Shown one piece after another: positions 1 to 64,000 of a DNA stretch of 64,000 bases. This DNA is from Bacteroidales bacterium. Lineage in GTDB: Bacteria > Bacteroidota > Bacteroidia > Bacteroidales > UBA1715. The first letter of the stretch is position 1, and each line of letters begins with the position of its first letter. The notes below the pieces were generated by a model. The model saw nothing but the letters and a program-made list of their open reading frames with translations. It was not told the DNA's origin and made no database searches. Location: positions 565 through 64,564 of the forward strand of contig JAKSTZ010000008.1 in the NCBI GenBank assembly GCA_024402335.1, in the 5' to 3' direction. Position numbers and translations under genes: made by a program.

Positions 1-66
1 TTTTGCGTTGCCTTCGCTGGCTATTTGTGGAACTAATTTGCCTTGTACTGCTTCTTGCAATATTGC
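1..66. repeat. hsdS conserved-region repeat, copy 2 (central conserved helix)
   Basis: 66 bp are about 88% identical to 691-756 (ttttgcRttgccttcgctggctatttgtgg...). The 690-bp period equals one half-HsdS (about 230 aa). Confidence 0.85.
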
Positions 67-780
67 TTTCTTTGTTAGTGTTCCTATGCTTGCATTGAGG
101 TCTTTAAGCACCGATTCTTTTTTGCCGTATTCTTCTATAAGTGGCATGAACTTTTCGATTGCGACTACAATGCGTTTTTGTTCTGCTAGTGGTGGAAGAG
201 GAATAAGCATATCTTTAACTTGTGATAGTTTAATAAATCGAGTTGTTGTTCCTTGACTATTTTTTTTAAGAAATGGTAACCAATACTTAATTACATATTC
301 AAAATAATCTAAAATAGATTTTTCAGTTCCCGTTATTACATAAACACGTTGATATGCATTGAATTTACCTTTATAACGATGCATTTTGTAATCACCAGAT
401 GCATTATTACCACCAAGAAGAATAGCATCACAATCATAAGCATATGTTAGTGTTTTAAATACTTCCACTCCACATGTGAAAAAAGCATATTCACCATGTT
501 GATTTTGAGCATTAGCATCCAATGAACCGGTTGTTACAGAACAGAAATCTCCCAATTTACACCAACACCAGCTTTCAGGAATATCAAACGGAATTTCGTC
601 TTCGGTTATTACAGGAAGTGGTTTTTCTTTTTTGATTTTACCTTCCTTAACAAGTTTTGCTTTTTCTGCCTTGATTTGTTGCAACAAATCTTTTGCATTG
701 CCTTCGCTGGCTATTTGTGGGACAAGTTTGCCTTGTACGGCTTCCTGCAAAATTGCATTTTTTAGGTCTTTGGCTGTCAT
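1..780 (-). CDS. hsdS: Type I restriction-modification specificity subunit HsdS (N-terminal part; runs off the window edge)
   Basis: The reverse frame is open from the ATG at 780 to position 1. It is absent from the ORF track because it has no stop in the window. My translation is MTAKDLKNAILQEAVQGKLVPQIASEGNAKDLLQQIKAEKAKLVKEGKIKKEKPLP...IPESWCWCKLGDF... A variable TRD-like segment follows, then a second copy of the AILQEAVQGKLVPQIASEGNAK helix. The gene starts 1 nt after the hsdM stop. Confidence 0.8.
   Translation of the reverse strand, partial: MTAKDLKNAILQEAVQGKLVPQIASEGNAKDLLQQIKAEKAKLVKEGKIKKEKPLPVITEDEIPFDIPESWCWCKLGDFCSVTTGSLDANAQNQHGEYAFFTCGVEVFKTLTYAYDCDAILLGGNNASGDYKMHRYKGKFNAYQRVYVITGTEKSILDYFEYVIKYWLPFLKKNSQGTTTRFIKLSQVKDMLIPLPPLAEQKRIVVAIEKFMPLIEEYGKKESVLKDLNASIGTLTKKAILQEAVQGKLVPQIASEGNAK
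691..756. repeat. hsdS conserved-region repeat, copy 1 (N-terminal conserved helix)
   Basis: Direct repeat of 1-66. This is the usual internal duplication of HsdS that flanks a target-recognition domain. Confidence 0.85.
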
Positions 781-781
781 A

Positions 782-2269
782 CTACTCTCCTTTCTGCAAT
801 TTTGTATGGAGTTCGGTCATTTCAGCCAAAAGTCTATCTATGTCGGCATTCAAAGTAGAACGCATTTCTTCGTAGTTCTGGATAGTTTCCGCCACGCTTA
901 AAATCACTTCTTCTTCGTGCGGATAGCCACAAAGGTCAAGATTGTAGTCGGCTTCGGCAAGTTCTGTTGCCGTGTAGCATTTTGCCTTATAACCAACAAC
1001 TTCGCCATCGTCGTTACATTCAGGAATTTCAACACGATTGTTCCACCACTCAACACAATCGGCAAAATGTTTCAGTTCCATTGGCTTGGTTTTGCTAAAA
1101 TGCTTGCGGTCGCTTGGAATATCCACACGATAGAACCACGTCTTGCCTTTTGGCGCTTCGTAGTTAAAAAACAAGATGTTTGTAGTAATACTTGTATATG
1201 GCGAGAACACACTGCCAGGCAAACGCACAATAGTATGCAGGTTAAATTCAGTAAGCAGTTTTTTCTTTATGCTATTTTTAGCATTGTCGTTACCAAACAA
1301 GAAACCGTCGGGAATAATAACGGCAGCACGGCCATTCTTTTTCAAACGGTACATAATCACGCTCATAAACAAATCGGCAGTCTCGCTCGAAGCCAAATCG
1401 TCGGGAAAATGATTTTTTATATCAGCCTTTTCGCTACCACCATACGGAGGATTCATAAGAATCACATCGAATCGGTCGTCGTCGGTGTAGTTTAGCACAT
1501 CGTACTGCAATGAATTGTCGTGGTACACCTTTGGATTGTCAACATCGTGTAACAATAAGTTCGTTACACACAACATATATGGGAATTGTTTCTTTTCAAT
1601 TCCATACACCGAATCGGCATATTTCTTTTGGTCGTCGGCAGTTACAACCTTGTTTTCAAGTTCTTTCAGCCAACTGGTAATGAAACCACCGGTACCGCAG
1701 GCAAAATCGGCCATTTTTTCACCTATTTCAGGTTGAATCATTTGAGCCATAAAATCCGTTACGGCACGAGGCGTATAGAATTCACCGGAACTACCGGCAC
1801 TTTGCAATTCCTTTAGAATCGATTCGTAAATCTCGCCAAAAGCGTGGCTTTCCTCATAATCAGAGAAATCAATCTCGTCAATCACATTCACAACCTGTCG
1901 GAGCGAAACGCCATCTTTCATATATTGGTTGGCATCGGCAAAAGTTGTGTACACAATAGCTTTACGGATTTCCGTATCCTTAGAAACCTTTATTTCCTTT
2001 AATTTCGGGAACACCGTTTCGTTCACAAACTTCAATAAGTCATCGCCCGTAAGACCATTTTTCTGTGCCCAATTTTTCCATTGGATTTCTTCGGGAATAA
2101 TAGAAACATAGTTTTTGTCGTTCGCCTTCCATTCTTCCTCTTTAGCGCTGTACACCTTTAGGAAAAGAAGCCATGCAATTTGTTCAATTCGTTGTGCATC
2201 GCCGTTAATACCTGGGTCAGAGCGCATTATGTCGCGCAATCGTTTTACAAATCCAGAAATGTTGCTCAT
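782..2269 (-). CDS. hsdM: Type I R-M N6-adenine DNA methyltransferase subunit HsdM
   Basis: 495 aa. SAM motif DFACGTGGF and catalytic motif NPPYGG are present. It is flanked by hsdR (2-nt gap) and hsdS (1-nt gap). Confidence 0.93.
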   Translation of the reverse strand: MSNISGFVKRLRDIMRSDPGINGDAQRIEQIAWLLFLKVYSAKEEEWKANDKNYVSIIPEEIQWKNWAQKNGLTGDDLLKFVNETVFPKLKEIKVSKDTEIRKAIVYTTFADANQYMKDGVSLRQVVNVIDEIDFSDYEESHAFGEIYESILKELQSAGSSGEFYTPRAVTDFMAQMIQPEIGEKMADFACGTGGFITSWLKELENKVVTADDQKKYADSVYGIEKKQFPYMLCVTNLLLHDVDNPKVYHDNSLQYDVLNYTDDDRFDVILMNPPYGGSEKADIKNHFPDDLASSETADLFMSVIMYRLKKNGRAAVIIPDGFLFGNDNAKNSIKKKLLTEFNLHTIVRLPGSVFSPYTSITTNILFFNYEAPKGKTWFYRVDIPSDRKHFSKTKPMELKHFADCVEWWNNRVEIPECNDDGEVVGYKAKCYTATELAEADYNLDLCGYPHEEEVILSVAETIQNYEEMRSTLNADIDRLLAEMTELHTKLQKGE

Positions 2270-2271
2270 TC

Positions 2272-4656
2272 TTATTGAATTATGTTAGTATATAATGCAG
2301 TTTTTAGTTGGTGGATAGCCGAACGGAAACCTTGTTCCCCGTTGAAATACGAGATAACCTTCATAATATTTCCACCAAGTAATTTCTTCATAAACGGCGT
2401 ATTGAATATTGCTTCATCTTCCATCTCGTATATACCTTCGTTTTTGTATTTATCGAGTAAGATATTCAATACTTTTTGTGCCTGTTCGCTATATTGGCTA
2501 ATGAAATCACGTTTTTTTACATTATTTGCCCGTTCCGCACGAGTCAACGGTTTCTTATCGTATGCAATGTGGCAGATAAAATCAAAATCATCTACATCAA
2601 TAAGATTTTGTTCTCGTTTTAGCTTTTCGAAATCTATGCCTAAATCGGCAAAATGTTTACGGATTTCCGCTTTCTTTTCAGCCGCATTCCAACTCTGAAT
2701 AAAATTATCCAAAGAAGCGTATTCACCCAAAACATTTGTTTTGGTGTAATCAATTATACTTTCGCTTTTAAGTAATCTACCGTTTACATCGTAGGTAGAA
2801 ACCACTTTGTTTATGATTTCGACCTTACAACCTTGTGCGTTAACTATCGGTTTTACCGCGTATGGAGTCGGTTCTCCCGGACCTACTTTTTCTGGACCTT
2901 TCGGTTTATTACTTTCTCCCGGAGTTGGCGGATAATTCGGATCAACTTCAATCGGTCCATCCCAATCAGGATCGGCAAAAAGTCGGGTCACATTGCGTAA
3001 ATCCATCACAACAAAGCTCATTTTCCCTTCTTTTTCACGCACACGAGTACCACGGCCAATTATTTGCTTGAATTGCGTCATTGAACCAATCATTTGGTCA
3101 AGCACAATCAGTTTGGTCATTTTACAATCGGCACCTGTAGAAAGCAGTTCCGAAGTAGTTGCAATTACAGGATACTTTTCTCCTACCGAAAGAAAATATT
3201 TCAGTTTGCTTTTGCCGTACACATCACTACCAGTTATACGCACAACATAATCGGCATTTTCCTTAACCATATCGCTGTTCAAATTGCTCAAAGCAATACG
3301 CATTCGTTCAGCGTGATCTTCGTCGGCACAGAACACAATAGTTCGAGCCATACGGTCGGTAGCCTTTAAGTATTTTGTTATTTCTTCGGCAACTTGGTTT
3401 ATTCTATCTTGAATAACAATTTTGTAGTCAAAATCACTATTCGTATAGATTCTGTCCTCTATCAGTTCACCATTTATATCACGTTGTCCGGCCGTCGGTC
3501 TCCAGCCTTCACTAATGTTTGTTGTTATTTTTATAACCTTAAACGGAGCAAGGAAACCATCTTCAATTCCTTGATTCAAACTATACGTGTACAATGGTTC
3601 ACCAAAATATGTAAGATTTGAAATATACGACGTTTCCTTTGGAGTTGCCGTCATACCCAATTGGTATGCAGAATTAAAATATTCCAAGACACAACGCCAT
3701 TGGCTGTCGTCCTTTGCAGAACCACGATGGCACTCGTCAACAATAATCAAATCGAAATAATCAGGACTGAACAAATCGGCATAATGCGCTTCAGCATTAT
3801 CACCAATCAATTGTTGATATAAAGCAAAATACACTTGATATGCGGAGTAAGTTGCCTCGCCTTTACTTTTATCAGCAGTGTAATTAACCTTGTGCGTTAC
3901 CTTCGCAAGACTCTTAAAATCTTGGTCAATAGATTGGTCAACCAACACATTTCTATCGGCCAGATACAACACCTTTTTAACCAAACCACTTTTTATTAAG
4001 CGATACACAATTTGGAACGCAGTGTACGTTTTACCAGTACCTGTTGCCATTACGAGCAACATACGCTTTTGTCCGTCAGCAATAGCTTTTAAAGTAGCAT
4101 TTACTGCATTTGCCTGATAATATCGTGGATTAAATGTATTTTGGTCGGTATAATATGGTTGGTTTGCCAAAGCAATCTCTCTTTCAGTCAAACCTTCGCC
4201 GCCATTCACTTCTGTCATGTAACGATTTTCCAATTCTTGCTGAGAAGGAAAATCACTCAAAGCAATTGTACGTTCTTTTCCTGTAAGGAAATCAAATTCT
4301 TGGAACGCAATTCCATTTGAACTAAACGCAAAAGGTACATTCATCATTTGGCAATATTCCTTTGCCTGTTGCATTCCGTGAGAATGAGAAAATTGAGCAG
4401 ATTTAGCCTCAACAATTGCAAGTGGCGTTTGTGGATTTTTATATAAAATATAGTCGGCTTTTTTCGGTTTTTCACGAACGGTAACATTTCCTTTAATGTT
4501 AATCTTACCATCGGTAATTTTTTCTTCCATCGTGATAAGCGAAGGATTCCATTTGCTTTCCAATACAGGAGTAATATAGAGTCGCTTCACATCCTCTTCG
4601 GACAACTGTCCAAGAGAAAGAACCTGAGAACGAGAATCATTTTTATTTGCCGACAT
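2272..4656 (-). CDS. hsdR: Type I restriction enzyme R subunit HsdR (DEAD/DEAH helicase-nuclease)
   Basis: 794 aa. Walker A is MATGTGKT and the DEAH-type box is IIVDECHRGS. A helicase C-terminal region is present. It is the first gene of the hsdRMS operon. Confidence 0.9.
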   Translation of the reverse strand: MSANKNDSRSQVLSLGQLSEEDVKRLYITPVLESKWNPSLITMEEKITDGKINIKGNVTVREKPKKADYILYKNPQTPLAIVEAKSAQFSHSHGMQQAKEYCQMMNVPFAFSSNGIAFQEFDFLTGKERTIALSDFPSQQELENRYMTEVNGGEGLTEREIALANQPYYTDQNTFNPRYYQANAVNATLKAIADGQKRMLLVMATGTGKTYTAFQIVYRLIKSGLVKKVLYLADRNVLVDQSIDQDFKSLAKVTHKVNYTADKSKGEATYSAYQVYFALYQQLIGDNAEAHYADLFSPDYFDLIIVDECHRGSAKDDSQWRCVLEYFNSAYQLGMTATPKETSYISNLTYFGEPLYTYSLNQGIEDGFLAPFKVIKITTNISEGWRPTAGQRDINGELIEDRIYTNSDFDYKIVIQDRINQVAEEITKYLKATDRMARTIVFCADEDHAERMRIALSNLNSDMVKENADYVVRITGSDVYGKSKLKYFLSVGEKYPVIATTSELLSTGADCKMTKLIVLDQMIGSMTQFKQIIGRGTRVREKEGKMSFVVMDLRNVTRLFADPDWDGPIEVDPNYPPTPGESNKPKGPEKVGPGEPTPYAVKPIVNAQGCKVEIINKVVSTYDVNGRLLKSESIIDYTKTNVLGEYASLDNFIQSWNAAEKKAEIRKHFADLGIDFEKLKREQNLIDVDDFDFICHIAYDKKPLTRAERANNVKKRDFISQYSEQAQKVLNILLDKYKNEGIYEMEDEAIFNTPFMKKLLGGNIMKVISYFNGEQGFRSAIHQLKTALYTNIIQ

Positions 4657-4675
4657 TTCTTAAAAATTCGATAAA

Positions 4676-4683
4676 CAAATATA
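4676..4683 (-). promoter_or_regulatory. Putative -7 promoter box for hsdR
   Basis: The reverse strand reads tatatttg, matching the Bacteroidetes sigma-A -7 consensus TAnnTTTG. It lies 19 nt upstream of the hsdR ATG. Confidence 0.35.
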
Positions 4684-4809
4684 AGAAAATCACTTGAAAT
4701 ACAAGTCATAATTAACATCCACAAATAAAACTAACAAGAATGCGAAATCTCCGCATAGAGACAAAAATTGGAAATTATTTACAGTAAAAATGAAGAACGA
4801 TAGGAATCG

Positions 4810-5427
4810 TCATTTATGGAATGTATCCAGATACCAATTTACAACATTGTTTTCGATGTATTTGGCAATACGATTTAATTCATTTTGGTTGCGAACAATA
4901 TGATCATGAAACCGTGTTTGCCAGGCAAATGGAATATTATTTTCATTGGCAAATTTGGTTACACCAATTTTAAAACCACGAATAACCGATGCCAAATTTT
5001 TCGATTGTGGACCAAATTTGTTGGTGGTTTTCATTGGCGTTGACGTTGACGGTGGCGGCGTTGACGTTGACGTAGAGACGCAAAATTTTGCGTCTCTACA
5101 AAATTTTGCGTCCCCACGTGGTTTTGCGTTTCCACAGGATTTTGCGTCCCTACAAATGGGATTGATTTTTATTATTCCATGAATATGATTTGGCATAACA
5201 ACCCATATTGGTATTTCGACATGTGGAAAATGTTGTGGAATTTCTCGCCAACATTTTTCGGCATATTGCCCAATTTCCGACAATTTCATTCCCTCATTGT
5301 CTATTTTCCCGAAATAATGTTCACGATTTTTGGTGCATATCGTTATAAAATACACACCACCATTGTATTCATGCCAGGCGGCACGTGCCGATGGAACACG
5401 GTATTTGTTTTGAAATTTTTCGACCAT
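4810..5427 (-). CDS. REP-associated tyrosine transposase-like protein (IS200/IS605 TnpA-Y1 / RayT family)
   Basis: 205 aa. The HUH motif is in VVMPNHIHGII. The C-terminal catalytic Tyr helix is NELNRIAKYIENNVVNW. A repeat-encoded linker lies between the two motifs. Confidence 0.8.
   Translation of the reverse strand: MVEKFQNKYRVPSARAAWHEYNGGVYFITICTKNREHYFGKIDNEGMKLSEIGQYAEKCWREIPQHFPHVEIPIWVVMPNHIHGIIKINPICRDAKSCGNAKPRGDAKFCRDAKFCVSTSTSTPPPSTSTPMKTTNKFGPQSKNLASVIRGFKIGVTKFANENNIPFAWQTRFHDHIVRNQNELNRIAKYIENNVVNWYLDTFHK
5036..5072. repeat. 21-bp direct repeat (2 x ggcgttgacgttgacg) inside the rayT-like ORF
   Basis: The copies are at 5036-5051 and 5057-5072. They encode the STSTSTPPPSTSTP segment on the reverse strand. 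Confidence 0.85.
5072..5153. repeat. REP-like perfect 28-bp palindrome followed by three 18-bp half-site repeats, all in frame within the CDS
   Basis: GTAGAGACGCAAAATTTTGCGTCTCTAC at 5072-5099 is its own reverse complement. It is followed by aaaattttgcgtccccac, gtggttttgcgtttccac and aggattttgcgtccctac. Confidence 0.9.
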
Positions 5428-5513
5428 TGCGGTTTATTTATATTGGTTATAATAAATGGATGATGTTTCAAACAAATAACGAAAATTTCGGAAAAATATT
5501 TTTCGAAATATTC

Positions 5514-5631
5514 GTAGAGACGCAAAATATTGCGTCTCTACATGGTTTTGTGCCTATATAATTTTACGTATCACAACAAAATTTTGCAATACTACAATAT
5601 TTTGTGTTTCCACAAATATTTGAAATTCTAC
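5514..5631. repeat. REP-like palindrome plus a decaying 18-bp tandem array upstream of the rayT-like gene
   Basis: GTAGAGACGCAAAATATTGCGTCTCTAC at 5514-5541 has 12-bp arms. Five progressively degenerate 18-bp units follow, ending in ...cctatat, ...tcacaac, ...atactac, ...tttccac and ...attctac. Confidence 0.85.
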
Positions 5632-5663
5632 AGAAAATGGATTACCCTATTCGGGGAAAAAAT

Positions 5664-5698
5664 AATTGTCAATTGTCCATTGTCAATTATTAATTATT
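5664..5698. repeat. Heptamer tandem array AATTGTC AATTGTC CATTGTC AATTATT AATTATT
   Basis: Read directly from the sequence. The period is 7 bp with 5 units. The array overlaps the stop codon of the 621-aa OMP gene. Confidence 0.85.
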
Positions 5699-7555
5699 AA
5701 AAATCCATGTTAAACCGAACGACAATGTTCCGTTGCTTTGTGGGTAGCTTGCAATCGGATAATTTTGTTCGATTAAGGCGTACAAGCCGCTATATTTCAC
5801 GAACAAACGAATCGGTTTATATTTTATGGTTGCGTATGCGTTTACCAATGGGAAGCCGCCGTATTCGTATTGTTTTTGTGGCAAGAATGTACCTAATGCA
5901 GCATCGTAAACCGGAGCATTGTATTTTGGATAATACAACAACTCGCCGCCCAATGAGAAGTGAATCAGCTTACGCAATACCGAGCAACGGAATTCCATAG
6001 AATTGTATGTGGCAACATTCGGATAATCCTGCTCGCCCAGACTACTACTTTGCAACAGCAAACCATTCGTCATCATGAAATGTTTGTAGGAAGTCTTTTT
6101 CTTTAACAAAGCAGTAAATGCCATGTCTTCAGAGCAAAAAGAAATATTTTGCACATTGCCGTTATTGTCAAAATACACATAGTTTCTTGCAATATACAAA
6201 TGCGCATCGAGCGACAAATTTCCAAACGATGATGCTATTTGCAAATTGCAGTCGGTTAGCCTTTCCGGTACGAAATTGTTGTGCCAAACATAGTTGTTTG
6301 TTTCATAGTCGTAGAACAACGGATGTTGGCTCATTTTAGAGTATGAATGTGCCAAAAGAACCGAAAGCGAATGGTCGCCTATAACAAAATCTTTTGCTAT
6401 ATTCGTATTCACTTCGAACTCACCTTTCGAAGGACCTACCACAAAGAATTTATGTGTGTGGCTTATGTTGAAGTCGTTCGGAAACGAAAGGTCGAATGCA
6501 CCGTTATAGTATTCGCTATGTTCAAAATATTCAGGAATAGAATAATTATAGTCGAAATATTCCAAGGATTGATATTCCGTACCAAAGTCAAAATCAGCCA
6601 CAAAACGTGCTTTGCCGAAGTTTTTAGAAAATTCGAAGAACAATGAATTCGCCAAGACCTTGTATGTAGAAGAATCTGTGGTTTTAAGCGAATCGTACAG
6701 CACATTTGTGTAGAATGCAGTATCGGGACGAGAGTCGTTATAGTATCGTTTAGCCGATTCAAAATTCAAGCGATAGCCACAAGCAACTTTATATACCGGA
6801 ATATCGAGTGAAGCGCTATCTTCGCGAGGTTTGCTGCCCAAGTTCCATTTTTGTACAAAATTCACATTCTGATAGCGTACAGCAGATTTTGCATTGGTGA
6901 ACTTCATGCGAAGCAGTTTTTCGTAATGCAACAAAGAATCGGCAACTATACCGCCATTTTCTTCGCGTCGGATATGGTTGAACGAATACTTGAAGATAGT
7001 TGAAAAACGTGGTCCGTAATACGTAATCCATGGAGCCACATGTTGTCCTTTAATGTTTTGGTTATCGAACTCTCCCACAGTTTTGTAGAAATTCATACGG
7101 AAGCCTACGTTCAAATATTTGTTCACATTCTGCGTATGCAACACCCTTCCCGACTGTTCGCCGTTTAATCCGCCCGTGTAAGTCAACGTAGTATATGGAT
7201 GTTGTGCGGTGTAGTCAGGCATATCGTCGACAGTAATCAACGACGATTCGTATGCGCTTAAATAGAACGGTTCGTTTTTCAAAGGAGAAAGCAGCAACGA
7301 GAACGCCGGCGAAGCATATCCAGCCACATCAACCTTAAAATCGGCAATGCTGCCATTTGGTTCATGAAGATAGAAATAATCAACAGTAGTATCGATAGTT
7401 TCGCGAGTGCGTTGTGTGTGCGTCGCATTATACGACCACATCATTACATCCTTCACCTTGGTAGTATCGTCGGTAGGATTTTCTTCTGCAAAAGCCGTTG
7501 TTCCGAACACTGCGAGAACAACAGAAATCACGATATATGAAATATTCTTCATCAT
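5690..7555 (-). CDS. Outer-membrane beta-barrel protein (putative porin-type), immediately downstream of sprA
   Basis: 621 aa. The signal peptide is MMKNISYIVISVVLAVFGTTAFA. The sequence shows Tyr/Phe/Asn-rich alternating beta-strand composition and ends LSFGLTWIFNN. There is a 1-nt gap after the sprA stop. Confidence 0.6.
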   Translation of the reverse strand: MMKNISYIVISVVLAVFGTTAFAEENPTDDTTKVKDVMMWSYNATHTQRTRETIDTTVDYFYLHEPNGSIADFKVDVAGYASPAFSLLLSPLKNEPFYLSAYESSLITVDDMPDYTAQHPYTTLTYTGGLNGEQSGRVLHTQNVNKYLNVGFRMNFYKTVGEFDNQNIKGQHVAPWITYYGPRFSTIFKYSFNHIRREENGGIVADSLLHYEKLLRMKFTNAKSAVRYQNVNFVQKWNLGSKPREDSASLDIPVYKVACGYRLNFESAKRYYNDSRPDTAFYTNVLYDSLKTTDSSTYKVLANSLFFEFSKNFGKARFVADFDFGTEYQSLEYFDYNYSIPEYFEHSEYYNGAFDLSFPNDFNISHTHKFFVVGPSKGEFEVNTNIAKDFVIGDHSLSVLLAHSYSKMSQHPLFYDYETNNYVWHNNFVPERLTDCNLQIASSFGNLSLDAHLYIARNYVYFDNNGNVQNISFCSEDMAFTALLKKKTSYKHFMMTNGLLLQSSSLGEQDYPNVATYNSMEFRCSVLRKLIHFSLGGELLYYPKYNAPVYDAALGTFLPQKQYEYGGFPLVNAYATIKYKPIRLFVKYSGLYALIEQNYPIASYPQSNGTLSFGLTWIFNN

Positions 7556-7556
7556 A

Positions 7557-10500
7557 TTACATTAAAGAGAAACGCATATTTACACCACCACTCGTTGTAG
7601 AAGTTCTATATCCGTTTGTAAGAGGTTGATTCATTGTATAATCCAAATATAAGCGGAACGTGATGCGTTCGCTCAACATATATTCGGCGTATGTTTTAAG
7701 AGCATACGATTTCGTACCAGAGATTTTACGGGTAATATCTTCGGCGATATTACGACGAATAGTTTGATTGTCGCGGACAGAGAAATCAAGGCGGATAGTC
7801 AAGTCGTTTTCGAAATGATGGCTCTTGCCCGAAGTAGTGATGTTCAACTTAAAGTTATCGAACACATATCCAGCCCCAACGACATATTCAAAGTTCGAAA
7901 CTTCGGAGATTTCCGTATTTGTGAACGAAAGCGTCACTGTTCTATTTCTACGAAGTTCAACCTTAGCAGTCACATTATTCTTCAACTTAGAATCAAATCC
8001 AAGCAATGGGTTCAATCGTTCCGAAATACTGACAGTAGAAACATCATAATCAGGAGAAACATACAAAGAACCATCAACAGGATCAATGTAGAACTCGTCT
8101 TCGTAAGTATTAGCCGACGAGAATGTTTCGTATGCGCCCATATTGTAGGTTGAAGTATATGCATGGTTAATGTTAACCGTCTTAAAGTATTTGCTAAAGA
8201 ACGGCAATTTAGAAAGACCATTGTAGGTAACTTTCCAGTTCAACGAGCGAAGGAACGTAGCAAAGCTAGAGAACATCGGGTTGAAATATGTGTTGATATT
8301 CACATCGTCAACCGATTGACCTGTATAAGCAGAGAAAAATGCAGGAATAAGCACATCTTGCGACATTTCGTTATACAACGAAGGGAAGCCAGTTTCCACA
8401 TCGGTTTCGTACAAGCCGCCAAATTTATCTTTAGCCAAACGATGAGCAATAGTCAAACGATTTTCCTTGAAACGTTCGTAAGCCTTATCCGAATTAAACG
8501 CTGAAGCCAATGTGTTGGTAGAAATGCTGAAATTACCGTTAGTTAGCTTATTACGTTCGTTTTCCTTTTCGTCGCCCCACAAATATTTCGTGTAGTTTTT
8601 AGAGAAGCTGCGTTCCGAAGAAAGCGTGATTTTCATATTCTTAACAGGTTCCAAAGATGATTGAATTTTCAATCGGTTGGAATACGTATATTTCAATTTC
8701 TCGCTGATATTATCGTTGTCAACCAACCAATCGCTTGTATTCAGATGCGATTCCAAATCAGAAGGAACAAATCCGAACACGTAGCCCCATCCTGGCGTTA
8801 CCGAAGACGAGAATGGCTTATTCAAGCCCAAAATCTTAGTGTCGTATTTATAACCAGGAACGTAGCTACCTTCAGCCTGCGTATAGTTGATAGTAGCAGT
8901 CTTAAACATCATCAACGTATTTACCGCCTTATCGGTAGCACGAGTCAAAGCAGTTTGTTGTACGTCCTTCTTACCCGTTACAGTTACCTTACCTTTTGCA
9001 ACCTCACGTTTACAAGTAACTTTAATCTTCTTAGGCGAAAGCACTTCCATTTCGGAAGGAACAAGCTGGCCATCTTCGTCAAGAACGGTAACCTTTACGT
9101 CGGTTGTACCCAATTTGTGATTGATAACAACTTCGTTGTCGCTATTCGTCTTCACGCCGGATTTAGTAAACTTAACCGTTTCCTTCTTCTTTTGGTTTAC
9201 ATTTTTCTTAGAATCGGACTGTTTCATACGTTTCTGTACGCCGGCAAGATATTTCGATTTCGTGTACAATTTCGAGAAGTTCAACGTACCATCGATAGTA
9301 TGAGTTCCCGTGTTGGTGATGAAATTTCCATAATCCAACTCGTCGTCAGTAGTTTCCGTACCCATTTGCCAGTTGTAGCTACCAGCGAACTTATAGTTAA
9401 CAGTAGTCCAGTCAAGTAGAGAGAATTTATTGATAGGAACCTGCCAAGTTAGATTCCATTTCTGTACAAATTCCATGTTTTCGCCGAACGTTTTCGCACT
9501 ACTCCAGATTTCGCGTTTATATTCGCGCCAAACATCCTCGTCGGTTTTGTCTATCACGCCGCTTGGTTCATTCAAGCGGGAATTATTAGTTGCATTGTAC
9601 GACAACTTCAAGCCCTTAGAAATTGGGTAGTTTACGTTATGGGTACGATACCAATAGAACCATTTGCTTGCAGTTTTCGGCAACTCAAACGTGTAGGCAG
9701 AAAGGTTACGTCTTTGTTGTTCCTTGTAGGTTCTATCCCACTCGCTCTTGAACGACACGCTCGAAGGCAACAAGTAGAAATTAAAGTCCTTAATTATGCG
9801 AATCTTGTTAGACTTAAACGGCTGGTAATTCTTAGGACGCATATTATACGCATAATTAAACGCAGCCTTATACTGATGCTTGTAATCCAACTGATAATCA
9901 ACATCGTGGGCACGGAAACGATTGTAAGCAAATGTTCCCGAGAAGTTAGAGATATTGAACGGATGTTGTTTTTTCGGAGTACGGGCAATCTTCACATTCG
10001 TAAAGTTATAGCTAAAGTTTTGTGTGAAGTCCTGAGTGATATTCAACAACGAATCCTTTTCGCGTTGTGTAGTCAAGTTCGACAATGAGTGTTCCAACGT
10101 AATGTCTGGATTAGTTGGATCGTACTGTGGACGGATATATGTCTCCGACAAGTCAATATAGAACGGCAACACCAATTTCCACGATTCTGGGAAGAATTTA
10201 TGGAGCGACACGCTCGAAGCCACGTCATATTGATACAAGTTTTCGGTACTACGTTCAAACACTTTTTGGTCAACGCTACCGAAACCAGGCTTGCTTACCT
10301 TTCCGGCCAAGGAAACAGTAGCGAAATCGGCCAAGCTTGCACGAACAGAACCAACTGTAGCCCAACCACTCTGGTCGTTCATGTCAGTCAAACGCAATTC
10401 ATTAAACCAAACTATACCCGATTTCTTCAAACCATCGTCTTCGAGATTCGACGACTTTTTCTTTCGGTTACGCACACCAAGCATAACAGTACGTACGTTA

Positions 10501-13500
10501 CCGATATTTGGATTACCCTTGATACTTACCCTATTATTTCCGTGCGAGATAGTGTATGTATGGTACGATTCCAATTCAGGAATAATGCCATCGGCAATCA
10601 TTTTATTACGTTCCAACTTGATTTCGGTCAACACAGAGAAAGGAAGTTCAATCTTGTTATCTGAAGGCCAAACTATCTGTCTATCGCTGTTGCTATTGTT
10701 ATTGTAACGAACAGCCCCTTCCATTATATGAGGAGTTAATTTCAACGGTATTTCGTATTCGTAGTAGTTATCGACATAATCCGAACCCAAACGAATAAAC
10801 GCATACAAATCGCCATCGTTAAGCATAGATTCTTCGTCGATTAAAGCCTCGGCATGCACAAACATTTCCAAGCTACCAAACTGACGGAAATCCTTATTTA
10901 CTTGTTTGTAGATAGCTTTTGAGTTACCATCCTCCAAATCAATTACCTTCATAGAAAGAGCTGATTCGTTCAATTCCTCCAAGGTTGTACTTGTAGGATC
11001 GATAACACGGTCAACACCAGGAGGCAACACATAATTCACAGGAGAACGAGAGCTGTTTTCCTCGATGTTCACGCTCGAAATATCCACTTTAGAATCAGAG
11101 AAAAGGTCATATTCGCCCGATTCGAACAATGGTTCTTCATAAACACGCCAGTTACTGTAAACCAAAGCAAATTCAGCAATTCTCAATACAATAGAATCGT
11201 TGAAATTGCGCAAGAACATACGCATAGAAGAAATGTCGCGGAAGTCGGAAATGTTACCAATCTTTTCTTTTTCCTCGCTATTGATAGGAATTTTGAATTG
11301 ATACCATTTTGCCTGAGTTTGGTAGTGGTCGTTATTCACCACCTCTATTGTTTCGTCTTCGATAAAGTTTTTACCAACCACCATATCTTCTGGACGTAAA
11401 CTGATATGATATTGATAATAAGCTTCGGTTTCCTGTAAAGTATTGTCTTGGTTCAAATCCTCAACTTCAGGACGGTAGGTTGACAAACCTTGCGACGTTT
11501 CCGAAGGCGAGTTTCCGTCGGTACCATTGAAATATTTGTAACGCCATACAATGTCGTGTTCCTCGCCTCTATTGTCCAAATACGAAGAAAAATCATCGTG
11601 CGAAGGGTCTTTTTCAAATAGTTCATATGCTTCCGGCGTAACTATTTCCTTCACTTCCTGAAGATATTGCGCAAAGAAACGTTGTTCAGCCATATCGCTC
11701 AAACCGTCAAGACCGACATCCTGAACCTTACGATCGATATCACTACTAAATCCAGTTTCAACTATAGAATAGTTAGGAACTCTACCCCATACAGTTTCGT
11801 CCAAACGAGACTTATCGGTAACCATACCATTTTCGGCAGATTTACGTCCGTCGCGAAGCACATCTTCGGAAATTCTACCAATGTTGATGTAGAAATCACC
11901 ACCTTTATGTAATCCAAACTCATCGTTGATGAAAGGATCCATCATCCAGAATTCGATGTATTCAACATTACTTGCCTCGAAGTCAGTAGATGTAAGCGAC
12001 TGCATGATACCGCCCCAACGAGAAGCAGGATTATTCAACTTACCATCGGCATCCAAACCAGCAGAAATACCGGCACGGCCTTTTGTATCGTAGTTGTTTT
12101 GTCCACGTTCGTACGGATAGTAGGCAATATTCAACAACGTCATAGGCACATCCTCGTAGGTTGACAAGTCACGATTTGGGAACAAATTCGACTGATACAC
12201 AGTACGAGAGAACTGTTCAGCCTGCACCGACTTGCTTACCGGCGAACTTCTTTCATAGAAAGAGGTATTGATATTATACCATGAAATCAAAGCCTTGTTG
12301 TAGTTGAAAGCCAAATCGTTCACAAGAGAAGCTTCCGGGAAGAAAGACTTCTGGCCTTGCGGCGTACTGGCAAGTTTCCAAGCCGTCGGTTCACGTAAAT
12401 AAATTCTACCTTCAGAACTTTCAAAATCATCGATAGAAACCGCATCGGAAATATGTTTAGACTGACCAGGCAACAATTGCGCAAATTCAGCAGAAGCCTC
12501 TACATACGACATTTCCTTGGTGTTGATTAACGGAATTTTATCAACCAACTTAGTCAAAAACATAGATTCAGTAGAATATTTTGCATCCAATCCCCAGATA
12601 GTGTTACAAATCGGATATTCATCGAAGCCAACCTTGGCAACCGAAGGAACTTCCGACAAGTGTATTAACGTTCCACCCAAAGAAATTTTGTCGCTAAAAC
12701 GATATTCCGCACGAGTACCCATGTAGGTTTTCGTAGTCGTGCTAAACAACGGATCGTTTTCGTATGTGATATTGATATTAGAGCCCGATTCCAAGATACC
12801 CGCATTGATGATAGAAACCGTTCCCGAAGAATAGTCAACAGTATAATCAGAACCTTCAACCAAAGTAAGACCGCCACACATAACCTTTACGGACTTAACC
12901 TGAGTGGTATTCAACGAAATTTCGGAAGAAACGCTCGACTTATATGAACCTTTCAAAATATACTTATTCTTTTCCGCAACCTGACGAGCAGCACTTTGCG
13001 TAGAATCATACAATTCATTATACACATATTTTCTTGCCAAGGCATCGTCCCCTATTTTTTCCTCCAACGAAGAGCCAAACGGTTCAAGAACAGGGAAATA
13101 AATCAAACCACGGGAAGACTTAATCGTAACACCTTCAACAAAGTCGAACAACCCATCGGAATACGGTTGCAAGTCCGAAGAAAGTTGATCCAAATTCAAG
13201 ACAGAAATAAGACTTTTACCTTTCAAGCTACCTTCCGACAAATATGGAATTGGCGCACCGGTACGGTCGTCCTGATACAAGACATCCAACACGAAATCTT
13301 CAGAACTAATTTGGTAGCTACCAATAGAATACACGTTTTTCATCATCAAATCCCAGTTGTGGTACGCCGGATTTGACTGAGTACCTTTCAACAATTTTAC
13401 AATAAGCACATCAGGATGTTCAACCCCGTCGCTTGTAAATTCACCGACTTGATACACCTTACCTTTATATTCATATTCGTAGGCAACCGCCAAAATCTTT

Positions 13501-14837
13501 GACGAACTTACCGGAGAACGTAACGAGATATAACCAAGTTTCTTGTTGACTTCGTATTCAGTTGGTTTCAACAAAACAGCCTGTTCTATTTTTTCATATT
13601 CAGGACCTTGCTCAAACGAACCGTTTAATGTAGTCGATACCGTATTTATATTACGGATGCCCGACATATTCTTTATCTGCTTATATAATTTGCCATTTTC
13701 CGGCAATTCATATTCCTTAGCACCTCCAATACCACTTGAGTACACATCACCCAAATCAGTCATTGCCAAAATGTTACGAGCATCCTCCTTACCACTGGAA
13801 GTTTGCGTAACCCATACTTCGACCTTACGGATTTCGATACCGCTATTGATTTCAGGCAAGTTTTTTAAAGACTCCTCATAATGTTCACGGAAGAAATGAG
13901 ACAAGAAGAAGTGCTTATTGTTATCGTATTGATCGCACTGAATCTCAAAATCCTCAGTCTGCGCCCCACCCTGTACCGAGATGGAAGACATTTCGCCTCG
14001 TTGACAAGAGAACACTCCGCTCAAATACAATTTACCAAACTGTAAATCAGTCTTTAGACCAAACAAGCTCGAGCTACCCGAAATCAACGAACTAGAAAGC
14101 GGGAAAGAAACATTACCTACTTCGATATTTTTTATGATTTCATCCTCGTCGCCTTCGTATTGCAATTTAATTTCCTGTTCAAATTCGAATTGCGATTCCG
14201 TATCGTATTTAATCGTCATGGCAACCTTATCGCCAATAGAACCAGTCACACTCATTTGAATTTTGTTGTCAAAATCAAACTGCAACTGACGTTGTTGTTT
14301 TTTCGAAAGACGAGGATTATGATTGTTAGTGAACTTCAAGCCAAAATTCAATTCCGCCGCACCTTGAGGCTTGATGTCGATAAATTCAGCCAACTTAGAA
14401 TCTTCGCCAAGTAAGCTCAAAGGTTCATACGACGACTCCGATCCAATACGCGTCTCGCTCGCGCGCGTACGCCAATAATTACGGGAACGTTGTTTGCCCG
14501 AAATCTTGAAATAGTCAAGCGAAGGAAGAGAAAAAGATGGAGCTACCGCATTGTCTCCCACCATTTTGCGAGCCTCGTATTCATCCGATTCCGCATTATA
14601 TTCAATAGAATAGCCCGATTCAGGAGATTCATTCAAACGAATACCAGAGTTCCTATTTTCCGCATCCTGAAACGTATTGCCCGTTTCTTTTGGCAATGGC
14701 GACTGTAGTTTAATAGAATCTTCAGGTTGTTGAATAGCAGTAGGAACCGTTGTCCACGCAACAGTGACAGCAGAAGCGAACAGTACGCTAAAAACTGCAA
14801 AAACACAAATTATATATATTCGTGCTACGAACTTCAA
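7557..14837 (-). CDS. sprA: Type IX secretion system translocon SprA (Sov)
   Basis: 2426 aa with an N-terminal signal/anchor. The size and composition are typical of the giant SprA beta-barrel. The sprA-ruvA synteny is conserved. Confidence 0.9.
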   Translation of the reverse strand: MKFVARIYIICVFAVFSVLFASAVTVAWTTVPTAIQQPEDSIKLQSPLPKETGNTFQDAENRNSGIRLNESPESGYSIEYNAESDEYEARKMVGDNAVAPSFSLPSLDYFKISGKQRSRNYWRTRASETRIGSESSYEPLSLLGEDSKLAEFIDIKPQGAAELNFGLKFTNNHNPRLSKKQQRQLQFDFDNKIQMSVTGSIGDKVAMTIKYDTESQFEFEQEIKLQYEGDEDEIIKNIEVGNVSFPLSSSLISGSSSLFGLKTDLQFGKLYLSGVFSCQRGEMSSISVQGGAQTEDFEIQCDQYDNNKHFFLSHFFREHYEESLKNLPEINSGIEIRKVEVWVTQTSSGKEDARNILAMTDLGDVYSSGIGGAKEYELPENGKLYKQIKNMSGIRNINTVSTTLNGSFEQGPEYEKIEQAVLLKPTEYEVNKKLGYISLRSPVSSSKILAVAYEYEYKGKVYQVGEFTSDGVEHPDVLIVKLLKGTQSNPAYHNWDLMMKNVYSIGSYQISSEDFVLDVLYQDDRTGAPIPYLSEGSLKGKSLISVLNLDQLSSDLQPYSDGLFDFVEGVTIKSSRGLIYFPVLEPFGSSLEEKIGDDALARKYVYNELYDSTQSAARQVAEKNKYILKGSYKSSVSSEISLNTTQVKSVKVMCGGLTLVEGSDYTVDYSSGTVSIINAGILESGSNINITYENDPLFSTTTKTYMGTRAEYRFSDKISLGGTLIHLSEVPSVAKVGFDEYPICNTIWGLDAKYSTESMFLTKLVDKIPLINTKEMSYVEASAEFAQLLPGQSKHISDAVSIDDFESSEGRIYLREPTAWKLASTPQGQKSFFPEASLVNDLAFNYNKALISWYNINTSFYERSSPVSKSVQAEQFSRTVYQSNLFPNRDLSTYEDVPMTLLNIAYYPYERGQNNYDTKGRAGISAGLDADGKLNNPASRWGGIMQSLTSTDFEASNVEYIEFWMMDPFINDEFGLHKGGDFYINIGRISEDVLRDGRKSAENGMVTDKSRLDETVWGRVPNYSIVETGFSSDIDRKVQDVGLDGLSDMAEQRFFAQYLQEVKEIVTPEAYELFEKDPSHDDFSSYLDNRGEEHDIVWRYKYFNGTDGNSPSETSQGLSTYRPEVEDLNQDNTLQETEAYYQYHISLRPEDMVVGKNFIEDETIEVVNNDHYQTQAKWYQFKIPINSEEKEKIGNISDFRDISSMRMFLRNFNDSIVLRIAEFALVYSNWRVYEEPLFESGEYDLFSDSKVDISSVNIEENSSRSPVNYVLPPGVDRVIDPTSTTLEELNESALSMKVIDLEDGNSKAIYKQVNKDFRQFGSLEMFVHAEALIDEESMLNDGDLYAFIRLGSDYVDNYYEYEIPLKLTPHIMEGAVRYNNNSNSDRQIVWPSDNKIELPFSVLTEIKLERNKMIADGIIPELESYHTYTISHGNNRVSIKGNPNIGNVRTVMLGVRNRKKKSSNLEDDGLKKSGIVWFNELRLTDMNDQSGWATVGSVRASLADFATVSLAGKVSKPGFGSVDQKVFERSTENLYQYDVASSVSLHKFFPESWKLVLPFYIDLSETYIRPQYDPTNPDITLEHSLSNLTTQREKDSLLNITQDFTQNFSYNFTNVKIARTPKKQHPFNISNFSGTFAYNRFRAHDVDYQLDYKHQYKAAFNYAYNMRPKNYQPFKSNKIRIIKDFNFYLLPSSVSFKSEWDRTYKEQQRRNLSAYTFELPKTASKWFYWYRTHNVNYPISKGLKLSYNATNNSRLNEPSGVIDKTDEDVWREYKREIWSSAKTFGENMEFVQKWNLTWQVPINKFSLLDWTTVNYKFAGSYNWQMGTETTDDELDYGNFITNTGTHTIDGTLNFSKLYTKSKYLAGVQKRMKQSDSKKNVNQKKKETVKFTKSGVKTNSDNEVVINHKLGTTDVKVTVLDEDGQLVPSEMEVLSPKKIKVTCKREVAKGKVTVTGKKDVQQTALTRATDKAVNTLMMFKTATINYTQAEGSYVPGYKYDTKILGLNKPFSSSVTPGWGYVFGFVPSDLESHLNTSDWLVDNDNISEKLKYTYSNRLKIQSSLEPVKNMKITLSSERSFSKNYTKYLWGDEKENERNKLTNGNFSISTNTLASAFNSDKAYERFKENRLTIAHRLAKDKFGGLYETDVETGFPSLYNEMSQDVLIPAFFSAYTGQSVDDVNINTYFNPMFSSFATFLRSLNWKVTYNGLSKLPFFSKYFKTVNINHAYTSTYNMGAYETFSSANTYEDEFYIDPVDGSLYVSPDYDVSTVSISERLNPLLGFDSKLKNNVTAKVELRRNRTVTLSFTNTEISEVSNFEYVVGAGYVFDNFKLNITTSGKSHHFENDLTIRLDFSVRDNQTIRRNIAEDITRKISGTKSYALKTYAEYMLSERITFRLYLDYTMNQPLTNGYRTSTTSGGVNMRFSLM

Positions 14838-14855
14838 CCTACCAATAATAACGGT

Positions 14856-15437
14856 TTATAATCGTTTCAACGCCATTTTCACAATATCCTCAACACTTTG
14901 TTGAATCGATTCCTTCATAATAGCATCGACAACCTTTTCCGCTGCATTCTTAGGATAACCTAACATTACCAATGCAGATAACGATTCAATCTTCAAAGTA
15001 TTGCCTTGCGATACAGAAATATTTTCGTCGCCTTCGGCAAACGAAACCTTATCTTTTAATTCAAGAACAACACGTTGAGCGGTTTTTCCGCCTATTCCCT
15101 TAATACTTTGGATAGTAGCGGAATCACCAGAAAGAATTGCAGTAGCAAGTTCCGAAGGTGTCATTTTCGAAAGAATTACCCGTGCAGTATTTGCCCCTAT
15201 TCCAGAAACAGAGATGAGAAGGCGAAACATAGTTCGTTCATTTTCATCAAAAAAGCCATATAGATCGTGGGCGTCCTCACGAATAATTTCGTGCAACAAA
15301 AGAAAACACTCTTCGTGTTCTTTCAAATGTTCACATGTATTCACCGAAATATTCACATAGAAACCTATGCCCGAAGTAGTTACAACGGCGAATGTCGGTG
15401 TTAATTTCTGAATTACTCCAGAGATTGATTCTAACAT
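14856..15437 (-). CDS. ruvA: Holliday junction branch-migration complex subunit RuvA
   Basis: 193 aa. It has an OB-fold N-terminus, the HhH motifs VSGIGANTA and IKGIGGKTAQR, and C-terminal domain III. Confidence 0.93.
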   Translation of the reverse strand: MLESISGVIQKLTPTFAVVTTSGIGFYVNISVNTCEHLKEHEECFLLLHEIIREDAHDLYGFFDENERTMFRLLISVSGIGANTARVILSKMTPSELATAILSGDSATIQSIKGIGGKTAQRVVLELKDKVSFAEGDENISVSQGNTLKIESLSALVMLGYPKNAAEKVVDAIMKESIQQSVEDIVKMALKRL

Positions 15438-15443
15438 AATTTT

Positions 15444-16448
15444 TTATTTGAGTTGATTTTTGATTAGTTCAGCATATTCCTCGCGTTGTTTCAACAAATC
15501 ATACGCAGAGTAAATAGCACACAACAACGGAGATTCATCAGCATTGTTTTTACCAACATTAGCATAATCCAAATCCATTTGTGGAGTTACGCAGATTTTT
15601 GGCAATCCCATGGTAAACAAATATGAATCATCATAAGCCAAAGCCTTGAACGGAGTAACAACCTGATCGCGATACATACCTATCACGCCATCAAAATCCT
15701 TGTATTTTGCCGATGCGAAAAATGATTCAGCCGTATAAGGACCGACAGTCATAAAACCACTGGCCTTTGCCTCTTCCACCGCTTTAGTAATAACAGCGTC
15801 ATCATCACCTAATTCAGAATTCAACGAAAGAACAGCAATTTTCGGTTTCGTGATACAAAAATCATAACGCAACGAATCGTTCAACGCAACAATTTTCTCC
15901 AACACAGCATCTTTCGAAATCGACTTTACAACTTGGGAAAGTTGCGATGCAGAAGAAACATAGCAAACCTTAAGAGCATCGCTTACATACAATTCCGAAT
16001 GTTGCGTTGTATTGAAAGCACGACCTAAAAAGTTTGTATGATTTTGGAAAACTATACCGGCTTTTTGCACACTGTCTCTATTAAGCGGCATAGTAATCAA
16101 CACGTCGATATTGTTATTCTTTAAATCTTCGTAACCAGCCTGAAGTGCCATCATGGCATACTTTCCAGCTTCCTGTGTAGCCATTCCCGCATCAACGCGA
16201 ACTTCCTCACCTACACAATCTATCATATTTGCACGCTTTGGCAAAGCTTCCGCAGCCGAAGAAATCACATTAAAATTGAAATTTGGTAAATCAAGCGATT
16301 TTTTATGATACGCCGCAGCTTTTGGCGAACCGTACACAATAAAAGTTTTTCCTTCGTATATTTTGGATTCAGCCAAAACCTTCATAATAACCTCAAAACC
16401 AACACTATTGATGTCACCTTGAGTTATTCCTATCGTTATATGTCTCAT
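15444..16448 (-). CDS. pdxA: 4-hydroxythreonine-4-phosphate dehydrogenase PdxA
   Basis: 334 aa. The N-terminal ITIGITQGDINSVGFEVI matches the PdxA GD(P)xGIGPE pattern. Length and overall layout are consistent. Confidence 0.85.
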   Translation of the reverse strand: MRHITIGITQGDINSVGFEVIMKVLAESKIYEGKTFIVYGSPKAAAYHKKSLDLPNFNFNVISSAAEALPKRANMIDCVGEEVRVDAGMATQEAGKYAMMALQAGYEDLKNNNIDVLITMPLNRDSVQKAGIVFQNHTNFLGRAFNTTQHSELYVSDALKVCYVSSASQLSQVVKSISKDAVLEKIVALNDSLRYDFCITKPKIAVLSLNSELGDDDAVITKAVEEAKASGFMTVGPYTAESFFASAKYKDFDGVIGMYRDQVVTPFKALAYDDSYLFTMGLPKICVTPQMDLDYANVGKNNADESPLLCAIYSAYDLLKQREEYAELIKNQLK

Positions 16449-16511
16449 ATCTGCTTTTTATCTTTTTAACTCGCAAATATATGTAATTTACAAGAAAAAA
16501 GACAGAGAGAT

Positions 16512-17273
16512 TTATATCGAGTTTTCAACAGTACGAAGTTCGCCTCCACCTAAGAAACAACTTGCATGAATAATCAACTTTGAGCCATTATTTTCAGACA
16601 CAACAACCTTACGTTTATCTTCAAAACCGCCCAAAGCACCATTCATTTGAATATCAACCGACCATGTATTTGGTATCAAGACTGTTACACCACCAAAAAA
16701 CGTAGAAATATACAAATGATTTTCACCTGATCGCAAAGCCGTTTTCGACAAATCGAGTTCTATTCCGCCAAAAGTTGCACGCAAATCACCTCCTTTGAAA
16801 ACCGGTTCGCTATATTTCAATTTTGCACCACTTAAAAAGCTGGAATGACTTATTTTTCCTTCCTCAGAAACAAACGCACTTTCTGTATGCATATTATCTG
16901 CACTTTGTTCGTTTTCAACAGATTGCGATACAACCGTTTTTCTAAATAAAATCAATACAACACCTAAATATATCCATAACAAAGGATTCCATTTTCCTAT
17001 AAAATTATCAGAAACTATATCATACGGAACTTTAGGTAAAATAAAAAACAAGCCCGTTCCCAATGCACAAAGTCCGCCGCAAAATGACTTTCTAAACAGT
17101 GCCACCAAACCGCAGACAATAAGAACCATAGGAACAGAGAAAATTGCATCTTTCCATGCTCCAAATAAAACAATGTTCAAATTATTGCATAGAAGTACAA
17201 TACCAACACATACCAAAAAGATACCTAATACAACACGACCATTGTGTGTTTTTGTGATTTTACGTTCAGACAT
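16512..17273 (-). CDS. Membrane protein with LiaF-like C-terminal domain (cell-envelope stress related, function unknown)
   Basis: 253 aa. It has four or so N-terminal TM helices. The Gly-rich C-terminal beta domain (GGDLRATFGGIELDL, FFGGVTVLIP, GALGGFED) resembles LiaF/DUF2154-type proteins. Confidence 0.5.
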   Translation of the reverse strand: MSERKITKTHNGRVVLGIFLVCVGIVLLCNNLNIVLFGAWKDAIFSVPMVLIVCGLVALFRKSFCGGLCALGTGLFFILPKVPYDIVSDNFIGKWNPLLWIYLGVVLILFRKTVVSQSVENEQSADNMHTESAFVSEEGKISHSSFLSGAKLKYSEPVFKGGDLRATFGGIELDLSKTALRSGENHLYISTFFGGVTVLIPNTWSVDIQMNGALGGFEDKRKVVVSENNGSKLIIHASCFLGGGELRTVENSI

Positions 17274-17292
17274 ACGAAATACTATTTATAAG

Positions 17293-17844
17293 TTATTCTA
17301 TTCCAATATATTTATGCGTTTGCAACGAAAGTCGCCAATGAGGATGTTGCTGAATATAGGCAACAACATCGGCTGTATTTTTGCACGAACAAGGTTGTAG
17401 GAAATACCAATCTGCCGCAATGGCATTTTTCCACTTTTCTACATCTTGTTTTTGATAAACAACCTTCACTTCATTAACCTTAGTAAGAACAACTTGCGTA
17501 CCTTCTTTCGGAGAACAAGTTATCCAATCTAAATTTTGCGGAACAGCATGTGTGCCATTCGTTTCCATCGTAACAAATTTACCTTTTGCATGCAACAAAT
17601 CAATCAACTCATCGGAAACCTGCAAACTTGGTTCACCGCCTGTTAGAACGATAAAATTCGTAGGATATTTGCAAACTTCAGCAACAATTTCTTCGTTACT
17701 CAACTCTTTTTGCAGTTTATGATTTGTGTCGCAGAAATCACAAGCAAGATTACAACCTGCAAAACGAACAAATACTGCAGCAGTTCCTGTATAAAAACCT
17801 TCACCCTGAAGGCTATAAAATATTTCTACAATTTTATTCTTCAT
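17293..17844 (-). CDS. queE: 7-carboxy-7-deazaguanine synthase QueE (radical SAM)
   Basis: 183 aa. It carries the EGFYTG motif and the CxxxCxxC cluster FAGCNLACDFCDT. It overlaps queC by 11 nt. Confidence 0.9.
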   Translation of the reverse strand: MKNKIVEIFYSLQGEGFYTGTAAVFVRFAGCNLACDFCDTNHKLQKELSNEEIVAEVCKYPTNFIVLTGGEPSLQVSDELIDLLHAKGKFVTMETNGTHAVPQNLDWITCSPKEGTQVVLTKVNEVKVVYQKQDVEKWKNAIAADWYFLQPCSCKNTADVVAYIQQHPHWRLSLQTHKYIGIE

Positions 17845-18487
17845 ACACAGTTTTATCTTCTATACCGGCATCACGAAGTGCTTCCTTGCGTTCGTTACAC
17901 GTACCACATTTTCCACAATGAATTGCGCCACCTTTGTAGCAACTCCACGTCTGCGTATAGTCCAAGCCGAGCGCTTTACCATGCTTGGCAATATCAGTTT
18001 TGGAGATAGTTGTATATGGCGTTTCCAAAGTAATTCCATCATAGGTTCCAGCTGCTATAGCCTCACTCATTTTCTGTGCGAAGAGCGGTCTACAATCAGG
18101 ATAAATCGCATGGTCGCCCGCATGGTTAGCCATCATGACATGTTTTAGTCCATAATTCTCAGCAAAGCCAGCTGCAATAGACAACATGATGCCATTCCGG
18201 AAAGGAACGACGGTCGATTTCATATTTTCATCGTTATAATTTCCCTCAGGAATTTCTTCCCCACCCTGCAACAACGAGCTAGAAAAATATTGTTGCATAA
18301 AATCCATGGAAATTACGATATGTTTTATGCCCAACTGTTCGCAATGCATTTTTGCAAATGGAATTTCTTTTTCATTATGCTTGCTGCCATAATTGAACGA
18401 AATAGCCAATGCAATAGAATCTTTATATTCGTGAAGCAATGTCACGCTGTCCATTCCTCCCGAAAGAATGATTACACTATCTTTCAT
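17834..18487 (-). CDS. queC: 7-cyano-7-deazaguanine synthase QueC
   Basis: 217 aa. The PP-loop is LSGGMDS and the C-terminal zinc cysteines are CYKGGAIHCGKCGTCNERK. Confidence 0.93.
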   Translation of the reverse strand: MKDSVIILSGGMDSVTLLHEYKDSIALAISFNYGSKHNEKEIPFAKMHCEQLGIKHIVISMDFMQQYFSSSLLQGGEEIPEGNYNDENMKSTVVPFRNGIMLSIAAGFAENYGLKHVMMANHAGDHAIYPDCRPLFAQKMSEAIAAGTYDGITLETPYTTISKTDIAKHGKALGLDYTQTWSCYKGGAIHCGKCGTCNERKEALRDAGIEDKTVYEE

Positions 18488-18497
18488 AACCTACAAC

Positions 18498-18971
18498 TTA
18501 TATCGCACAACTCATTTGAGCCACCAAACGTTGTTGTTTCAAATCCTGGTGAGCCTCGTCGGCATAGTTTGCGAACGGATAAATAGAAATACCACCACGA
18601 GGAGTAAAAATACCATACACTTCTATGTAGCGAGGATCCATGAGCGCAATCAAATCTTTCATTATAATATTGATACAATCTTCATGGAAATCACCATGGT
18701 TACGGAAGCTAAACAAGTACAATTTCAAAGACTTGCTTTCAACCATACGTTCGTTAGGAATGTAATTAATCACGATTTTTGCAAAATCAGGCTGTCCAGT
18801 CTTTGGACATAAGCTTGTGAATTCCGGACAATTCAATGTCACGAGATAGTCATTTTCCTGATGTTTGTTGATAAATGTCTCCAACACTTCCGGCGCATAA
18901 TCTGTTGGATATACAGTCTTTTTCTCACCTAGCAAGGTTACGCCGTCTAATTCTTGTACAGTTCTTGTCAT
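18498..18971 (-). CDS. queF: NADPH-dependent 7-cyano-7-deazaguanine reductase QueF (type I)
   Basis: 157 aa. The active-site motif is [15 protein letters not shown], followed by [15 protein letters not shown]. Confidence 0.93.
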
Positions 18972-19018
18972 TTTGTTTTCAGTTTAAGAGGAAAAACATA
19001 GCTCATTTATTTTCGAGA

Positions 19019-19026
19019 CAAATATA
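19019..19026 (-). promoter_or_regulatory. Putative -7 promoter box for the queFCE operon
   Basis: The reverse strand reads tatatttg (TAnnTTTG), 47 nt upstream of the queF ATG. Confidence 0.3.
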
Positions 19027-19185
19027 TTGATTTTCAATTTACACTATAAAAATTCTGTATTCAAATTTAACCAGATGCATCATTCAATGATTATAAATGC
19101 ACACATTTTCCCAACCAACAACTCTACCTTTCCCCAGACGAAAACAAAATTTAAACAATTGATTAAAACAAACGATTAAAATTCC

Positions 19186-19193
19186 TATTTTTG
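19186..19193 (+). promoter_or_regulatory. Putative -7 promoter box for tetR
   Basis: tatttttg matches TAnnTTTG and lies 17 nt upstream of the ATG at 19211. Confidence 0.3.
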
Positions 19194-19210
19194 TAAAAAA
19201 AATCACAAAG

Positions 19211-19801
19211 ATGAAGAATTCCGAAACGGAACAAAAAATCAAAAATGCGGCAAGTATCGTATTCAAGCAGAAAGGTTTTAAGGAAGCCCGCACACGCGAC
19301 ATTGCCGAACAAGCCGGAGTAAATCTTGCTTTAATAAACTATTACTATAAAAGCAAAGAAGCATTATTCAACGAGATAATGACCGAATCCATACTGACAT
19401 TTAAACAAAGTCTTTGCAAATACATAAACGACGAAACCACAACTGCACAAGAAAAAATAACCATAATAGTAAACAACTACTTATCGTTACTGCAACAAGA
19501 ACCTAACCTTCCTATTTTTTTAGTAAAGGAGCTATATAATTCCAGCGAACTACTAAATAAAATAAAGCCAGAGGAAGTCTTGAAAAATAGTCTGCTTCAG
19601 AAACAGCTTCAAGAAATGGGGAAAACAAACGAAAAAAAAAAAAACCTGATAATAAACACCATGTCACTTGTTGTGCTTCCTATTATCGGAAAGCCAATAA
19701 TACAAGCATTCTGCAGCAAAAATGAGCAAGAATACCTTACATTTTTAGAAGAAAGAAAAACAAATATACCTATTTGGATAAAGTCTATGTTTAATCTATA
19801 A
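19211..19801 (+). CDS. TetR/AcrR family transcriptional regulator
   Basis: 196 aa. The N-terminal HTH is ARTRDIAEQAGVNLALINYYYKSKEALF. An A13 tract at 19632-19644 encodes EKKKN. Confidence 0.88.
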   Translation: MKNSETEQKIKNAASIVFKQKGFKEARTRDIAEQAGVNLALINYYYKSKEALFNEIMTESILTFKQSLCKYINDETTTAQEKITIIVNNYLSLLQQEPNLPIFLVKELYNSSELLNKIKPEEVLKNSLLQKQLQEMGKTNEKKKNLIINTMSLVVLPIIGKPIIQAFCSKNEQEYLTFLEERKTNIPIWIKSMFNL

Positions 19802-19820
19802 ACATCTATTAAAAACAATC

Positions 19821-19833
19821 TTTGTAAAACAAA
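19821..19833. promoter_or_regulatory. 13-bp palindrome TTTGT-AAA-ACAAA, candidate TetR operator
   Basis: Read directly from the sequence. It lies between the tetR stop and the -7-like box of the 1427-aa gene. Confidence 0.3.
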
Positions 19834-19837
19834 TTAC

Positions 19838-19845
19838 TACATTTG
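19838..19845 (+). promoter_or_regulatory. Putative -7 promoter box for the 1427-aa gene
   Basis: tacatttg matches TAnnTTTG but is only 8 nt before the ATG at 19854. That would make the mRNA nearly leaderless, hence the low confidence. Confidence 0.25.
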
Positions 19846-19853
19846 CAGTAAAT

Positions 19854-22800
19854 ATGAATTCAGTGAATTTACATTTAGGTATCGATATAGGCTCTACTAC
19901 AGCAAAAGCCGTAGCAACCAAGAATGGCTCTATCGTTTTTACTACATATCAACGACATAACACTCGTATAAAAGAAAGTGTTCTTGCTATTCTTGATCAA
20001 ATCAAGCAAAAATTTCCCGAAGAAAAGAATGTAAAAATCTGCCTTACCGGTAGTGCCGCTATGGGTATTGCCGAGCAACAAAATCTTCCATTCATACAAG
20101 AAGTTATAGCGGCTTCCGAAGTTATACAAAAGAATTACAGCAATGTACGTACATTAGTGGACATTGGTGGCGAAGACGCAAAGATTATATTCTATGAAGA
20201 AGGAAAATCACCGGACATTCGAATGAATGGTAGCTGTGCCGGTGGAACTGGTGCTTTCATTGATCAGATCGCTACCCTATTAAATGTAGAGACACAAGAA
20301 CTGAACAGCTTAGCGGAACAATCAACTCAAATTTATACGATAGCTTCCCGTTGCGGTGTATTTGCAAAAACCGACGTACAAAATCTAATCGCACGCAAGG
20401 TTCCTATTACCGACATTGCGGCATCGTGTTTTCATGCAGTTGCACTACAAGTTATCAACGCACTGTCGAGAGGTATCGATATTGAGCCGAATGTCCTTTT
20501 TATTGGCGGACCACTCACCTACATTCCGGCATTACAAAACATGCTACGAAAATTGGTTAATTGTACGGAAGAGAATGCGTTCACACCAGAAAACAGCCAA
20601 TTATTCCCAGCTTGGGGAAGTGCCATCGCTGCCGAAAACGACGAGAAAGTATTCACGATAGACGACATTTACCAGCGCATAGAAAACTCGTCAAACATTG
20701 TCACCAAGAATAGACTTGAAGCCTTGTTTGCAAACAACCAAGAGCTACAAAATTGGAACGAACACAGAAAAATCGTCCCTATTCCAGAAAAGACCGTGGA
20801 ATTTGGTCAAAATTCAATAGATGTATTTCTTGGTATAGACAGCGGTTCTACAACCACAAAAGTGGTGTTACTCGACAAAGACGGAAATCTTATTGCATCA
20901 AATTACGATACAAACAAAGGTAATCCTATACTTGCCGTAATTAACGGCCTTGAAGCATGTTGCAAGAACCTACAATGTTCGTCAATAAACATAATTCGTT
21001 CTGCTGTAACCGGATACGGCGAAGACCTTATCCGTGCTGCATTCAACATGGACGAAGGCATAGTTGAAACTATCGCGCACACAACAGCGGCAAAAAAAAT
21101 AGAGCCAAACGTATCATTTATACTTGATATCGGCGGACAGGATATGAAAGCCATTTTCATAAAAAATGGCGCTATACAAAACGTCGAAATCAACGAAGCA
21201 TGTTCTTCGGGCTGCGGTTCTTTCATCCAAAATTTCGCACAGACATTAAATCATACAGCTGAATCATTTGGAAAACTCGCTTGTTGCGCACCAAACCCTT
21301 GCGATTTAGGTTCACGATGCACCGTTTTCATGAACTCACAAGTAAAACAAGCTCTTCGTGAAGGTGCCGACACATCGGAAATAGCGGCAGGTCTCGCCTA
21401 CTCCGTAATAAAGAATGCGTTATTCAAAGTATTACAGATAAAAAACATGGATGTTCTTGGTGAAAAAATACTCGTACAAGGCGGAACATTCAAAAACCCA
21501 TCGATATTCCGTGCGATGGAAAAGCTTACCGGAAAAGAAATATACAGTTCCAATAAGCCAGAACTTATGGGGGCTTTAGGTGCTGCATATTTTGCACAAA
21601 CCTGCTACAAGAATAACCAAGTGCCATCGTCATTTATCGGTTATGAAAATAGACAAGACGCACTTTCATACACAACAAGACAAATAAACTGTCGCGGATG
21701 CGCCAACAACTGTATCGTGACAAAATTCACGTTCAATAACAATGCGGTACATTATTCCGGCAACAAATGCGAAAAAGTATTTACATCAAAAGGTAACACG
21801 ACAGAACGCGGAGAAAATTTGTACGACTTCAAGTACGAATTACTCTTCAACCGTGATACAAATGCCTTAAATGATGTAAAAAACATAAAAATAGGAATTC
21901 CACGAATTTTAGGAATGTATTCAAACTTTCCTTTCTGGAACACCCTATTTACGCACTCTGGTATAGACGTTGTTCTTTCCGACGAATCAACGACAAAAAT
22001 CTACGAGAAAGGCCAAGGAACAATTATGGCCGACAATATTTGTTTCCCTGCTAAATTGGCACACGGACATATTTTTAACCTTGTAGATAAAAACGTAGAT
22101 AGAATATTCTATCCGCTTGCCATTTACGAGGAAAACGAGTTCAAAGAATCTAAGAACAGCTACAACTGTCCGGTTGTTTCAAGTTATTCCGAAGTACTTG
22201 ATTGTGCAATTCCACCAGAAAAACGCAACAAGATACCATTCGACAAGCCAGTAATCACATTCAGAGACGAAAAACTGCTAAAGAAAAGTTGCTGGACATA
22301 TCTAAAACAATTTGGCATCTCCGCACGCACATTCGAAAATGCGTTCGACGAAGCATTACGTGAACAGAAACGTTACCGTGAGCAATACAAGAAGAAAGGA
22401 TTCCGTATTTTGGAACGAGCAAAGCAAGAAAACAGACCTATAGTCATGTTGGCTGCCCGTCCATACCACACGGATCATTTGGTACATCAAAAAACTTCAC
22501 AAATTCTTTCTGAATTAGGAGCAAGTGTCGTTACCGAAGAAATTGTAACCAATATTCAAGGCGTATCGTTGACAGACTATCTTCATGTCGCACAATGGAA
22601 TTATCCGAACAGAATCATGCATGCAGCACAATGGGTAATCCACAACGACGAATACAACATCCACTTTGTTCAAATGAACTCGTTCGGATGCGGTCCCGAC
22701 AGCTTCCTTTCCGACGAAATTAAAGAATATTTCGAGCAAGCGAAAAAATCATACACATTCATACGCGTTGACGAAATCAACAGCACCGGATCTATGCGAT

Positions 22801-24137
22801 TACGACTCCGTTCCCTAATAGAGACTATTAAATTAGGAGAAAACGAATCAAAAGAATTCGGCGACAGAATTATCAAAAAAACGCCTGCATTCAAAGAAAA
22901 CGACAAGAAACGCAAAATACTTGCACCTTTCTTTACAAAATTCGTATCACCGCTTATCCCTCCTATTTTCGAATATTTGGGATACGATATGGAAACATTG
23001 CCTATGTCCGATAAAGAATCGGTAAACATTGGATTAGCATGTTCCAACAACGAAATTTGTTTCCCAGCGACACTCGTTATCGGAGACATTATAAAAGCAT
23101 TAAAATCAGGAAAATATGATTTAGACAACACTGCTGTTATAATGACACAAACCGGTGGTCAATGTCGTGCTTCTAACTATTTGGCATTAATCCGTCGTGC
23201 AATATTAAATAACGGAATAACTAATGTACCTGTACTTTCGTTTGCAACAGGCGGAACGCAGGACAATGAACAGCCAGGATTTGAAGTAGCATGGACAAAA
23301 GTTGTTAAATTAATACTTGCTGCCGCTTTATTTAGCGACAACATTTCACGTATGCATTATGCTACGATAGTACGTGAAAAAGAAGTTGGCGGTACAGAAA
23401 AATTGACAAATTCGTATTTGGAAAATGCAGCAGAATTAATTCGTCACAACGACCATGTGGGCGTGTTAAAACTATTAAAACGCGCAGTTGAGGACTACAA
23501 CGCTATGGCAAAGGACAATTGCCCTCGCCCACAAGTAGGCATAGTTGGAGAAATTTACCTGAAATACAACGCATACGCAAATATGCACGTGGCAGATTGG
23601 TTGATTTCGCAAGGAATCGAACCTCGTTTCCCAGACTTGATGGACTTCTTTACACAAGAATTCATCAACTTGAAAATCAACACGAAACACAATTTACGCA
23701 CAACGAGTTTAGGAACGAAATTATTCGCCGATTTCTTACAATTACGATATGACAGATTCGAGAAGAAAGTCGAGAAAATCGCCTCTAAATTCAAATACTA
23801 TCGAGAAAAACATAGCATAAAACAAGAAGCAGAAAATGCCGAAAAAATCATCAGCCTCGTAAACCAATTTGGCGAAGGATGGCTAATTCCTGCCGAGATT
23901 GTCAGTTTTTCACAAGAAGGCGTAAACAATGTCGTAAGTCTACAACCTTTTGGTTGTATAGCCAACCATATCATATCAAAAGGTATAGAGAAGAAAATCA
24001 AATCGTTATATCCAAAAACAAGTTTGTTATTCCTTGATTTTGACGGAAATACAAGCGAAGCAAATGTATTCAACAGGCTTCATTTCCTTGCTCAAAATGC
24101 CAAAAACGAATTTGCGGAAGAAAATAAAAACTCATAA
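19854..24137 (+). CDS. Double BcrAD/BadFG (HgdC-type) activase ATPase fused to a Cys-rich CoA-enzyme-activase-associated C-terminal region
   Basis: 1427 aa. Two ASKHA phosphate-1 motifs are present: [12 protein letters not shown] (about aa 10) and [12 protein letters not shown] (about aa 327). Cluster-type segments are SCAGGTGAF and [10 protein letters not shown]-terminal Cys motifs are [38 protein letters not shown] and FGCIANH. Confidence 0.8.
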
Positions 24138-24162
24138 ATTTGCGAAAATTAAAAATTACAAC

Positions 24163-25161
24163 ATGGAATCATTACACGGCAAAAGTTTTCTAAAACTTTT
24201 AGACTTTACACCTACAGAAATTCGTTATTTTCTTGATTTAGCACACAAATTGAAAGCAGACAAGAAAAACGGTGTAGAAAAACAAACAATGAAAGGAAAA
24301 AACATTGCATTGATATTTGAAAAAACATCTACACGTACTCGTTGTTCTTTTGAAGTTGCTGCTGCCGACCAAGGTGCACACACTACATATTTAGGTCCAA
24401 CAGGATCGCAAATCGGTGTAAAAGAATCTATGAAAGATACTGCAAGAGTACTTGGTCGCATGTACGATGCTATTGAATACCGAGGTTTTGCACAAACAAC
24501 AGTAGAAGAACTTGCAGCATATTCTGGTGTTCCAGTATGGAATGGTCTTACTGACGAATTCCACCCTACTCAAATCATAGCAGATTTCATGACTATGGAA
24601 GAACACTGTTCTAAACCATTGAATAAAATCAGCTACGCATATCTTGGCGACGCCCGCTTCAACATGGGTAACTCACTAATGGTTGGTGGCGTTAAAATGG
24701 GTATGGACGTAAGAATCGTTGCACCAAAAGCATTACAACCTGATGCTGAACTAGTTGCACAATGCCAGAAAATCGCAGCAGAAACAGGTGCAACATTAAC
24801 TATCACCGACAATGTTGCCGAAGGTGTAAAAGGTTGCGATTTCTTGTACACTGACGTTTGGGTTTCTATGGGTGAACCAAAAGAAGTTTGGGCAGAACGT
24901 ATCGCTCTTTTAAAAGATTTCCAAATCAATAGTAAGACAATGGAAATGACAGGCAATGTAAACTGCAAATTCATGCACTGTCTTCCTGCATACCACAACT
25001 TGGAAACACAAGTTGGTCGTGATGTACACAAACAATTCGGATTAGACGGCGTTGAAGTTACAGAAGAAGTATTTGAATCACCAGCTTCTATCGTATTTGA
25101 CGAAGCAGAAAACCGTCTTCATTCAATTAAAGCCATTATGGTGGCAACTTTAGGCGAATAG
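24163..25161 (+). CDS. argF: Ornithine carbamoyltransferase (canonical OTC type)
   Basis: 332 aa from the ATG at 24163. The ORF-track TTG start at 24034 overlaps the upstream gene and was rejected. Motifs STRTR, HPTQ, DVWVSMG and HCLP are present, with close resemblance to enteric ArgI/ArgF. Confidence 0.92.
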
Positions 25162-26063
25162 TGTTAGACTATTTTTTCTCTAAAAATATTGCATTTAGGA
25201 TAGTTACAGGTTTTATCTCAACCCTGTTTCTATCCTTTTTGCTTTTCAGTATTCTTTATTCTATAGCCCCAACAAGCAACGGACTGAATGGTTTACAATG
25301 TATAGCCAAAGGCCTTCCTACATCCAACGAGGATAGACTTTGTATATTATATATGCTTTCAGTAGAAACTATCTGTATTTTTCTAATCCCTGCACTTTGT
25401 ATGCTATTTTGCATCAACCGTAAGCCTTGGAAACTATTACATACCACCTACCAAAGCAACAAATCCATACTATTGATTATTCCATTTATCATCATAGCGA
25501 ACATACCGTGTATAAACTTATTATCAGAAATAAACACTGAAGCTGTACTAGCAATAGTAGGAGAAGATTCAGCCCTTTGGCAAAACTACAAACAGACTGA
25601 AATCCTCACAACCGCACTCATGTCTCCCAACATGATTTGCATAGATATATTGGCGATGTCACTATTGCCAGCAATATGCGAAGAATTATTTTTCAGAGGA
25701 TTACTTCAATCAATCGCAATCAAACAATTTAAGCATAAACATCTGTCTATCATATTAATAGCAATTATATTCAGTCTATTGCATGGAGATATTTTTAATT
25801 TTATTCCACGATTTGTTTTAGGCTTACTTTTGGGGTATTTATTTGCTTATACCGGCTCTATACTATACCCTATTTTTGCACATATTCTTCATAACATGTT
25901 GGTCGTGGTTAGCACAACAATTCCAAATTTGTTCCCCGAAAACATTGAAACCATTGGCACCACAACCGACCTGCCACTAATAGGAACAACAAGCACACTA
26001 ATACTTATTGGGTTTATACTTGTTTTAGCAAAAAACAGTCATTTCTATCAAGCCGAAGCCTAA
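25161..26063 (+). CDS. CPBP family intramembrane glutamic endopeptidase (CAAX protease-like)
   Basis: 300 aa and polytopic. Motifs EELFFRG, FSLLHG and HILHN are present. The GTG start overlaps the argF stop by 1 nt. Confidence 0.85.
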   Translation: MLDYFFSKNIAFRIVTGFISTLFLSFLLFSILYSIAPTSNGLNGLQCIAKGLPTSNEDRLCILYMLSVETICIFLIPALCMLFCINRKPWKLLHTTYQSNKSILLIIPFIIIANIPCINLLSEINTEAVLAIVGEDSALWQNYKQTEILTTALMSPNMICIDILAMSLLPAICEELFFRGLLQSIAIKQFKHKHLSIILIAIIFSLLHGDIFNFIPRFVLGLLLGYLFAYTGSILYPIFAHILHNMLVVVSTTIPNLFPENIETIGTTTDLPLIGTTSTLILIGFILVLAKNSHFYQAEA

Positions 26064-26118
26064 ACTAAAGTTTTATTTTTTGTTCATAATGAACACCTAC
26101 AATAGGCGTTCATTACAA

Positions 26119-27048
26119 TCAATCTTTTATAATCCTAAATAACAATGTATTTTGAAATGTGATGGATTTATTTCGTACAAAAAATAAAGTTCCATCTACA
26201 GGACTTTGAATTTCGCAAACCAATTTCCCCTCATACGGATGCATTATACGAGCTATAGCCTCTCCTTTTTTCACCTGCATACCAGCATTTTTCTCTATAA
26301 TAAGAATACCGGCATGAGGAGCTTGAATATTTACCAGATTTTTATTTGTGACCAAAATTGGTTCCACATCTTCTATTTTGCTTTTGGTAGCTACCAATCC
26401 TTTCTTTACCATAAAATGCAACAGAGCATCTATTGCGACTTGTACCATCGAATGATCAATAACATCCGTCGTTCCTGCGTATAAAGAGAAAGCCTTGGTA
26501 TCCCAAATCTGCCAGTTGTAGTTAAGTAAAACCGTATCAAACGGTTCCGGCTCTCGTATTGCGACATAAGGAAAGCCAAATTCTTTGGCATCTTCCACAT
26601 CCTCAAAACCAGTATGAATCATACGAATATGAGGCAAAAAATGCCCTGGCAAATAATACGACGCTAACTGCACACCATAAGAAAAATCCTTAACAAACTC
26701 AAATAAACCGGAAGCAATTCGTTGCGTTGTTTCCCCTTGTCCATAACCAGGAAACATTCTATTGATATCAGTATTATCGAGTGCCCAAAAACGTTTTTCT
26801 AAGTTCATAGAAAATGGATTTACCGACGGCACAACAGAAATTGAGCAATTCGGTTTAATTGCATCCTGCGCTTCCAATTGCTGCAACACATCAACCATAC
26901 GACTTGCTATGTATTGTTGTTGAATTTCATCACCACGCATAGAACCAACAATACATAAACTTTTTTCGCCTTCACCAAACGTATAGGCTTTCACACGAAA
27001 ATCATCGCGATACGGCGACGACATACGAAATATAGTTTGAACTTTCAT
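26119..27048 (-). CDS. Succinylglutamate desuccinylase/aspartoacylase-family paralog with degenerate zinc site
   Basis: 309 aa and collinear with the upstream paralog. IVGSMRGDEIQQ replaces the HxxE zinc motif (His changed to Arg). No DxH third-ligand motif is visible. Confidence 0.7.
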   Translation of the reverse strand: MKVQTIFRMSSPYRDDFRVKAYTFGEGEKSLCIVGSMRGDEIQQQYIASRMVDVLQQLEAQDAIKPNCSISVVPSVNPFSMNLEKRFWALDNTDINRMFPGYGQGETTQRIASGLFEFVKDFSYGVQLASYYLPGHFLPHIRMIHTGFEDVEDAKEFGFPYVAIREPEPFDTVLLNYNWQIWDTKAFSLYAGTTDVIDHSMVQVAIDALLHFMVKKGLVATKSKIEDVEPILVTNKNLVNIQAPHAGILIIEKNAGMQVKKGEAIARIMHPYEGKLVCEIQSPVDGTLFFVRNKSITFQNTLLFRIIKD

Positions 27049-27051
27049 TTC

Positions 27052-27978
27052 TTACAATTTATGAATTCTACCAAGCAAAGAACCTTCATACACAATAGGA
27101 TACGCACGTATCGTAAATAAAAGCCCGTCACATGGCGCAACAACATTACTTAAAACCATACCCGTCAACGGAGAAATGATTTGTCCGATAGTCTGCCCAC
27201 GTTCAACACGAACATCATTGTGGATTTCCGTAATAAAAACACCACTTACTTCAGCATTTAAAAATGCAACAGAATCACCACCTTGATTTACAATACTTTC
27301 TCCGATTTTATCCGCACTTGGAGCTTCACTCCAAATACCAAGATTATACATAATATTCTGAATACCATCGACTAAATGCTGACACATACTGTGGCTAATT
27401 CTACCACCGACTCCCATTTCGGCAACCAAGCAAGGCGTTCCTATTGAATTAAGTGAATGAGCCAAAGTAGCTTCCAAAACAGTCGCAGCCTGATGTATCC
27501 AAATAAAATCTATACCTAACATTTTCGCATACGGAACCAAAGTATCGGCACACATTTCACTAATACGAACCTGCGGTATTTCACGCAAAAAGATATTCGA
27601 GGCATGAATATCTATCACCATATCGGCACCACTTAAATCCGTATAAATATCATGCGCAACCTTTTCTATCATCGACCCTCTGGAATTGCCAGGAAATATT
27701 CTATTCATATCAAGGTCAAATGCAGGTACGCCACGTTGCATGGCATCCATACCGAGAGGATTCAAGCAAGGATAAATATCAACAACACCTGTAAGTTTCT
27801 CCGGAGATTCCTGTACCATTTTCGCAATCAAATAACACACATATTGTCCTTCCAACTCATCACCATGCGTTCCAGTCACAATACAAATACGCTTTCCCTT
27901 TCCGCGAGATAAATGATTTTTCTGTATCCGAAATTCTTCATCTACAGGCATCTCCAATGCTGTAACATTTTGTATCAT
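27052..27978 (-). CDS. Succinylglutamate desuccinylase/aspartoacylase-family zinc deacylase (COG3608-like)
   Basis: 308 aa. The zinc motif is IVTGTHGDELEG and the third ligand region is VIDIHAS. A C-terminal beta-barrel-like domain is present. The start overlaps the transglutaminase gene stop by 1 nt. Confidence 0.8.
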   Translation of the reverse strand: MIQNVTALEMPVDEEFRIQKNHLSRGKGKRICIVTGTHGDELEGQYVCYLIAKMVQESPEKLTGVVDIYPCLNPLGMDAMQRGVPAFDLDMNRIFPGNSRGSMIEKVAHDIYTDLSGADMVIDIHASNIFLREIPQVRISEMCADTLVPYAKMLGIDFIWIHQAATVLEATLAHSLNSIGTPCLVAEMGVGGRISHSMCQHLVDGIQNIMYNLGIWSEAPSADKIGESIVNQGGDSVAFLNAEVSGVFITEIHNDVRVERGQTIGQIISPLTGMVLSNVVAPCDGLLFTIRAYPIVYEGSLLGRIHKL

Positions 27979-28763
27979 TATAATTCCTTTAAAACTGTTT
28001 TTATATTCAATAACTCTTTCGTATTACCATATATTTGTCCACGGTTCGAAGGACAATCCCCAACATCTCCACCATGTGCAATTTTAACATAGCCCCAAGT
28101 CACACAACAATCCCGAGTCGGATCATAGCCTTTCCAACAGGAACCATCGTACACTTCGACCCACGCATGCGTCTCGCCTTCTCCCAAAACCAAGCCATTC
28201 ACATACCGAGCATATAAACCCACACAACGGCAAGCAGCAATCATAACATGTGCAAAATCCTGACAAACCCCTTCCCGACTACGAAAGACATCCATAGCAC
28301 AGGTAGTATTTGAAGTAGAGAACTTTTTATATGTCAAATAATCATGGACATTATGCAAAATTGCAACAGACTTAGTGACACTATCCATACCCGTAGATAC
28401 AAACGAATGAACCCAAAGCTCAAAAGAATGGTCATAATAAGTATGCTGCGAAGGTGCTAAGTAAATTGGATTGGGCCGTAATTCCGGCAAAACATAGGGA
28501 CCACATTTTACAACACCCGAACTTTCAATGCGAAATTTGTCATGCGCTTGATTGTAACTACCATATTGCACCTCGTTACCAAAGCCATCCTTTGTCCAGT
28601 AAACCATACACGAAGGCTCAATGCACAAATTTCGTTTCTCAACCAACTGCATTGAATTCATACACGGAGCCATACGCATTTTAAAAAAATGGTACGAAAC
28701 CGACGGCGTAAAAGAGGCCTCCGTTACATACAGATACTCATATCTTCTATAGCCATCTTCCAC
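27978..28763 (-). CDS. Transglutaminase-like cysteine protease-fold protein
   Basis: 261 aa. The Cys-His-Asp triad context is REGVCQDFAHV, GETHAWVEVY and GYDPT. Confidence 0.85.
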   Translation of the reverse strand: MEDGYRRYEYLYVTEASFTPSVSYHFFKMRMAPCMNSMQLVEKRNLCIEPSCMVYWTKDGFGNEVQYGSYNQAHDKFRIESSGVVKCGPYVLPELRPNPIYLAPSQHTYYDHSFELWVHSFVSTGMDSVTKSVAILHNVHDYLTYKKFSTSNTTCAMDVFRSREGVCQDFAHVMIAACRCVGLYARYVNGLVLGEGETHAWVEVYDGSCWKGYDPTRDCCVTWGYVKIAHGGDVGDCPSNRGQIYGNTKELLNIKTVLKEL

Positions 28764-29458
28764 TATACCAACACAATAGAATTCAAAATTTCTAATATCA
28801 AGTCCTTGCTCTCTTTTGACGTATATATGCCATCAGATTCTAACAAATTAGCAAATAAATCAGCTTTTCCTTTATCGAATAATTCAGGCTCGGTCACCAT
28901 ATATTTCTCTATCATACTCCATATTTCATGCAAACGACTCTTTTCATATTCAAAACGAATATACATATCCAGATGCTCTACCAATCGACCTATTTCAAGA
29001 AGCGCATACACTTGACCACGAACACGTTCACGAATTGATCCCCAAAACGCAAGCAACCAATCTGTTATAGGTTGCAGTTCGGTTATATTCATTTCCTTTG
29101 CATCAGCTTTTTTACGAATCAAATCGCGACATAATTCTATATACGAGAAAGACTCTGAATATATCTCGGAGCGCAATACAATCGCATTATTCATCATCAT
29201 CTCAATAACACTACGTAATGATGTAACCGTATTTGGATCATAAATCTGCATCATCATTTGGTAACTAGTAGTAAACTCACTTGAAACATACACGTCGAGT
29301 TTCTCAAGAAAATCACTATATGGAACTTCACCTACCGGAACATCAATAACTTCATCATACGCACGACGCATGAGATGCAACATTATATATCCACGTTCGG
29401 CATATCTACCCAACCAATACAAGCAATTTGCTTTATTTTCACTAAGAATTGTTTTCAT
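28763..29458 (-). CDS. Alpha-E domain protein
   Basis: 231 aa. The N-terminal signature is NCLYWLGRYAERGYIMLHL. The protein is all-helical and sits between the ATP-grasp and transglutaminase genes. Confidence 0.8.
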   Translation of the reverse strand: MKTILSENKANCLYWLGRYAERGYIMLHLMRRAYDEVIDVPVGEVPYSDFLEKLDVYVSSEFTTSYQMMMQIYDPNTVTSLRSVIEMMMNNAIVLRSEIYSESFSYIELCRDLIRKKADAKEMNITELQPITDWLLAFWGSIRERVRGQVYALLEIGRLVEHLDMYIRFEYEKSRLHEIWSMIEKYMVTEPELFDKGKADLFANLLESDGIYTSKESKDLILEILNSIVLV

Positions 29459-29480
29459 ACCGTTTGTTTTTTGTTTGTTT

Positions 29481-30800
29481 TTATTTTTCCATTACCCAAG
29501 TATCCTTAAAACCGCCACCTTGGCTACTATTAACCACAAAAGAGTGCGGATCACGACTAAAACGCGTTAAACCAGATTTCCAAACTTTTGTTTCCCTACC
29601 CGTAACTACAAAAGCGCGAAGATCGCATTTACGAGGTGAAGGATTGCTATTCTCATCTATAATATCCAAGTCTATGAAATCAACAACTTCCTGTGCTATC
29701 CATCGACGAGGATCTTGTATGATTAAATTCTTCACTTCCTCCAAACGTTCTGGCGACATGTCACGACCGAACATAACACCATATCCTCCAGCTTCGGCAA
29801 CATCTTTAATCACCAATTTTTTCACATTCTTTATAATGTAGTCGAAATCCTCTTTAAAGAACGGCAAATACGTCGGTGCATTCGACAAAATCGGTTCTTC
29901 GTTCAAATAATACGAAACCATTTTAGGCACGAAATAATAAATACCTTTATCATCTGCCACGCCATTACCAAACGCGTTAATAACACCAACATTTCCAGCA
30001 CGATACGATTCCATAAGATTCGGAACGCCAAGTAGCGAAGACGGCTCAAATGCCAACGGATCCATATATTCGTCAGAGACACGACGATAGATTGCACCAA
30101 CACGATGTTTTCTTCTGTTAATTCCTATGTAATACACATTGGAATTTTCAACTACCAAATCGCCAGGGAAAGCCAATACCGCTCCCGTTTTTTCGGCCAA
30201 ATATGAGTGTTCAAAAAAGGCAGAATTATAACGACCTGGGGTAAAAATCACATTTATACCTCGACCGTCATTTATATAATCCATCATTTCACGAAGCATG
30301 TCGCCATAATTTCTATTGTCGGCAACAAGATTATCGCGGAACGTTTGCGGAGAAGCCTTTCTCGTAACTTTTCTCGCTATCATCGGATACGAAGCTCCAC
30401 TTGGAATACGAAGATTGTCCTCCAAAACCAACCAACGTCCATCTTTATCTTGTACCAAATCTATTCCCGCAATATGCGCATACACATTCTTCGCCGGAGT
30501 AATTCCATCGCAATCAGGCATATAACCTTTACTTTCATACGTAAATTCTTTAGGAATCACCCCATCATTCACAATACGTTTTTCATGATAAATATCATAC
30601 AAAAACATATTTAACGCCTTAACTCTTTGAATAAGACCTTTTTCCAACATAGCCCATTCGTCTGCCGGAATTTTTCGTGGAATGGAATCAAAAGGGAAAA
30701 TTTGTTCATTAAAAACACCATTTTTATATACTCCAAAACGCACACCATACCGTTCCATCCACACATTAACAGTATCTCGTGCTGCCAATAATTCTTTCAT
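29481..30800 (-). CDS. Circularly permuted type-2 ATP-grasp protein (amidoligase)
   Basis: 439 aa. Family-typical segments are FPFDSIPRKI, LVLEDNLRIPSGASY, IYRRV, GVADDKGIYYFVP, IKDVAEAGGYGV and VNSSQGGGFKDTWV. Confidence 0.85.
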   Translation of the reverse strand: MKELLAARDTVNVWMERYGVRFGVYKNGVFNEQIFPFDSIPRKIPADEWAMLEKGLIQRVKALNMFLYDIYHEKRIVNDGVIPKEFTYESKGYMPDCDGITPAKNVYAHIAGIDLVQDKDGRWLVLEDNLRIPSGASYPMIARKVTRKASPQTFRDNLVADNRNYGDMLREMMDYINDGRGINVIFTPGRYNSAFFEHSYLAEKTGAVLAFPGDLVVENSNVYYIGINRRKHRVGAIYRRVSDEYMDPLAFEPSSLLGVPNLMESYRAGNVGVINAFGNGVADDKGIYYFVPKMVSYYLNEEPILSNAPTYLPFFKEDFDYIIKNVKKLVIKDVAEAGGYGVMFGRDMSPERLEEVKNLIIQDPRRWIAQEVVDFIDLDIIDENSNPSPRKCDLRAFVVTGRETKVWKSGLTRFSRDPHSFVVNSSQGGGFKDTWVMEK

Positions 30801-30853
30801 ACAATTATAAATTAAGATTTAAGATTCTACTTATCGACCAAAAACTAGTCACC

Positions 30854-30940
30854 ACAAACGATGATACAATCTACCACAGCCCAGGCGGGCTGCTGAATGT
30901 TTAGTACTATTGTATCCATCAAGAATCTCATTCCGTTTGT
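30854..30940 (-). promoter_or_regulatory. Structured 5' leader (three-stem element) of the ATP-grasp operon
   Basis: The element has nested complementarity. The outer stem pairs acaaacg (30854-60) with cgtttgt (30934-40). A second stem pairs atgatacaat (30861-70) with attgtatc(c)at (30909-19). A GC-rich apical stem pairs cagccc (30877-82) with gggctg (30887-92). A side hairpin is gaat-ctc-attc (30923-33). Confidence 0.5.
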
Positions 30941-30948
30941 TTTTTTTG

Positions 30949-30956
30949 CAAATATA
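30949..30956 (-). promoter_or_regulatory. Putative -7 promoter box for the ATP-grasp operon
   Basis: The reverse strand reads tatatttg (TAnnTTTG). It places a TSS near 30940, at the 5' end of the structured element. Confidence 0.35.
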
Positions 30957-31250
30957 TACGATTTTTAATAATTTAATAACAATTTGTAATTATTTTTACA
31001 ATTTTCGCTTTTAATTTATAATATAACATCAATTTTTACTTTAATCATATCATAAAATTACATAATTAAAGTAACATTATGTTCGTACCGAAAAAGCAAA
31101 GTTCCATGGCTTGTTTTTAAATCATACAAACAACTGTAGTTTTAATCTTACACAAAAGATTTTCACAAAACCAATTGGGAAATAACATATAAGCTACAAA
31201 CACACCCATTATTTTTCAGCCGAAAACGCTTATCATTTCTAAATCTTTAC

Positions 31251-31258
31251 TACATTTG
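31251..31258 (+). promoter_or_regulatory. Putative -7 promoter box for thrS
   Basis: tacatttg matches TAnnTTTG and lies 23 nt upstream of the ATG at 31282. Confidence 0.35.
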
Positions 31259-31281
31259 CGACCGAAAATATATTTACTACA

Positions 31282-33228
31282 ATGATACAAATAACATTTC
31301 CTGACGGTAGTGTCAAAGAGTTCAACGAAGGTGTTACTCCGTTGGAAATTGCCGAAAGTCTTAGTGCACAACTTGCACGCGAGGTTGTTATAGCAACTGT
31401 TAACGGCAATGCTTGGGATTTAAAACGTTCTATAAATGAAAATGCAACAATAGCACTTCACAAATTCGACACCCCTGAAGGTAAACATGCTTTCTGGCAC
31501 TCTTCTGCACACCTTTTAGCAGAAGCTCTACAAGCATTATATCCAAATACAAAATTCGGTATCGGTCCAGCCATAGAAAATGGTTTCTACTATGACGTTG
31601 ACCTTGGCGACATCACTTTAACGGAAAAAGATTTGATAGCTATCGAAAACAAAATGTTGGACTTAGCACGTCAGAAAAATGATTTCGTACGCAAAGATGT
31701 TCCTAAAGCAGACGCTTTGAAATATTTCGGTGACAAAAACGAAACGTATAAAGTAGAACTTATCAACGACTTGGAAGATGGTTCTATTACATATTATACA
31801 CAAGGTGCTTTCACTGACCTTTGTCGTGGTCCACACTTGCCAAACACTGAACCTATCAAAGCTGTAAAACTTACAAGTATTGCAGGTGCATATTGGAGAG
31901 GCGACGAAACACGTAAACAATTAACTCGTATTTATGGTATTACTTTCCCTAAGAAGAAAATGCTTGACGAATACTTGGAATTGTTAGAACAAGCTAAACA
32001 ACGCGACCACAGAAAAATCGGTAAAGAAATGGAACTTTTCATGTTCTCCGATTTAGTTGGTAAAGGTCTTCCTATTTGGTTGCCAAAAGGTACAGACCTT
32101 CGTCTTCGTTTGGAAAGCGCACTTAAAAGAATTCAAAAAAGATTTGGTTACCAACAAGTTATGACTCCTCATATTGGTGGTAAAAATCTATATGTTACTT
32201 CAGGTCACTGGGATCACTATGGAAAAGATAGCTTCCAACCTATCACAACTCCAGAAGAAGGTGAAGTTTATTTGTTAAAACCAATGAACTGCCCTCACCA
32301 CTGTATGATCTACAAAAACGCACCTCGTTCATACAAAGATTTACCATTCCGTTGTGCTGAATTCGGAACTGTATATCGTTATGAGCAAAGTGGTGAATTA
32401 CATGGACTTACACGTGTACGTTCATTCACACAAGATGATGCGCACATTTTCTGTCGTGCAGACCAAGTAAAAGACGAATTCTTAAAAGTTATCGATATTA
32501 TTCAAATCATTTTCAAAGCTTTGAAATTCGATAAATTTGAAGCACAAGTTTCTCTTCGTGACAAAAACAACACTACTAAATATATTGGTAGCGACGAAGA
32601 TTGGGAAAGAGCTGAAAATGCTATCATTGAAGCAGCTGCTGAAAAAGGTTTGAACACTATCGTAGAATACGGCGAAGCAGCATTCTATGGTCCAAAACTA
32701 GACTTCATGGTTCGCGATGCTCTTGGAAGAAGATGGCAATTAGGAACTATCCAAGTTGACTACAACTTGCCTAAACGTTTTGATCTTGAATACATTACAA
32801 GCGAAAACACAAAAGAACGTCCTGTAATGATTCACCGAGCACCATTCGGTTCAATGGAACGTTTCGTTGCCGTTTTGATAGAACATACAGGCGGTAAATT
32901 CCCATTATGGTTGACTCCAGATCAAGCTGTAATCATTCCTGTAAGTGAAAAATATAATGATTATGCGAAAAAAGTTTTGAATTTATTAAATAATTACGAT
33001 ATTCGCACACTCATTGACGACAGAAATGAGAAGGTAGGTAAAAAAATACGCGACAACGAAATGAAACGTATCCCTTACCTAATCGTAGTCGGAGAAAATG
33101 AACAAAACGAAGGAACAGTTTCTGTGAGAAAACAAGGCGAAGGAAACGGCGCAACAGTTATGAAAATAGAAGAATTTGTTGCACAAATCTCTGCCGAAGT
33201 TGACGAACAAATGAACGAAATGAAATAG
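31282..33228 (+). CDS. thrS: Threonine--tRNA ligase
   Basis: 648 aa. It has a TGS N-terminus, the editing-site motif [13 protein letters not shown], class II motifs ([35 protein letters not shown]) and an anticodon-binding C-terminus. Confidence 0.96.
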
Positions 33229-33263
33229 AACTTAAATTAGTATAAACAAGATAACTATTGTAA

Positions 33264-33791
33264 ATGGCTGACGAATTAGCAGACAATTTTAAAATTAACC
33301 ACAGCATTAGAGCACGCGAAGTGCGCTTAGTTGGCGACAATGTAACTCAAGGAGTTTACTCTATCTTCGATGCCCTAAAAATTGCGGACGAACAAAACTT
33401 AGACTTGGTTGAAATCTCACCAAATGCTGATCCACCAGTTTGTCGTGTTATTGATTTCCAAAAATTCCTTTATTCTTTAAAGAAAAAACAAAAGGAAATC
33501 AAAGCAAACAGTACAAAAGTTGTTTTGAAAGAAGTTCGTTTCGGACCACAAACAGACGAACACGACTATCAATTCAAATTGAAACATGCTCAAAAATTCC
33601 TTGCAGAAGGAGCTAAAGTAAAAGCATACGTGTTCTTTAAAGGTCGTTCAATTCTTTACAAAGAACAAGGAACAGACGTATTGACTCGTTTCATTAAAGA
33701 CTTGGAAGATGTTGCACGTTTGGACCAAGAACCAAGATTAGAAGGAAAAAGAATGTTCATTCTACTTTCTCCTCTACCAAAAAAGAAATAA
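33264..33791 (+). CDS. infC: Translation initiation factor IF-3
   Basis: 175 aa with the motif [16 protein letters not shown]. It lies in the thrS-infC-rpmI-rplT arrangement. The ATG start is preceded by an in-frame TAA. Confidence 0.94.
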
Positions 33792-33824
33792 TTAATGTTT
33801 AACAAATAAAATAAGTGAAGTAAA

Positions 33825-34019
33825 ATGCCAAAGATGAAATCTAAATCCAGTGCAAAAAAACGTTTCACATTGACGGGTACTGGTAAAATCAAACGCAAAA
33901 AAGCGTTTAAGAGTCACTTGTTAACAAGAAAAGAAACGAAGCAAAAAAGAAATCTTCGTTACTCTACTACAGTTGACAAGACAAACAAAAAGAGCGTTAA
34001 AAACATGCTCGCTATTTAA
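33825..34019 (+). CDS. rpmI: 50S ribosomal protein L35
   Basis: 64 aa and basic, starting [14 protein letters not shown]. Confidence 0.94.
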
Positions 34020-34096
34020 TTTTTATTGTGTAACAATGATTAAGCAACTAAGTACTAATGAAATAAGTAGTCGCTAATCGTTAAAAATTTAAAAAC

Positions 34097-34444
34097 ATGC
34101 CAAGATCAGTAAATCACGTTGCCTCAAGAGCACGCAGAAAAAAAATCTTAAAACAAACTAAAGGTAACTACCTTGCAAGAAGAAATGTCTATACAGTTGC
34201 AAAAAACACACTTGAAAAAGGTTTGCAATATGCTTACAGAGACAGAAAAACTAAAAAGAGAAACTTCAGAGCATTATGGATTCAAAGAATCAATGCTGGT
34301 GTTCGTACTTTTGGAATGAACTACTCTCAATTTATGGGAGCGTTAGCAAAGAACAACATCACGCTTAACCGTAAAGTTCTTGCAGACTTAGCAATGAACA
34401 ATGCAGAAGCGTTCGAAGCTATCGTTAAAACTGTAAAAAAATAA
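34097..34444 (+). CDS. rplT: 50S ribosomal protein L20
   Basis: 115 aa, starting [19 protein letters not shown] and containing [23 protein letters not shown]. Confidence 0.95.
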
Positions 34445-34465
34445 TACATTATTATATTCATTTTA

Positions 34466-34494
34466 GGGAAGTCTCTATGGCTTCCCTTTTTTTT
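34466..34494 (+). terminator. Rho-independent terminator after rplT
   Basis: The stem pairs gggaag with cttccc and is followed by eight T residues (34487-34494). Confidence 0.7.
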
Positions 34495-34508
34495 AATATC
34501 ACATTGTT

Positions 34509-35225
34509 ATGAAAATCGCACTTATCGGATACGGAAAAATGGGAAAAGAGATTGAAAAAATCGCTATCGAACGCGGACATTCAATCGTATTAACTATAGA
34601 CATCAACAATCAGGAAGATATGACTCCTGAAAATCTAAAAAAAGCTGATGTAGCCATTGAATTTACTACTCCAAAGACGGCTTTCGACAATTATATGAAG
34701 TGTTTTGAAGCTGGTGTTCCTGTTGTTTCAGGTTCTACTGGATGGACAGAAAGATTCAACGAAGTTGCTTCTATCTGTGAAAAATCAGGTAACACATTCT
34801 TCTACTCTTCTAACTACAGCCTTGGCGTAAATATATTCTTCGAATTAAACAAAAAGCTTGCTGCTATTATGAACAAATTCGAACAATATGACGTTTGCGT
34901 TCAAGAAGCTCACCATAACCAAAAACTTGATGCACCTAGTGGTACTGCAATCACTATCGCACAAGGCATACTTGAAAATATAGACAGAAAAAAAGACTGG
35001 AGACTAAACGAATTCAAATCTACTGAAGAATTACAGGTTGTCTCTACTCGCTTGGGAACTATCCCGGGAACTCATATCGTGACATACGATTCTGCTGACG
35101 ACACATTGGAAATTAAACATGCCGCAAAATCTCGCCGTGGCCTTGCATTCGGAGCTGTACTTGCTGCCGAATTTGTAAAAGACAAAAAAGGCGTATTCGG
35201 TATGAAAGATTTACTAGATATATAA
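34509..35225 (+). CDS. dapB: 4-hydroxy-tetrahydrodipicolinate reductase
   Basis: 238 aa. The NAD(P) loop is KIALIGYGKMG and the signature is EAHHNQKLDAPSGTA. Confidence 0.94.
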   Translation: MKIALIGYGKMGKEIEKIAIERGHSIVLTIDINNQEDMTPENLKKADVAIEFTTPKTAFDNYMKCFEAGVPVVSGSTGWTERFNEVASICEKSGNTFFYSSNYSLGVNIFFELNKKLAAIMNKFEQYDVCVQEAHHNQKLDAPSGTAITIAQGILENIDRKKDWRLNEFKSTEELQVVSTRLGTIPGTHIVTYDSADDTLEIKHAAKSRRGLAFGAVLAAEFVKDKKGVFGMKDLLDI

Positions 35226-35231
35226 TTGATT

Positions 35232-36647
35232 ATGAAAAAGTTGATAGAATTCCTTAAAAACAAATGGTTCATATTCGGCATATCTGCCGTATGTTGGATT
35301 TTATTCGTCATCTGGCTCGGAAACTTTTGGTGGTTACTTGGCTTAGGCGTTATTTTTGACCTATGCATCACGAAAAAAGTTCCATGGGCTTTCTGGAAAA
35401 TCTATCAACCCAAAACAGCTTTCGGAAAATGGCTTTTGGGCTGGGTTGACGCCATTATATTTGCCGTAATTGCAGCTTCATTCATTAGAATATTCTTCTT
35501 TGAAGCATATACCATCCCAACATCTTCGATGGAAGGTACAATGTTAATTGGAGACTACTTATTTGTAAGCAAATGCAACTATGGTCCTCGTAAACCTATG
35601 ACACCATTATCATTCCCTTTTGTTCACCATACCATGCCTTTCTCTACGACTAAAAAATCGTATTCAGAAATATGGAAACGCCCATACGAACGAATGGCTG
35701 GTTTTGAACAAGTAAAGAATGACGACATTGTTGTATTCAATTTTCCAGAAGGCGACACGGTAATTCTTACACGTCAATCTCAAAGTTATTACCAAATAAA
35801 GAGAGATTTCATGGAAGAAGGCCTGCTTTATCCTATTTCACAACACGATTACAATCGATTAATGCAAATCAAAATGAAATATCCTAATCTTGAAGACTGC
35901 TTCAATGAATATTTCAAAGATTCCATTATTGTAAGACCACTTGACAAAAAAGAAAATTATATCAAACGTTGCGTCGCAATAGCTGGAGATACTCTACAAG
36001 TAGTTGGCGGAAAGGTAATTATCAACGGTAAACCTCAAAAAGAAATTGAAAATATACAATTCCGTTACGAAGTACAAACAACTGCTCCTTTCAGACAAGC
36101 TATATTTGAAAAATTAAACATAAGAGAATACGGCATAACAAAGAAAGGATATGTGATGTTGCTTAACGAAAAACAAGTTGAAGAATTAAAAAGCTATAAA
36201 TCAGTTACAAGCATACAAAAACAAGAATTTCCGGAAGGTTTCCGTTATAATGAATGTTTTCCACAAAGCAACAACTACAACTGGAATAAAGACTTTTTCG
36301 GTCCGCTTGTAATTCCAAAAGCAGGAACAACAGTAGAGCTTTCAACAAAGAATTTACCTCTGTATAAAAGAATCATAGAATTATACGAAGCCAATAGCCT
36401 TCGTATTGATGGAGAAAATATTTACATCAACGATACTTTGGCCACTTCCTATACATTTAAACAAGACTACTACTGGATGATGGGTGACAACAGAGATAAC
36501 TCGTTAGATTCTCGTTTTTGGGGATTTGTTCCAGAAGATCACATCGTCGGCAAAGCTGTCGTAATTTGGTTCTCTTCAGAACAAAATAAGCCATTCCCTG
36601 CAAGTATACGCTGGAATCGATTATTCAATATTATTCATAAAAACTAA
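35232..36647 (+). CDS. lepB: Signal peptidase I (long Bacteroidetes form)
   Basis: The catalytic Ser box is SSMEGTMLIGDYLFVSK, the Lys box is YIKRCVAIAGD, and GDNRDNSLDSRFWGFV is present. The ORF track starts at a TTG at 35226; the ATG at 35232 is more likely. Confidence 0.9.
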   Translation: MKKLIEFLKNKWFIFGISAVCWILFVIWLGNFWWLLGLGVIFDLCITKKVPWAFWKIYQPKTAFGKWLLGWVDAIIFAVIAASFIRIFFFEAYTIPTSSMEGTMLIGDYLFVSKCNYGPRKPMTPLSFPFVHHTMPFSTTKKSYSEIWKRPYERMAGFEQVKNDDIVVFNFPEGDTVILTRQSQSYYQIKRDFMEEGLLYPISQHDYNRLMQIKMKYPNLEDCFNEYFKDSIIVRPLDKKENYIKRCVAIAGDTLQVVGGKVIINGKPQKEIENIQFRYEVQTTAPFRQAIFEKLNIREYGITKKGYVMLLNEKQVEELKSYKSVTSIQKQEFPEGFRYNECFPQSNNYNWNKDFFGPLVIPKAGTTVELSTKNLPLYKRIIELYEANSLRIDGENIYINDTLATSYTFKQDYYWMMGDNRDNSLDSRFWGFVPEDHIVGKAVVIWFSSEQNKPFPASIRWNRLFNIIHKN

Positions 36648-36658
36648 ATCAAGAGGCG

Positions 36659-37291
36659 ATGAAAATCGCCTCTTTTTGTATAAGAAATATGTTACTTTCA
36701 TCTGCATACCTACCTCCTATCGAATACGTCGCACTTTTGGCAAAACAAAAGGAAGCAACTGTAGAAATTTGGGAACACTATGTAAAACAAACCTACAGAA
36801 ATAGAACAACTATTCTTTCGGCTAACGGCCCTTTAGATTTAATTATTCCATTAGAAAAAAAAGACGGCAGCAAAACATTAATGAAAGATGTAAAAATTGC
36901 CTATCACGATAGATGGAACGCAGAGCATTGGAATGCGATTATTTCAGCATATAATTCGTCTCCATTCTTCGAATATTATTCCGACGACATACAACCTTTT
37001 TTCACGAAGACATACTCTTCACTGATAGATTTTAACGCAGAATTCTTACAATGTATTCTAAGGCTTTTAAAGATTAATTGCACATGCAATTTTACAAGCG
37101 ATTTTATAAAACCTAATACAATAGAAAACGATTATCGATACTCTATTTCTCCTAAAATAAAAACAAACAAAAGCTTCCCGGAATACACACAAGTTTTTGA
37201 AGAAAAAATGCCATTTCATCCTAACCTTAGCATACTCGATTTATTGTGTAATTTAGGACCAGAATCAAAATCGTATCTTGAACAATTATAA
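36659..37291 (+). CDS. WbqC-like family protein
   Basis: 210 aa with the N-terminal pattern SSAYLPPIEY...QTYRNRTTIL typical of the WbqC family. It follows the dapB-lepB-wbqC synteny common in Bacteroidetes. Confidence 0.7.
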   Translation: MKIASFCIRNMLLSSAYLPPIEYVALLAKQKEATVEIWEHYVKQTYRNRTTILSANGPLDLIIPLEKKDGSKTLMKDVKIAYHDRWNAEHWNAIISAYNSSPFFEYYSDDIQPFFTKTYSSLIDFNAEFLQCILRLLKINCTCNFTSDFIKPNTIENDYRYSISPKIKTNKSFPEYTQVFEEKMPFHPNLSILDLLCNLGPESKSYLEQL

Positions 37292-37404
37292 TATTGCAAC
37301 AAAATTGCACTTATATAATGTTATAATATACAATAAATTACATTTATAAAAAACAAACGTATAGCATATCGTTGAAAAATATATTGCATTTTATTTGCAT
37401 TGCA

Positions 37405-37434
37405 TTTGTTTTGCATTTATATTTGCAAAACAAA
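37405..37434. promoter_or_regulatory. Perfect 11-bp inverted repeat (TTTGTTTTGCA-n8-TGCAAAACAAA), candidate operator of the WYL regulator
   Basis: Read directly from the sequence. The arms are at 37405-37415 and 37424-37434. The spacer and right arm contain the -7-like box tatatttg. Additional TTGCA cores lie at about 37294, 37306, 37385, 37396 and 37400. Confidence 0.55.
37418..37425 (+). promoter_or_regulatory. Putative -7 promoter box for the WYL regulator gene
   Basis: tatatttg matches TAnnTTTG and lies 27 nt upstream of the ATG at 37453, embedded in the palindrome. Confidence 0.4.
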
Positions 37435-37452
37435 CATTAAAACTTTTTCGAT

Positions 37453-38472
37453 ATGCCAGCTCATAAGTCAAAGAATTTTCGTTTTAGAATTATAGATGAA
37501 TGTCTATGCGATCGCTCTCGTACTTGGACCTTGGAAGACTTAATCAATGAAGTCTCTAGAAAACTAACCGACGAATTCAATGTCGAAAAAGTAAGCCGTC
37601 GCTCTATTCAATATGACATTGCTTTAATGCGCGAAAAACAACCTGTAGGTTACGATGCTCCTATTATCTGCGTTGACGGAAAATACACCTACTCGGATGA
37701 GAATTTCTCTATTCAAAACATGAGATTGAGCAAACCGGACATCGACAATCTTACTGAAGTTGCTAACACGCTTAAGCAATACAAGCAATACACTCACCTT
37801 GGCGACATATCTAAATTAATTGAAAAAATAGAAGCTATCATTGCCATAAATCCTCAACCTCAATCAAGTGTAGCATCATTTGAATCTGCACATAAATTAA
37901 TAAAAGGTATTTCATGGCTTAAACAAATCGTTGATGCCGTAGTCAACAAAAATGTTGTTGAACTTTCCATCAAAAACGAGAATAGCACTGTTTCACAGCA
38001 AGTTCTACATCCATACTTCTTGAAAGAATACCATAACGAATGGTATTTATACGGATTGGACGACAATACAACAGAATTCATCGTTATCCCTGTTCGTAAC
38101 ATCATCGCTCTTTCTCCACAAATAATAAACTTTATAGAGAACGAGAAATACACTATCGAAAACTACTTTAAATATTTGATAGGCATTCATCCAGGTGAAA
38201 ACATCAAACCTACAACTGTAACATTACGAGCAAGCAACGACATCATTGCGAGAATTCAAAATAATCCTATCCACCCTACCCAAGTCATAAAAGAAGCCGG
38301 AGATGAGGATTCTTTTGTTGAACTAAAAGTGATAGTAAACCAGGATTTAATTGAGAAAATACTCACATTCGGTTCTAAATTAAAAGTGGAAGCTCCAGAC
38401 AAGCTACGCAGAACCGTACTGAACGAACTTAAAACAGCTTACGAATCATACTACAAAATGTCATTATTCTAA
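37453..38472 (+). CDS. HTH-WYL-WCX domain transcriptional regulator (PafBC/BrxR/CapW-like architecture)
   Basis: 339 aa. The N-terminal wHTH is WTLEDLINEVSRKL...VSRRSIQYDIALMRE. The central WYL domain is VLHPYFLKEYHNEWYLYGLD. The C-terminal extension is about 100 aa. Confidence 0.75.
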   Translation: MPAHKSKNFRFRIIDECLCDRSRTWTLEDLINEVSRKLTDEFNVEKVSRRSIQYDIALMREKQPVGYDAPIICVDGKYTYSDENFSIQNMRLSKPDIDNLTEVANTLKQYKQYTHLGDISKLIEKIEAIIAINPQPQSSVASFESAHKLIKGISWLKQIVDAVVNKNVVELSIKNENSTVSQQVLHPYFLKEYHNEWYLYGLDDNTTEFIVIPVRNIIALSPQIINFIENEKYTIENYFKYLIGIHPGENIKPTTVTLRASNDIIARIQNNPIHPTQVIKEAGDEDSFVELKVIVNQDLIEKILTFGSKLKVEAPDKLRRTVLNELKTAYESYYKMSLF

Positions 38473-38589
38473 TTCGTAGAATTGTTAATAACATTTTCCA
38501 CTGATTTTTAACCACTTAGTTTTTTCTGTCTTTTTCTATGTAAACCGCAAACATAGAATTGTATATTTTTGCATGTACACAACAAAGGA

Positions 38590-40602
38590 ATGATACTACA
38601 AGATACTATAGACAAGGTTTTACTGACAGCTCGCATAGAAGAGGTTGTCTCCGACTTCGTCTCTCTTAAAAGAGCTGGTTCTTCCTATAAAGGTTGCTGT
38701 CCTTTTCACGACGAAAAGACTCCGTCCTTTGTTGTATCTCCTGCCAAAGGTATCTACAAATGTTTTGGATGTGGAAAAGCGGGAAATGCGGTAACATTCG
38801 TCAGAGAACAGGAAAAATGCTCGTATTCCGACGCTATACGATATCTTGCCAATAAATATAACATTCCCATCGTAGAAACCGCAATGTCTGCCGAAGCAAT
38901 GGAGCAAAAAGACATTCGCGAGAGTATGCTTGCCGTGAATAGATTTGCGACAGAGTTTTTTGAAAAAAACATGTGGGAAACCGACGAAGGCAAAGCTATA
39001 GGTCTATCCTATTTTATGGAACGTGGTTTTACCGAAGAAATTATCCGCAAATTCCATTTAGGATTTTGTCCGGAAAAACGAAGCGCATTTACCGATGCCG
39101 CAATAAAAGCCGGATACAAACTGGAATACCTACAGAAATTAGGCTTCACAAACGAACACAACTCCGACAAATATCACGGACGTGTCATGTTCCCTATCAC
39201 GTCTATCTCCGGAATGGTCATAGGATTTGGCGGCCGTATTCTTACTGCTGCCAACGAACACGCAAAAGACAACAAAGCGCCGAAATACATAAATTCACCA
39301 GAATCGGAAATATACAATAAGAGTAAGACATTGTATGGCATTACCGAAGCGAAAAGCGAAATAAGTCGCAAAAATGAATGTATTTTAGTCGAGGGCTATA
39401 CCGATGTTCTTTCCATGCACCAAGCAGGCATACGCAATGTTGTTGCATCTTCCGGAACATCGTTAACTAATGACCAAATAACTCTGATAAAACGCTTTAC
39501 AGAAAATATCGTTATCATTTATGACGGCGACAATGCCGGTATAAAAGCTGCGACTCGAGGTATCGATATGATTTTGGAAAAAGATCTTAACGTCCGTATA
39601 CTTCTTTTACCAAACGACGACGACCCCGATTCGTTTGCGAAAAAGCATTCCGCCGAAGAAATTGCCGAATATATTCAAGCAAATAAAACCGATTTTCTTA
39701 CATTCCGCATAAAATCAGCTACCACGGAAATACAAGACGACCCGATTGCGAGAGCTAATTTCATTACTTCTATTGCAACAACAATTGCAAAAATTCCTAA
39801 TAGCGTAAAACGTGCCGTTTTTATACAAGAATGTAGCCGTAATCTAAATATTGACGCACAATCTTTCGAAAATCAAGTAAAAGCAAGTGCCGGCATTCCT
39901 ACACGTACTTACCAAACATCGCAAGTACAAAAAATTACCACTCCAACAGTCCAACAACAAACCATTTCTGCCACAAACATAGCAGAAAAAGGTATTAAAC
40001 AATGCGAACACGACATTATCAGTTTACTGATAAGACACGGCAATAAAACTGTGAAAATCAGTCCATCCGACTTCTTTTATGAAAATTTCCACGAAAAATT
40101 TGTAAAGGATCCAAATAATAAAATAGATATAGAACTTTCAGCAAACATCGTCATCAACGAAATTACACAAAAACAGGTGGACGAAAATGAAAATCTAACG
40201 CCGATATACGAACCTGAGCGCACAATTTTCAACACATACTATCAAAATATTGACGAGCAACAAGAAAATATCATTTCATATCTTCTTAACTACTCCGATC
40301 CTGAACTTGTAGCAAACATTCTCGGAGACAATGGATTTGAAATCGACGTTGAATATTGGGACAAAGACAAAGAAAAAAAGAAAGAACTTAAGCAAAAAGA
40401 GCAACAAGACAAAGAAGACAACGAAATCAGCAATTTAGTCAAAGAAACTCTTTTGGAATACATGAAACGTCGTTACGCACAAAAGCGCATAGAACTTACA
40501 AAAAAAATCAAGCAAGGGGACAAAGCGAGTTTTGCAACATATCAGGCTATTACAAAAGCTATTGAGAACATTTCCAGAAAAACGAAACACACGACACTAT
40601 AA
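38590..40602 (+). CDS. dnaG: DNA primase DnaG
   Basis: The zinc ribbon is CCPFHDEKTPSFVVSPAKGIYKCFGCGKAGN. TOPRIM motifs LVEGYTDVLS and IIYDGDNAG are present. The start was chosen at MILQDTIDK; the ORF track begins 7 codons earlier, at 38569. Confidence 0.93.
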   Translation: MILQDTIDKVLLTARIEEVVSDFVSLKRAGSSYKGCCPFHDEKTPSFVVSPAKGIYKCFGCGKAGNAVTFVREQEKCSYSDAIRYLANKYNIPIVETAMSAEAMEQKDIRESMLAVNRFATEFFEKNMWETDEGKAIGLSYFMERGFTEEIIRKFHLGFCPEKRSAFTDAAIKAGYKLEYLQKLGFTNEHNSDKYHGRVMFPITSISGMVIGFGGRILTAANEHAKDNKAPKYINSPESEIYNKSKTLYGITEAKSEISRKNECILVEGYTDVLSMHQAGIRNVVASSGTSLTNDQITLIKRFTENIVIIYDGDNAGIKAATRGIDMILEKDLNVRILLLPNDDDPDSFAKKHSAEEIAEYIQANKTDFLTFRIKSATTEIQDDPIARANFITSIATTIAKIPNSVKRAVFIQECSRNLNIDAQSFENQVKASAGIPTRTYQTSQVQKITTPTVQQQTISATNIAEKGIKQCEHDIISLLIRHGNKTVKISPSDFFYENFHEKFVKDPNNKIDIELSANIVINEITQKQVDENENLTPIYEPERTIFNTYYQNIDEQQENIISYLLNYSDPELVANILGDNGFEIDVEYWDKDKEKKKELKQKEQQDKEDNEISNLVKETLLEYMKRRYAQKRIELTKKIKQGDKASFATYQAITKAIENISRKTKHTTL

Positions 40603-41700
40603 TGTCGTCTTTTCTATTTTTCCATCCGACACCTGCCAGAAAATACCTTCTTCTTTTCTTTGTTCAAATATAGTATGCAGTAAGATTTTATCGGTATCGG
40701 TTATAAATATCTGCCCAAATTCTTGTCCGTCAACTATATCGAATATGTTTTTTGAACGTTCCTTATCCAACTTATCAAACAAATCATCTAACAAAAGTAA
40801 AGGCTTTAGACCATTTTTATATTCACTAATAAGTTGATATTGTGCAAATTTCAATGCCAATAAGAACGTCTTTTTTTGTCCTTGCGACGCTGTATTTTTC
40901 AATGAACTGTCATTAAATTTAAAAGACAAATCATCTCGATGGATTCCTGTACTTGTATATGTCAAGCATAGATCTCGTTCCCTATTTCGTTCCAACAACG
41001 ATTTCATATTGTTTGAAAACAACTGCGATTCGTACTCAACTGAACATTCTTCTGTTGATGCTATTTTACCATAAAAATGTTTGGTCAACGTTGAAAGTGC
41101 AGCAACAGCACGTTTTCTTTCTTCAAAAATAGCTGTTCCTAAAATTGACAATTTTTCATCTATTATAGACAAATACACATCGTCAACAGGTTGATCTTGC
41201 TTCAAAAGTGTATTTCTTTGTTGTAATATTTTATTATACACCAATAAATTAGACAAATAATCCCTATTATACATAGAAATAAATCCATCTAAAAACTTAC
41301 GTCTTTCCGTCCCTCCTTCATAGATAAGCGAGACGTCATTCGGAGAGATAAAAACAACCGGCAACACCCCTAAATGGTCGGATATACGAGCATATTTTTT
41401 ATCATTACAACGAATCAGTTTACTTTTATCTTCCAAATTATATGCACACGAAACTTTCATGCCCATGTCATCGAGCAGATATGATCCTTGTAACAAGAAT
41501 GACTTTTCCCCTTGTTTCACATTCAAAGCATCATTTGTCATTAAATTGCTCTTACAACACGACAAATAATAAATTGAATCCAAAATATTTGTCTTTCCTA
41601 CACCATTTCTACCAACCAAGCAATTAACCCTTTCGTTACATTCAAACGAAAGTTCCTCAATATTGCGGTAATGATATATAGAAAGCGAATGCAGTTTCAT
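40597..41700 (-). CDS. recF: DNA replication and repair protein RecF
   Basis: 367 aa. Walker A is GRNGVGKTNILDS, the signature region is ASQGQKKTF and Walker B is LLLLDD. The 3' end overlaps the dnaG 3' end by 6 nt (convergent genes). Confidence 0.93.
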   Translation of the reverse strand: MKLHSLSIYHYRNIEELSFECNERVNCLVGRNGVGKTNILDSIYYLSCCKSNLMTNDALNVKQGEKSFLLQGSYLLDDMGMKVSCAYNLEDKSKLIRCNDKKYARISDHLGVLPVVFISPNDVSLIYEGGTERRKFLDGFISMYNRDYLSNLLVYNKILQQRNTLLKQDQPVDDVYLSIIDEKLSILGTAIFEERKRAVAALSTLTKHFYGKIASTEECSVEYESQLFSNNMKSLLERNRERDLCLTYTSTGIHRDDLSFKFNDSSLKNTASQGQKKTFLLALKFAQYQLISEYKNGLKPLLLLDDLFDKLDKERSKNIFDIVDGQEFGQIFITDTDKILLHTIFEQRKEEGIFWQVSDGKIEKTTL

Positions 41701-41704
41701 TGTA

Positions 41705-42646
41705 TTAATTCCAAATAGAATACGCAGGTTTGTACAATGTATATAGATTTAAGTCCGAAGCAAGTTCAACATTTTCAAACACGTCCTTTGCTTCTGTCAA
41801 ATGTCCGTTTAAATCCTTATATCGTGCTGAAAAATGTCCGATAATCAATTTTTCGGCATGAACCATCTGAGCAAATTCACCTGCTTGTCGTGCTGTAGAA
41901 TGATGCGTTGTATTCGCCAATGGCAATAAATCATGTAAAAATGTAGCTTCATGATACAGCAAACGTGCTCCTTGAACATATTGTGCAATATCCGGCTTCA
42001 ACATTGTATCCGAAATGTAAGCATACGAAAATGCAGGTACTGGATCTATTGTAAGTTCAGCATTAGGAATGACAGTACCGTCTTGTAGCGTAAGATCCGA
42101 GCCATTCTTTATACATTTCACTTCCTCTATAGACAAATCATACCTGTCAATAGCCTCTTTTTGTATCTTACGTTCTTTTGGTTCTTCCACAAAATAAAAG
42201 CCCCAACAAGGTACACGATGATTCAACTGAATAGCACGAATTTCATAACCTCGTCCTTTTTTTATACAGGCACATGGTTCCTGAGGCAAAGCAACGAACT
42301 GTAACGGATAAGAAAACGGTTGTTCAGTCTTTAAGAAATGATAGCGAACCAGTTCCTCCAATCCTTCTGGAGCATAGACAGTCAATGGATTTTTTCGGCC
42401 GGTAAGATTTAGAGAAGCAAGCAGACCAAAGAGACCAAAATAATGATCTCCATGTAAATGCGATATAAAAATGGAATCTATTCGTTCAAACGGAACTTTC
42501 GCCCTACGCAACTGCATTTGCGTACCTTCGCCGCAATCTATCAAGAAATATTTACTTCTGAAATGAAGTATTTGTGCAGACGGGAAGCGTACAGAATTTG
42601 GAGTTGCCGAGCTACATCCCAGAACAATTAGAGCGTTATCTTCCAT
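41705..42646 (-). CDS. rnz: Ribonuclease Z (metallo-beta-lactamase fold)
   Basis: 313 aa with the HxHxDH motif ISHLHGDHYFG and an exosite insertion typical of RNase Z. Confidence 0.88.
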   Translation of the reverse strand: MEDNALIVLGCSSATPNSVRFPSAQILHFRSKYFLIDCGEGTQMQLRRAKVPFERIDSIFISHLHGDHYFGLFGLLASLNLTGRKNPLTVYAPEGLEELVRYHFLKTEQPFSYPLQFVALPQEPCACIKKGRGYEIRAIQLNHRVPCWGFYFVEEPKERKIQKEAIDRYDLSIEEVKCIKNGSDLTLQDGTVIPNAELTIDPVPAFSYAYISDTMLKPDIAQYVQGARLLYHEATFLHDLLPLANTTHHSTARQAGEFAQMVHAEKLIIGHFSARYKDLNGHLTEAKDVFENVELASDLNLYTLYKPAYSIWN

Positions 42647-42993
42647 TAATCGTTGTTCAATAAATCATCGGCTTTTTCTTTCGTCGACACGATTGTAAGG
42701 ACAGAATCTAATTGTGATATTGTAATCAATCGTTCTATTGCCTCTTGTAATCCACACAAAACAAAAATCCCTTTAGAATTTTTACACAAACGATTTGCAA
42801 CCAATATGGCACTCAAGCCAGACGAATCGCAATACGCACAATTTGACAAATCCAAGACTATATTTTTTTCCCTATTGCCATTCAACTGAACCAAATCAGA
42901 TTTTAAGGATGCGGCAATACGAATGTCCAACCTGTCTGCCAAAATTTCAATCAGCGTATAAGTCGATTTTTTTGTAATTACACAGTAATCCAT
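42646..42993 (-). CDS. STAS domain protein (anti-sigma-factor antagonist-like)
   Basis: 115 aa with the SpoIIAA-like motif YCDSSGLSAIL. Its stop overlaps the rnz start by 1 nt. Confidence 0.8.
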   Translation of the reverse strand: MDYCVITKKSTYTLIEILADRLDIRIAASLKSDLVQLNGNREKNIVLDLSNCAYCDSSGLSAILVANRLCKNSKGIFVLCGLQEAIERLITISQLDSVLTIVSTKEKADDLLNND

Positions 42994-43029
42994 AGTTTAC
43001 AAATTTTGATGATTACAATACCTTATACG

Positions 43030-43037
43030 CAAATATA
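43030..43037 (-). promoter_or_regulatory. Putative -7 promoter box for the STAS-rnz-recF operon
   Basis: The reverse strand reads tatatttg (TAnnTTTG), 36 nt upstream of the ATG at 42993. Confidence 0.35.
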
Positions 43038-43045
43038 CATTATTT

Positions 43046-43080
43046 AATTGATAATTGATAATTGGCAATTGAGAATTAAA
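43046..43080. repeat. Heptamer tandem array AATTGAT AATTGAT AATTGGC AATTGAG AATTAAA
   Basis: Read directly from the sequence. The period is 7 bp with 5 units. It lies 9 bp upstream of the putative -7 box of the STAS operon and belongs to the same repeat family as 5664-5698. Confidence 0.85.
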
Positions 43081-43153
43081 TAAACTACAGATTTTGAAAT
43101 CACAAATTGTATCATTAAATAAATAATTTAATTCTATATAGATCATTTCATGT

Positions 43154-44227
43154 CTATATAGACGGAGTGATGATTACACGCCACTCACCAGTGTCTTCAT
43201 TTTTGGCAATGTACTTTTTTTCTCGCAAAAGCTTTAATTGTTTATTGACAGCCGATTTATTTATCCCTGTCACATCCATCAACTCTTGAATGGAAACTGA
43301 AGCATTGCGACGGAACATCTGCAGTATCTTACTTGTTGTCTCGGAACGAAAGTTGATGCGTTCACCATCAAACCACCACACATTCTCACCTCTTTCAGTC
43401 AAGAAGCGTATATTAAACTCTATCTCTTCCTTCATGAGTTTCTGGAAGTACTTCAAAAAATCGATTATGTCTTCGATTCTTGCATTTGCCCCATCTGACG
43501 GGACACTTCCAACTTTCAAGTCTGTCTTGTGCAATGCATCAAGATATTCTTGTTTCTTCCTGCTACGCACTACAATCATCGGGTATCCATGACGGAACAG
43601 GATGAAGTTTACCATCATTCTCGCAATACGTCCATTGCCATCTTCAAATGGGTGTATTCTAATATAACGATAGTGGAACAATGCAGCCAACTCTACAGGC
43701 GAGAGTGTTCCTCGTTTTTCCTCCTCATTATACCAATTCACAAGGTCGTTCATCAAGGCAGGGGTCTCCTCTGGCGATGCATACTCAAAACGGTCACCAA
43801 AACGCGTAATGACAGAATTCGGACGAGTCTTATATTGCCCCGCATGAATCACATAACTCGTTGTCATACCACCAGGCAAATTCCGATACACAGTATAGTC
43901 TTCTCGTAGCAGCGTTTTGTGAAGAGTACGAATAAATGATTGACTCAATGGCATTTCCTTCAGACGAGCCTCTTCTTTCATCATTTTCAAACCAACATCA
44001 CTGGCTTTCATTTCAATCACATCATCCACCTTAACCTCACCTATGATTTTTCCAAATAACAAAAGGATTTCTGTTTGTCCGTATGTTAAAGTATTGCCTT
44101 CTATATGATTACTGTTATAGTTAAAGTCGATAGCAAAGCGCCTGCTAAGCATTTCGTGGTCTCTGGCAGAGAGTGGTTGCATGGATTGCCATACCGCCAA
44201 AACATCCGATAAAGTTGAATACTTCAT
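43154..44227 (-). CDS. fic: Fic family protein (class II, internal inhibitory helix) with C-terminal wHTH
   Basis: 357 aa. The Fic motif is HPFEDGNGRIARMM. The N-terminal segment SNHIEGN matches the (S/T)xxxE(G/N) inhibitory motif. The C-terminal wHTH is SIQELMDVTGINKSAVNKQLKLL. Confidence 0.88.
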   Translation of the reverse strand: MKYSTLSDVLAVWQSMQPLSARDHEMLSRRFAIDFNYNSNHIEGNTLTYGQTEILLLFGKIIGEVKVDDVIEMKASDVGLKMMKEEARLKEMPLSQSFIRTLHKTLLREDYTVYRNLPGGMTTSYVIHAGQYKTRPNSVITRFGDRFEYASPEETPALMNDLVNWYNEEEKRGTLSPVELAALFHYRYIRIHPFEDGNGRIARMMVNFILFRHGYPMIVVRSRKKQEYLDALHKTDLKVGSVPSDGANARIEDIIDFLKYFQKLMKEEIEFNIRFLTERGENVWWFDGERINFRSETTSKILQMFRRNASVSIQELMDVTGINKSAVNKQLKLLREKKYIAKNEDTGEWRVIITPSI

Positions 44228-44253
44228 ATCTTAATCTTACTTCCGTTTATTTG

Positions 44254-44261
44254 CAAAAGTA
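44254..44261 (-). promoter_or_regulatory. Putative -7 promoter box for fic
   Basis: The reverse strand reads tacttttg (TAnnTTTG), 26 nt upstream of the ATG at 44227. Confidence 0.35.
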
Positions 44262-44494
44262 CACAAGTAATTCAAACAAACACTATTTTACATTTAAAAA
44301 GGTAGACCGAGACCACCTTTTTATGGAGTTTTATTATTTTATTGCATATAATCAAACACTAAAAGTAGATTTAATCCACCTTTTCAAGTAACATCAAATT
44401 TACCAAGAACAAAGCATTGATGACGCCTTTTATTTATGTTGTTGCTCCAACAGTTTTACGTCCCGGAAGCAGTGGACGGATTTTTTACAAATAT

Positions 44495-44531
44495 AAAAAA
44501 AGTGGAACATCACATTGACATTCCACTTTTT
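44495..44531 (-). terminator. Rho-independent (bidirectional-type) terminator after the TPR gene
   Basis: The stem pairs gtggaa (44502-07) with ttccac (44521-26). It is flanked by an A-run upstream and a T-run downstream. On the reverse strand the stem is followed by seven T residues. Confidence 0.7.
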
Positions 44532-44552
44532 AAAACTGTTAGGAACTATATC

Positions 44553-45884
44553 CTATAATTCGTCATATTTATTCTTAGTAGCCTTGTATTCTGTCATCAT
44601 ACTTAGTTTCAAGTAGATAGACATCAAATCACGATATGCGTTTTTCTTTGTTGCGTTATCGTTTGTAACAGCTGCAAAGTTTTCAATATAAGGAAGAGCA
44701 AGTTTCAAATAAGACTTACCTTCATCAACTTTTGCTTGATAGCCTTTCTTACCATACATTCCATCGGCAACGCTAAGGATATCAGAACCTTTCTTTTCAT
44801 AAAGAACACCAAGGTTCAAGTTAGCATTTTCATCTTTTGGATTGATTTCCAATGCTTTCTTGTAAGTATTGATAGCTTCAGTTACATTACCTTGAGCTTC
44901 ATACATATTTGCCAAAACAACCAAATACAATACGTTTTGTGGATCAGCTTCAATAGCCTTTTGTAGATATGTAACAGCTAAGTCACCTTGATTTGTCTTT
45001 TGATATAAGTCAATCAATTGGTTTAAGTATGCAACAGAATGTTTGTCTTTTGGGAATTTTTCAACTACAGTCAAACAAGTTTTTATTGCTGCAGTAGTAT
45101 CTTTTTTCTCTAACTGACAAGCATATACACCATCGTACATTTCAACTGTTTGGTTATCGCCAGCTAATGTAATAATGTCATTGAAGAAAGAAATTGCAAG
45201 ATCATAATTCTTAACAATTCTATTCATTACACCAGCATAATTCAAAGTAGCAGAAATAACAGTATCAGCTTCACCAGTCAAACCTGTCTTTGCAATATTT
45301 GCTGCTTGAGTGAAACAGTGTGCTGCATTTACATTATCCTTATTTGAGTAGAAAATGTAACCTTCTTTTTGATACAAGTTAGAAAGTGTCTTTAAATTGT
45401 TACCAATTTTAGTAGCTTGCTTTCCATCTTTATCCAATTCTTTTGCCTTAAGATAAGCTTCTGTTGCAACATCAAGAGCAGCTGTATGAGTTGGGAAGAA
45501 AAATTCTTTTGCTCTACCCGTTCTTTCATATTTTACAACTTTTCCACCAACGGCATAGATGTCAACACGATCATACGAAAGTATTGTTGTATCACCTTTT
45601 GCTGTTTCATTCTTTGCAGAACCTTTCATTATCATCATGATTTGACTTTGATCCAAACCTGAATAAAGGTTTTCTGCATCGAAATTATACACTTGAATAT
45701 ACTTACGACCACGTTCAGTCCACGTGTTCACTTTTATATTCTTTTTAGGGTTAGTTATTTCAGCATCTGATTTTTTTGCTTCTGCTTCAACTACACCCCA
45801 AGTCATTACGAATTCATCGCTTTGACTAAACGCTATATTTCCGAAAAATAATGCCGCTAAGGCAAGTGTAAGTTTCTTTTTCAT
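44553..45884 (-). CDS. TPR-repeat protein with signal peptide
   Basis: 443 aa. The signal peptide is MKKKLTLALAALFFGNIAFSQ. TPR units include AINTYKKALEINPKDENANLNLGVLY. It lies downstream of gyrA. Confidence 0.75.
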   Translation of the reverse strand: MKKKLTLALAALFFGNIAFSQSDEFVMTWGVVEAEAKKSDAEITNPKKNIKVNTWTERGRKYIQVYNFDAENLYSGLDQSQIMMIMKGSAKNETAKGDTTILSYDRVDIYAVGGKVVKYERTGRAKEFFFPTHTAALDVATEAYLKAKELDKDGKQATKIGNNLKTLSNLYQKEGYIFYSNKDNVNAAHCFTQAANIAKTGLTGEADTVISATLNYAGVMNRIVKNYDLAISFFNDIITLAGDNQTVEMYDGVYACQLEKKDTTAAIKTCLTVVEKFPKDKHSVAYLNQLIDLYQKTNQGDLAVTYLQKAIEADPQNVLYLVVLANMYEAQGNVTEAINTYKKALEINPKDENANLNLGVLYEKKGSDILSVADGMYGKKGYQAKVDEGKSYLKLALPYIENFAAVTNDNATKKNAYRDLMSIYLKLSMMTEYKATKNKYDEL

Positions 45885-45900
45885 CGCTTTCTATAATTTA

Positions 45901-48510
45901 TTATTCGTTAGTTTCTGAATTTGTTTCTTCTTGGTTTTCACCATCTTGACTTTGAGAAGCCGCATTTTCACCCTCAGCCATTTCGGCATTCGCTGCATCT
46001 TTCATTGCCTGACGTTCTTCTGGTTCCACATGAACAGTAGAAATAGCTGCTATCGAATCTTTTGGTCTCAAGTTAATCAATTTTACACCTTGAGCAACAC
46101 GACCCATCACACGCAATGGAGCTACTTCCATACGAATTGTGATACCTGACTTATTCATAATCATCAAGTCATCATCATCGTCAACTGCCTCAAATGCAAC
46201 TAATTTACCCGTCTTGTCTGTGATATTGATAGTCTTAACACCTTTACCACCACGGTTTGTTACACGATAGTCTTCTATAGAAGATCGTTTACCGAAACCT
46301 TTTTCTGAAACGACTAAAATTTCCTTTTTAGTATCCGCAGGCGCACAAATCAATCCTACAACCTTTTCTCCTTCTGGAACAGTCATACCTTTAACACCCG
46401 AAGCTGTACGACCCATAGGACGGAATTTTTCTTCAGGGAAACGAATTGCCTTACCTGATTGGATTGCCATCAATATTTCACATGTACCATCTGTCAAACA
46501 AGCATCCAACAATGTATCGCCTTCACGGATAGACAATGCAATGATACCATTTTGACGTGGACGAGAATATGCTTCAAGCGTCGTCTTCTTAATGATACCA
46601 TTTTCTGTACAAAGTACTACGAAGTGGTTCTTCAAGTAGTCTTCATCGTCCAAAGTATTTACCGTAACGTATGCTTTAACCTTATCGTCCGTTGAAATAT
46701 TAAGAATATTTTGAATTGCACGTCCTTTCGATACCTTGGTACCTTCTGGGATATCGTAAACTTTTTGCCAGAAACATTTACCTTGTTCTGTAAAGATAAG
46801 CAATGTTGCGTGCATATTGGCAATGTACAAGTGTTCGATATAATCGGCATCACGAGTATCGCCACCACGAGAACCAACACCGCCACGGTTCTGAAGTTTG
46901 TATTCTGTCAACGGTGTTCTCTTTATATAACCCATGTGAGAGATAGCAATTACAACATCTTCATCAGCATAGAAATCTTCAGGATTGAATTCTTCGGCAG
47001 CTTTAACTATATCTGTCTTTCTTTCATCACCGTATTTTGCTTTGATTTCAAGAAGTTCGTCCTTTACTATCTTCATTTGCAAATCGTAATTTGCAAGCAC
47101 ATCCTTATAATAAGCAATCTTTCTTTCTAATTCTTCATATTCAGCATGAAGTTGATCGATTTGCAAGCCTGTAAGCTGACGCAAACGCATTTCCACGATA
47201 GCATTTGCTTGTTCTTCATCCAAATCGAAACGTTTCATCAAATTTTCGCGAGCTTCAGCGACATTCTTAGAAGCACGAATAATATGAACAACTTCATCTA
47301 TATTGTCACAAGCAATAATCAAGCCCTCCAAAATGTGAGCACGTTTTTCAGCTTCGTTCAAATCAAATTGTGTACGACGAACTACGACATCATGACGATG
47401 TTCTGTGAACACTGAAATCATATCTTTCAAGTTCATCGTTCTTGGACGACCATCAACCAATGCAACGTTATTTACGCTAAAAGAAGATTGTAAATATGTA
47501 TATTTATACAACTTATTCAACACGATATTTGGAACCGCATCCTTTTTAAGTGTATAAACGATACGCATACCTTCCTTATCTGATTCATCATTAACTTCGG
47601 AAATTCCGTCGATTTTCTTTTCGTTAATTAAATCAGCTGTACGTTTAATCATTTCGGCCTTATTAACAAGATATGGAATTTCGTCCACAACTATTAAGTC
47701 ACGGCCATTTTCATTTTCGAAACGAGCCTTGGCACGAACAACAATTCTACCTTGACCTGTTTCGTAGGCATCAAGAACACCCTGATATCCATAGATAGTT
47801 CCTCCCGTTGGAAAATCAGGGGCTTTGATTATAGATGCCAATTCAGGTATTGAAATTTCTGTGTTATCTATATAAGCAACAATTGCATCAATAGTATCGC
47901 TCAAATTGTGTGGAGCCATGTTGGTAGCCATACCTACGGCAATACCCGCACAACCATTCACCAAAAGCATAGGAATCTTTGTTGGCAAAACTGTAGGTTC
48001 ATCATATTCTTCAGAGAAGTTTTTCTGCATATCAACAGTATTCTTCTCTAAGTCAACAAGTGTTTCCTCAGCAATTTTCGCTAAACGTGCTTCAGTATAA
48101 CGCATAGCAGCTGGATTATCACCATCAACAGAACCAAAGTTTCCTTGTCCGTCAACCATTGGATAACGCATATTCCAAGGTTGTGCCAAGTGTACCAATG
48201 TACCATAAATAGAAGAGTCACCGTGAGGGTGATACTTACCCATAACCTCACCGACAATTCTGGCAGATTTCTTATAAGGCTTGTCGTGCGTATTTCCCAT
48301 CTTATCCATACCGAACAATACACGGCGATGAACCGGTTTCATACCATCTCTGGCATCAGGCAAGGCTCTCGCTACAATTACGGACATTGAATAATCAATG
48401 TACGCCGACTTCATTTCCTTTTCAATATCAAACTGAACTATTCGTTCTCCAATTGTTTTTTCTACTTCTTCTGACATTTTTATTTGTTTTGCTGAAGGCA
48501 TTTTGCCCAC
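45901..48510 (-). CDS. gyrA: DNA gyrase subunit A
   Basis: 869 aa. The active-site Tyr region is NPAAMRYTEARLAKIA. The QRDR-like segment is GKYHPHGDSSIYGT. A GyrA-box beta-pinwheel C-terminal domain and an acidic tail are present. An alternative start, MSEEV, lies at 48477. Confidence 0.96.
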   Translation of the reverse strand: MGKMPSAKQIKMSEEVEKTIGERIVQFDIEKEMKSAYIDYSMSVIVARALPDARDGMKPVHRRVLFGMDKMGNTHDKPYKKSARIVGEVMGKYHPHGDSSIYGTLVHLAQPWNMRYPMVDGQGNFGSVDGDNPAAMRYTEARLAKIAEETLVDLEKNTVDMQKNFSEEYDEPTVLPTKIPMLLVNGCAGIAVGMATNMAPHNLSDTIDAIVAYIDNTEISIPELASIIKAPDFPTGGTIYGYQGVLDAYETGQGRIVVRAKARFENENGRDLIVVDEIPYLVNKAEMIKRTADLINEKKIDGISEVNDESDKEGMRIVYTLKKDAVPNIVLNKLYKYTYLQSSFSVNNVALVDGRPRTMNLKDMISVFTEHRHDVVVRRTQFDLNEAEKRAHILEGLIIACDNIDEVVHIIRASKNVAEARENLMKRFDLDEEQANAIVEMRLRQLTGLQIDQLHAEYEELERKIAYYKDVLANYDLQMKIVKDELLEIKAKYGDERKTDIVKAAEEFNPEDFYADEDVVIAISHMGYIKRTPLTEYKLQNRGGVGSRGGDTRDADYIEHLYIANMHATLLIFTEQGKCFWQKVYDIPEGTKVSKGRAIQNILNISTDDKVKAYVTVNTLDDEDYLKNHFVVLCTENGIIKKTTLEAYSRPRQNGIIALSIREGDTLLDACLTDGTCEILMAIQSGKAIRFPEEKFRPMGRTASGVKGMTVPEGEKVVGLICAPADTKKEILVVSEKGFGKRSSIEDYRVTNRGGKGVKTINITDKTGKLVAFEAVDDDDDLMIMNKSGITIRMEVAPLRVMGRVAQGVKLINLRPKDSIAAISTVHVEPEERQAMKDAANAEMAEGENAASQSQDGENQEETNSETNE

Positions 48511-48718
48511 TTAACATTCATAGCAAATAACCTACTTTTTTAGGTATTTTTTGGTCTAAGCAGGTAGTTTTTTTTCAACATTTTGTTGTTAATAAATCAT
48601 ATCTTCGGTAAAAGTTTGAAAATTAAACCATAAGCACGTTCACTTATGCAGGTACACATATTTATATAGGTACGTTTCGTCTTTTTTATGTACATTTACA
48701 CACTATATTTACGAAACA

Positions 48719-51283
48719 ATGAAATATTCACATAAATTAACTGAAATTTTACGAAACAGCAGAGAGGAAGCAATCCGTTTAGGAAATGAATTTCTAAACA
48801 TAGACCATTTCTTTCTTGCTTTAATTCGCGAAAATCAGTGTTTAGCGACGGACATCTTAACAAAGTTAAACGCCAACCTTGCAGAAATCAAGAAATTTCT
48901 CGAACAGGAATACATGCAAGCTGAGCCCTTAGATCCAGAAAAGAATGCACAAATTCCTATTCAATCCGAAGCACACAACCTCCTAAACATAGCACAATTC
49001 GAGGCTGTAAACATGCTTGCGGCAGAAACAGACGTAGAGCATCTTGTCTTAGCTATACTACGAAATGAATCTGCACAATGTCGAAAATTACTAAACCAGC
49101 AAGGAATTACGTATAATATCTACAAAAAGGCATTGGAAGACAACAAAAGAGACAACGAAAATAGTCCTTCGAAAACAGAAGATTTACATGACGATTTTTC
49201 TGACCTTTCAAACATAGAGAACTCAACAGAATCCGACCAACCAATGTCTGAAAAGTACGAGCCTCGCTATCCACAACATCCTTCGCATTCAAACAAAACT
49301 ACAAGTTCTCCAAGTTCAACACCGATTTTGGACAAGTTCGGAAACGATCTTACAAAATCGGCACGAGAAGGTAAACTTGATTGCATCGAAGGACGCGACA
49401 ACGAGATTGAACGTATCGCTCAAATCCTAAGCAGACGTAAAAAAAACAACCCTATCCTCATTGGAGAACCTGGCGTTGGAAAGTCTGCCATTGTCGAAGG
49501 TTTGGCATTAAAAATCGCAAACCACGAGGTATCACGTACATTACACGACAAACGTGTTGTGACAATAGACATGGCATCTATGGTTGCCGGCACAAAATAT
49601 AGAGGACAATTCGAAGAGCGTTTGAAAGCATTAATACAAGAACTTTCCAATGCAAAAGACGTCATTCTTTTCATAGACGAAATCCACACTATTGTTGGAG
49701 CTGGCGGTTCTTCCGGATCACTTGATGCAGCAAATATATTGAAACCAGCCCTTGCACGTGGAGAATTACAATGTATAGGTGCGACTACACTCGATGAGTA
49801 CAGAGAAAATATAGAAAAAGACGGAGCTTTGGAAAGACGTTTCCAAAAAGTCTTGGTTGAACAACCAACGGTTGAGGAATCTATCAATATTTTGAATAAA
49901 ATCAAAAAACACTACGAAGATTTCCACAATGTACGCTACACAGAAAAAGCAATACAAGCTTGTGTTCAACTTACTCAACGATACATCTCAGACAGATGTC
50001 TTCCCGACAAAGCAATCGACGCCATGGACGAAGCTGGATCACGAATGCACATACAAAACATCGTGGCTCCGCAAGAAATCGTTGCAATGGAGCAAGAGAT
50101 AGAAAAAATCAAAGAAGAAACAGCCGAAGCTGTAAAAAGACAAGAATACGAGCATGCTGCAGAACTTCGTGACCGCAGAAACAAACTAAAGCTACGTATT
50201 GAACAAGCGCAAAACGAATGGCAACGTTCGTTAGAAGAAAACCGCTACCCTGTTACAGAAGATACTATAGCCGAAGTTGTAGCAATGATGACTGGCGTAC
50301 CGGTTAAACGTATAGCGCAAGAAGAAGGCTCTCGCCTATTACAAATGTACCAAGAATTGAAAGGTTCTGTAATAGGCCAAGACGATGCAATTAAACAAGT
50401 TGTAAAAGCAATACAACGTAACCGTGCCGGATTAAAAGACCCTAACAAACCGATAGGTTCATTCATATTCCTTGGTCCTACCGGCGTCGGTAAAACAGAA
50501 TTGGCGAAAGTTTTGGCTGAATACCTATTTGATTCCCGTGACGCACTTATACGCATAGACATGAGCGAATATATGGAGAAATTCTCCGTATCACGTCTTG
50601 TCGGAGCGCCTCCGGGATATGTCGGCTACGACGAAGGTGGCCAACTTACCGAAAAAGTACGTCGGAAACCATATTCTGTCGTATTACTTGACGAAATAGA
50701 AAAAGCACATCCAGATGTGTTTAATATCCTATTGCAAATGTTGGACGAAGGACATCTTACCGACAGTTTCGGAAGAAAAGTAAACTTCAAAAATACCATT
50801 ATAATAATGACTTCGAATGTCGGAAGCCGTTCATTAACACAATTTGGTACCAACGTCGGATTTAGCGCAAAATCAAAAGAAGAAGTAGCATCTGAATACG
50901 CAAAAGAAACTATAGATAAGGAATTGAAGAAAACATTCTCTCCTGAATTCCTAAACCGTATCGACGACATTATTCAATTCAACGTTTTGAATAAGGAAAA
51001 TATCAAAGAAATCATCAACATTATGTTGAAAGATATTTTCAAGAGAACGAAAGAATTGAACATACAACTAATTCTTACTGATTCACTTAAGGATTTTATT
51101 GTAGAAAAAGGATACGACCAACGAAACGGTGCCCGTCCATTAAAACGAGCTATACAGAAATATGTAGAAGACCCATTGTCTGAATACATACTTGCACATA
51201 CAGTAAATACAAATTCAACAATAGAACTAACCGTTGCCAACAACGAAGTATCAATACATGTATTAGAACAAAATGAGCAGTAA
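48719..51283 (+). CDS. clpC: ATP-dependent Clp protease ATP-binding subunit, ClpC type
   Basis: 854 aa with Clp_N repeats. Walker A motifs are GEPGVGKSA and GPTGVGKTE. The UVR-like linker is EYEHAAELRDRRNKL and the ClpP-docking loop is NVGFS. Confidence 0.9.
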   Translation: MKYSHKLTEILRNSREEAIRLGNEFLNIDHFFLALIRENQCLATDILTKLNANLAEIKKFLEQEYMQAEPLDPEKNAQIPIQSEAHNLLNIAQFEAVNMLAAETDVEHLVLAILRNESAQCRKLLNQQGITYNIYKKALEDNKRDNENSPSKTEDLHDDFSDLSNIENSTESDQPMSEKYEPRYPQHPSHSNKTTSSPSSTPILDKFGNDLTKSAREGKLDCIEGRDNEIERIAQILSRRKKNNPILIGEPGVGKSAIVEGLALKIANHEVSRTLHDKRVVTIDMASMVAGTKYRGQFEERLKALIQELSNAKDVILFIDEIHTIVGAGGSSGSLDAANILKPALARGELQCIGATTLDEYRENIEKDGALERRFQKVLVEQPTVEESINILNKIKKHYEDFHNVRYTEKAIQACVQLTQRYISDRCLPDKAIDAMDEAGSRMHIQNIVAPQEIVAMEQEIEKIKEETAEAVKRQEYEHAAELRDRRNKLKLRIEQAQNEWQRSLEENRYPVTEDTIAEVVAMMTGVPVKRIAQEEGSRLLQMYQELKGSVIGQDDAIKQVVKAIQRNRAGLKDPNKPIGSFIFLGPTGVGKTELAKVLAEYLFDSRDALIRIDMSEYMEKFSVSRLVGAPPGYVGYDEGGQLTEKVRRKPYSVVLLDEIEKAHPDVFNILLQMLDEGHLTDSFGRKVNFKNTIIIMTSNVGSRSLTQFGTNVGFSAKSKEEVASEYAKETIDKELKKTFSPEFLNRIDDIIQFNVLNKENIKEIINIMLKDIFKRTKELNIQLILTDSLKDFIVEKGYDQRNGARPLKRAIQKYVEDPLSEYILAHTVNTNSTIELTVANNEVSIHVLEQNEQ

Positions 51284-53621
51284 AATTTGCAACATAGCAT
51301 CAGAAATACATTTATCGACAACCGAAACGATTGTTTATTTGCAAGACTATATCCTTGACACAAGACATATTACCAACATTGTCACTCCACAAGGATTTGA
51401 AGTATGGGAGAACAAGGCGCAAGCAAAAGTCAAACTTATAATTGACGATGCTGATGCAATTCCTACCGTTTCTACATTAGACATATATTTCTCAGACAAA
51501 ACAAAAGAATCCATAATTCTTCTCAAGTCAAAGAAAGTAAAACATACTGTTCGATTCTATCCGCAATCTTACGTTTCGTCCGTACAAATTGCAGGGGATT
51601 TTAATAGTTGGAATCCACAAGGATACAACTTCGAATATAAAGACAATTGCTGGCAATACACACTCGAAATAGAACCCGGAAACTACTCCTACCAACTCAT
51701 AGTTGATGGCAACTGGATTAACGATCCAATTAATAGCGAAGTGCTAGAAAATGGTTACGGAGGATACAATTCGCTACTAAGAGTACCGTTTGCCGATAAT
51801 TCGAATATGCGATTGGAGACAGTACAATTATATGAAAACAAAATAGTTATTGCTGCTCCTACAAAAATCACCGACTATGTCGCAATGTGGCAAAACTGCT
51901 GTATTAACGATGACGCCACATTTCGTCAAAACGATAGATTGATTATCACAATTCCTAACGAAGCAAAGAATATTAAACGTAGTTATATTCGAGTTTATGG
52001 CTACAACAAGACATTTGCGACGAATGATTTACTTATACCATTAGAATATGGTAAAGTAGTTACAACGACCAACGAAATTGACAGAGACGACAAAGAAGCA
52101 CAAATAATTTATTTTGCACTTATCGACCGATTCTGTAATGGAAATCCACATATCGACAAATCAATACAATCCGACCAAGTTCACGCCAAAGTAAACTTCT
52201 ACGGCGGAGATTTGGAAGGTATCGCAAAGAAAATTGAAGATGGTTATTTCGATCAATTAGGAATAAATACTATCTGGATTTCTCCTGTGGTTAAAAATCC
52301 TGATCATCCTATTGAAAAGAATGGCAGAAAATCAGCAGCCTATCACGGATACTGGCCATTAAACTCAAACAAAATTGACGAGCATTTTGGTACCGCAAAA
52401 GATCTGCATAGTTTAGTAGAAAAAGCACATAAACATAACATTAACATATTGTTAGACTATGTTGCAAATCATGTTTACAAAGAAAATCCTATCATTACCG
52501 AACATCCAGATTGGTGTACACCACTCTATCTTCCTGATGGCTCAAAAAACATCGGACGTTGGGAAGACCAACGATTCTCAACCTGGTTCGAAGAATTCCT
52601 TCCTACCTTAGATTTCAGCAAAAAAGAAATAGTTGAGAAAATGACAGACATTGCCGTATCGTGGATAGAAACATACGATTTAGACGGTTTCAGACACGAT
52701 GCTTGTAAACATATACAAACAGAATTTTGGCGTACACTGACAAAAAAATTAAAAGAAAGAGTTGCTATTCCACAAAACAAGCGATTATTCCAAATAGGAG
52801 AAACATTTGGCGGCAGAGAAATGCTTCAAAGCTACGTAAGCTCCGGCATACACGATTCCCAATTCTCTTTTAATCTATATTACGAAACCCGCTCTGCATT
52901 TTTATACGAAGAAGTACATTTTGAAAAACTTTGTATATGCCTACGACAAGAATTGGAATTCTTTGGTTCCCACCACTTAATGGGAAACATTTCAGGAAAC
53001 CACGACTTGCCACGATTCATTTCGTATGCCGGCGAAGATTTATGGACAAATCAAAATGCAGAATACGAAGGTTGGAATAGATACATTACCGTTAAAAATC
53101 CTATCGGATATAAAAAACTAGCAATGTTGTTGGCTTTCAACACAACTATTCCCGGCATTCCTGTAATCTATTACGGTGACGAAATAGGCATTCCCGGCGG
53201 CGGAGACCCAGACAACCGTCGTCCGATGTATTTTACAGGACTTTCGGAGCACGAAAGCGAAAACTTAGCAATCACGCAGAAATTAGGTCAATTACGTTCT
53301 TCTTTCCTACCTTTAATTTATGGCGATTTCTCGTTTATAACCATAGAAAAACAGATACTCGTATATAAACGAAAATATTTTGATGAATTTGCATACATCT
53401 GTTTCAACAAATCAAAAGAGACCCAAACGATAAAAGTAGAACTTGCCGAACCGGTTGACTACTGCGAGTTACTTTCTTTCTCACAATGTAAATACTATAT
53501 TCGAAATCTGGAATTATACATAGAAGTTCCACCTATGAGTTTTGAGATAATCTACCGTAAATTGCCGGTAAAACAAGAGCATGATGAAGAAATGGAACAA
53601 TACAAGAATTTCTTTCATTAG
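51273..53621 (+). CDS. GH13 alpha-amylase-family glycoside hydrolase with N-terminal CBM48/E-set domain, no signal peptide
   Basis: 782 aa. GH13 regions are I LDYVANHV, II GFRHDACKH, III QIGETFG and IV GNHDLPR. The CBM48-like segment is VQIAGDFNSWN. The start overlaps clpC by 11 nt. Confidence 0.88.
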   Translation: MSSKICNIASEIHLSTTETIVYLQDYILDTRHITNIVTPQGFEVWENKAQAKVKLIIDDADAIPTVSTLDIYFSDKTKESIILLKSKKVKHTVRFYPQSYVSSVQIAGDFNSWNPQGYNFEYKDNCWQYTLEIEPGNYSYQLIVDGNWINDPINSEVLENGYGGYNSLLRVPFADNSNMRLETVQLYENKIVIAAPTKITDYVAMWQNCCINDDATFRQNDRLIITIPNEAKNIKRSYIRVYGYNKTFATNDLLIPLEYGKVVTTTNEIDRDDKEAQIIYFALIDRFCNGNPHIDKSIQSDQVHAKVNFYGGDLEGIAKKIEDGYFDQLGINTIWISPVVKNPDHPIEKNGRKSAAYHGYWPLNSNKIDEHFGTAKDLHSLVEKAHKHNINILLDYVANHVYKENPIITEHPDWCTPLYLPDGSKNIGRWEDQRFSTWFEEFLPTLDFSKKEIVEKMTDIAVSWIETYDLDGFRHDACKHIQTEFWRTLTKKLKERVAIPQNKRLFQIGETFGGREMLQSYVSSGIHDSQFSFNLYYETRSAFLYEEVHFEKLCICLRQELEFFGSHHLMGNISGNHDLPRFISYAGEDLWTNQNAEYEGWNRYITVKNPIGYKKLAMLLAFNTTIPGIPVIYYGDEIGIPGGGDPDNRRPMYFTGLSEHESENLAITQKLGQLRSSFLPLIYGDFSFITIEKQILVYKRKYFDEFAYICFNKSKETQTIKVELAEPVDYCELLSFSQCKYYIRNLELYIEVPPMSFEIIYRKLPVKQEHDEEMEQYKNFFH

Positions 53622-53661
53622 ACGAATATAAATTAAGTATTTTTTTTACCTTTGTCATGTT

Positions 53662-54768
53662 ATGGAACAATTTCTAGTCTCAGCACGAAAATATAGACCT
53701 GCAACATTCGCAACCGTAGTCGGACAAGAATCTATTACCAAGACTCTTAAAAACTCTATTGCGACGAAACATCTTGGACAAGCATACTTATTCTGCGGTC
53801 CTCGTGGTGTTGGCAAAACAACTTGCGCCCGTATTTTCGCTAAAACTATCAATTGTACCAATTTAACCCCAGACGGTGAAGCTTGTAACGAGTGTAATTC
53901 GTGCAAATCTTTCAACGAAAGCGCCTCGCTAAACATCACAGAACTTGATGCTGCATCAAACAACTCGGTTGATGATATTCGTTCCCTTATCGACAGTGTA
54001 CGAATTCCACCTCAAAGTGGAGATTATAGCGTATATATCATTGACGAGGTCCACATGCTTTCGGCACAAGCCTTCAACGCCTTTCTAAAGACATTGGAAG
54101 AACCACCTCGTTATGCTATTTTCATATTAGCAACGACAGAAAAACATAAGATTCTTCCTACTATCCTTTCACGTTGTCAAATATTTGATTTCAACCGTAT
54201 AAAGGTTACAGACATAGCTAATCATCTTGCTAACGTTGCCCAAAAAGAAGGCATAACAATAGATGCAGACGCGGTTGGTACTATAGCTGAAAAAGCAAAC
54301 GGCGGATTACGTGACGCTCTATCTATTTTTGACCAAATTGTAAGTTTTTCAGGAACAAATATTACCTATCAAAATGTCATTGATAATCTAAACCTATTAG
54401 ATTATGAATATTTCTTCAAAATGACGGATTATTTTCTAACAAGTGATTATGTTTCTGCACTTCTTGCTTTTGACCAAATACTAAACAAAGGATTTGACGA
54501 ACGAAATTTCCTTGTTGGACTATGCTCACACTTCCGAGATTTATTAGTAAGCAAAGATCCTAATACCATACAATTGCTCGAAGTAAGCGAAAAGGCAAAA
54601 CAAAGATATTCCGAACAAGCAGCAAAATGTCAGGTTCAATTCTTATTTGCAGCACTTGATTTAGCAAATAAGTTTGAAGAAAAATACAAAGAAAGTAACA
54701 ACAAACGCCTTCATGTAGAATTGGCATTATTACAACTTTGTAATATATTAAAAAAAAAACTAGCGTAG
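53662..54768 (+). CDS. dnaX: DNA polymerase III subunit gamma/tau, frame-0 product (clamp-loader core only)
   Basis: 368 aa. Walker A is GPRGVGKTT, the zinc module is CNECNSCKSF, Walker B is IIDEVHMLS and the SRC motif is SRCQIFDF. It terminates as KKKLA*, two codons after an A10 run. Confidence 0.93.
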   Translation: MEQFLVSARKYRPATFATVVGQESITKTLKNSIATKHLGQAYLFCGPRGVGKTTCARIFAKTINCTNLTPDGEACNECNSCKSFNESASLNITELDAASNNSVDDIRSLIDSVRIPPQSGDYSVYIIDEVHMLSAQAFNAFLKTLEEPPRYAIFILATTEKHKILPTILSRCQIFDFNRIKVTDIANHLANVAQKEGITIDADAVGTIAEKANGGLRDALSIFDQIVSFSGTNITYQNVIDNLNLLDYEYFFKMTDYFLTSDYVSALLAFDQILNKGFDERNFLVGLCSHFRDLLVSKDPNTIQLLEVSEKAKQRYSEQAAKCQVQFLFAALDLANKFEEKYKESNNKRLHVELALLQLCNILKKKLA

Positions 54769-55052
54769 CCAACGAAACGCCTCAACAAGCAAGCGCCCCA
54801 AAAGTTGAAGAAAAAAAATATGTTTCTAAAAGTACTGCTACAGTAAAAGTAACTCAAACTCAATACGTTTTCAATACACAGAAGAAACAAGCTGAGGAAA
54901 AACCGAACACGTCTTTTGCTCATACTGAATTAACAAAAATTCCAGAAACAAAGATTACAGAGACAAACGAGCCTAGTAAATTCGATACTTTTGTCGAAAA
55001 AAATGCATTTGTCAAACAATTAAAAGACAAATTCAATTTTAATCCAATGTAA
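54750..55052 (+). CDS. dnaX: dnaX -1 frame extension (tau-like C-terminal segment; no start codon of its own)
   Basis: I translated codon by codon from the A10 run. The -1 frame has 100 sense codons with no stop and ends ...KFDTFVEKNAFVKQLKDKFNFNPM*. The TAA is at 55050-55052, 1 nt before the ispE ATG. Confidence 0.55.
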   Translation, partial: KKKTSVANETPQQASAPKVEEKKYVSKSTATVKVTQTQYVFNTQKKQAEEKPNTSFAHTELTKIPETKITETNEPSKFDTFVEKNAFVKQLKDKFNFNPM

Positions 55053-55053
55053 T

Positions 55054-55857
55054 ATGATAGTTTTTCCTAATGCAAAAATTAACATAGGTCTCTATATCAC
55101 AGAAAAAAGACCTGACGGATTCCACGAGATTGAAACGGTATTCTATCCTGTCCATGGTTTTGCCGATTGTTTAGAGTTTTTTGAATCAAAAGAACTCACA
55201 TTTGAAAACTTAGGAATACAAATAGACGCACCTGTAGAAAAGAATCTATGTATAAAAGCATGGAACATTTTCAAAAAATACTACGACATTCCCCCTATCC
55301 ACATGGTACTTTACAAAAACATACCATTCGGAGGAGGATTAGGCGGAGGTTCAGCAGACGCATCTTTCTTACTATCAGCAATTAACGAACATTTCAACAT
55401 TGGCGTTCCTACCGAAGAATTAGAAAAAATGGCGTTAGAAATTGGTAGCGATTGTCCATTTTTTATAAACAACAAACCAATATTCGCGCAAGGCAGAGGC
55501 GAAATTTTCTCACCTATTTCAATGTCACTGGCTAACTATTGGATAGTATTAGTAAAACCAGACGTAGCTGTAGGAACAGCAGAAGCATACCGTGGTGTTA
55601 CACCATACAAAAGACAACAAAAACTTGCAGATGTAATACCGACAAACATTGCAGATTGGAAAGGCATAGTAGTAAACGACTTTGAACAATCTATTTTCAA
55701 ATCCCATCCTGAAATTGAAGCAGCAAAAAACAAATTATATGAAGCAGGAGCCGTTTACGCTTCCATGAGTGGTAGCGGTGCAACGGTTTACGGCTTATTC
55801 GAAAAAGAAACAAAAATTTCAAACATGCCTGTTGTTTGGCAGGGATATTTACAATAA
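55054..55857 (+). CDS. ispE: 4-(cytidine 5'-diphospho)-2-C-methyl-D-erythritol kinase
   Basis: 267 aa. The GHMP kinase motif is PFGGGLGGGSADAS and the N-terminus is FPNAKINIGLYI. Confidence 0.92.
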   Translation: MIVFPNAKINIGLYITEKRPDGFHEIETVFYPVHGFADCLEFFESKELTFENLGIQIDAPVEKNLCIKAWNIFKKYYDIPPIHMVLYKNIPFGGGLGGGSADASFLLSAINEHFNIGVPTEELEKMALEIGSDCPFFINNKPIFAQGRGEIFSPISMSLANYWIVLVKPDVAVGTAEAYRGVTPYKRQQKLADVIPTNIADWKGIVVNDFEQSIFKSHPEIEAAKNKLYEAGAVYASMSGSGATVYGLFEKETKISNMPVVWQGYLQ

Positions 55858-55868
55858 ACATTAAGATT

Positions 55869-56582
55869 ATGAAAAAATTAACAACTATCGTAGCGGCTAC
55901 ATTACTTTCGGCCAGCACATTTGCACAAACATTACAAACAGAAAAAGATAGCGCTTCCTATGCAATGGGAATATACCAAGCTTTAAGCACAGACAAAGAA
56001 ATCAGTGAATATGTTTCCATTGAACTATTTGCCCAAGGTTTTTATGACGTTATATTCAAAAAAGGAAACACACTAATTGCCGAAGAAAAAGTAAATGAGA
56101 TTCTTCAAAATTATTTCCAAAAATTGAGCAATAAAGAACAAGAAGAAAAACAAGAGTTGTGTTTAGCAAACCAAGATTTCTTGTTAAAAAACAAGGAAAA
56201 CAAAGATGTCATTACAACAGAAAGCGGTTTACAATATAAAATTATCACAAAAGGAACCGGAGCAAAACCAACAGCAGCAGACACAGTAACCGTACATTAC
56301 AAAGGTACGTTGATAGACGGAACTGTTTTCGATTCTTCTATAGATCGAGGCACTCCTACTACATTCCCTGTCATGGCAGTAATTCCAGGTTTTTCCGAAG
56401 CATTACAACTAATGAACATTGGTTCTAAATACATCATATATATTCCTTCGGAACTCGGCTACGGAATGATGGATATGGGCGTGATTAAACCATGCTCTAC
56501 TCTCATTTTCGAGTTAGAATTATTGGCAATAAACAACGACTCTAAAGCAACAGGAAACACTAAAAAGAGTAAGAAAAAGTAA
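55869..56582 (+). CDS. FKBP-type peptidyl-prolyl cis-trans isomerase (FkpA/Mip-like, secreted)
   Basis: The start was taken at MKKLTTIVAATLLSASTFAQ (signal peptide). The FKBP core is GLQYKIITKGTG...VTVHYKGTLIDGTVFDSS...IPSELGYG. Confidence 0.9.
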   Translation: MKKLTTIVAATLLSASTFAQTLQTEKDSASYAMGIYQALSTDKEISEYVSIELFAQGFYDVIFKKGNTLIAEEKVNEILQNYFQKLSNKEQEEKQELCLANQDFLLKNKENKDVITTESGLQYKIITKGTGAKPTAADTVTVHYKGTLIDGTVFDSSIDRGTPTTFPVMAVIPGFSEALQLMNIGSKYIIYIPSELGYGMMDMGVIKPCSTLIFELELLAINNDSKATGNTKKSKKK

Positions 56583-56600
56583 TAGAATTTTTAGATAAAC

Positions 56601-56637
56601 AAAAAGCCAGAAACGCAATTGCATTTCTGGCTTTTTT
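56601..56637. terminator. Bidirectional rho-independent terminator between the FKBP gene and der
   Basis: The sequence aaaaaGCCAGAAAcgcaattgcaTTTCTGGCtttttt has an 8-bp GC-containing stem with an A-run on one side and a T-run on the other. Confidence 0.8.
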
Positions 56638-56656
56638 ATTTATAAGATACGACCAA

Positions 56657-57970
56657 CTATTTATCGCGTACGTACACACGCATAGTGGAACCATTAAAGT
56701 CAAAATTCTTACGTAATTGATTTTCCAAATAACGTTTGTATGAATCCTTCACATATTTTGCATTACTTGCAAAGAACACAAATGCAGGATATGGAGTTGG
56801 CAATTGAGTAACATATTTAATCTTAATATTTTTACCCTTCACAGCAGGAGGAGAAAATCTATCAATTGCCTCAAGCATAACTTCATTCAAACGAGACGTT
56901 GGAATACGACGTTTTCTATTTTCATATACTTCACGGATTTTTTCCAATATCTTTTGAATTCTCTGTTTTTCAAGAACCGAAGTAAAAATAATTGGCACAT
57001 CGGTAAACGGCGCTATTTTTTTTCGCAATTGTTCCTCAAAATCTCTAGCTGTATTCGAAGTCTTTTCTATCAAATCCCATTTGTTTACACAAATAACGAC
57101 ACCTTTATTATTTTTCACAATCAAGTGAAGGATGTTCATATCCTGCGATTCAATGCCGTCAACCGCATCAATCATAAGTACACAAACATCTGCAGCCTCC
57201 AAAGAACGAATCGAACGCAACACAGAATAGAATTCCAAGTCTTCCGTAACTTTTTCTTTCTTACGAAGACCTGCAGTATCTATAAAATAATAATCGTATC
57301 CAAATTTATTGAAACGGGTTTCTATAGAATCCCTTGTCGTTCCCGCAATTGGAGTTACAATGTGTTGATCCTCACCAATCAAAGCATTTATAAACGAAGA
57401 TTTACCAACATTTGGACGACCAACTACAGCAACATGAGGGATCTCTTCTTCTTGTTCTACTTCTTTCTTAACTTCTGCCGGTAATTTTGCAATAACAGCA
57501 TCCAACAAGTCACCTGTACCACTACCATTTGCAGATGAAATAGTGAAATAGTCGCCTAAACCCAATGAGTAAAACTCAGTTGCATCATACAAATATTTAC
57601 CGTCGTCAACTTTATTTACAACCAAGAAATAAGGTTTATTAGTACGTCTAAGCATTTCTGCCACATTGGAATCCAAATCGGTGATACCAGTTTTAACGTC
57701 TACCATAAAGATGATTACGTCAGCTTCATTCATAGCAAGAACAACTTGTTTACGAATAGCTTCCTCAAAAACATCATCGGATTTCACAGTGACACCACCA
57801 GTATCAATAACTTTAAATTCTCTTCCATTCCAAACGCCCTCACCATAGTTACGATCACGAGTAACACCACTTTGTGAATCTATAATGGCTTGTTTACCTT
57901 CTATTAGTCTATTGAAAAGGGTTGATTTACCAACATTTGGTCTTCCTACTATCGCGATTACTCCACTCAT
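56657..57970 (-). CDS. der: Ribosome-associated GTPase Der (EngA)
   Basis: Two G domains are present ([14 protein letters not shown] and [14 protein letters not shown]) plus a KH-like C-terminus. The start was taken at MSGVIAIVG; the ORF track extends 15 codons upstream, to 58015. Confidence 0.93.
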
Positions 57971-58112
57971 AGATAAAAAATTTAGGCAAAGATAATGAAA
58001 ATCCCCGAACGACACGAAACAAAATATTCGTACATATTTTTGTTTATGCAGAACATCTATCCCTATATTGATGTTCTTTCAAAAAAATCATACCTTAGCA
58101 AAAATTTTAACA

Positions 58113-58883
58113 ATGGACAAAAAACCTATCATTCTTGTCACCAACGACGATGGTATTGAAGCGCAAGGCATACAATTCCTTACTTCCGTTATGGAACAAT
58201 TTGGCGAAGTCTATGTTGTTGCACCCCAACAACATCAATCAGGAATGTCGCACGCAATAACAATACAAGTGCCACTTCGTTTACGTAAACATACAGAAAC
58301 AGAAAATCTACATATTTATTCCGTAAGCGGAACTCCCGTTGATTGTGTAAAATTCGCCATGGACAGAATTTTGCCCAACCACAAGGCTGATTTAATCGTT
58401 TCCGGCATTAATCACGGCTCAAACTCAGCCAATAGCGCAATTTATTCAGGTACAGTTGCTTGCGTACGCGAAGGAGCAATTAACAATATACCTTCAATAG
58501 CATTCTCAAGTTTAGATTATGCACCGGTAGTAAACTTCACACCATACAAAAGTTACATAGAAAAAATTGTAAAAACAGTTTTACAACAAGGTCTCGAAAA
58601 GCATGTATTTTTAAACGTAAACTTCCCAAGACCAGAGAATCCAATCAAGGGAATGAAAGTTTGTAAACAAGCCGACGGCATGTGGGTGGAACGATTTGCA
58701 GAAAACAAAGATCCACTAGGAAGAACATACTTTTGGTTAACTGGAGGATTTGAAAACGAAGAAAAAGAAAACAGCGAGACAGACGAATGGTGTTTAGACC
58801 ACAACATTATTTCTATCGTTCCGTTAAAAGTAGAATCAACTGATTTTCAGGCAATAAACGCATTACAATCTTTAAACGAATAA
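58113..58883 (+). CDS. surE: 5'/3'-nucleotidase SurE
   Basis: The start was taken at MDKKPIILVTNDDGIEAQGI (SurE N-terminal DD motif). GINHGSN is also present. Confidence 0.92.
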   Translation: MDKKPIILVTNDDGIEAQGIQFLTSVMEQFGEVYVVAPQQHQSGMSHAITIQVPLRLRKHTETENLHIYSVSGTPVDCVKFAMDRILPNHKADLIVSGINHGSNSANSAIYSGTVACVREGAINNIPSIAFSSLDYAPVVNFTPYKSYIEKIVKTVLQQGLEKHVFLNVNFPRPENPIKGMKVCKQADGMWVERFAENKDPLGRTYFWLTGGFENEEKENSETDEWCLDHNIISIVPLKVESTDFQAINALQSLNE

Positions 58884-58884
58884 T

Positions 58885-59196
58885 ATGGAACAGATTGAAG
58901 AATACGAAAAACCTAAAAAGTTCGATAACTTTTGGCTTGGATTAGTTTTAGGAACTTTCATTCCCCCTATTGCATCATACGGTATTTATTGTTGGTTCAA
59001 CCGAACAAATTCATATATAGAATTCATTCAAAAACTAAAGACTTGGGGAATACAAACCGAAGTATTTTTATGGTGCGTACTTCCTATCGCCTTTGTCTTT
59101 GCAATTTTTTATTTTCTTCATTACGACAGAGCTGCGAAAGGTGTTGTCTTTCCAACAATGATATATACAATCATATTACTAATACTTGATTTATAG
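58885..59196 (+). CDS. Small integral membrane protein (unknown function)
   Basis: 103 aa with three predicted hydrophobic helices. It is packed between surE (1-nt gap) and lpxB (5-nt gap). Confidence 0.6.
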   Translation: MEQIEEYEKPKKFDNFWLGLVLGTFIPPIASYGIYCWFNRTNSYIEFIQKLKTWGIQTEVFLWCVLPIAFVFAIFYFLHYDRAAKGVVFPTMIYTIILLILDL

Positions 59197-59201
59197 ACAC
59201 A

Positions 59202-60332
59202 ATGAATTACTATATAATAGCAGGCGAAGCATCCGGCGATTTACACGGATCAAACCTTATAAAAGCATTACAAGTTGCTGACGAGAACGCAAGTTTCCGC
59301 ATTTGGGGCGGTGACTTAATGGCAAAAGCTGCTGGTGTAGAATTGGTAAAACACTATAGAACATACGATTACATGGGTATAGTAGAAGTTGTGAAACATG
59401 CCCGACTAATATTAAACAACCTAAAATTCTGCAAACAAGACATTGCAAGCCATAAGCCAGATGCTATTATATTTATAGATTTTCCAGGTTTCAATCTAAA
59501 AATTGCACCTTTTGCGAAAAAAATCGGCATTCCTACTTTTTTCTACATTTCCCCTACTGTATGGGCATGGAAAGAAAATCGTGTAAAAAAAATAAAAGCA
59601 TGTGTCGATCACATGTTCGTGGAATTACCTTTTGTAAAGACATTCTACGAAACAAGACACAACTACCACGTTGATTTTGTGGGACATCCGCTACTCGACT
59701 CCATTGCACAGTTTAAAGAAAAACATACAGCTGAAAGCTTTAAGCAAGCCAACAATTTGCCAGACAAGAAATTGATTGCCGTACTTCCAGGAAGTCGTGA
59801 ATACGAGATACGCGAAAACCTAAAGACCATGCAATCTATTTCTGAAAAATACACAGACTATCAATTTGTAGTTGCCGGTATGTCACGATTCTCGTTAGAC
59901 TTTTACAACAAATACATTACCGCCAACAACCTTTCCGTTGTATTCGACCAAACATACGAATTACTAAAGAAATCAGACGCAGCCATTGTTGTTTCTGGTT
60001 CCGCCACATTAGAGACTGCCATATTAAACATACCGGAAATCATTGTGTATCAAACAAGTCCAATCACATGGAATTTAGGCAAATTGTTTGTAAAACTCAA
60101 CAATTTAGGCTTGCCTAATTTGATTATGGAGCATCAAATCACACCTGAATTATTGCAAGAAGATATGACATCCGAGAAACTTGAGAAAGCACTCGATTCT
60201 ATACTATACGACGAAACATTTAGAAATGAAATTCTGCATAATTACGAATTACTTCGTAATAAATTAGGAAATGAAGGAGCTTCAAGACGAGTAGCCGAGC
60301 ATATTCAAACATATATGAAAGAGAAAAAATAA
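59202..60332 (+). CDS. lpxB: Lipid-A-disaccharide synthase
   Basis: 376 aa. The N-terminus is YYIIAGEASGDLHGSNLIKAL and the layout is GT19-like. Confidence 0.92.
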   Translation: MNYYIIAGEASGDLHGSNLIKALQVADENASFRIWGGDLMAKAAGVELVKHYRTYDYMGIVEVVKHARLILNNLKFCKQDIASHKPDAIIFIDFPGFNLKIAPFAKKIGIPTFFYISPTVWAWKENRVKKIKACVDHMFVELPFVKTFYETRHNYHVDFVGHPLLDSIAQFKEKHTAESFKQANNLPDKKLIAVLPGSREYEIRENLKTMQSISEKYTDYQFVVAGMSRFSLDFYNKYITANNLSVVFDQTYELLKKSDAAIVVSGSATLETAILNIPEIIVYQTSPITWNLGKLFVKLNNLGLPNLIMEHQITPELLQEDMTSEKLEKALDSILYDETFRNEILHNYELLRNKLGNEGASRRVAEHIQTYMKEKK

Positions 60333-60344
60333 GGTTATTTAATT

Positions 60345-61655
60345 GTGTACAATCAGTTGAAATCTTATTTCTATTCATTGAAATATTTTGCTTATATTAG
60401 CAAAAATTTATTTCACGTGAATAGGATTCTATATTTTTGTATATCATTGTTTTTATTGCCAAGCCTCGTTCTTGCACAAGAAACTAACACGGACTCGACG
60501 CAGGATGCCTCTAATATCACCTCTGAACAAGTCGTTCAGCAACAAATCGAGACAAGTTCTGAATCCGGATTGGTAATTCCCCAATTTTCACTTGACTATC
60601 TTCACGGAAAAATTGTCAAAAAACATGGTATAGAGGATATTAACGGATCAAACTACATTCAACTTTCTGCAACAATGAATACAGGAACGCAAGAAGGTAG
60701 TTTTTTCAATTTTTATAAAAAGCCACAAGTTGGCTTTACATTCCTTGTAGGATGGCTAGGCAAACGAGAAACATTAGGAACTGTATTTGCCTTATACCCA
60801 ACATGGCGTTATACATTTTTTGAAAGTAAGACTATTGGCGCAAACATAAAATTAGGAAGTGGATTTGCCTGGTTCACAAAGCCATACGACAAGATTGACA
60901 ATCCAGAAAACACACTTGTTGGTTCACACCTATCAAATGCAACGGAATTAGGTCTATCAGTATGGTTTAAATTCCATCCGCAATGGAAAGTTGAAGCAGG
61001 AACATCGTTACTTCATTTTTCTAATGGTCACACAGCCATTCCAAACTATGGTTTAAACGACATAACTGCAAGACTTGGAGTCATTTATGAACCAGGAACG
61101 CTTACAGGAACAAAAACATTTAGACGTCATTTACCAAGCATGGACAGTTGTTGGCGAAAGACAATAATGCTTTCTTTAGGAAGACATGAACTTGCATTTT
61201 CTAGCTTCCCTACCGACGGACCTTCATACAATATATATAAGGTCAGCGGCTATATTTCGAAGCGATTAACAAACATAAATGAAATTCAATTTGGCGTATC
61301 TGCATCATACTACGAAAGCTACTATGAATTTATACATCTTACCAACTATTACGATCATTTACAACGATTTGGTGCATTACAAGTAGCAGTTCATGCCGGT
61401 CATGAGTTTCTTATCAACAGATTCGGTTTTGTAACCGACCTTGGAGTGAAAATTCTTGACCCATTCTATCGTTCATATATGCTAAATAGAGATGCTTCAC
61501 TTTGGTACAAATCAATATTTGCACCAAAAATCGGATTTAAATTTTACCCTGTTTGGAATTCATTTGCTAAGCAAAAATTGGCAATGGGTATGTATATAAA
61601 CACTAATGGAACCCAAGCTGATTATGTAGAATATAGTTTGTCGTATACCTTCTAA
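60345..61655 (+). CDS. PagL-like acyloxyacyl hydrolase / lipid A deacylase-family outer-membrane protein
   Basis: 436 aa. The His-x-Ser motif context is LLHFSNGHTAIPNYGLND. It has beta-barrel composition and ends SLSYTF. An alternative GTG start at about 60417 would give the signal peptide NRILYFCISLFLLPSLVLAQ. Confidence 0.5.
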   Translation: MYNQLKSYFYSLKYFAYISKNLFHVNRILYFCISLFLLPSLVLAQETNTDSTQDASNITSEQVVQQQIETSSESGLVIPQFSLDYLHGKIVKKHGIEDINGSNYIQLSATMNTGTQEGSFFNFYKKPQVGFTFLVGWLGKRETLGTVFALYPTWRYTFFESKTIGANIKLGSGFAWFTKPYDKIDNPENTLVGSHLSNATELGLSVWFKFHPQWKVEAGTSLLHFSNGHTAIPNYGLNDITARLGVIYEPGTLTGTKTFRRHLPSMDSCWRKTIMLSLGRHELAFSSFPTDGPSYNIYKVSGYISKRLTNINEIQFGVSASYYESYYEFIHLTNYYDHLQRFGALQVAVHAGHEFLINRFGFVTDLGVKILDPFYRSYMLNRDASLWYKSIFAPKIGFKFYPVWNSFAKQKLAMGMYINTNGTQADYVEYSLSYTF

Positions 61656-61658
61656 CCT

Positions 61659-63098
61659 ATGAAAAAAACTGTTTCCATACGATTGATTATTAGCATCCTA
61701 CTCATACATTGCACTTATTTTGCATGGTCACAAAATGCAATGCAGAAGGATTTAAATAAATACTGCAACGATGAGAAAAATTTCTTCTATACCAATGTGG
61801 CAGTAAGTGTCAGAGATTTAAATTCGAGCGAAGTAATTGCGGGAATCAACCAAAATCATTCTATGACACCTGCATCAATAGTCAAACTATACACATCGGC
61901 TGCTGCATTATCGTATCTTGGCGATAATTTCCGTTTTAAGACAACTGTTGGTTATACAGGAAATATCGACAAGAACGGTACACTAAACGGTGACGTGGTT
62001 ATTGTTGGTGGCGGTGACCCTACAACAGGTTCGAAGTTTTTTCCTTCAACAAAATCGTTTATCGATACAATTGTAAAAGCTGTAACCAATGCGGGTATAA
62101 CTAAGATCAAAGGAAATGTTGTTATTGATTGTTCGTTATATAAAGACGAAAAAGAATCTATACCAAGAACTTGGTTGTTTGACGACTATGGTAAGGATTA
62201 TGCAGCTGGTGTTTTTCCGGTTGCTTACCAAGATAATATTTTCCAAATCAGCATAAAAACAGGCAATAACGGAGAAGTTTCCGGATTTACAGACAGTACA
62301 GAAAATGAGAATTTAAAATTAGCAGAATCGGAAGATTCCACTATCCTATTCCATTCTAATGCTGACGACCAATTAGTAAAAATCACAGGATATTTACCAC
62401 CAAATCGTAATGAATATGTCGTTCGTAGCGCCATGCCATCTCCTCCTGACGTATTAGGCATGGAATTACATCAGGCATTTTTCAGAAAAGGATTAGTACA
62501 ATATACTCATCAATATAAGATTTCAAAGAAAAGCATTCCTGTCACTGTTCTAAAAGAAATCTATTCACCTCAGTTACAATATATTGTAGCAATAATGAAC
62601 TACTACAGCAGTAACAACTACGCCGAACATTTAGTAAAATATATTGGCTATTCGCAAAAAGGTATGGGAACATTCTCTGATGGTGCTTTATCTGTTTTAG
62701 CATATTTCAAGACATTAAAAATGGAATGCGGAGGTGCTGCCCTATATGATGGTAGCGGTCTTTCTCGTACAAACTACATCAACGCCAACCACATGACGGA
62801 ATTTCTAGTAAAAGAATACGAAGCTGTTGGTGGTACAAATTCTGCATTTTATAAAAGTTTACCAACTTCAGGAAGAAGCGGAACACTTCGTTCTTTCCCT
62901 TTCCCTGCGAAATTAGTTGATAAGATACATGCAAAAACCGGTTCTATGACAGGCGTTCGAAATATGGCTGGATATATGGACACAAAATCTGGTAAAAAAA
63001 TAGCCTTTTGTGTCATGCTTAACGGCTTCTTGGACACTGATGCGAACATGAAAGTAAAAGAAGCTCAAATACTTGAACTGATTTATAACAACTACTAA
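61659..63098 (+). CDS. dacB: D-alanyl-D-alanine carboxypeptidase/endopeptidase, PBP4 (S13) family
   Basis: 479 aa with a signal peptide. Motifs are SxxK (PASIVKL), SxN (YSSNNYAE) and KTG (AKTGSM). Confidence 0.88.
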   Translation: MKKTVSIRLIISILLIHCTYFAWSQNAMQKDLNKYCNDEKNFFYTNVAVSVRDLNSSEVIAGINQNHSMTPASIVKLYTSAAALSYLGDNFRFKTTVGYTGNIDKNGTLNGDVVIVGGGDPTTGSKFFPSTKSFIDTIVKAVTNAGITKIKGNVVIDCSLYKDEKESIPRTWLFDDYGKDYAAGVFPVAYQDNIFQISIKTGNNGEVSGFTDSTENENLKLAESEDSTILFHSNADDQLVKITGYLPPNRNEYVVRSAMPSPPDVLGMELHQAFFRKGLVQYTHQYKISKKSIPVTVLKEIYSPQLQYIVAIMNYYSSNNYAEHLVKYIGYSQKGMGTFSDGALSVLAYFKTLKMECGGAALYDGSGLSRTNYINANHMTEFLVKEYEAVGGTNSAFYKSLPTSGRSGTLRSFPFPAKLVDKIHAKTGSMTGVRNMAGYMDTKSGKKIAFCVMLNGFLDTDANMKVKEAQILELIYNNY

Positions 63099-63910
63099 TG
63101 ACTGCTCCTACACAATATTTCAAACATAAGATTATTTGGATTACAGGTGCTTCTAGCGGCATTGGTAAACAAATAGCAGTTACCCTATCTTCAATAGAAG
63201 ATGTTTCACTCATACTTTCAGCAAGAAGAGTTGAAAAACTTACGGAAGTAGCTGAAGAATGTAAACAAAATGGAGCAAAATGCGCTGTATTTCCTCTTGA
63301 TTTAGAGAATACAGCCATATTAGAAAACAAGACAAACGAAGCATTACAACTATTTGGAAGAATAGATATAGTAGTACATAATGGCGGAATAAGCCAACGT
63401 TCACTTGCTTATGAAACCCCTATAGAAAACGACAGAAAAATAATGGAAATAGACTATTTCAGTTCCATTATAATTACCAAAACATTACTTCCATACATGA
63501 TGAACAATGGTTTTGGACACATTGTCGTAACCAGTAGTATATCAGGCTGTTTTGGTTTCCCACAACGTTCAGCATATTGCGCAGCAAAACATGCGTTATA
63601 TGGCTATTACGAAGCATTAGACATAGAAATGCGTTCGAAAAACGTTGCAGTAACCATTGTTTCTCCAGGCAGAATCAACACACCTATATCACTTTCCGCA
63701 TTAACAAAAGAAGGAAAAGCACATGGTGAAATGGATCCAGGACAAGCAAAAGGACTCGATGCTCATATTTGTGCAAAACGAATTATAAAAGGTGTAGCAA
63801 AAAAGAAACACGAAATTTTAGTAGGAAAAGGAGAACTTATCATGGTTCATATATACCGAAAGTTCCCTCGCCTATTTCATTTAATAGCAACAAAAATTAA
63901 TCCGACATAA
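63098..63910 (+). CDS. Short-chain dehydrogenase/reductase (SDR) family oxidoreductase
   Basis: 270 aa. Motifs are ITGASSGIGK, NGGI and the catalytic YCAAKHAL. Confidence 0.88.
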   Translation: MTAPTQYFKHKIIWITGASSGIGKQIAVTLSSIEDVSLILSARRVEKLTEVAEECKQNGAKCAVFPLDLENTAILENKTNEALQLFGRIDIVVHNGGISQRSLAYETPIENDRKIMEIDYFSSIIITKTLLPYMMNNGFGHIVVTSSISGCFGFPQRSAYCAAKHALYGYYEALDIEMRSKNVAVTIVSPGRINTPISLSALTKEGKAHGEMDPGQAKGLDAHICAKRIIKGVAKKKHEILVGKGELIMVHIYRKFPRLFHLIATKINPT

Positions 63911-63920
63911 ATATATAACT

Positions 63921-64000
63921 ATGGCAAACAAATATTATATCCGAGGAATGGAACAATTAGGCATAGGCGTTACAGACGTTCATGCCGCATGGAAATGGTA
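63921..64000 (+). CDS. 5' end of an unidentified CDS (possibly VOC/glyoxalase-fold), truncated by the window edge
   Basis: The ATG at 63921 is followed by 26 open codons, MANKYYIRGMEQLGIGVTDVHAAWKW. This is too short for assignment. Confidence 0.3.
   Translation, partial: MANKYYIRGMEQLGIGVTDVHAAWKW

Follow-up and report, generated by a model that had tools for sequence, protein, structure and literature searches.

Five adjacent genes in a Bacteroidales genome raise the question of whether an ATP-dependent ligase and the hydrolase-like proteins encoded beside it form one system that makes and breaks an amide bond, and what two deacylase-type genes contribute to it. To our knowledge, the ATP-grasp/alpha-E/transglutaminase triad at its core is a widespread operon that has lacked a function since 2008-2009. 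In the literature it is a predicted peptide-ligase or tagging system whose substrate is not known (PMC3235984, PMC3495828, PMC6376114, PMC5666114), and its transglutaminase-like protein has been predicted to reverse the ligase's product (PMC3495828). The five-gene unit is a new variant of this known, unsolved system, to which it adds a pair of deacylases, one predicted to be active and one inactive; a literature search and an NCBIfam comparison returned no characterised ortholog or biochemistry for the unit.

The genes form a real, tightly packed operon within the window (the whole 64,000-nt stretch of DNA that we analysed), where the ORF listing gives a minus-strand run of five ORFs at 26119-30800:

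29481-30800, minus strand: CP ATP-grasp gene, 439 aa (PF14403, PF04174 and PDB 3N6X matches)
28763-29458, minus strand: alpha-E gene, 231 aa (PF04168 match)
27978-28763, minus strand: transglutaminase-like gene, 261 aa, GTG start (PF01841 and PF08379 matches)
27052-27978, minus strand: first deacylase gene, DEA, 308 aa (PF24827 match)
26119-27048, minus strand: second deacylase gene, DEB, 309 aa (DEA paralog, weak PF24827 match)

The close packing claimed in a preliminary description of this DNA is borne out by the ORF spacing: there is a 22-nt gap between the ATP-grasp and alpha-E genes and a 3-nt gap between DEA and DEB, and both the alpha-E stop/transglutaminase start and the transglutaminase stop/DEA start overlap by 1 nt, which suggests translational coupling. 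Gene callers give the identical five genes, with identical overlapping starts, in contigs that are 95-97% identical to this one. The flanks are also as first described (argF/CPBP and thrS); OTCase and Rce1/CPBP-type protease genes lie below the operon and thrS and infC above it, all on the plus strand. None of the five families has a second copy elsewhere in the window.

The triad and the deacylase pair

Profile-HMM searches recovered every family named in the preliminary description, CP_ATPgrasp_2, Alpha-E, Transglut_core and, twice, AstE_AspA, and these matches bear out the first three genes as the COG2308/COG2307/COG1305 triad. In Pfam, the ATP-grasp protein matches CP_ATPgrasp_2 (PF14403; 1.9e-132, 442 bits against a cut-off of 32, model positions 1-373 of 374) and CP_ATPgrasp_1 (PF04174; 2e-120), and it matches PDB entry 3N6X, from a beta-proteobacterium, at 9.7e-110. 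It is the product of the operon's most conserved gene (59-86% identity across phyla) and is about 40 N-terminal residues shorter than the 481-aa environmental form. We predict that this CP type-2 ATP-grasp is an ATP-dependent amide-bond-forming enzyme; ATP hydrolysis has been reported for the ATP-grasp of a homologous Yersinia operon (PMC6376114).

The alpha-E protein matches PF04168 in Pfam (5.2e-15, 56.4 bits against a cut-off of 20.8) over model positions 6-164 of 294 only, less than a full-length domain; the alpha-E of an environmental homolog (L120) spans positions 1-294. The 120 homologs listed all fall between 208 and 245 aa in length. Residues W15, L16, G17, R18, Y19 and R22 are conserved in at least 95% of 76 sequences, the N-terminal GRY.ER motif and the previously quoted CLYWLGRYAERG are present, and the C-terminus shows no conservation. 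An AlphaFold2 model (pLDDT 89.7, pTM 0.88) has ten helices and gave no significant fold match in the PDB. The alpha-E gene adjoins the CP ATP-grasp gene in all loci with enough flank, and one locus (L145) encodes CP_ATPgrasp and Alpha-E as a single fusion; alpha-E is thus predicted to be the all-helical partner of the ligase.

The third protein matches Transglut_core (PF01841; 9.3e-19, 68 bits) and Bact_transglu_N (PF08379; 8.5e-11, 43 bits) in Pfam, as well as PDB 3ISR (2.7e-16). Its Cys-His-Asp triad, C167, H199 and D214, is conserved in at least 95% of 77 transglutaminase-like sequences, and the motifs quoted earlier (GVCQDF, THAWVEV, YDPT) are all there. This protein is predicted to act as a thiol amidase, peptidase or transamidase.

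DEA matches AstE_AspA_cat in Pfam (PF24827; 2.3e-23) and the structures 2QJ8, 3CDX, 3NA6 and 6TWM, the last of which is DoeB. All 161 orthologs have H38, E41 and H125 and the catalytic E187. In the family HMM, H38, E41, R82, N92 and R93 correspond to H21, E24, R63, N70 and R71 of human aspartoacylase (2O4H), and motif similarity together with alignments to 2QJ8 and 3CDX places H125 and E187 at H116 and E178 of ASPA. R82, N92 and R93 are conserved except in one lineage that has the pair alone (12 loci), where Met stands at 93. DEA is therefore predicted from these residues to be a catalytic AstE/AspA-type (M14-related) zinc deacylase; given its zinc ligands, catalytic Glu and Arg/Asn-Arg, it should cleave an amide of the N-acyl amino acid type. 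Its clade is narrow, with 93 clusters (50% identity) at E <= 1e-30 against 3435 at E <= 1e-3. The scores fall below the NCBIfam equivalog cut-offs that would mark orthology, far below them for DEA with DoeB (65 bits against 402.7) and aspartoacylase (21 against 180), and also for DEB with DoeB (32 against 402.7).

DEB is a paralog of DEA (24% identity, E = 1e-31; hhalign probability 99.9 over 299 columns) with a marginal AstE_AspA_cat match confined to its N-terminal half (2.2e-07, 31 bits against a cut-off of 25). We rejected DEB as an active zinc hydrolase, since it has R38, E41, A129 and Y190 in place of His/Glu/His/Glu and here lacks both zinc His residues. Among its 79 genome-set orthologs these four positions read REAY, RETY, REHY, RESY, RECY or REAF, and none has Glu at the catalytic position; across all lineages, DEB-type genes replace the catalytic Glu with Tyr/Phe, Gln, Arg or Ser. 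In the gut lineage both zinc His are lost as well, with REHY among the listed patterns, and the carboxylate-binding Arg/Asn-Arg is kept. The earlier view of the two deacylases as two hydrolases thus fails for DEB. At least 95% of 80 orthologs share R38, E41, R86, N96, R97, Y132, H140 and Y190, and most DEB-type genes retain the carboxylate-binding R..NR. These patterns lead us to predict that DEB is a conserved pseudoenzyme partner that binds ligand and does not hydrolyze it.

DEB follows DEA in every sufficiently long locus except two (L146 and L164). DEA has the fold signature, zinc ligands, catalytic Glu and carboxylate-binding Arg/Asn-Arg in common with DoeB, AstE and aspartoacylase; unlike them, it is paired with an inactive paralog, those same two loci aside, and is usually joined to the triad. 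The strict conservation of a predicted active and inactive pair would make it a clean case for studying pseudoenzyme-partner function.

Distribution and nitrogen context

At least 588 species-representative genomes carry the five-gene variant, among them abundant gut groups (Prevotella, Faecalibacterium, Coprococcus, Lachnospiraceae). We examined 80 loci, which come from the best-scoring species-representative genomes with a relative of DEA and are not a random sample. All five genes are found in 71 of them, the remaining nine being cut by contig ends; since every locus with enough flank (71/71) holds the whole set, the proposed association of the deacylase pair with the triad is not accidental. 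Order and strand are identical in 70 of the 71 complete loci; in the other (L068) the triad is divergent. The complete loci span at least four phyla and include two cultured isolates, and the unit extends beyond Bacteroidota. Carriers among the examined genomes include Bacteroidales, Lachnospiraceae, Faecalibacterium, Treponema, Succinivibrio and Mailhella; the genomes are mostly MAGs, so some taxonomic labels may be wrong. Soil and sediment contigs have the same five-gene order with a full-length classical triad.

The GC content of the module follows that of its host from 0.33 to 0.62, which argues that these are resident genes. No other conserved gene was found in the flanks of the 80 loci, where the next-best family occurs in at most 11, so the five-gene unit is self-contained. 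The DEA-DEB pair also occurs with no triad within at least 4.2 kb, at 17 metagenome loci in about five lineages. Coupling is therefore frequent, not obligatory; the pair can work alone, on a substrate that may differ from what the ligase makes.

Under nitrogen limitation, homologous triad operons rank among the most strongly induced genes (PMC3235984, PMC8050072, PMC5491218). Ammonium-transporter genes adjoin only 7 of the 80 loci, among them loci with the gene on the same strand, immediately upstream (L007, L014) or about 570 nt upstream (L026), and loci with it divergent (L002, L017). The directly upstream arrangement occurs in some Prevotellaceae. The five-gene system is probably tied to nitrogen economy in these organisms too.

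Readings of the five-gene unit

We favor the reading that the five proteins work in the cytoplasm as a single enzyme system that both forms and cleaves one particular amide bond, and put its probability at about 0.5. The CP ATP-grasp, together with alpha-E, would convert a carboxylate to an acyl-phosphate for coupling to an amine. The product would most likely be an amino-acid unit with a free alpha-carboxylate, for example a Glu/Asp-type adduct carried by a small metabolite, by a peptide or at the end of a protein. The transglutaminase-like protein could serve as a thiol amidase or transamidase on this product or its precursor, and DEA, as a zinc hydrolase, would cut the amide adjoining the free carboxylate. 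DEB, which retains the carboxylate-binding residues, may be a non-catalytic subunit for substrate binding or regulation, probably in a hetero-oligomer with DEA. A cycle of synthesis and turnover for the amide product is a reasonable inference.

A first precedent is the classical Anbu operon. It has the same three families in the same order, with a hydrolase gene after the transglutaminase gene in both operons and a nitrogen-related context for both. The classical triad has a longer alpha-E than the ~230-aa protein here (model 6-164 of 294) and an ATP-grasp with about 40 more N-terminal residues, and the five-gene variant, compared with the classical operon, lives in gut anaerobes of several phyla. 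In place of the Anbu Ntn-hydrolase gene, we find DEA, DEB and then the convergent CPBP gene; given that the deacylase pair occupies this position, it is probably an alternative hydrolase for a similar product. Counting against a single system, pull-downs in Yersinia did not find Anbu in complex with the other operon proteins (PMC6376114).

A second precedent is E. coli Gss, in which a permuted ATP-grasp-like amide ligase is combined with a papain-like Cys-His amidase able to undo the ligation. The pairing of ligase and Cys-His amidase is alike; in Gss they are fused and the ligase belongs to Pfam GSP_synth, whereas here they are separate proteins, the ligase belongs to PF14403, and alpha-E and deacylase components are added. 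The depositors of 3N6X named it a 'putative glutathionylspermidine synthase'; glutathione or spermidine as the substrate here is unsupported.

A tentative alternative, the tagging model of Iyer and Aravind, is a special case of such a make-and-break system with a macromolecular substrate: the ATP-grasp would add amino-acid tags such as Glu to a protein C-terminus or acidic side chain, the transglutaminase-like peptidase and the M14-related DEA would be two erasers, and DEB the tag reader. That DEB has lost catalysis and still has its terminal-carboxylate-binding residues fits a reader. The same three enzyme classes write and erase C-terminal tags on tubulin: the TTL/TTLL ATP-grasp ligases, the transglutaminase-like vasohibins and the M14 CCPs (cytosolic carboxypeptidases). 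The likeness is that an ATP-grasp ligase occurs together with a thiol peptidase of the transglutaminase-like kind and a zinc carboxypeptidase of the M14 clan (PMC3495828); the families within each fold differ, so that the analogy is one of enzyme classes only. Published work on the triad likewise predicts tagging (PMC3495828, PMC5666114). On the other hand, the closest characterised relatives of the ligase (the glutathionylspermidine synthetase-like 3N6X) and of the deacylase (DoeB, AstE and AspA) act on small molecules, no conserved target or precursor gene was found in or beside the unit, and the C-terminus of alpha-E is not conserved. In its boldest form, as a bacterial writer, eraser and reader of C-terminal or side-chain protein tags and a prokaryotic counterpart of the tubulin-code enzymes, the proposal is doubtful. 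If true, dominant gut commensals would have a nitrogen-tuned tag system in which ATP-grasp and alpha-E write, two enzymes erase and DEB reads.

We consider it unlikely that the transcript carries two separate functions, with DEA-DEB a catabolic (N-acyl-)amino-acid deacylase unrelated to the triad product and adjacency arising merely from common regulation, for instance by nitrogen. The pair does stand alone in the lineages described above, at one locus (L142) it follows a class-III aminotransferase gene and PucR-type regulators, a catabolic-looking context, and the characterised family members AstE and DoeB are catabolic (PMC3187862). Against this, the fixed order and the 1-nt transglutaminase/DEA overlap hold across phyla and in two very divergent triad types, and no other gene is retained to a similar degree. 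An anti-phage defence or other conflict cassette, spread horizontally, would account for a self-contained cassette in unrelated genomic contexts of several phyla, but is very improbable, given that none of the five proteins matches a PADLOC family, conservation is very high (as in the ATP-grasp), GC is fully adapted to each host, the unit is surrounded by housekeeping genes and keeps its synteny in close relatives, and plasmids hold no close homologs (all matches below about 31% identity).

The variant adds a hydrolase from a family of well-understood chemistry, cleavage of an N-acyl bond beside a free carboxylate, which narrows the product and offers a direct assay. Its presence in abundant gut genera and two cultured isolates makes genetics and metabolomics feasible.

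Candidate promoter, leader and terminator

Three further features lie at the edges of the operon:

30949-30956, minus strand: candidate Bacteroidota -7 promoter box, TATATTTG, read from the sequence
30801-30945, minus strand: 5' leader of about 145 nt with three predicted helices, from folding and shuffles
26088-26114, minus strand: 11-bp hairpin, candidate terminator without a U-tract, read from the sequence

The operon had been credited with its own promoter and structured leader, a claim that stands in part. The -7 consensus of Bacteroides promoters is TAnnTTTG, and the candidate box fits it; TATATATTTGCAA is unchanged in an alignment with L082-L084, and the DNA farther upstream is poorly conserved. 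The leader folds with an MFE of -36 kcal/mol against -26.9 ± 3.2 for shuffles (z = -2.8), and its helices are preserved in L082 and L084. None of its 33 pairs covaries, because only three sequences are aligned. The leader has no Rfam match: a search of 25900-31400 gave nothing at E <= 1, and across the whole window no hit reached the gathering score. The leader had no sequence match in the remaining loci, and its conservation is limited to the 95-97% relatives. At the other end of the operon, a consensus terminator scan did not report the 11-bp hairpin, which lies within the 55 nt that separate DEB from the convergent CPBP gene.

Layout of the operon and its leader

An ORF listing recovers five minus-strand ORFs exactly where the preliminary description had placed them, and Pfam assigns them to the families proposed there: CP_ATPgrasp_2/CP_ATPgrasp_1, Alpha-E, Transglut_core with Bact_transglu_N, and AstE_AspA_cat twice. 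The first three make up the triad (COG2308-COG2307-COG1305); the last two, DEA and its paralog DEB, form the deacylase-family pair.

Features of the operon and its leader in the window
30956-30949, minus strand: candidate promoter box TATATTTG, read as the Bacteroides -7 consensus TAnnTTTG
30845-30931, minus strand: upstream ORF MRFLMDTIVLNIQQPAWAVVDCIIVCGD of 28 codons, inside the operon leader
29481-30800, minus strand: ATP-grasp gene, 439 aa
28763-29458, minus strand: alpha-E gene, 231 aa
27978-28763, minus strand: transglutaminase-like gene, 261 aa
27052-27978, minus strand: DEA, first AstE/AspA-type deacylase gene, 308 aa
26119-27048, minus strand: DEB, second AstE/AspA-type gene, 309 aa

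The first two genes lie 22 nt apart, the next two junctions each overlap by 1 nt, and 3 nt separate DEA from DEB. The overlapping starts are also chosen by independent gene calls in relatives with 95-97% identity, on whose contigs the operon and its surroundings are identical in layout; the nearest named relatives of the window are Paludibacteraceae. There are no additional members of the five families elsewhere within the window. On the coding strand, the operon (26119-30800) has a GC skew of +0.20 to +0.32, compared to about 0 in neighboring genes of equal GC content; in 70 orthologous modules, the median skew is +0.09 and the maximum 0.26.

On one side, the operon borders an OTCase gene and a CPBP/Rce1-like gene; on the other, it borders thrS-infC. 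We considered a link to OTCase and rejected it, given that this adjacency is confined to close relatives. The mechanically called OTCase ORF (24034-25161, plus strand) has a TTG start at 24034 and overlaps by about 100 nt the end of a 1427-aa ORF (19854-24137, plus strand) encoding a fused BcrAD_BadFG/DUF2229-type protein, as labeled by Pfam in the identical gene of the relative L082. Translation of OTCase probably begins at the ATG near 24163, in line with the 332-aa gene call in L082.

The divergent region 5' of the ligase gene is 481 nt long. TAnnTTTG is the Bacteroides -7 consensus; the box matching it and the roughly 145 nt that follow to the start codon are conserved in the close relatives (L082-L085) far above the DNA further upstream. 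The leader folds more stably than shuffled sequences (z = -2.8) into three helices, which are kept in the relatives, where three sequences are too few for covariation. There is no Rfam match in the leader or in the whole window, and an nhmmer search of all loci hit only the relatives with 95-97% identity, so a widespread riboswitch is unsupported. The promoter and structured leader ascribed to the operon thus find support in the conserved box and the fold, but not in Rfam or in other lineages, which do not have the leader sequence; a structured leader is plausible but local. The upstream ORF stays open in L082-L085 (32 codons), and its single indel is 3 nt, so that the frame is kept. It could be a leader peptide or a by-product of the conserved RNA helices. 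In about 95 loci examined 5' of the ligase gene, no precursor or leader peptide is shared beyond the near relatives of the window.

Distribution of the pair and the triad

We scanned genomes, one per species, with DEA aligned with cluster representatives of 40-60% identity. DEA relatives are encoded in at least 588 genomes, and the loci analyzed here are the 80 best-scoring of these, with 54-81% identity; metagenome-assembled genomes (MAGs) predominate in the sample. Among these best 80 are Bacteroidales (Prevotella, Rikenellaceae, Paludibacteraceae, and the isolate Parabacteroides distasonis An897), Bacillota (Lachnospiraceae, Coprococcus, Faecalibacterium, Ruminococcus, and the isolate Anaerostipes faecalis AGMB03513), and also Treponema, Succinivibrio/Succinatimonas, and Mailhella. 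Nearly all come from gut, rumen, or faeces.

When the five window proteins were compared by phmmer with all ORFs of the 80 loci (stop-to-stop translations), the complete set was found in 71; the other nine end at contig edges and so offer no counter-example to five-gene linkage. Gene order and the single strand are as in the window in 70 of the 71 complete loci, the one exception being L068, where triad and pair are divergently oriented. The proposal that the pair belongs with the triad therefore holds in every locus with enough flank (71/71), and the association is widespread. The GC content of the module tracks that of its flanks from 0.33 to 0.62, which argues against mis-binning or recent transfer. 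Clustering of genes in the 5-kb flanks of the 80 loci revealed no conserved neighbor beyond an ammonium transporter gene (PF00909) that adjoins the operon in seven Bacteroidales loci. It lies 5' of the operon on the same strand in three of them, immediately so in L007 (1396-2799) and L014 (923-2326) and at a distance of about 570 nt in L026 (5034-6458), and is divergent from the operon in L002 and L017; L040 is also among the seven. Homologous operons are either strongly induced under nitrogen limitation or NtrC-dependent (PMC3235984, note added in proof; PMC8050072; PMC5491218). The five-gene unit is a self-contained cassette in unrelated genomic contexts.

For a second scan, we searched metagenome contigs with distant DEA relatives (35-44% identical among themselves), again taking the best 80 loci. 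Triad genes lie immediately 5' of the pair in 49 of these. In a soil and sediment lineage, it is the classical full-length triad that precedes the pair: L120 encodes an ATP-grasp of 481 aa, an Alpha-E of 312 aa whose match spans the entire model (6e-85), a transglutaminase-like protein, and two AstE_AspA proteins. On the environmental contig L145 (2-7085), the order is a transglutaminase-like gene, a 1117-aa fusion of transglutaminase and DUF2126 (putative amidoligase), a 901-aa fusion of CP_ATPgrasp and Alpha-E, a second transglutaminase-like gene, and the pair. The pair also occurs without the triad, in 17 metagenome loci whose upstream flank is 4.2 kb or longer and which represent about five lineages; the pair is therefore the tighter unit. 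The coupling of pair and triad is thus real and widespread, old and frequent, but not obligatory, since the pair is able to stand alone.

Several loci depart from these patterns. One lineage (L142 4551-9799, also L104, L152, and L158) has a gut-type pair without the triad, directly 3' of a class-III aminotransferase gene and two PucR-family regulator genes. L108 and L109 (5405-10122) carry Alpha-E, a transglutaminase-like gene, and the pair; no CP ATP-grasp was detected in 5.4 kb upstream, where the large ORFs have no Pfam match or a weak one (EF-hand). At its N-terminus, their Alpha-E ORF is extended by 190 residues, possibly because the ORF is called too long in GC-rich DNA. L146 (7839-8849) has the full triad and DEA, but no second deacylase ORF was detected, although the flank extends 8 kb downstream. 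L150, which is nearly identical to it, does have one, and the missing DEB may reflect a frameshift or an assembly error.

A predicted catalytic and a predicted non-catalytic subunit

DEA and DEB are 24% identical and align end to end in a profile-profile comparison (probability 99.9). In DEA, H38, E41, R82, and N92-R93 align to H21, E24, R63, N70, and R71 of human aspartoacylase, so that DEA retains the family signature. H125 (in a DIH motif) and E187 (in an E-M-G motif) are also aligned in 2QJ8 and 3CDX, and motif and family alignments, rather than a structure, suggest that they correspond to aspartoacylase H116 and E178. First genes read H/E/H/E without exception (161 of 161). The catalytic Glu is never present in DEB-type genes, where the four positions read R-E-(A/T/S/H/C)-(Y/F) in the gut lineage, H-E-H-Q and H-E-H-R in two environmental lineages, and Q-H-x-S in a divergent pair-alone lineage.

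Although the 80 DEB orthologs are only 42-70% identical to DEB of the window, at least 95% of them share R38, E41, R86, N96, R97, Y132, H140, Y190, and some 50 other positions; judged by sequence, DEB is not decaying. The Arg/Asn-Arg set, which holds the substrate carboxylate in the AstE/AspA family, is retained in DEB of both the gut and the soil type; in the divergent pair-alone lineage, Asn-Arg is replaced by Asp-Leu. The simplest reading is that DEA would be a catalytic subunit and DEB a conserved pseudoenzyme that binds ligand, the two probably forming one oligomer. Both proteins thus belong to the AstE/AspA family, as described, but one is predicted to be active and the other, without the catalytic Glu, inactive. 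In one pair-alone lineage (L116, L123, L126, L128, L130, L132-L134, L137, L139, L148, and L151), N-M replaces N92-R93 of the catalytic subunit, with Met at the second carboxylate-binding position, which hints at a different substrate.

The ATP-grasp gene is the most conserved of the operon (59-86% identity across phyla), and its product matches the structural-genomics entry 3N6X at 1e-110. The transglutaminase-like protein retains Cys167-His199-Asp214 and matches 3ISR. Alpha-E of the window's lineage is a short form (208-245 aa), with a match to no more than the first 160 positions of the model. Its AlphaFold2 model has ten helices (pLDDT 89.7, pTM 0.88); a Foldseek search of the PDB found nothing significant (best E 0.56, TM 0.32), and hence no clue to alpha-E function. 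Reading the translations by eye, we saw no signal-peptide-like N-terminus in the five proteins, so the system is probably cytoplasmic.

A proposed cycle of ligation and hydrolysis

The triad was defined by Valas and Bourne together with Anbu, the Ntn-hydrolase gene of the classical operon (PMC3235984). Later papers cite Iyer et al. 2009 for the view that the triad is a system for peptide ligation or tagging, with the transglutaminase-like protein undoing what the ligase makes (PMC3495828, PMC5666114). The sole biochemistry we found is that the Yersinia ATP-grasp hydrolyses ATP; the same study detected neither peptidase activity of Anbu nor a stable Anbu complex with other operon proteins (PMC6376114). 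The literature accessible to our search yielded no functional study of the triad after 2017 and no characterisation or mention of the five-gene form or the deacylase association; none of the five proteins has an NCBIfam equivalog. This agrees with the earlier statement that no substrate or product of the triad is known to have been demonstrated. A triad-type system is known already, its function unsolved; the five-gene form with the pair appears to be new.

We propose that the ATP-grasp with alpha-E would join a carboxylate to an amine through an acyl-phosphate, yielding an amino-acid unit with a free alpha-carboxylate, and that DEA, aided by DEB, would hydrolyse this amide. The transglutaminase-like thiol enzyme would act on the ligation product or its precursor. 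We give this reading about an even chance. It keeps the synthesis and turnover cycle suggested previously, with an association that is real and widespread, but without two active deacylases and with a pair that can stand alone. The pair occupies the position that Anbu has in the classical operon, suggesting that two unrelated hydrolases serve one step.

Alternatively, the pair may serve a catabolic function of its own and be merely co-regulated with the triad, a reading supported by the pair-alone lineages and by the L142-type pair, downstream of its aminotransferase and PucR regulators; the fixed gene order and the overlapping genes, seen with two triad types that differ greatly, argue against it. 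We consider a defence cassette unlikely: PADLOC gave no match, the sequences are very highly conserved, GC content fits each host, the neighbors are housekeeping genes, and close plasmid copies are absent, a plasmid search with DEA returning only distant relatives below about 31% identity.

If the ligase does make an amide that the pair hydrolyses, the acceptor would be a small metabolite or a protein end. The nearest characterised relatives, on both the ligase and the deacylase sides, act on small-molecule substrates; the combination of enzyme classes in the operon, however, mirrors that of the tubulin tag enzymes.

Follow-up and report, generated by a model that had tools for sequence, protein, structure and literature searches.

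In Escherichia coli, the tau protein links the polymerase to the clamp loader and the helicase, and is essential. The E. coli dnaX gene undergoes -1 ribosomal frameshifting at A_AAA_AAG, where a Shine-Dalgarno-like element lies upstream of the site and a stem-loop downstream. In Thermus thermophilus, RNA polymerase instead slips on an A9 run in dnaX (Larsen et al. 2000, as described in PMC1088944 and PMC5009743), and the IS630 transposase of Roseiflexus shows transcriptional slippage stimulated by a hairpin (Penno et al. 2015, as described in PMC5009743). The closest described design is a dnaX with two ORFs and an A10 run that depends on recoding for its tau, reported from Flavobacterium johnsoniae, F. 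psychrophilum, Cytophaga hutchinsonii, Capnocytophaga, Chlorobi and Coraliomargarita (Antonov et al. 2013, NAR 41:6514, PMC3711429). That paper proposes transcriptional realignment for these genes and presents the dnaX cluster without an experimental test.

The dnaX gene in the window (the whole 64,000-nucleotide stretch of DNA analyzed) is a further example of this already described two-ORF design. The locus has the same anatomy as the genes of Antonov et al. (2013): gamma ends in an A10 run, a zero-frame stop comes immediately afterwards, and the -1 frame encodes the tau C-terminus. The first-pass annotation had remarked on an inverted polarity relative to the textbook cases; the long form does need the shift, but the novelty this implied does not stand, as the arrangement already appears in PMC3711429. 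On the comparative sequence evidence set out below, we consider the gene to be recoded, giving both gamma and tau through RNA polymerase slippage on the A10 run, with a probability of roughly 0.7. The features of the locus are as follows.

53662-54768, plus strand: dnaX frame-0 ORF of 368 aa (ORF list); gamma-like product with clamp-loader domains I-III, expected from unslipped A10 transcripts.
54728-54745, plus strand: predicted nascent-RNA hairpin of 7 bp (fold), with stems 54728-54734 and 54739-54745 and loop 54735-54738.
54750-54759, plus strand: A10 slippery run, the putative recoding site, directly after the last helix of domain III (sequence).
54759-55052, plus strand: tau-specific extension in the -1 frame, ending with TAA at 55050-55052 (translation); it would be read via one extra A in the mRNA or a -1 ribosomal shift, giving a 463-aa tau.
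54766-54768, plus strand: TAG stop of the gamma frame, two codons past the A10 run (sequence).
54975-55049, plus strand: C-terminal motif of Bacteroidota tau, SKFDTFVEKNAFVKQLKDKFNFNPM (alignment and motif HMM).
55054-55857, plus strand: ispE, a GHMP kinase (ORF list and Pfam); neighbor gene, outside the recoding device.

Frame 0 ends in CNILKKKLA followed by the TAG, whereas the -1 frame is free of stops for 100 codons from 54750 to its TAA, which is separated from the ispE ATG (55054) by a gap of 1 nt. Scanning of the -1 frame found no ATG, GTG or TTG ahead of its last sense codon, and the ORF list holds no ORF there. Each of these points had been made in the first-pass annotation and is correct, including the positions of the run and the stop, the 368-aa length of frame 0, the 100 open codons to 55052, the exact peptide and the spacing to ispE. 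A one-base shift at the run does yield a 463-aa tau-like protein on translation, again as claimed. Tau in the window needs the A11 register, the templated A10 being the gamma register. The third frame likewise stops at once, such that computed products are 366 aa from an A9 transcript, 368 aa from A10 and 367 aa from A12. Long tau from this gene can only arise by recoding, most likely by RNA polymerase adding one A. The adjacency of dnaX and ispE is kept in relatives, and translation of ispE could be coupled to the tau frame.

The frame-0 protein is a clamp-loader core. Pfam domains cover residues 21-362, comprising PF13177 (DNA_pol3_delta2, 1.9e-45), PF22608 (DNAX_ATPase_lid, 2.7e-13) and PF12169 (DNA_pol3_gamma3, 1.7e-08), so that the AAA+ module, the lid and domain III (the collar) are all present and the last ends at residue 362. 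The translation contains the Walker A motif GPRGVGKT(T), the SRC motif (LSRCQ) and a Cys4 zinc module (C-x-x-C...C-x-x-C), all invariant across a 52-sequence alignment, and its identity to relatives ranges from 94 to 52%. In a structural comparison (Foldseek, E 1e-26), the model of a relative with 76% identity aligned to E. coli gamma chains over ~357 residues, bearing out the original description of frame 0 as gamma-like. With the full-length model of a relative, Foldseek retrieved clamp-loader cores only and left the C-terminal domain unmatched.

An open frame is by itself modest evidence of coding. The first-pass annotation had put the stop frequency at about 7% of codons and the chance of 100 open codons at 1e-3; stops in fact make up 4.8% of codons across all six frames of the window, and 1.6% of its stop-to-stop intervals reach 100 codons, so openness alone is weaker evidence than 1e-3. 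The coding case is made much stronger than chance by independent assemblies, the pattern of SNPs, indel lengths, homology and conservation. Contigs from five independent metagenome runs (X1, X2, X3, X4 and X6), representing different strains and at least two studies, span the A10 without an indel; SNPs distinguish four of them from the window. A species 94% identical to that of the window also has A10 in three separate samples. The run is real. The alternative raised at the outset was a homopolymer sequencing or assembly error concealing a true A11 and one plain 463-aa ORF; the occurrence of both A10 and A11 contigs in a sister species, by which run length varies between assemblies, is the one observation in its favor, and we regard it as the least probable of all the readings considered given the uniform A10 in five assemblies of different strains, the three samples of the 94%-identical species and the recurrence of the split design in isolate genomes and in the complete genomes given in Antonov et al. 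(2013). Some run lengths in our wider comparison come from metagenome-assembled genomes (MAGs) or assemblies of unspecified platform, and individual registers there could be homopolymer errors.

Among the population contigs, all five SNPs upstream of the A-run are synonymous in frame 0. Of the 10 downstream of it, 7 are silent when read in the -1 frame and three are conservative there, as against only 1 of 10 synonymous in frame 0. Compared with the 94%-identical nearest species, the extension carries indels of 6, 21 and 6 nt, all multiples of three. The frame is open in every species examined whose contig reaches through the extension. These patterns, which supply the coding signature whose absence, together with a lack of similarity to any DnaX C-terminus, the first-pass annotation would have taken as fatal, show that the extension is under purifying selection in the -1 frame. 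They also bear on whether the gene is decaying toward a gamma-only clamp loader with the extension as a dead remnant, a reading that draws on the shortness of the clade's extensions (95-130 aa) and their loss of a ~80-aa globular C-terminal domain kept by other Bacteroidota taus. Set against the open frames, the triplet indels, the SNPs mainly synonymous in the -1 frame and the conserved terminal motif, it is highly improbable.

The extension's C-terminal motif aligns with the C-termini of Bacteroidota taus, in line with the homology to DnaX C-termini that had been suggested as a check. A 35-aa HMM built from 71 distant taus ranked the window's fragment first among 1826 six-frame fragments (E 0.015). 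The motif corresponds to the two terminal helices (544-565) in the AlphaFold model of a relative (P0020), and we infer that it may be a partner-binding element. Searches with the extension by itself returned nothing: Pfam gave no match to it, and neither did 5.8 billion proteins searched with the 100-aa sequence. The latter is to be expected of a frame lacking a start codon and of a fast-evolving linker, and homology was consequently shown through clade relatives and the motif HMM. Single-sequence Pfam scans of C-terminal regions gave isolated weak matches only (DnaX_C, 0.027; DnaA_N, 0.068). Tau in the window's clade is unusually short, at 463-497 aa.

The A-run is a recurrent feature of the phylum. 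Among 80 Bacteroidota dnaX loci surveyed as species representatives, 58 have an A9-A13 run at the same spot, just after domain III. Tau is in the templated frame in 40 of these, one extra nucleotide is needed in 14, and two extra or one fewer in the remaining four. Stops in the other frames lie close behind the run, within 2-16 codons where tau is in frame. The window's own clade includes A10 split, A11 split, A11 in-frame and A12 in-frame forms (tau is in the templated frame in L081, L082, L088 and L089), and the run is lost in none, which agrees with the expectation that the run and the frame break would be conserved in relatives. Three relatives (L031, L041 and L046) have an in-frame TAG in place of the A-run.

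One sister species has both A10 and A11 strains at 98.7% nucleotide identity, on contigs of 28 and 85 kb, a length that points to assembly from DNA. Such a polymorphism, like the A10, A11 and A12 alleles across the clade, is what phase variation would produce if replication slippage generated A10 and A11 subpopulations with tau made only in A11 cells. However, A10 cells would be inviable without recoding at the RNA or ribosome level if tau is essential, as it is in E. coli, and the consensus contigs are uniformly A10 in five samples. Both off-frame stops are moreover conserved beside the run at the 40 in-frame loci, implying that shifted products are made routinely. We therefore judge phase variation at the DNA level quite improbable as the sole source of tau.

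Assembly error, a pseudogene and pure phase variation were rejected on the evidence given with each.

The structure around the run bears on how the shift would be made. The predicted hairpin ends 4 nt ahead of the A-run, and across 10 clade species 98.6% of its cells are paired. At two of its pairs, GC/AU and GC/AU/GU, there is covariation in third codon positions where the changes are synonymous, with a score reached by none of 500 shuffles, in an alignment of 10 sequences only. Comparable hairpins adjoin the run at 41 of 64 Bacteroidota loci (64%) compared with 22% of control windows, in a test that ignores phylogeny, and folding on the 5' side is stronger than expected across loci (mean z -0.84, p 8e-6). 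The hairpin of the window itself is AU-rich and weak, the 40-nt upstream fold having -4.5 kcal/mol and z -0.9. It probably stimulates slippage, or it may do no more than tune efficiency, as a long A homopolymer could slip unaided. On the 3' side, folding of the 70 nt downstream is no stronger than that of shuffled sequence (z -0.03 in the window; mean -0.23 over 64 loci).

These observations weigh on the main alternative, programmed -1 ribosomal frameshifting on A_AAA_AAA, as in E. coli dnaX but with the shift leading to the long product. The run contains two overlapping A_AAA_AAA heptamers in the correct phase of frame 0, exactly -1 is what 14 of the 18 split loci and the window's clade require, and the resulting tau would be identical in sequence to the product of an A11 mRNA. 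The Atkins et al. review also counts some reversed dnaX genes, such as that of Chlorobium phaeobacteroides with its short A-run, as candidates for this route. At four loci (L012, L028, L066 and L071), however, tau requires a +1 or -2 shift, which is beyond -1 frameshifting, and the run is kept at 10 where 7 would suffice for a ribosomal shift. Conserved structure is found on the 5' side of the run, with covariation at wobble positions, whereas the 3' stem-loop expected of a ribosomal site is lacking in the window and over the 64 loci. An Rfam E-value scan found no DnaX frameshift element, and the run is followed by C rather than G, leaving no A_AAA_AAG shift site. No AGGAGG-like sequence occurs in the ~20 nt upstream of the run. 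Shine-Dalgarno pairing is little used by Bacteroidota, which makes a 5' stimulator of the E. coli type unlikely. We regard ribosomal frameshifting as an unlikely explanation overall, and the run length, the four exceptional loci and the placement of structure favor slippage by RNA polymerase, so far as comparative sequence can discriminate the two.

Among the assembled contigs of RNA runs, none spans the window's A-run. The sole metatranscriptome with the window's gene covers 53702-54065, short of the A-run, and four further RNA runs gave no coverage. Contigs of a split relative (L039) in rumen metatranscriptomes break off at the run or combine A10-to-A11 with a G4-to-G3 change, which leaves the register unchanged; the latter is probably a strain variant and no proof of slippage.

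Under transcriptional slippage, we predict that faithful A10 transcripts would be translated to the TAG, yielding the 368-aa gamma-like protein. On the ten-A run, RNA polymerase would hold an all-rA:dT hybrid, allowing the transcript to realign, probably with stimulation by the short nascent-RNA hairpin 4 nt behind the run. Some mRNAs would then carry A11, and ordinary translation would enter the 95-codon extension to give a 463-aa tau-like protein ending in the conserved tau C-terminal motif. From A9 or A12 transcripts, products of gamma length (366 or 367 aa) would again result.

A broader proposal, which we offer tentatively and at somewhat less than even odds, is that the A-run and its 5' hairpin form a programmed slippage module common to the phylum. 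Slippage would be efficient enough to make the DNA register nearly neutral, with all three registers found among species and A10 and A11 alleles within one, so that the "standard" product could flip freely in evolution. The same proposal holds that this gut clade replicates with a minimal tau, consisting of a disordered linker and a ~25-aa terminal motif, having lost a module resembling DnaA domain I that other Bacteroidota keep, and that an in-frame UAG in a few relatives replaces slippage, maybe as a readthrough route to tau.

Gene callers report a 368-aa "gamma/tau" at such a locus and leave the next 285 bp empty, and many Bacteroidota genomes and MAGs, those of common gut lineages among them, are in this way annotated without an essential part of the replisome. 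The essential long form would here depend on a transcription "error." The comparative data, with run length fixed at 10, a free register and a 5' hairpin, provide a testable model of slippage efficiency, and the short tau of this clade could help to map the minimal polymerase-tethering element. The locus also adds evidence that tau and gamma are both selected so strongly that lineages use interchangeable routes to obtain them.

Several such routes can be compared with the one proposed here. In Caulobacter, the same tau/gamma pair is obtained post-translationally, gamma being produced from DnaX by ClpXP proteolysis. E. coli dnaX is the same gene, with two products that are alike from the N-terminus through domain III and differ beyond it, but its mechanism is ribosomal, its shifted product is the short one, and none of its three signals occurs in the window. 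Slippage in Shigella flexneri mxiE likewise fuses two ORFs and is needed for the longer product, in a gene unrelated to dnaX. In the Roseiflexus IS630 transposase, as is predicted for the window, a stem-loop in the nascent RNA immediately precedes the slippage motif, and the full-length protein depends on slippage; its motif is T5C5 with a specific one-base deletion, whereas that of the window is a long A homopolymer. Thermus dnaX and the window both have an A homopolymer after the clamp-loader core with stops nearby in alternative frames, and the mixed mRNA pool from which Thermus makes tau and gamma is what we propose for the window. The assignment is reversed, since the templated length gives tau and the slipped transcript gamma in Thermus, whereas in the window the templated length gives gamma and the +1 transcript would give tau; the in-frame Thermus register has its exact match in 40 of the 80 Bacteroidota relatives. 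The two-ORF genes of Antonov et al. (2013) remain the nearest counterpart, from which the window differs in belonging to an uncultured gut Bacteroidales and in having an extension of only 95 codons lacking the globular C-terminal domain. The available portion of that paper (PMC3711429) mentions neither in-frame A10 runs in relatives nor a 5' hairpin.

Re-reading of the sequence bore out the first-pass annotation, in which dnaX closes just after a run of ten adenines (A10) and the -1 frame stays open as far as ispE. The elements concerned are:

53662, + strand: start of dnaX, with a frame-0 product of 368 aa (the short form, gamma)
54750-54759, + strand: A10 run, read from the sequence
54766-54768, + strand: gamma stop TAG, frame 0 after the run being CTA GCG TAG
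54750 to a TAA at 55050-55052, + strand: open -1 frame, translating as KKKTSVANETPQQ...KDKFNFNPM, which would complete the long form, tau (463 aa)
55054, + strand: ispE ATG, after the -1 frame TAA

No start codon precedes the final sense codon of the -1 frame, and the window's ORF list has no entry over the extension. A run of 100 open codons was initially rated as rare; with stops accounting for 4.8% of codons in the six frames of this window (37.5% G+C) and 1.6% of its stop-to-stop intervals reaching at least 100 codons, openness by itself is just mildly unusual. The ispE ATG stands 1 nt past the tau-frame TAA (55050-55056), the gamma stop being 285 nt upstream, and the dnaX-ispE adjacency and tight spacing are also found in clade relatives, suggesting that ispE translation may be coupled to ribosomes finishing tau.

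The alternative that A10 is an assembly error is refuted. The source organism comes from a gut metagenome, and A10 is crossed without an inserted or deleted base in independently assembled contigs from five sequencing runs (X1, X2, X3, X4, and X6). Two or more studies contributed these runs, and SNPs marking different strains are present in four of the five. In the nearest species (DnaX core 94% identical), A10 and identical flanking sequence occur in each of three separate samples.

Contigs spanning the run supplied 15 SNPs within dnaX and the extension. The five SNPs 5' of the run are all silent in frame 0. Of the ten at 54763-55030, seven are silent in the -1 frame (the remainder being S>N, A>T, and K>R) and just one in frame 0, indicating that purifying selection switches frame exactly at the run. 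Three indels separate the extension from that of the 94%-identical species, of 6, 21, and 6 nt. The extension's final 25 residues (SKFDTFVEKNAFVKQLKDKFNFNPM) line up with the C-terminal consensus conserved in Bacteroidota tau (EKF..L..KNP.L..LK..F.LD), and a 35-residue HMM of 71 distant taus placed the extension fragment top of 1826 six-frame fragments of the window (E 0.015), with the match at its very C-terminus. As a query on its own, the extension matched no database protein and no Pfam family. On this sequence evidence the -1 frame of the extension is protein-coding, and the kinship with DnaX C-termini of relatives raised by the first-pass annotation holds; most of the extension is fast-evolving linker. 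It also contains an A8 run at 54811-54818 (GAA GAA AAA AAA TAT in the -1 frame), at which slippage would shorten tau by truncation.

Beyond the run, longer relatives of 550-620 aa carry a disordered linker, then a compact domain and a terminal pair of helices. An AlphaFold model of one such protein (P0020) places the compact domain at 447-530 (helix-helix-strand-helix-strand, pLDDT ∼90) and the terminal helices at 544-565. A profile of the compact-domain region gave a weak full-length match to DnaA domain I (4tps_B, E 0.0047), and single-sequence Pfam matches for the tau C-terminal region were marginal. Tau of the window's clade is unusually short (463-497 aa; window 54759-55052 and relatives' loci L085-L093), having lost the ∼80-aa compact domain and retained the linker and terminal 25-aa motif. 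In the next outgroup (L094-96, 77% identical) the domain persists and tau is 550 aa long. The extreme C-terminus of E. coli tau binds the alpha subunit, and by analogy we infer that the terminal motif is a polymerase-tethering element.

In a set of 80 dnaX loci from Bacteroidota species representatives, with 52-67% identity to the window, 58 have A9-A13, nearly always exactly A10, immediately 3' of domain III. Tau is in frame in 40 of these 58, with ±1 nt stops within 2-16 codons. In 14 the gamma stop falls just past the run and tau, open for ∼200-230 codons, needs one extra nucleotide; the other four (L012, L028, and L066 with A10, L071 with A9) need two extra or one fewer. Run and frame break are therefore both conserved in relatives, 18 loci being split (tau out of the templated frame). 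The window's own clade (cores 79-94% identical) is similarly mixed.

Run length and tau register in the window's clade and outgroup
A10, split: window, L085-87, L090, L083/84, L091, L092, outgroup L094-96
A11, split: L093
A11, in frame: L081/82, L088
A12, in frame: L089

The run is kept in every clade locus and both off-frames always end at 366-370 aa. Assembled contigs of one species (98.7% nucleotide identity) comprise two alleles, A11 with tau in frame at 482 aa (L081/L082) versus A10 split at 368 aa (L083/L084), the run being at 2590 in L081, L082, and L083 and at 1790 in L084.

Structure is found on the 5' side of the run, including a hairpin in the window:

54728-54734 with 54739-54745, + strand: predicted 7-bp hairpin, from folding, ending 4 nt before A10

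Across ten clade species, pairing is maintained in 98.6% of cells, two pairs alternating between G-C, A-U, and G-U where the third positions of Leu/Cys and Leu/Asn codons change synonymously, a covariation reached by 0 of 500 shuffles. Over 64 loci, the 40 nt 5' of the run are more stable than shuffles (mean z -0.84, p 8e-6) and the 40 nt 3' fold no better than shuffles (mean z -0.23). A hairpin with 5 bp or more that ends 0-4 nt ahead of the run occurs in 41 of the 64, compared with 22% of control windows taken within those genes (binomial p 7e-13, uncorrected for phylogeny). The sequences of these hairpins in different orders are unrelated.

Slippage by RNA polymerase would yield a spread of A-run lengths in the mRNA, from which every register would give both products; selection would then act on run length and flanking stops, not on register. 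A free register with run and stops kept is the pattern predicted for such a device. Of the mechanisms considered, transcriptional slippage has the strongest support from these comparisons, with a probability of about 0.7. The first-pass interpretation, that recoding at the A-run gives tau, is supported, with slippage favored of its two mechanisms. The other, -1 ribosomal frameshifting, may contribute, as A_AAA_AAA heptamers are in phase and the protein made would be identical. However, a ribosome would need just seven of the ten A's retained, four loci require a shift that -1 frameshifting cannot provide, and the conserved structure is 5' of the run. E. coli-type signals are also missing at the window site: there is no A_AAA_AAG at the run, no visible Shine-Dalgarno-like sequence in the ∼20 nt upstream, no structure in the 70 nt downstream (z -0.03 against shuffles), and no match in the window to the Rfam DnaX element.

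In the only metatranscriptome found to contain the window's gene, coverage ends at 54065, short of the run. At L039, a split relative, a single low-depth contig from the RNA run X13 has G4-to-G3 plus A10-to-A11 (4078-4095), probably a strain variant because the register is retained; further L039 RNA contigs stop precisely at the run, as might happen if its length varied or if coverage was just low.

Some loci depart from this design. Gut or rumen Bacteroidales loci L031, L041, and L046 have no A-run and an in-frame TAG (2788, 4102, and 4099, respectively) in the conserved context TAG ATT GCA/GCT AGG, ending a gamma part of 366-367 aa. The same frame continues for 189-254 codons that score E 1e-12 to 2e-23 against the tau C-terminal HMM, and GC-rich hairpins lie downstream of the TAG. 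As TAG closes ordinary long ORFs in these loci, it is not reassigned genome-wide, and stop-codon readthrough may be their route to tau; we found no published description of a TAG-type dnaX in the literature. In L047 (4100-4897), the tau C-terminal region is in the +1 frame and overlaps the last part of a dnaX ORF of 383 aa; the junction contains no homopolymer. The locus has either an indel error in its MAG or a recoding design of another kind. Elsewhere in the window, its longest homopolymer, A13 at 19632-19644, lies in frame within a 196-aa ORF (19211-19801; at a guess a TetR-like regulator) just upstream of a 1427-aa ORF; it is slippage-prone and could give truncated forms or phase variation.

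The split-dnaX design is already known. The portions of Antonov et al. (2013; PMC3711429) drawn on here describe 17 genes of the two-ORF dnaX type from 12 genera, nine with A10, including Flavobacterium johnsoniae, F. psychrophilum, Cytophaga hutchinsonii, several Chlorobi, and Coraliomargarita, and propose transcriptional realignment by analogy with Thermus. The window's dnaX is thus a new example of a described class. The equal conservation of A10 in the in-frame register across Bacteroidota, the presence of all three registers, and the covarying 5' hairpin beside the run are observations made here; none of the three was found in those portions, in a search that was not exhaustive. The Thermus register, with tau in frame, occurs in 40 of 58 A-run relatives but not in the window. 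In Roseiflexus IS630, a nascent-RNA hairpin right behind the slippage motif is a known stimulator (Penno et al. 2015, as described in PMC5009743), and by analogy the hairpin just before the window's run is a proposed stimulator of slippage.
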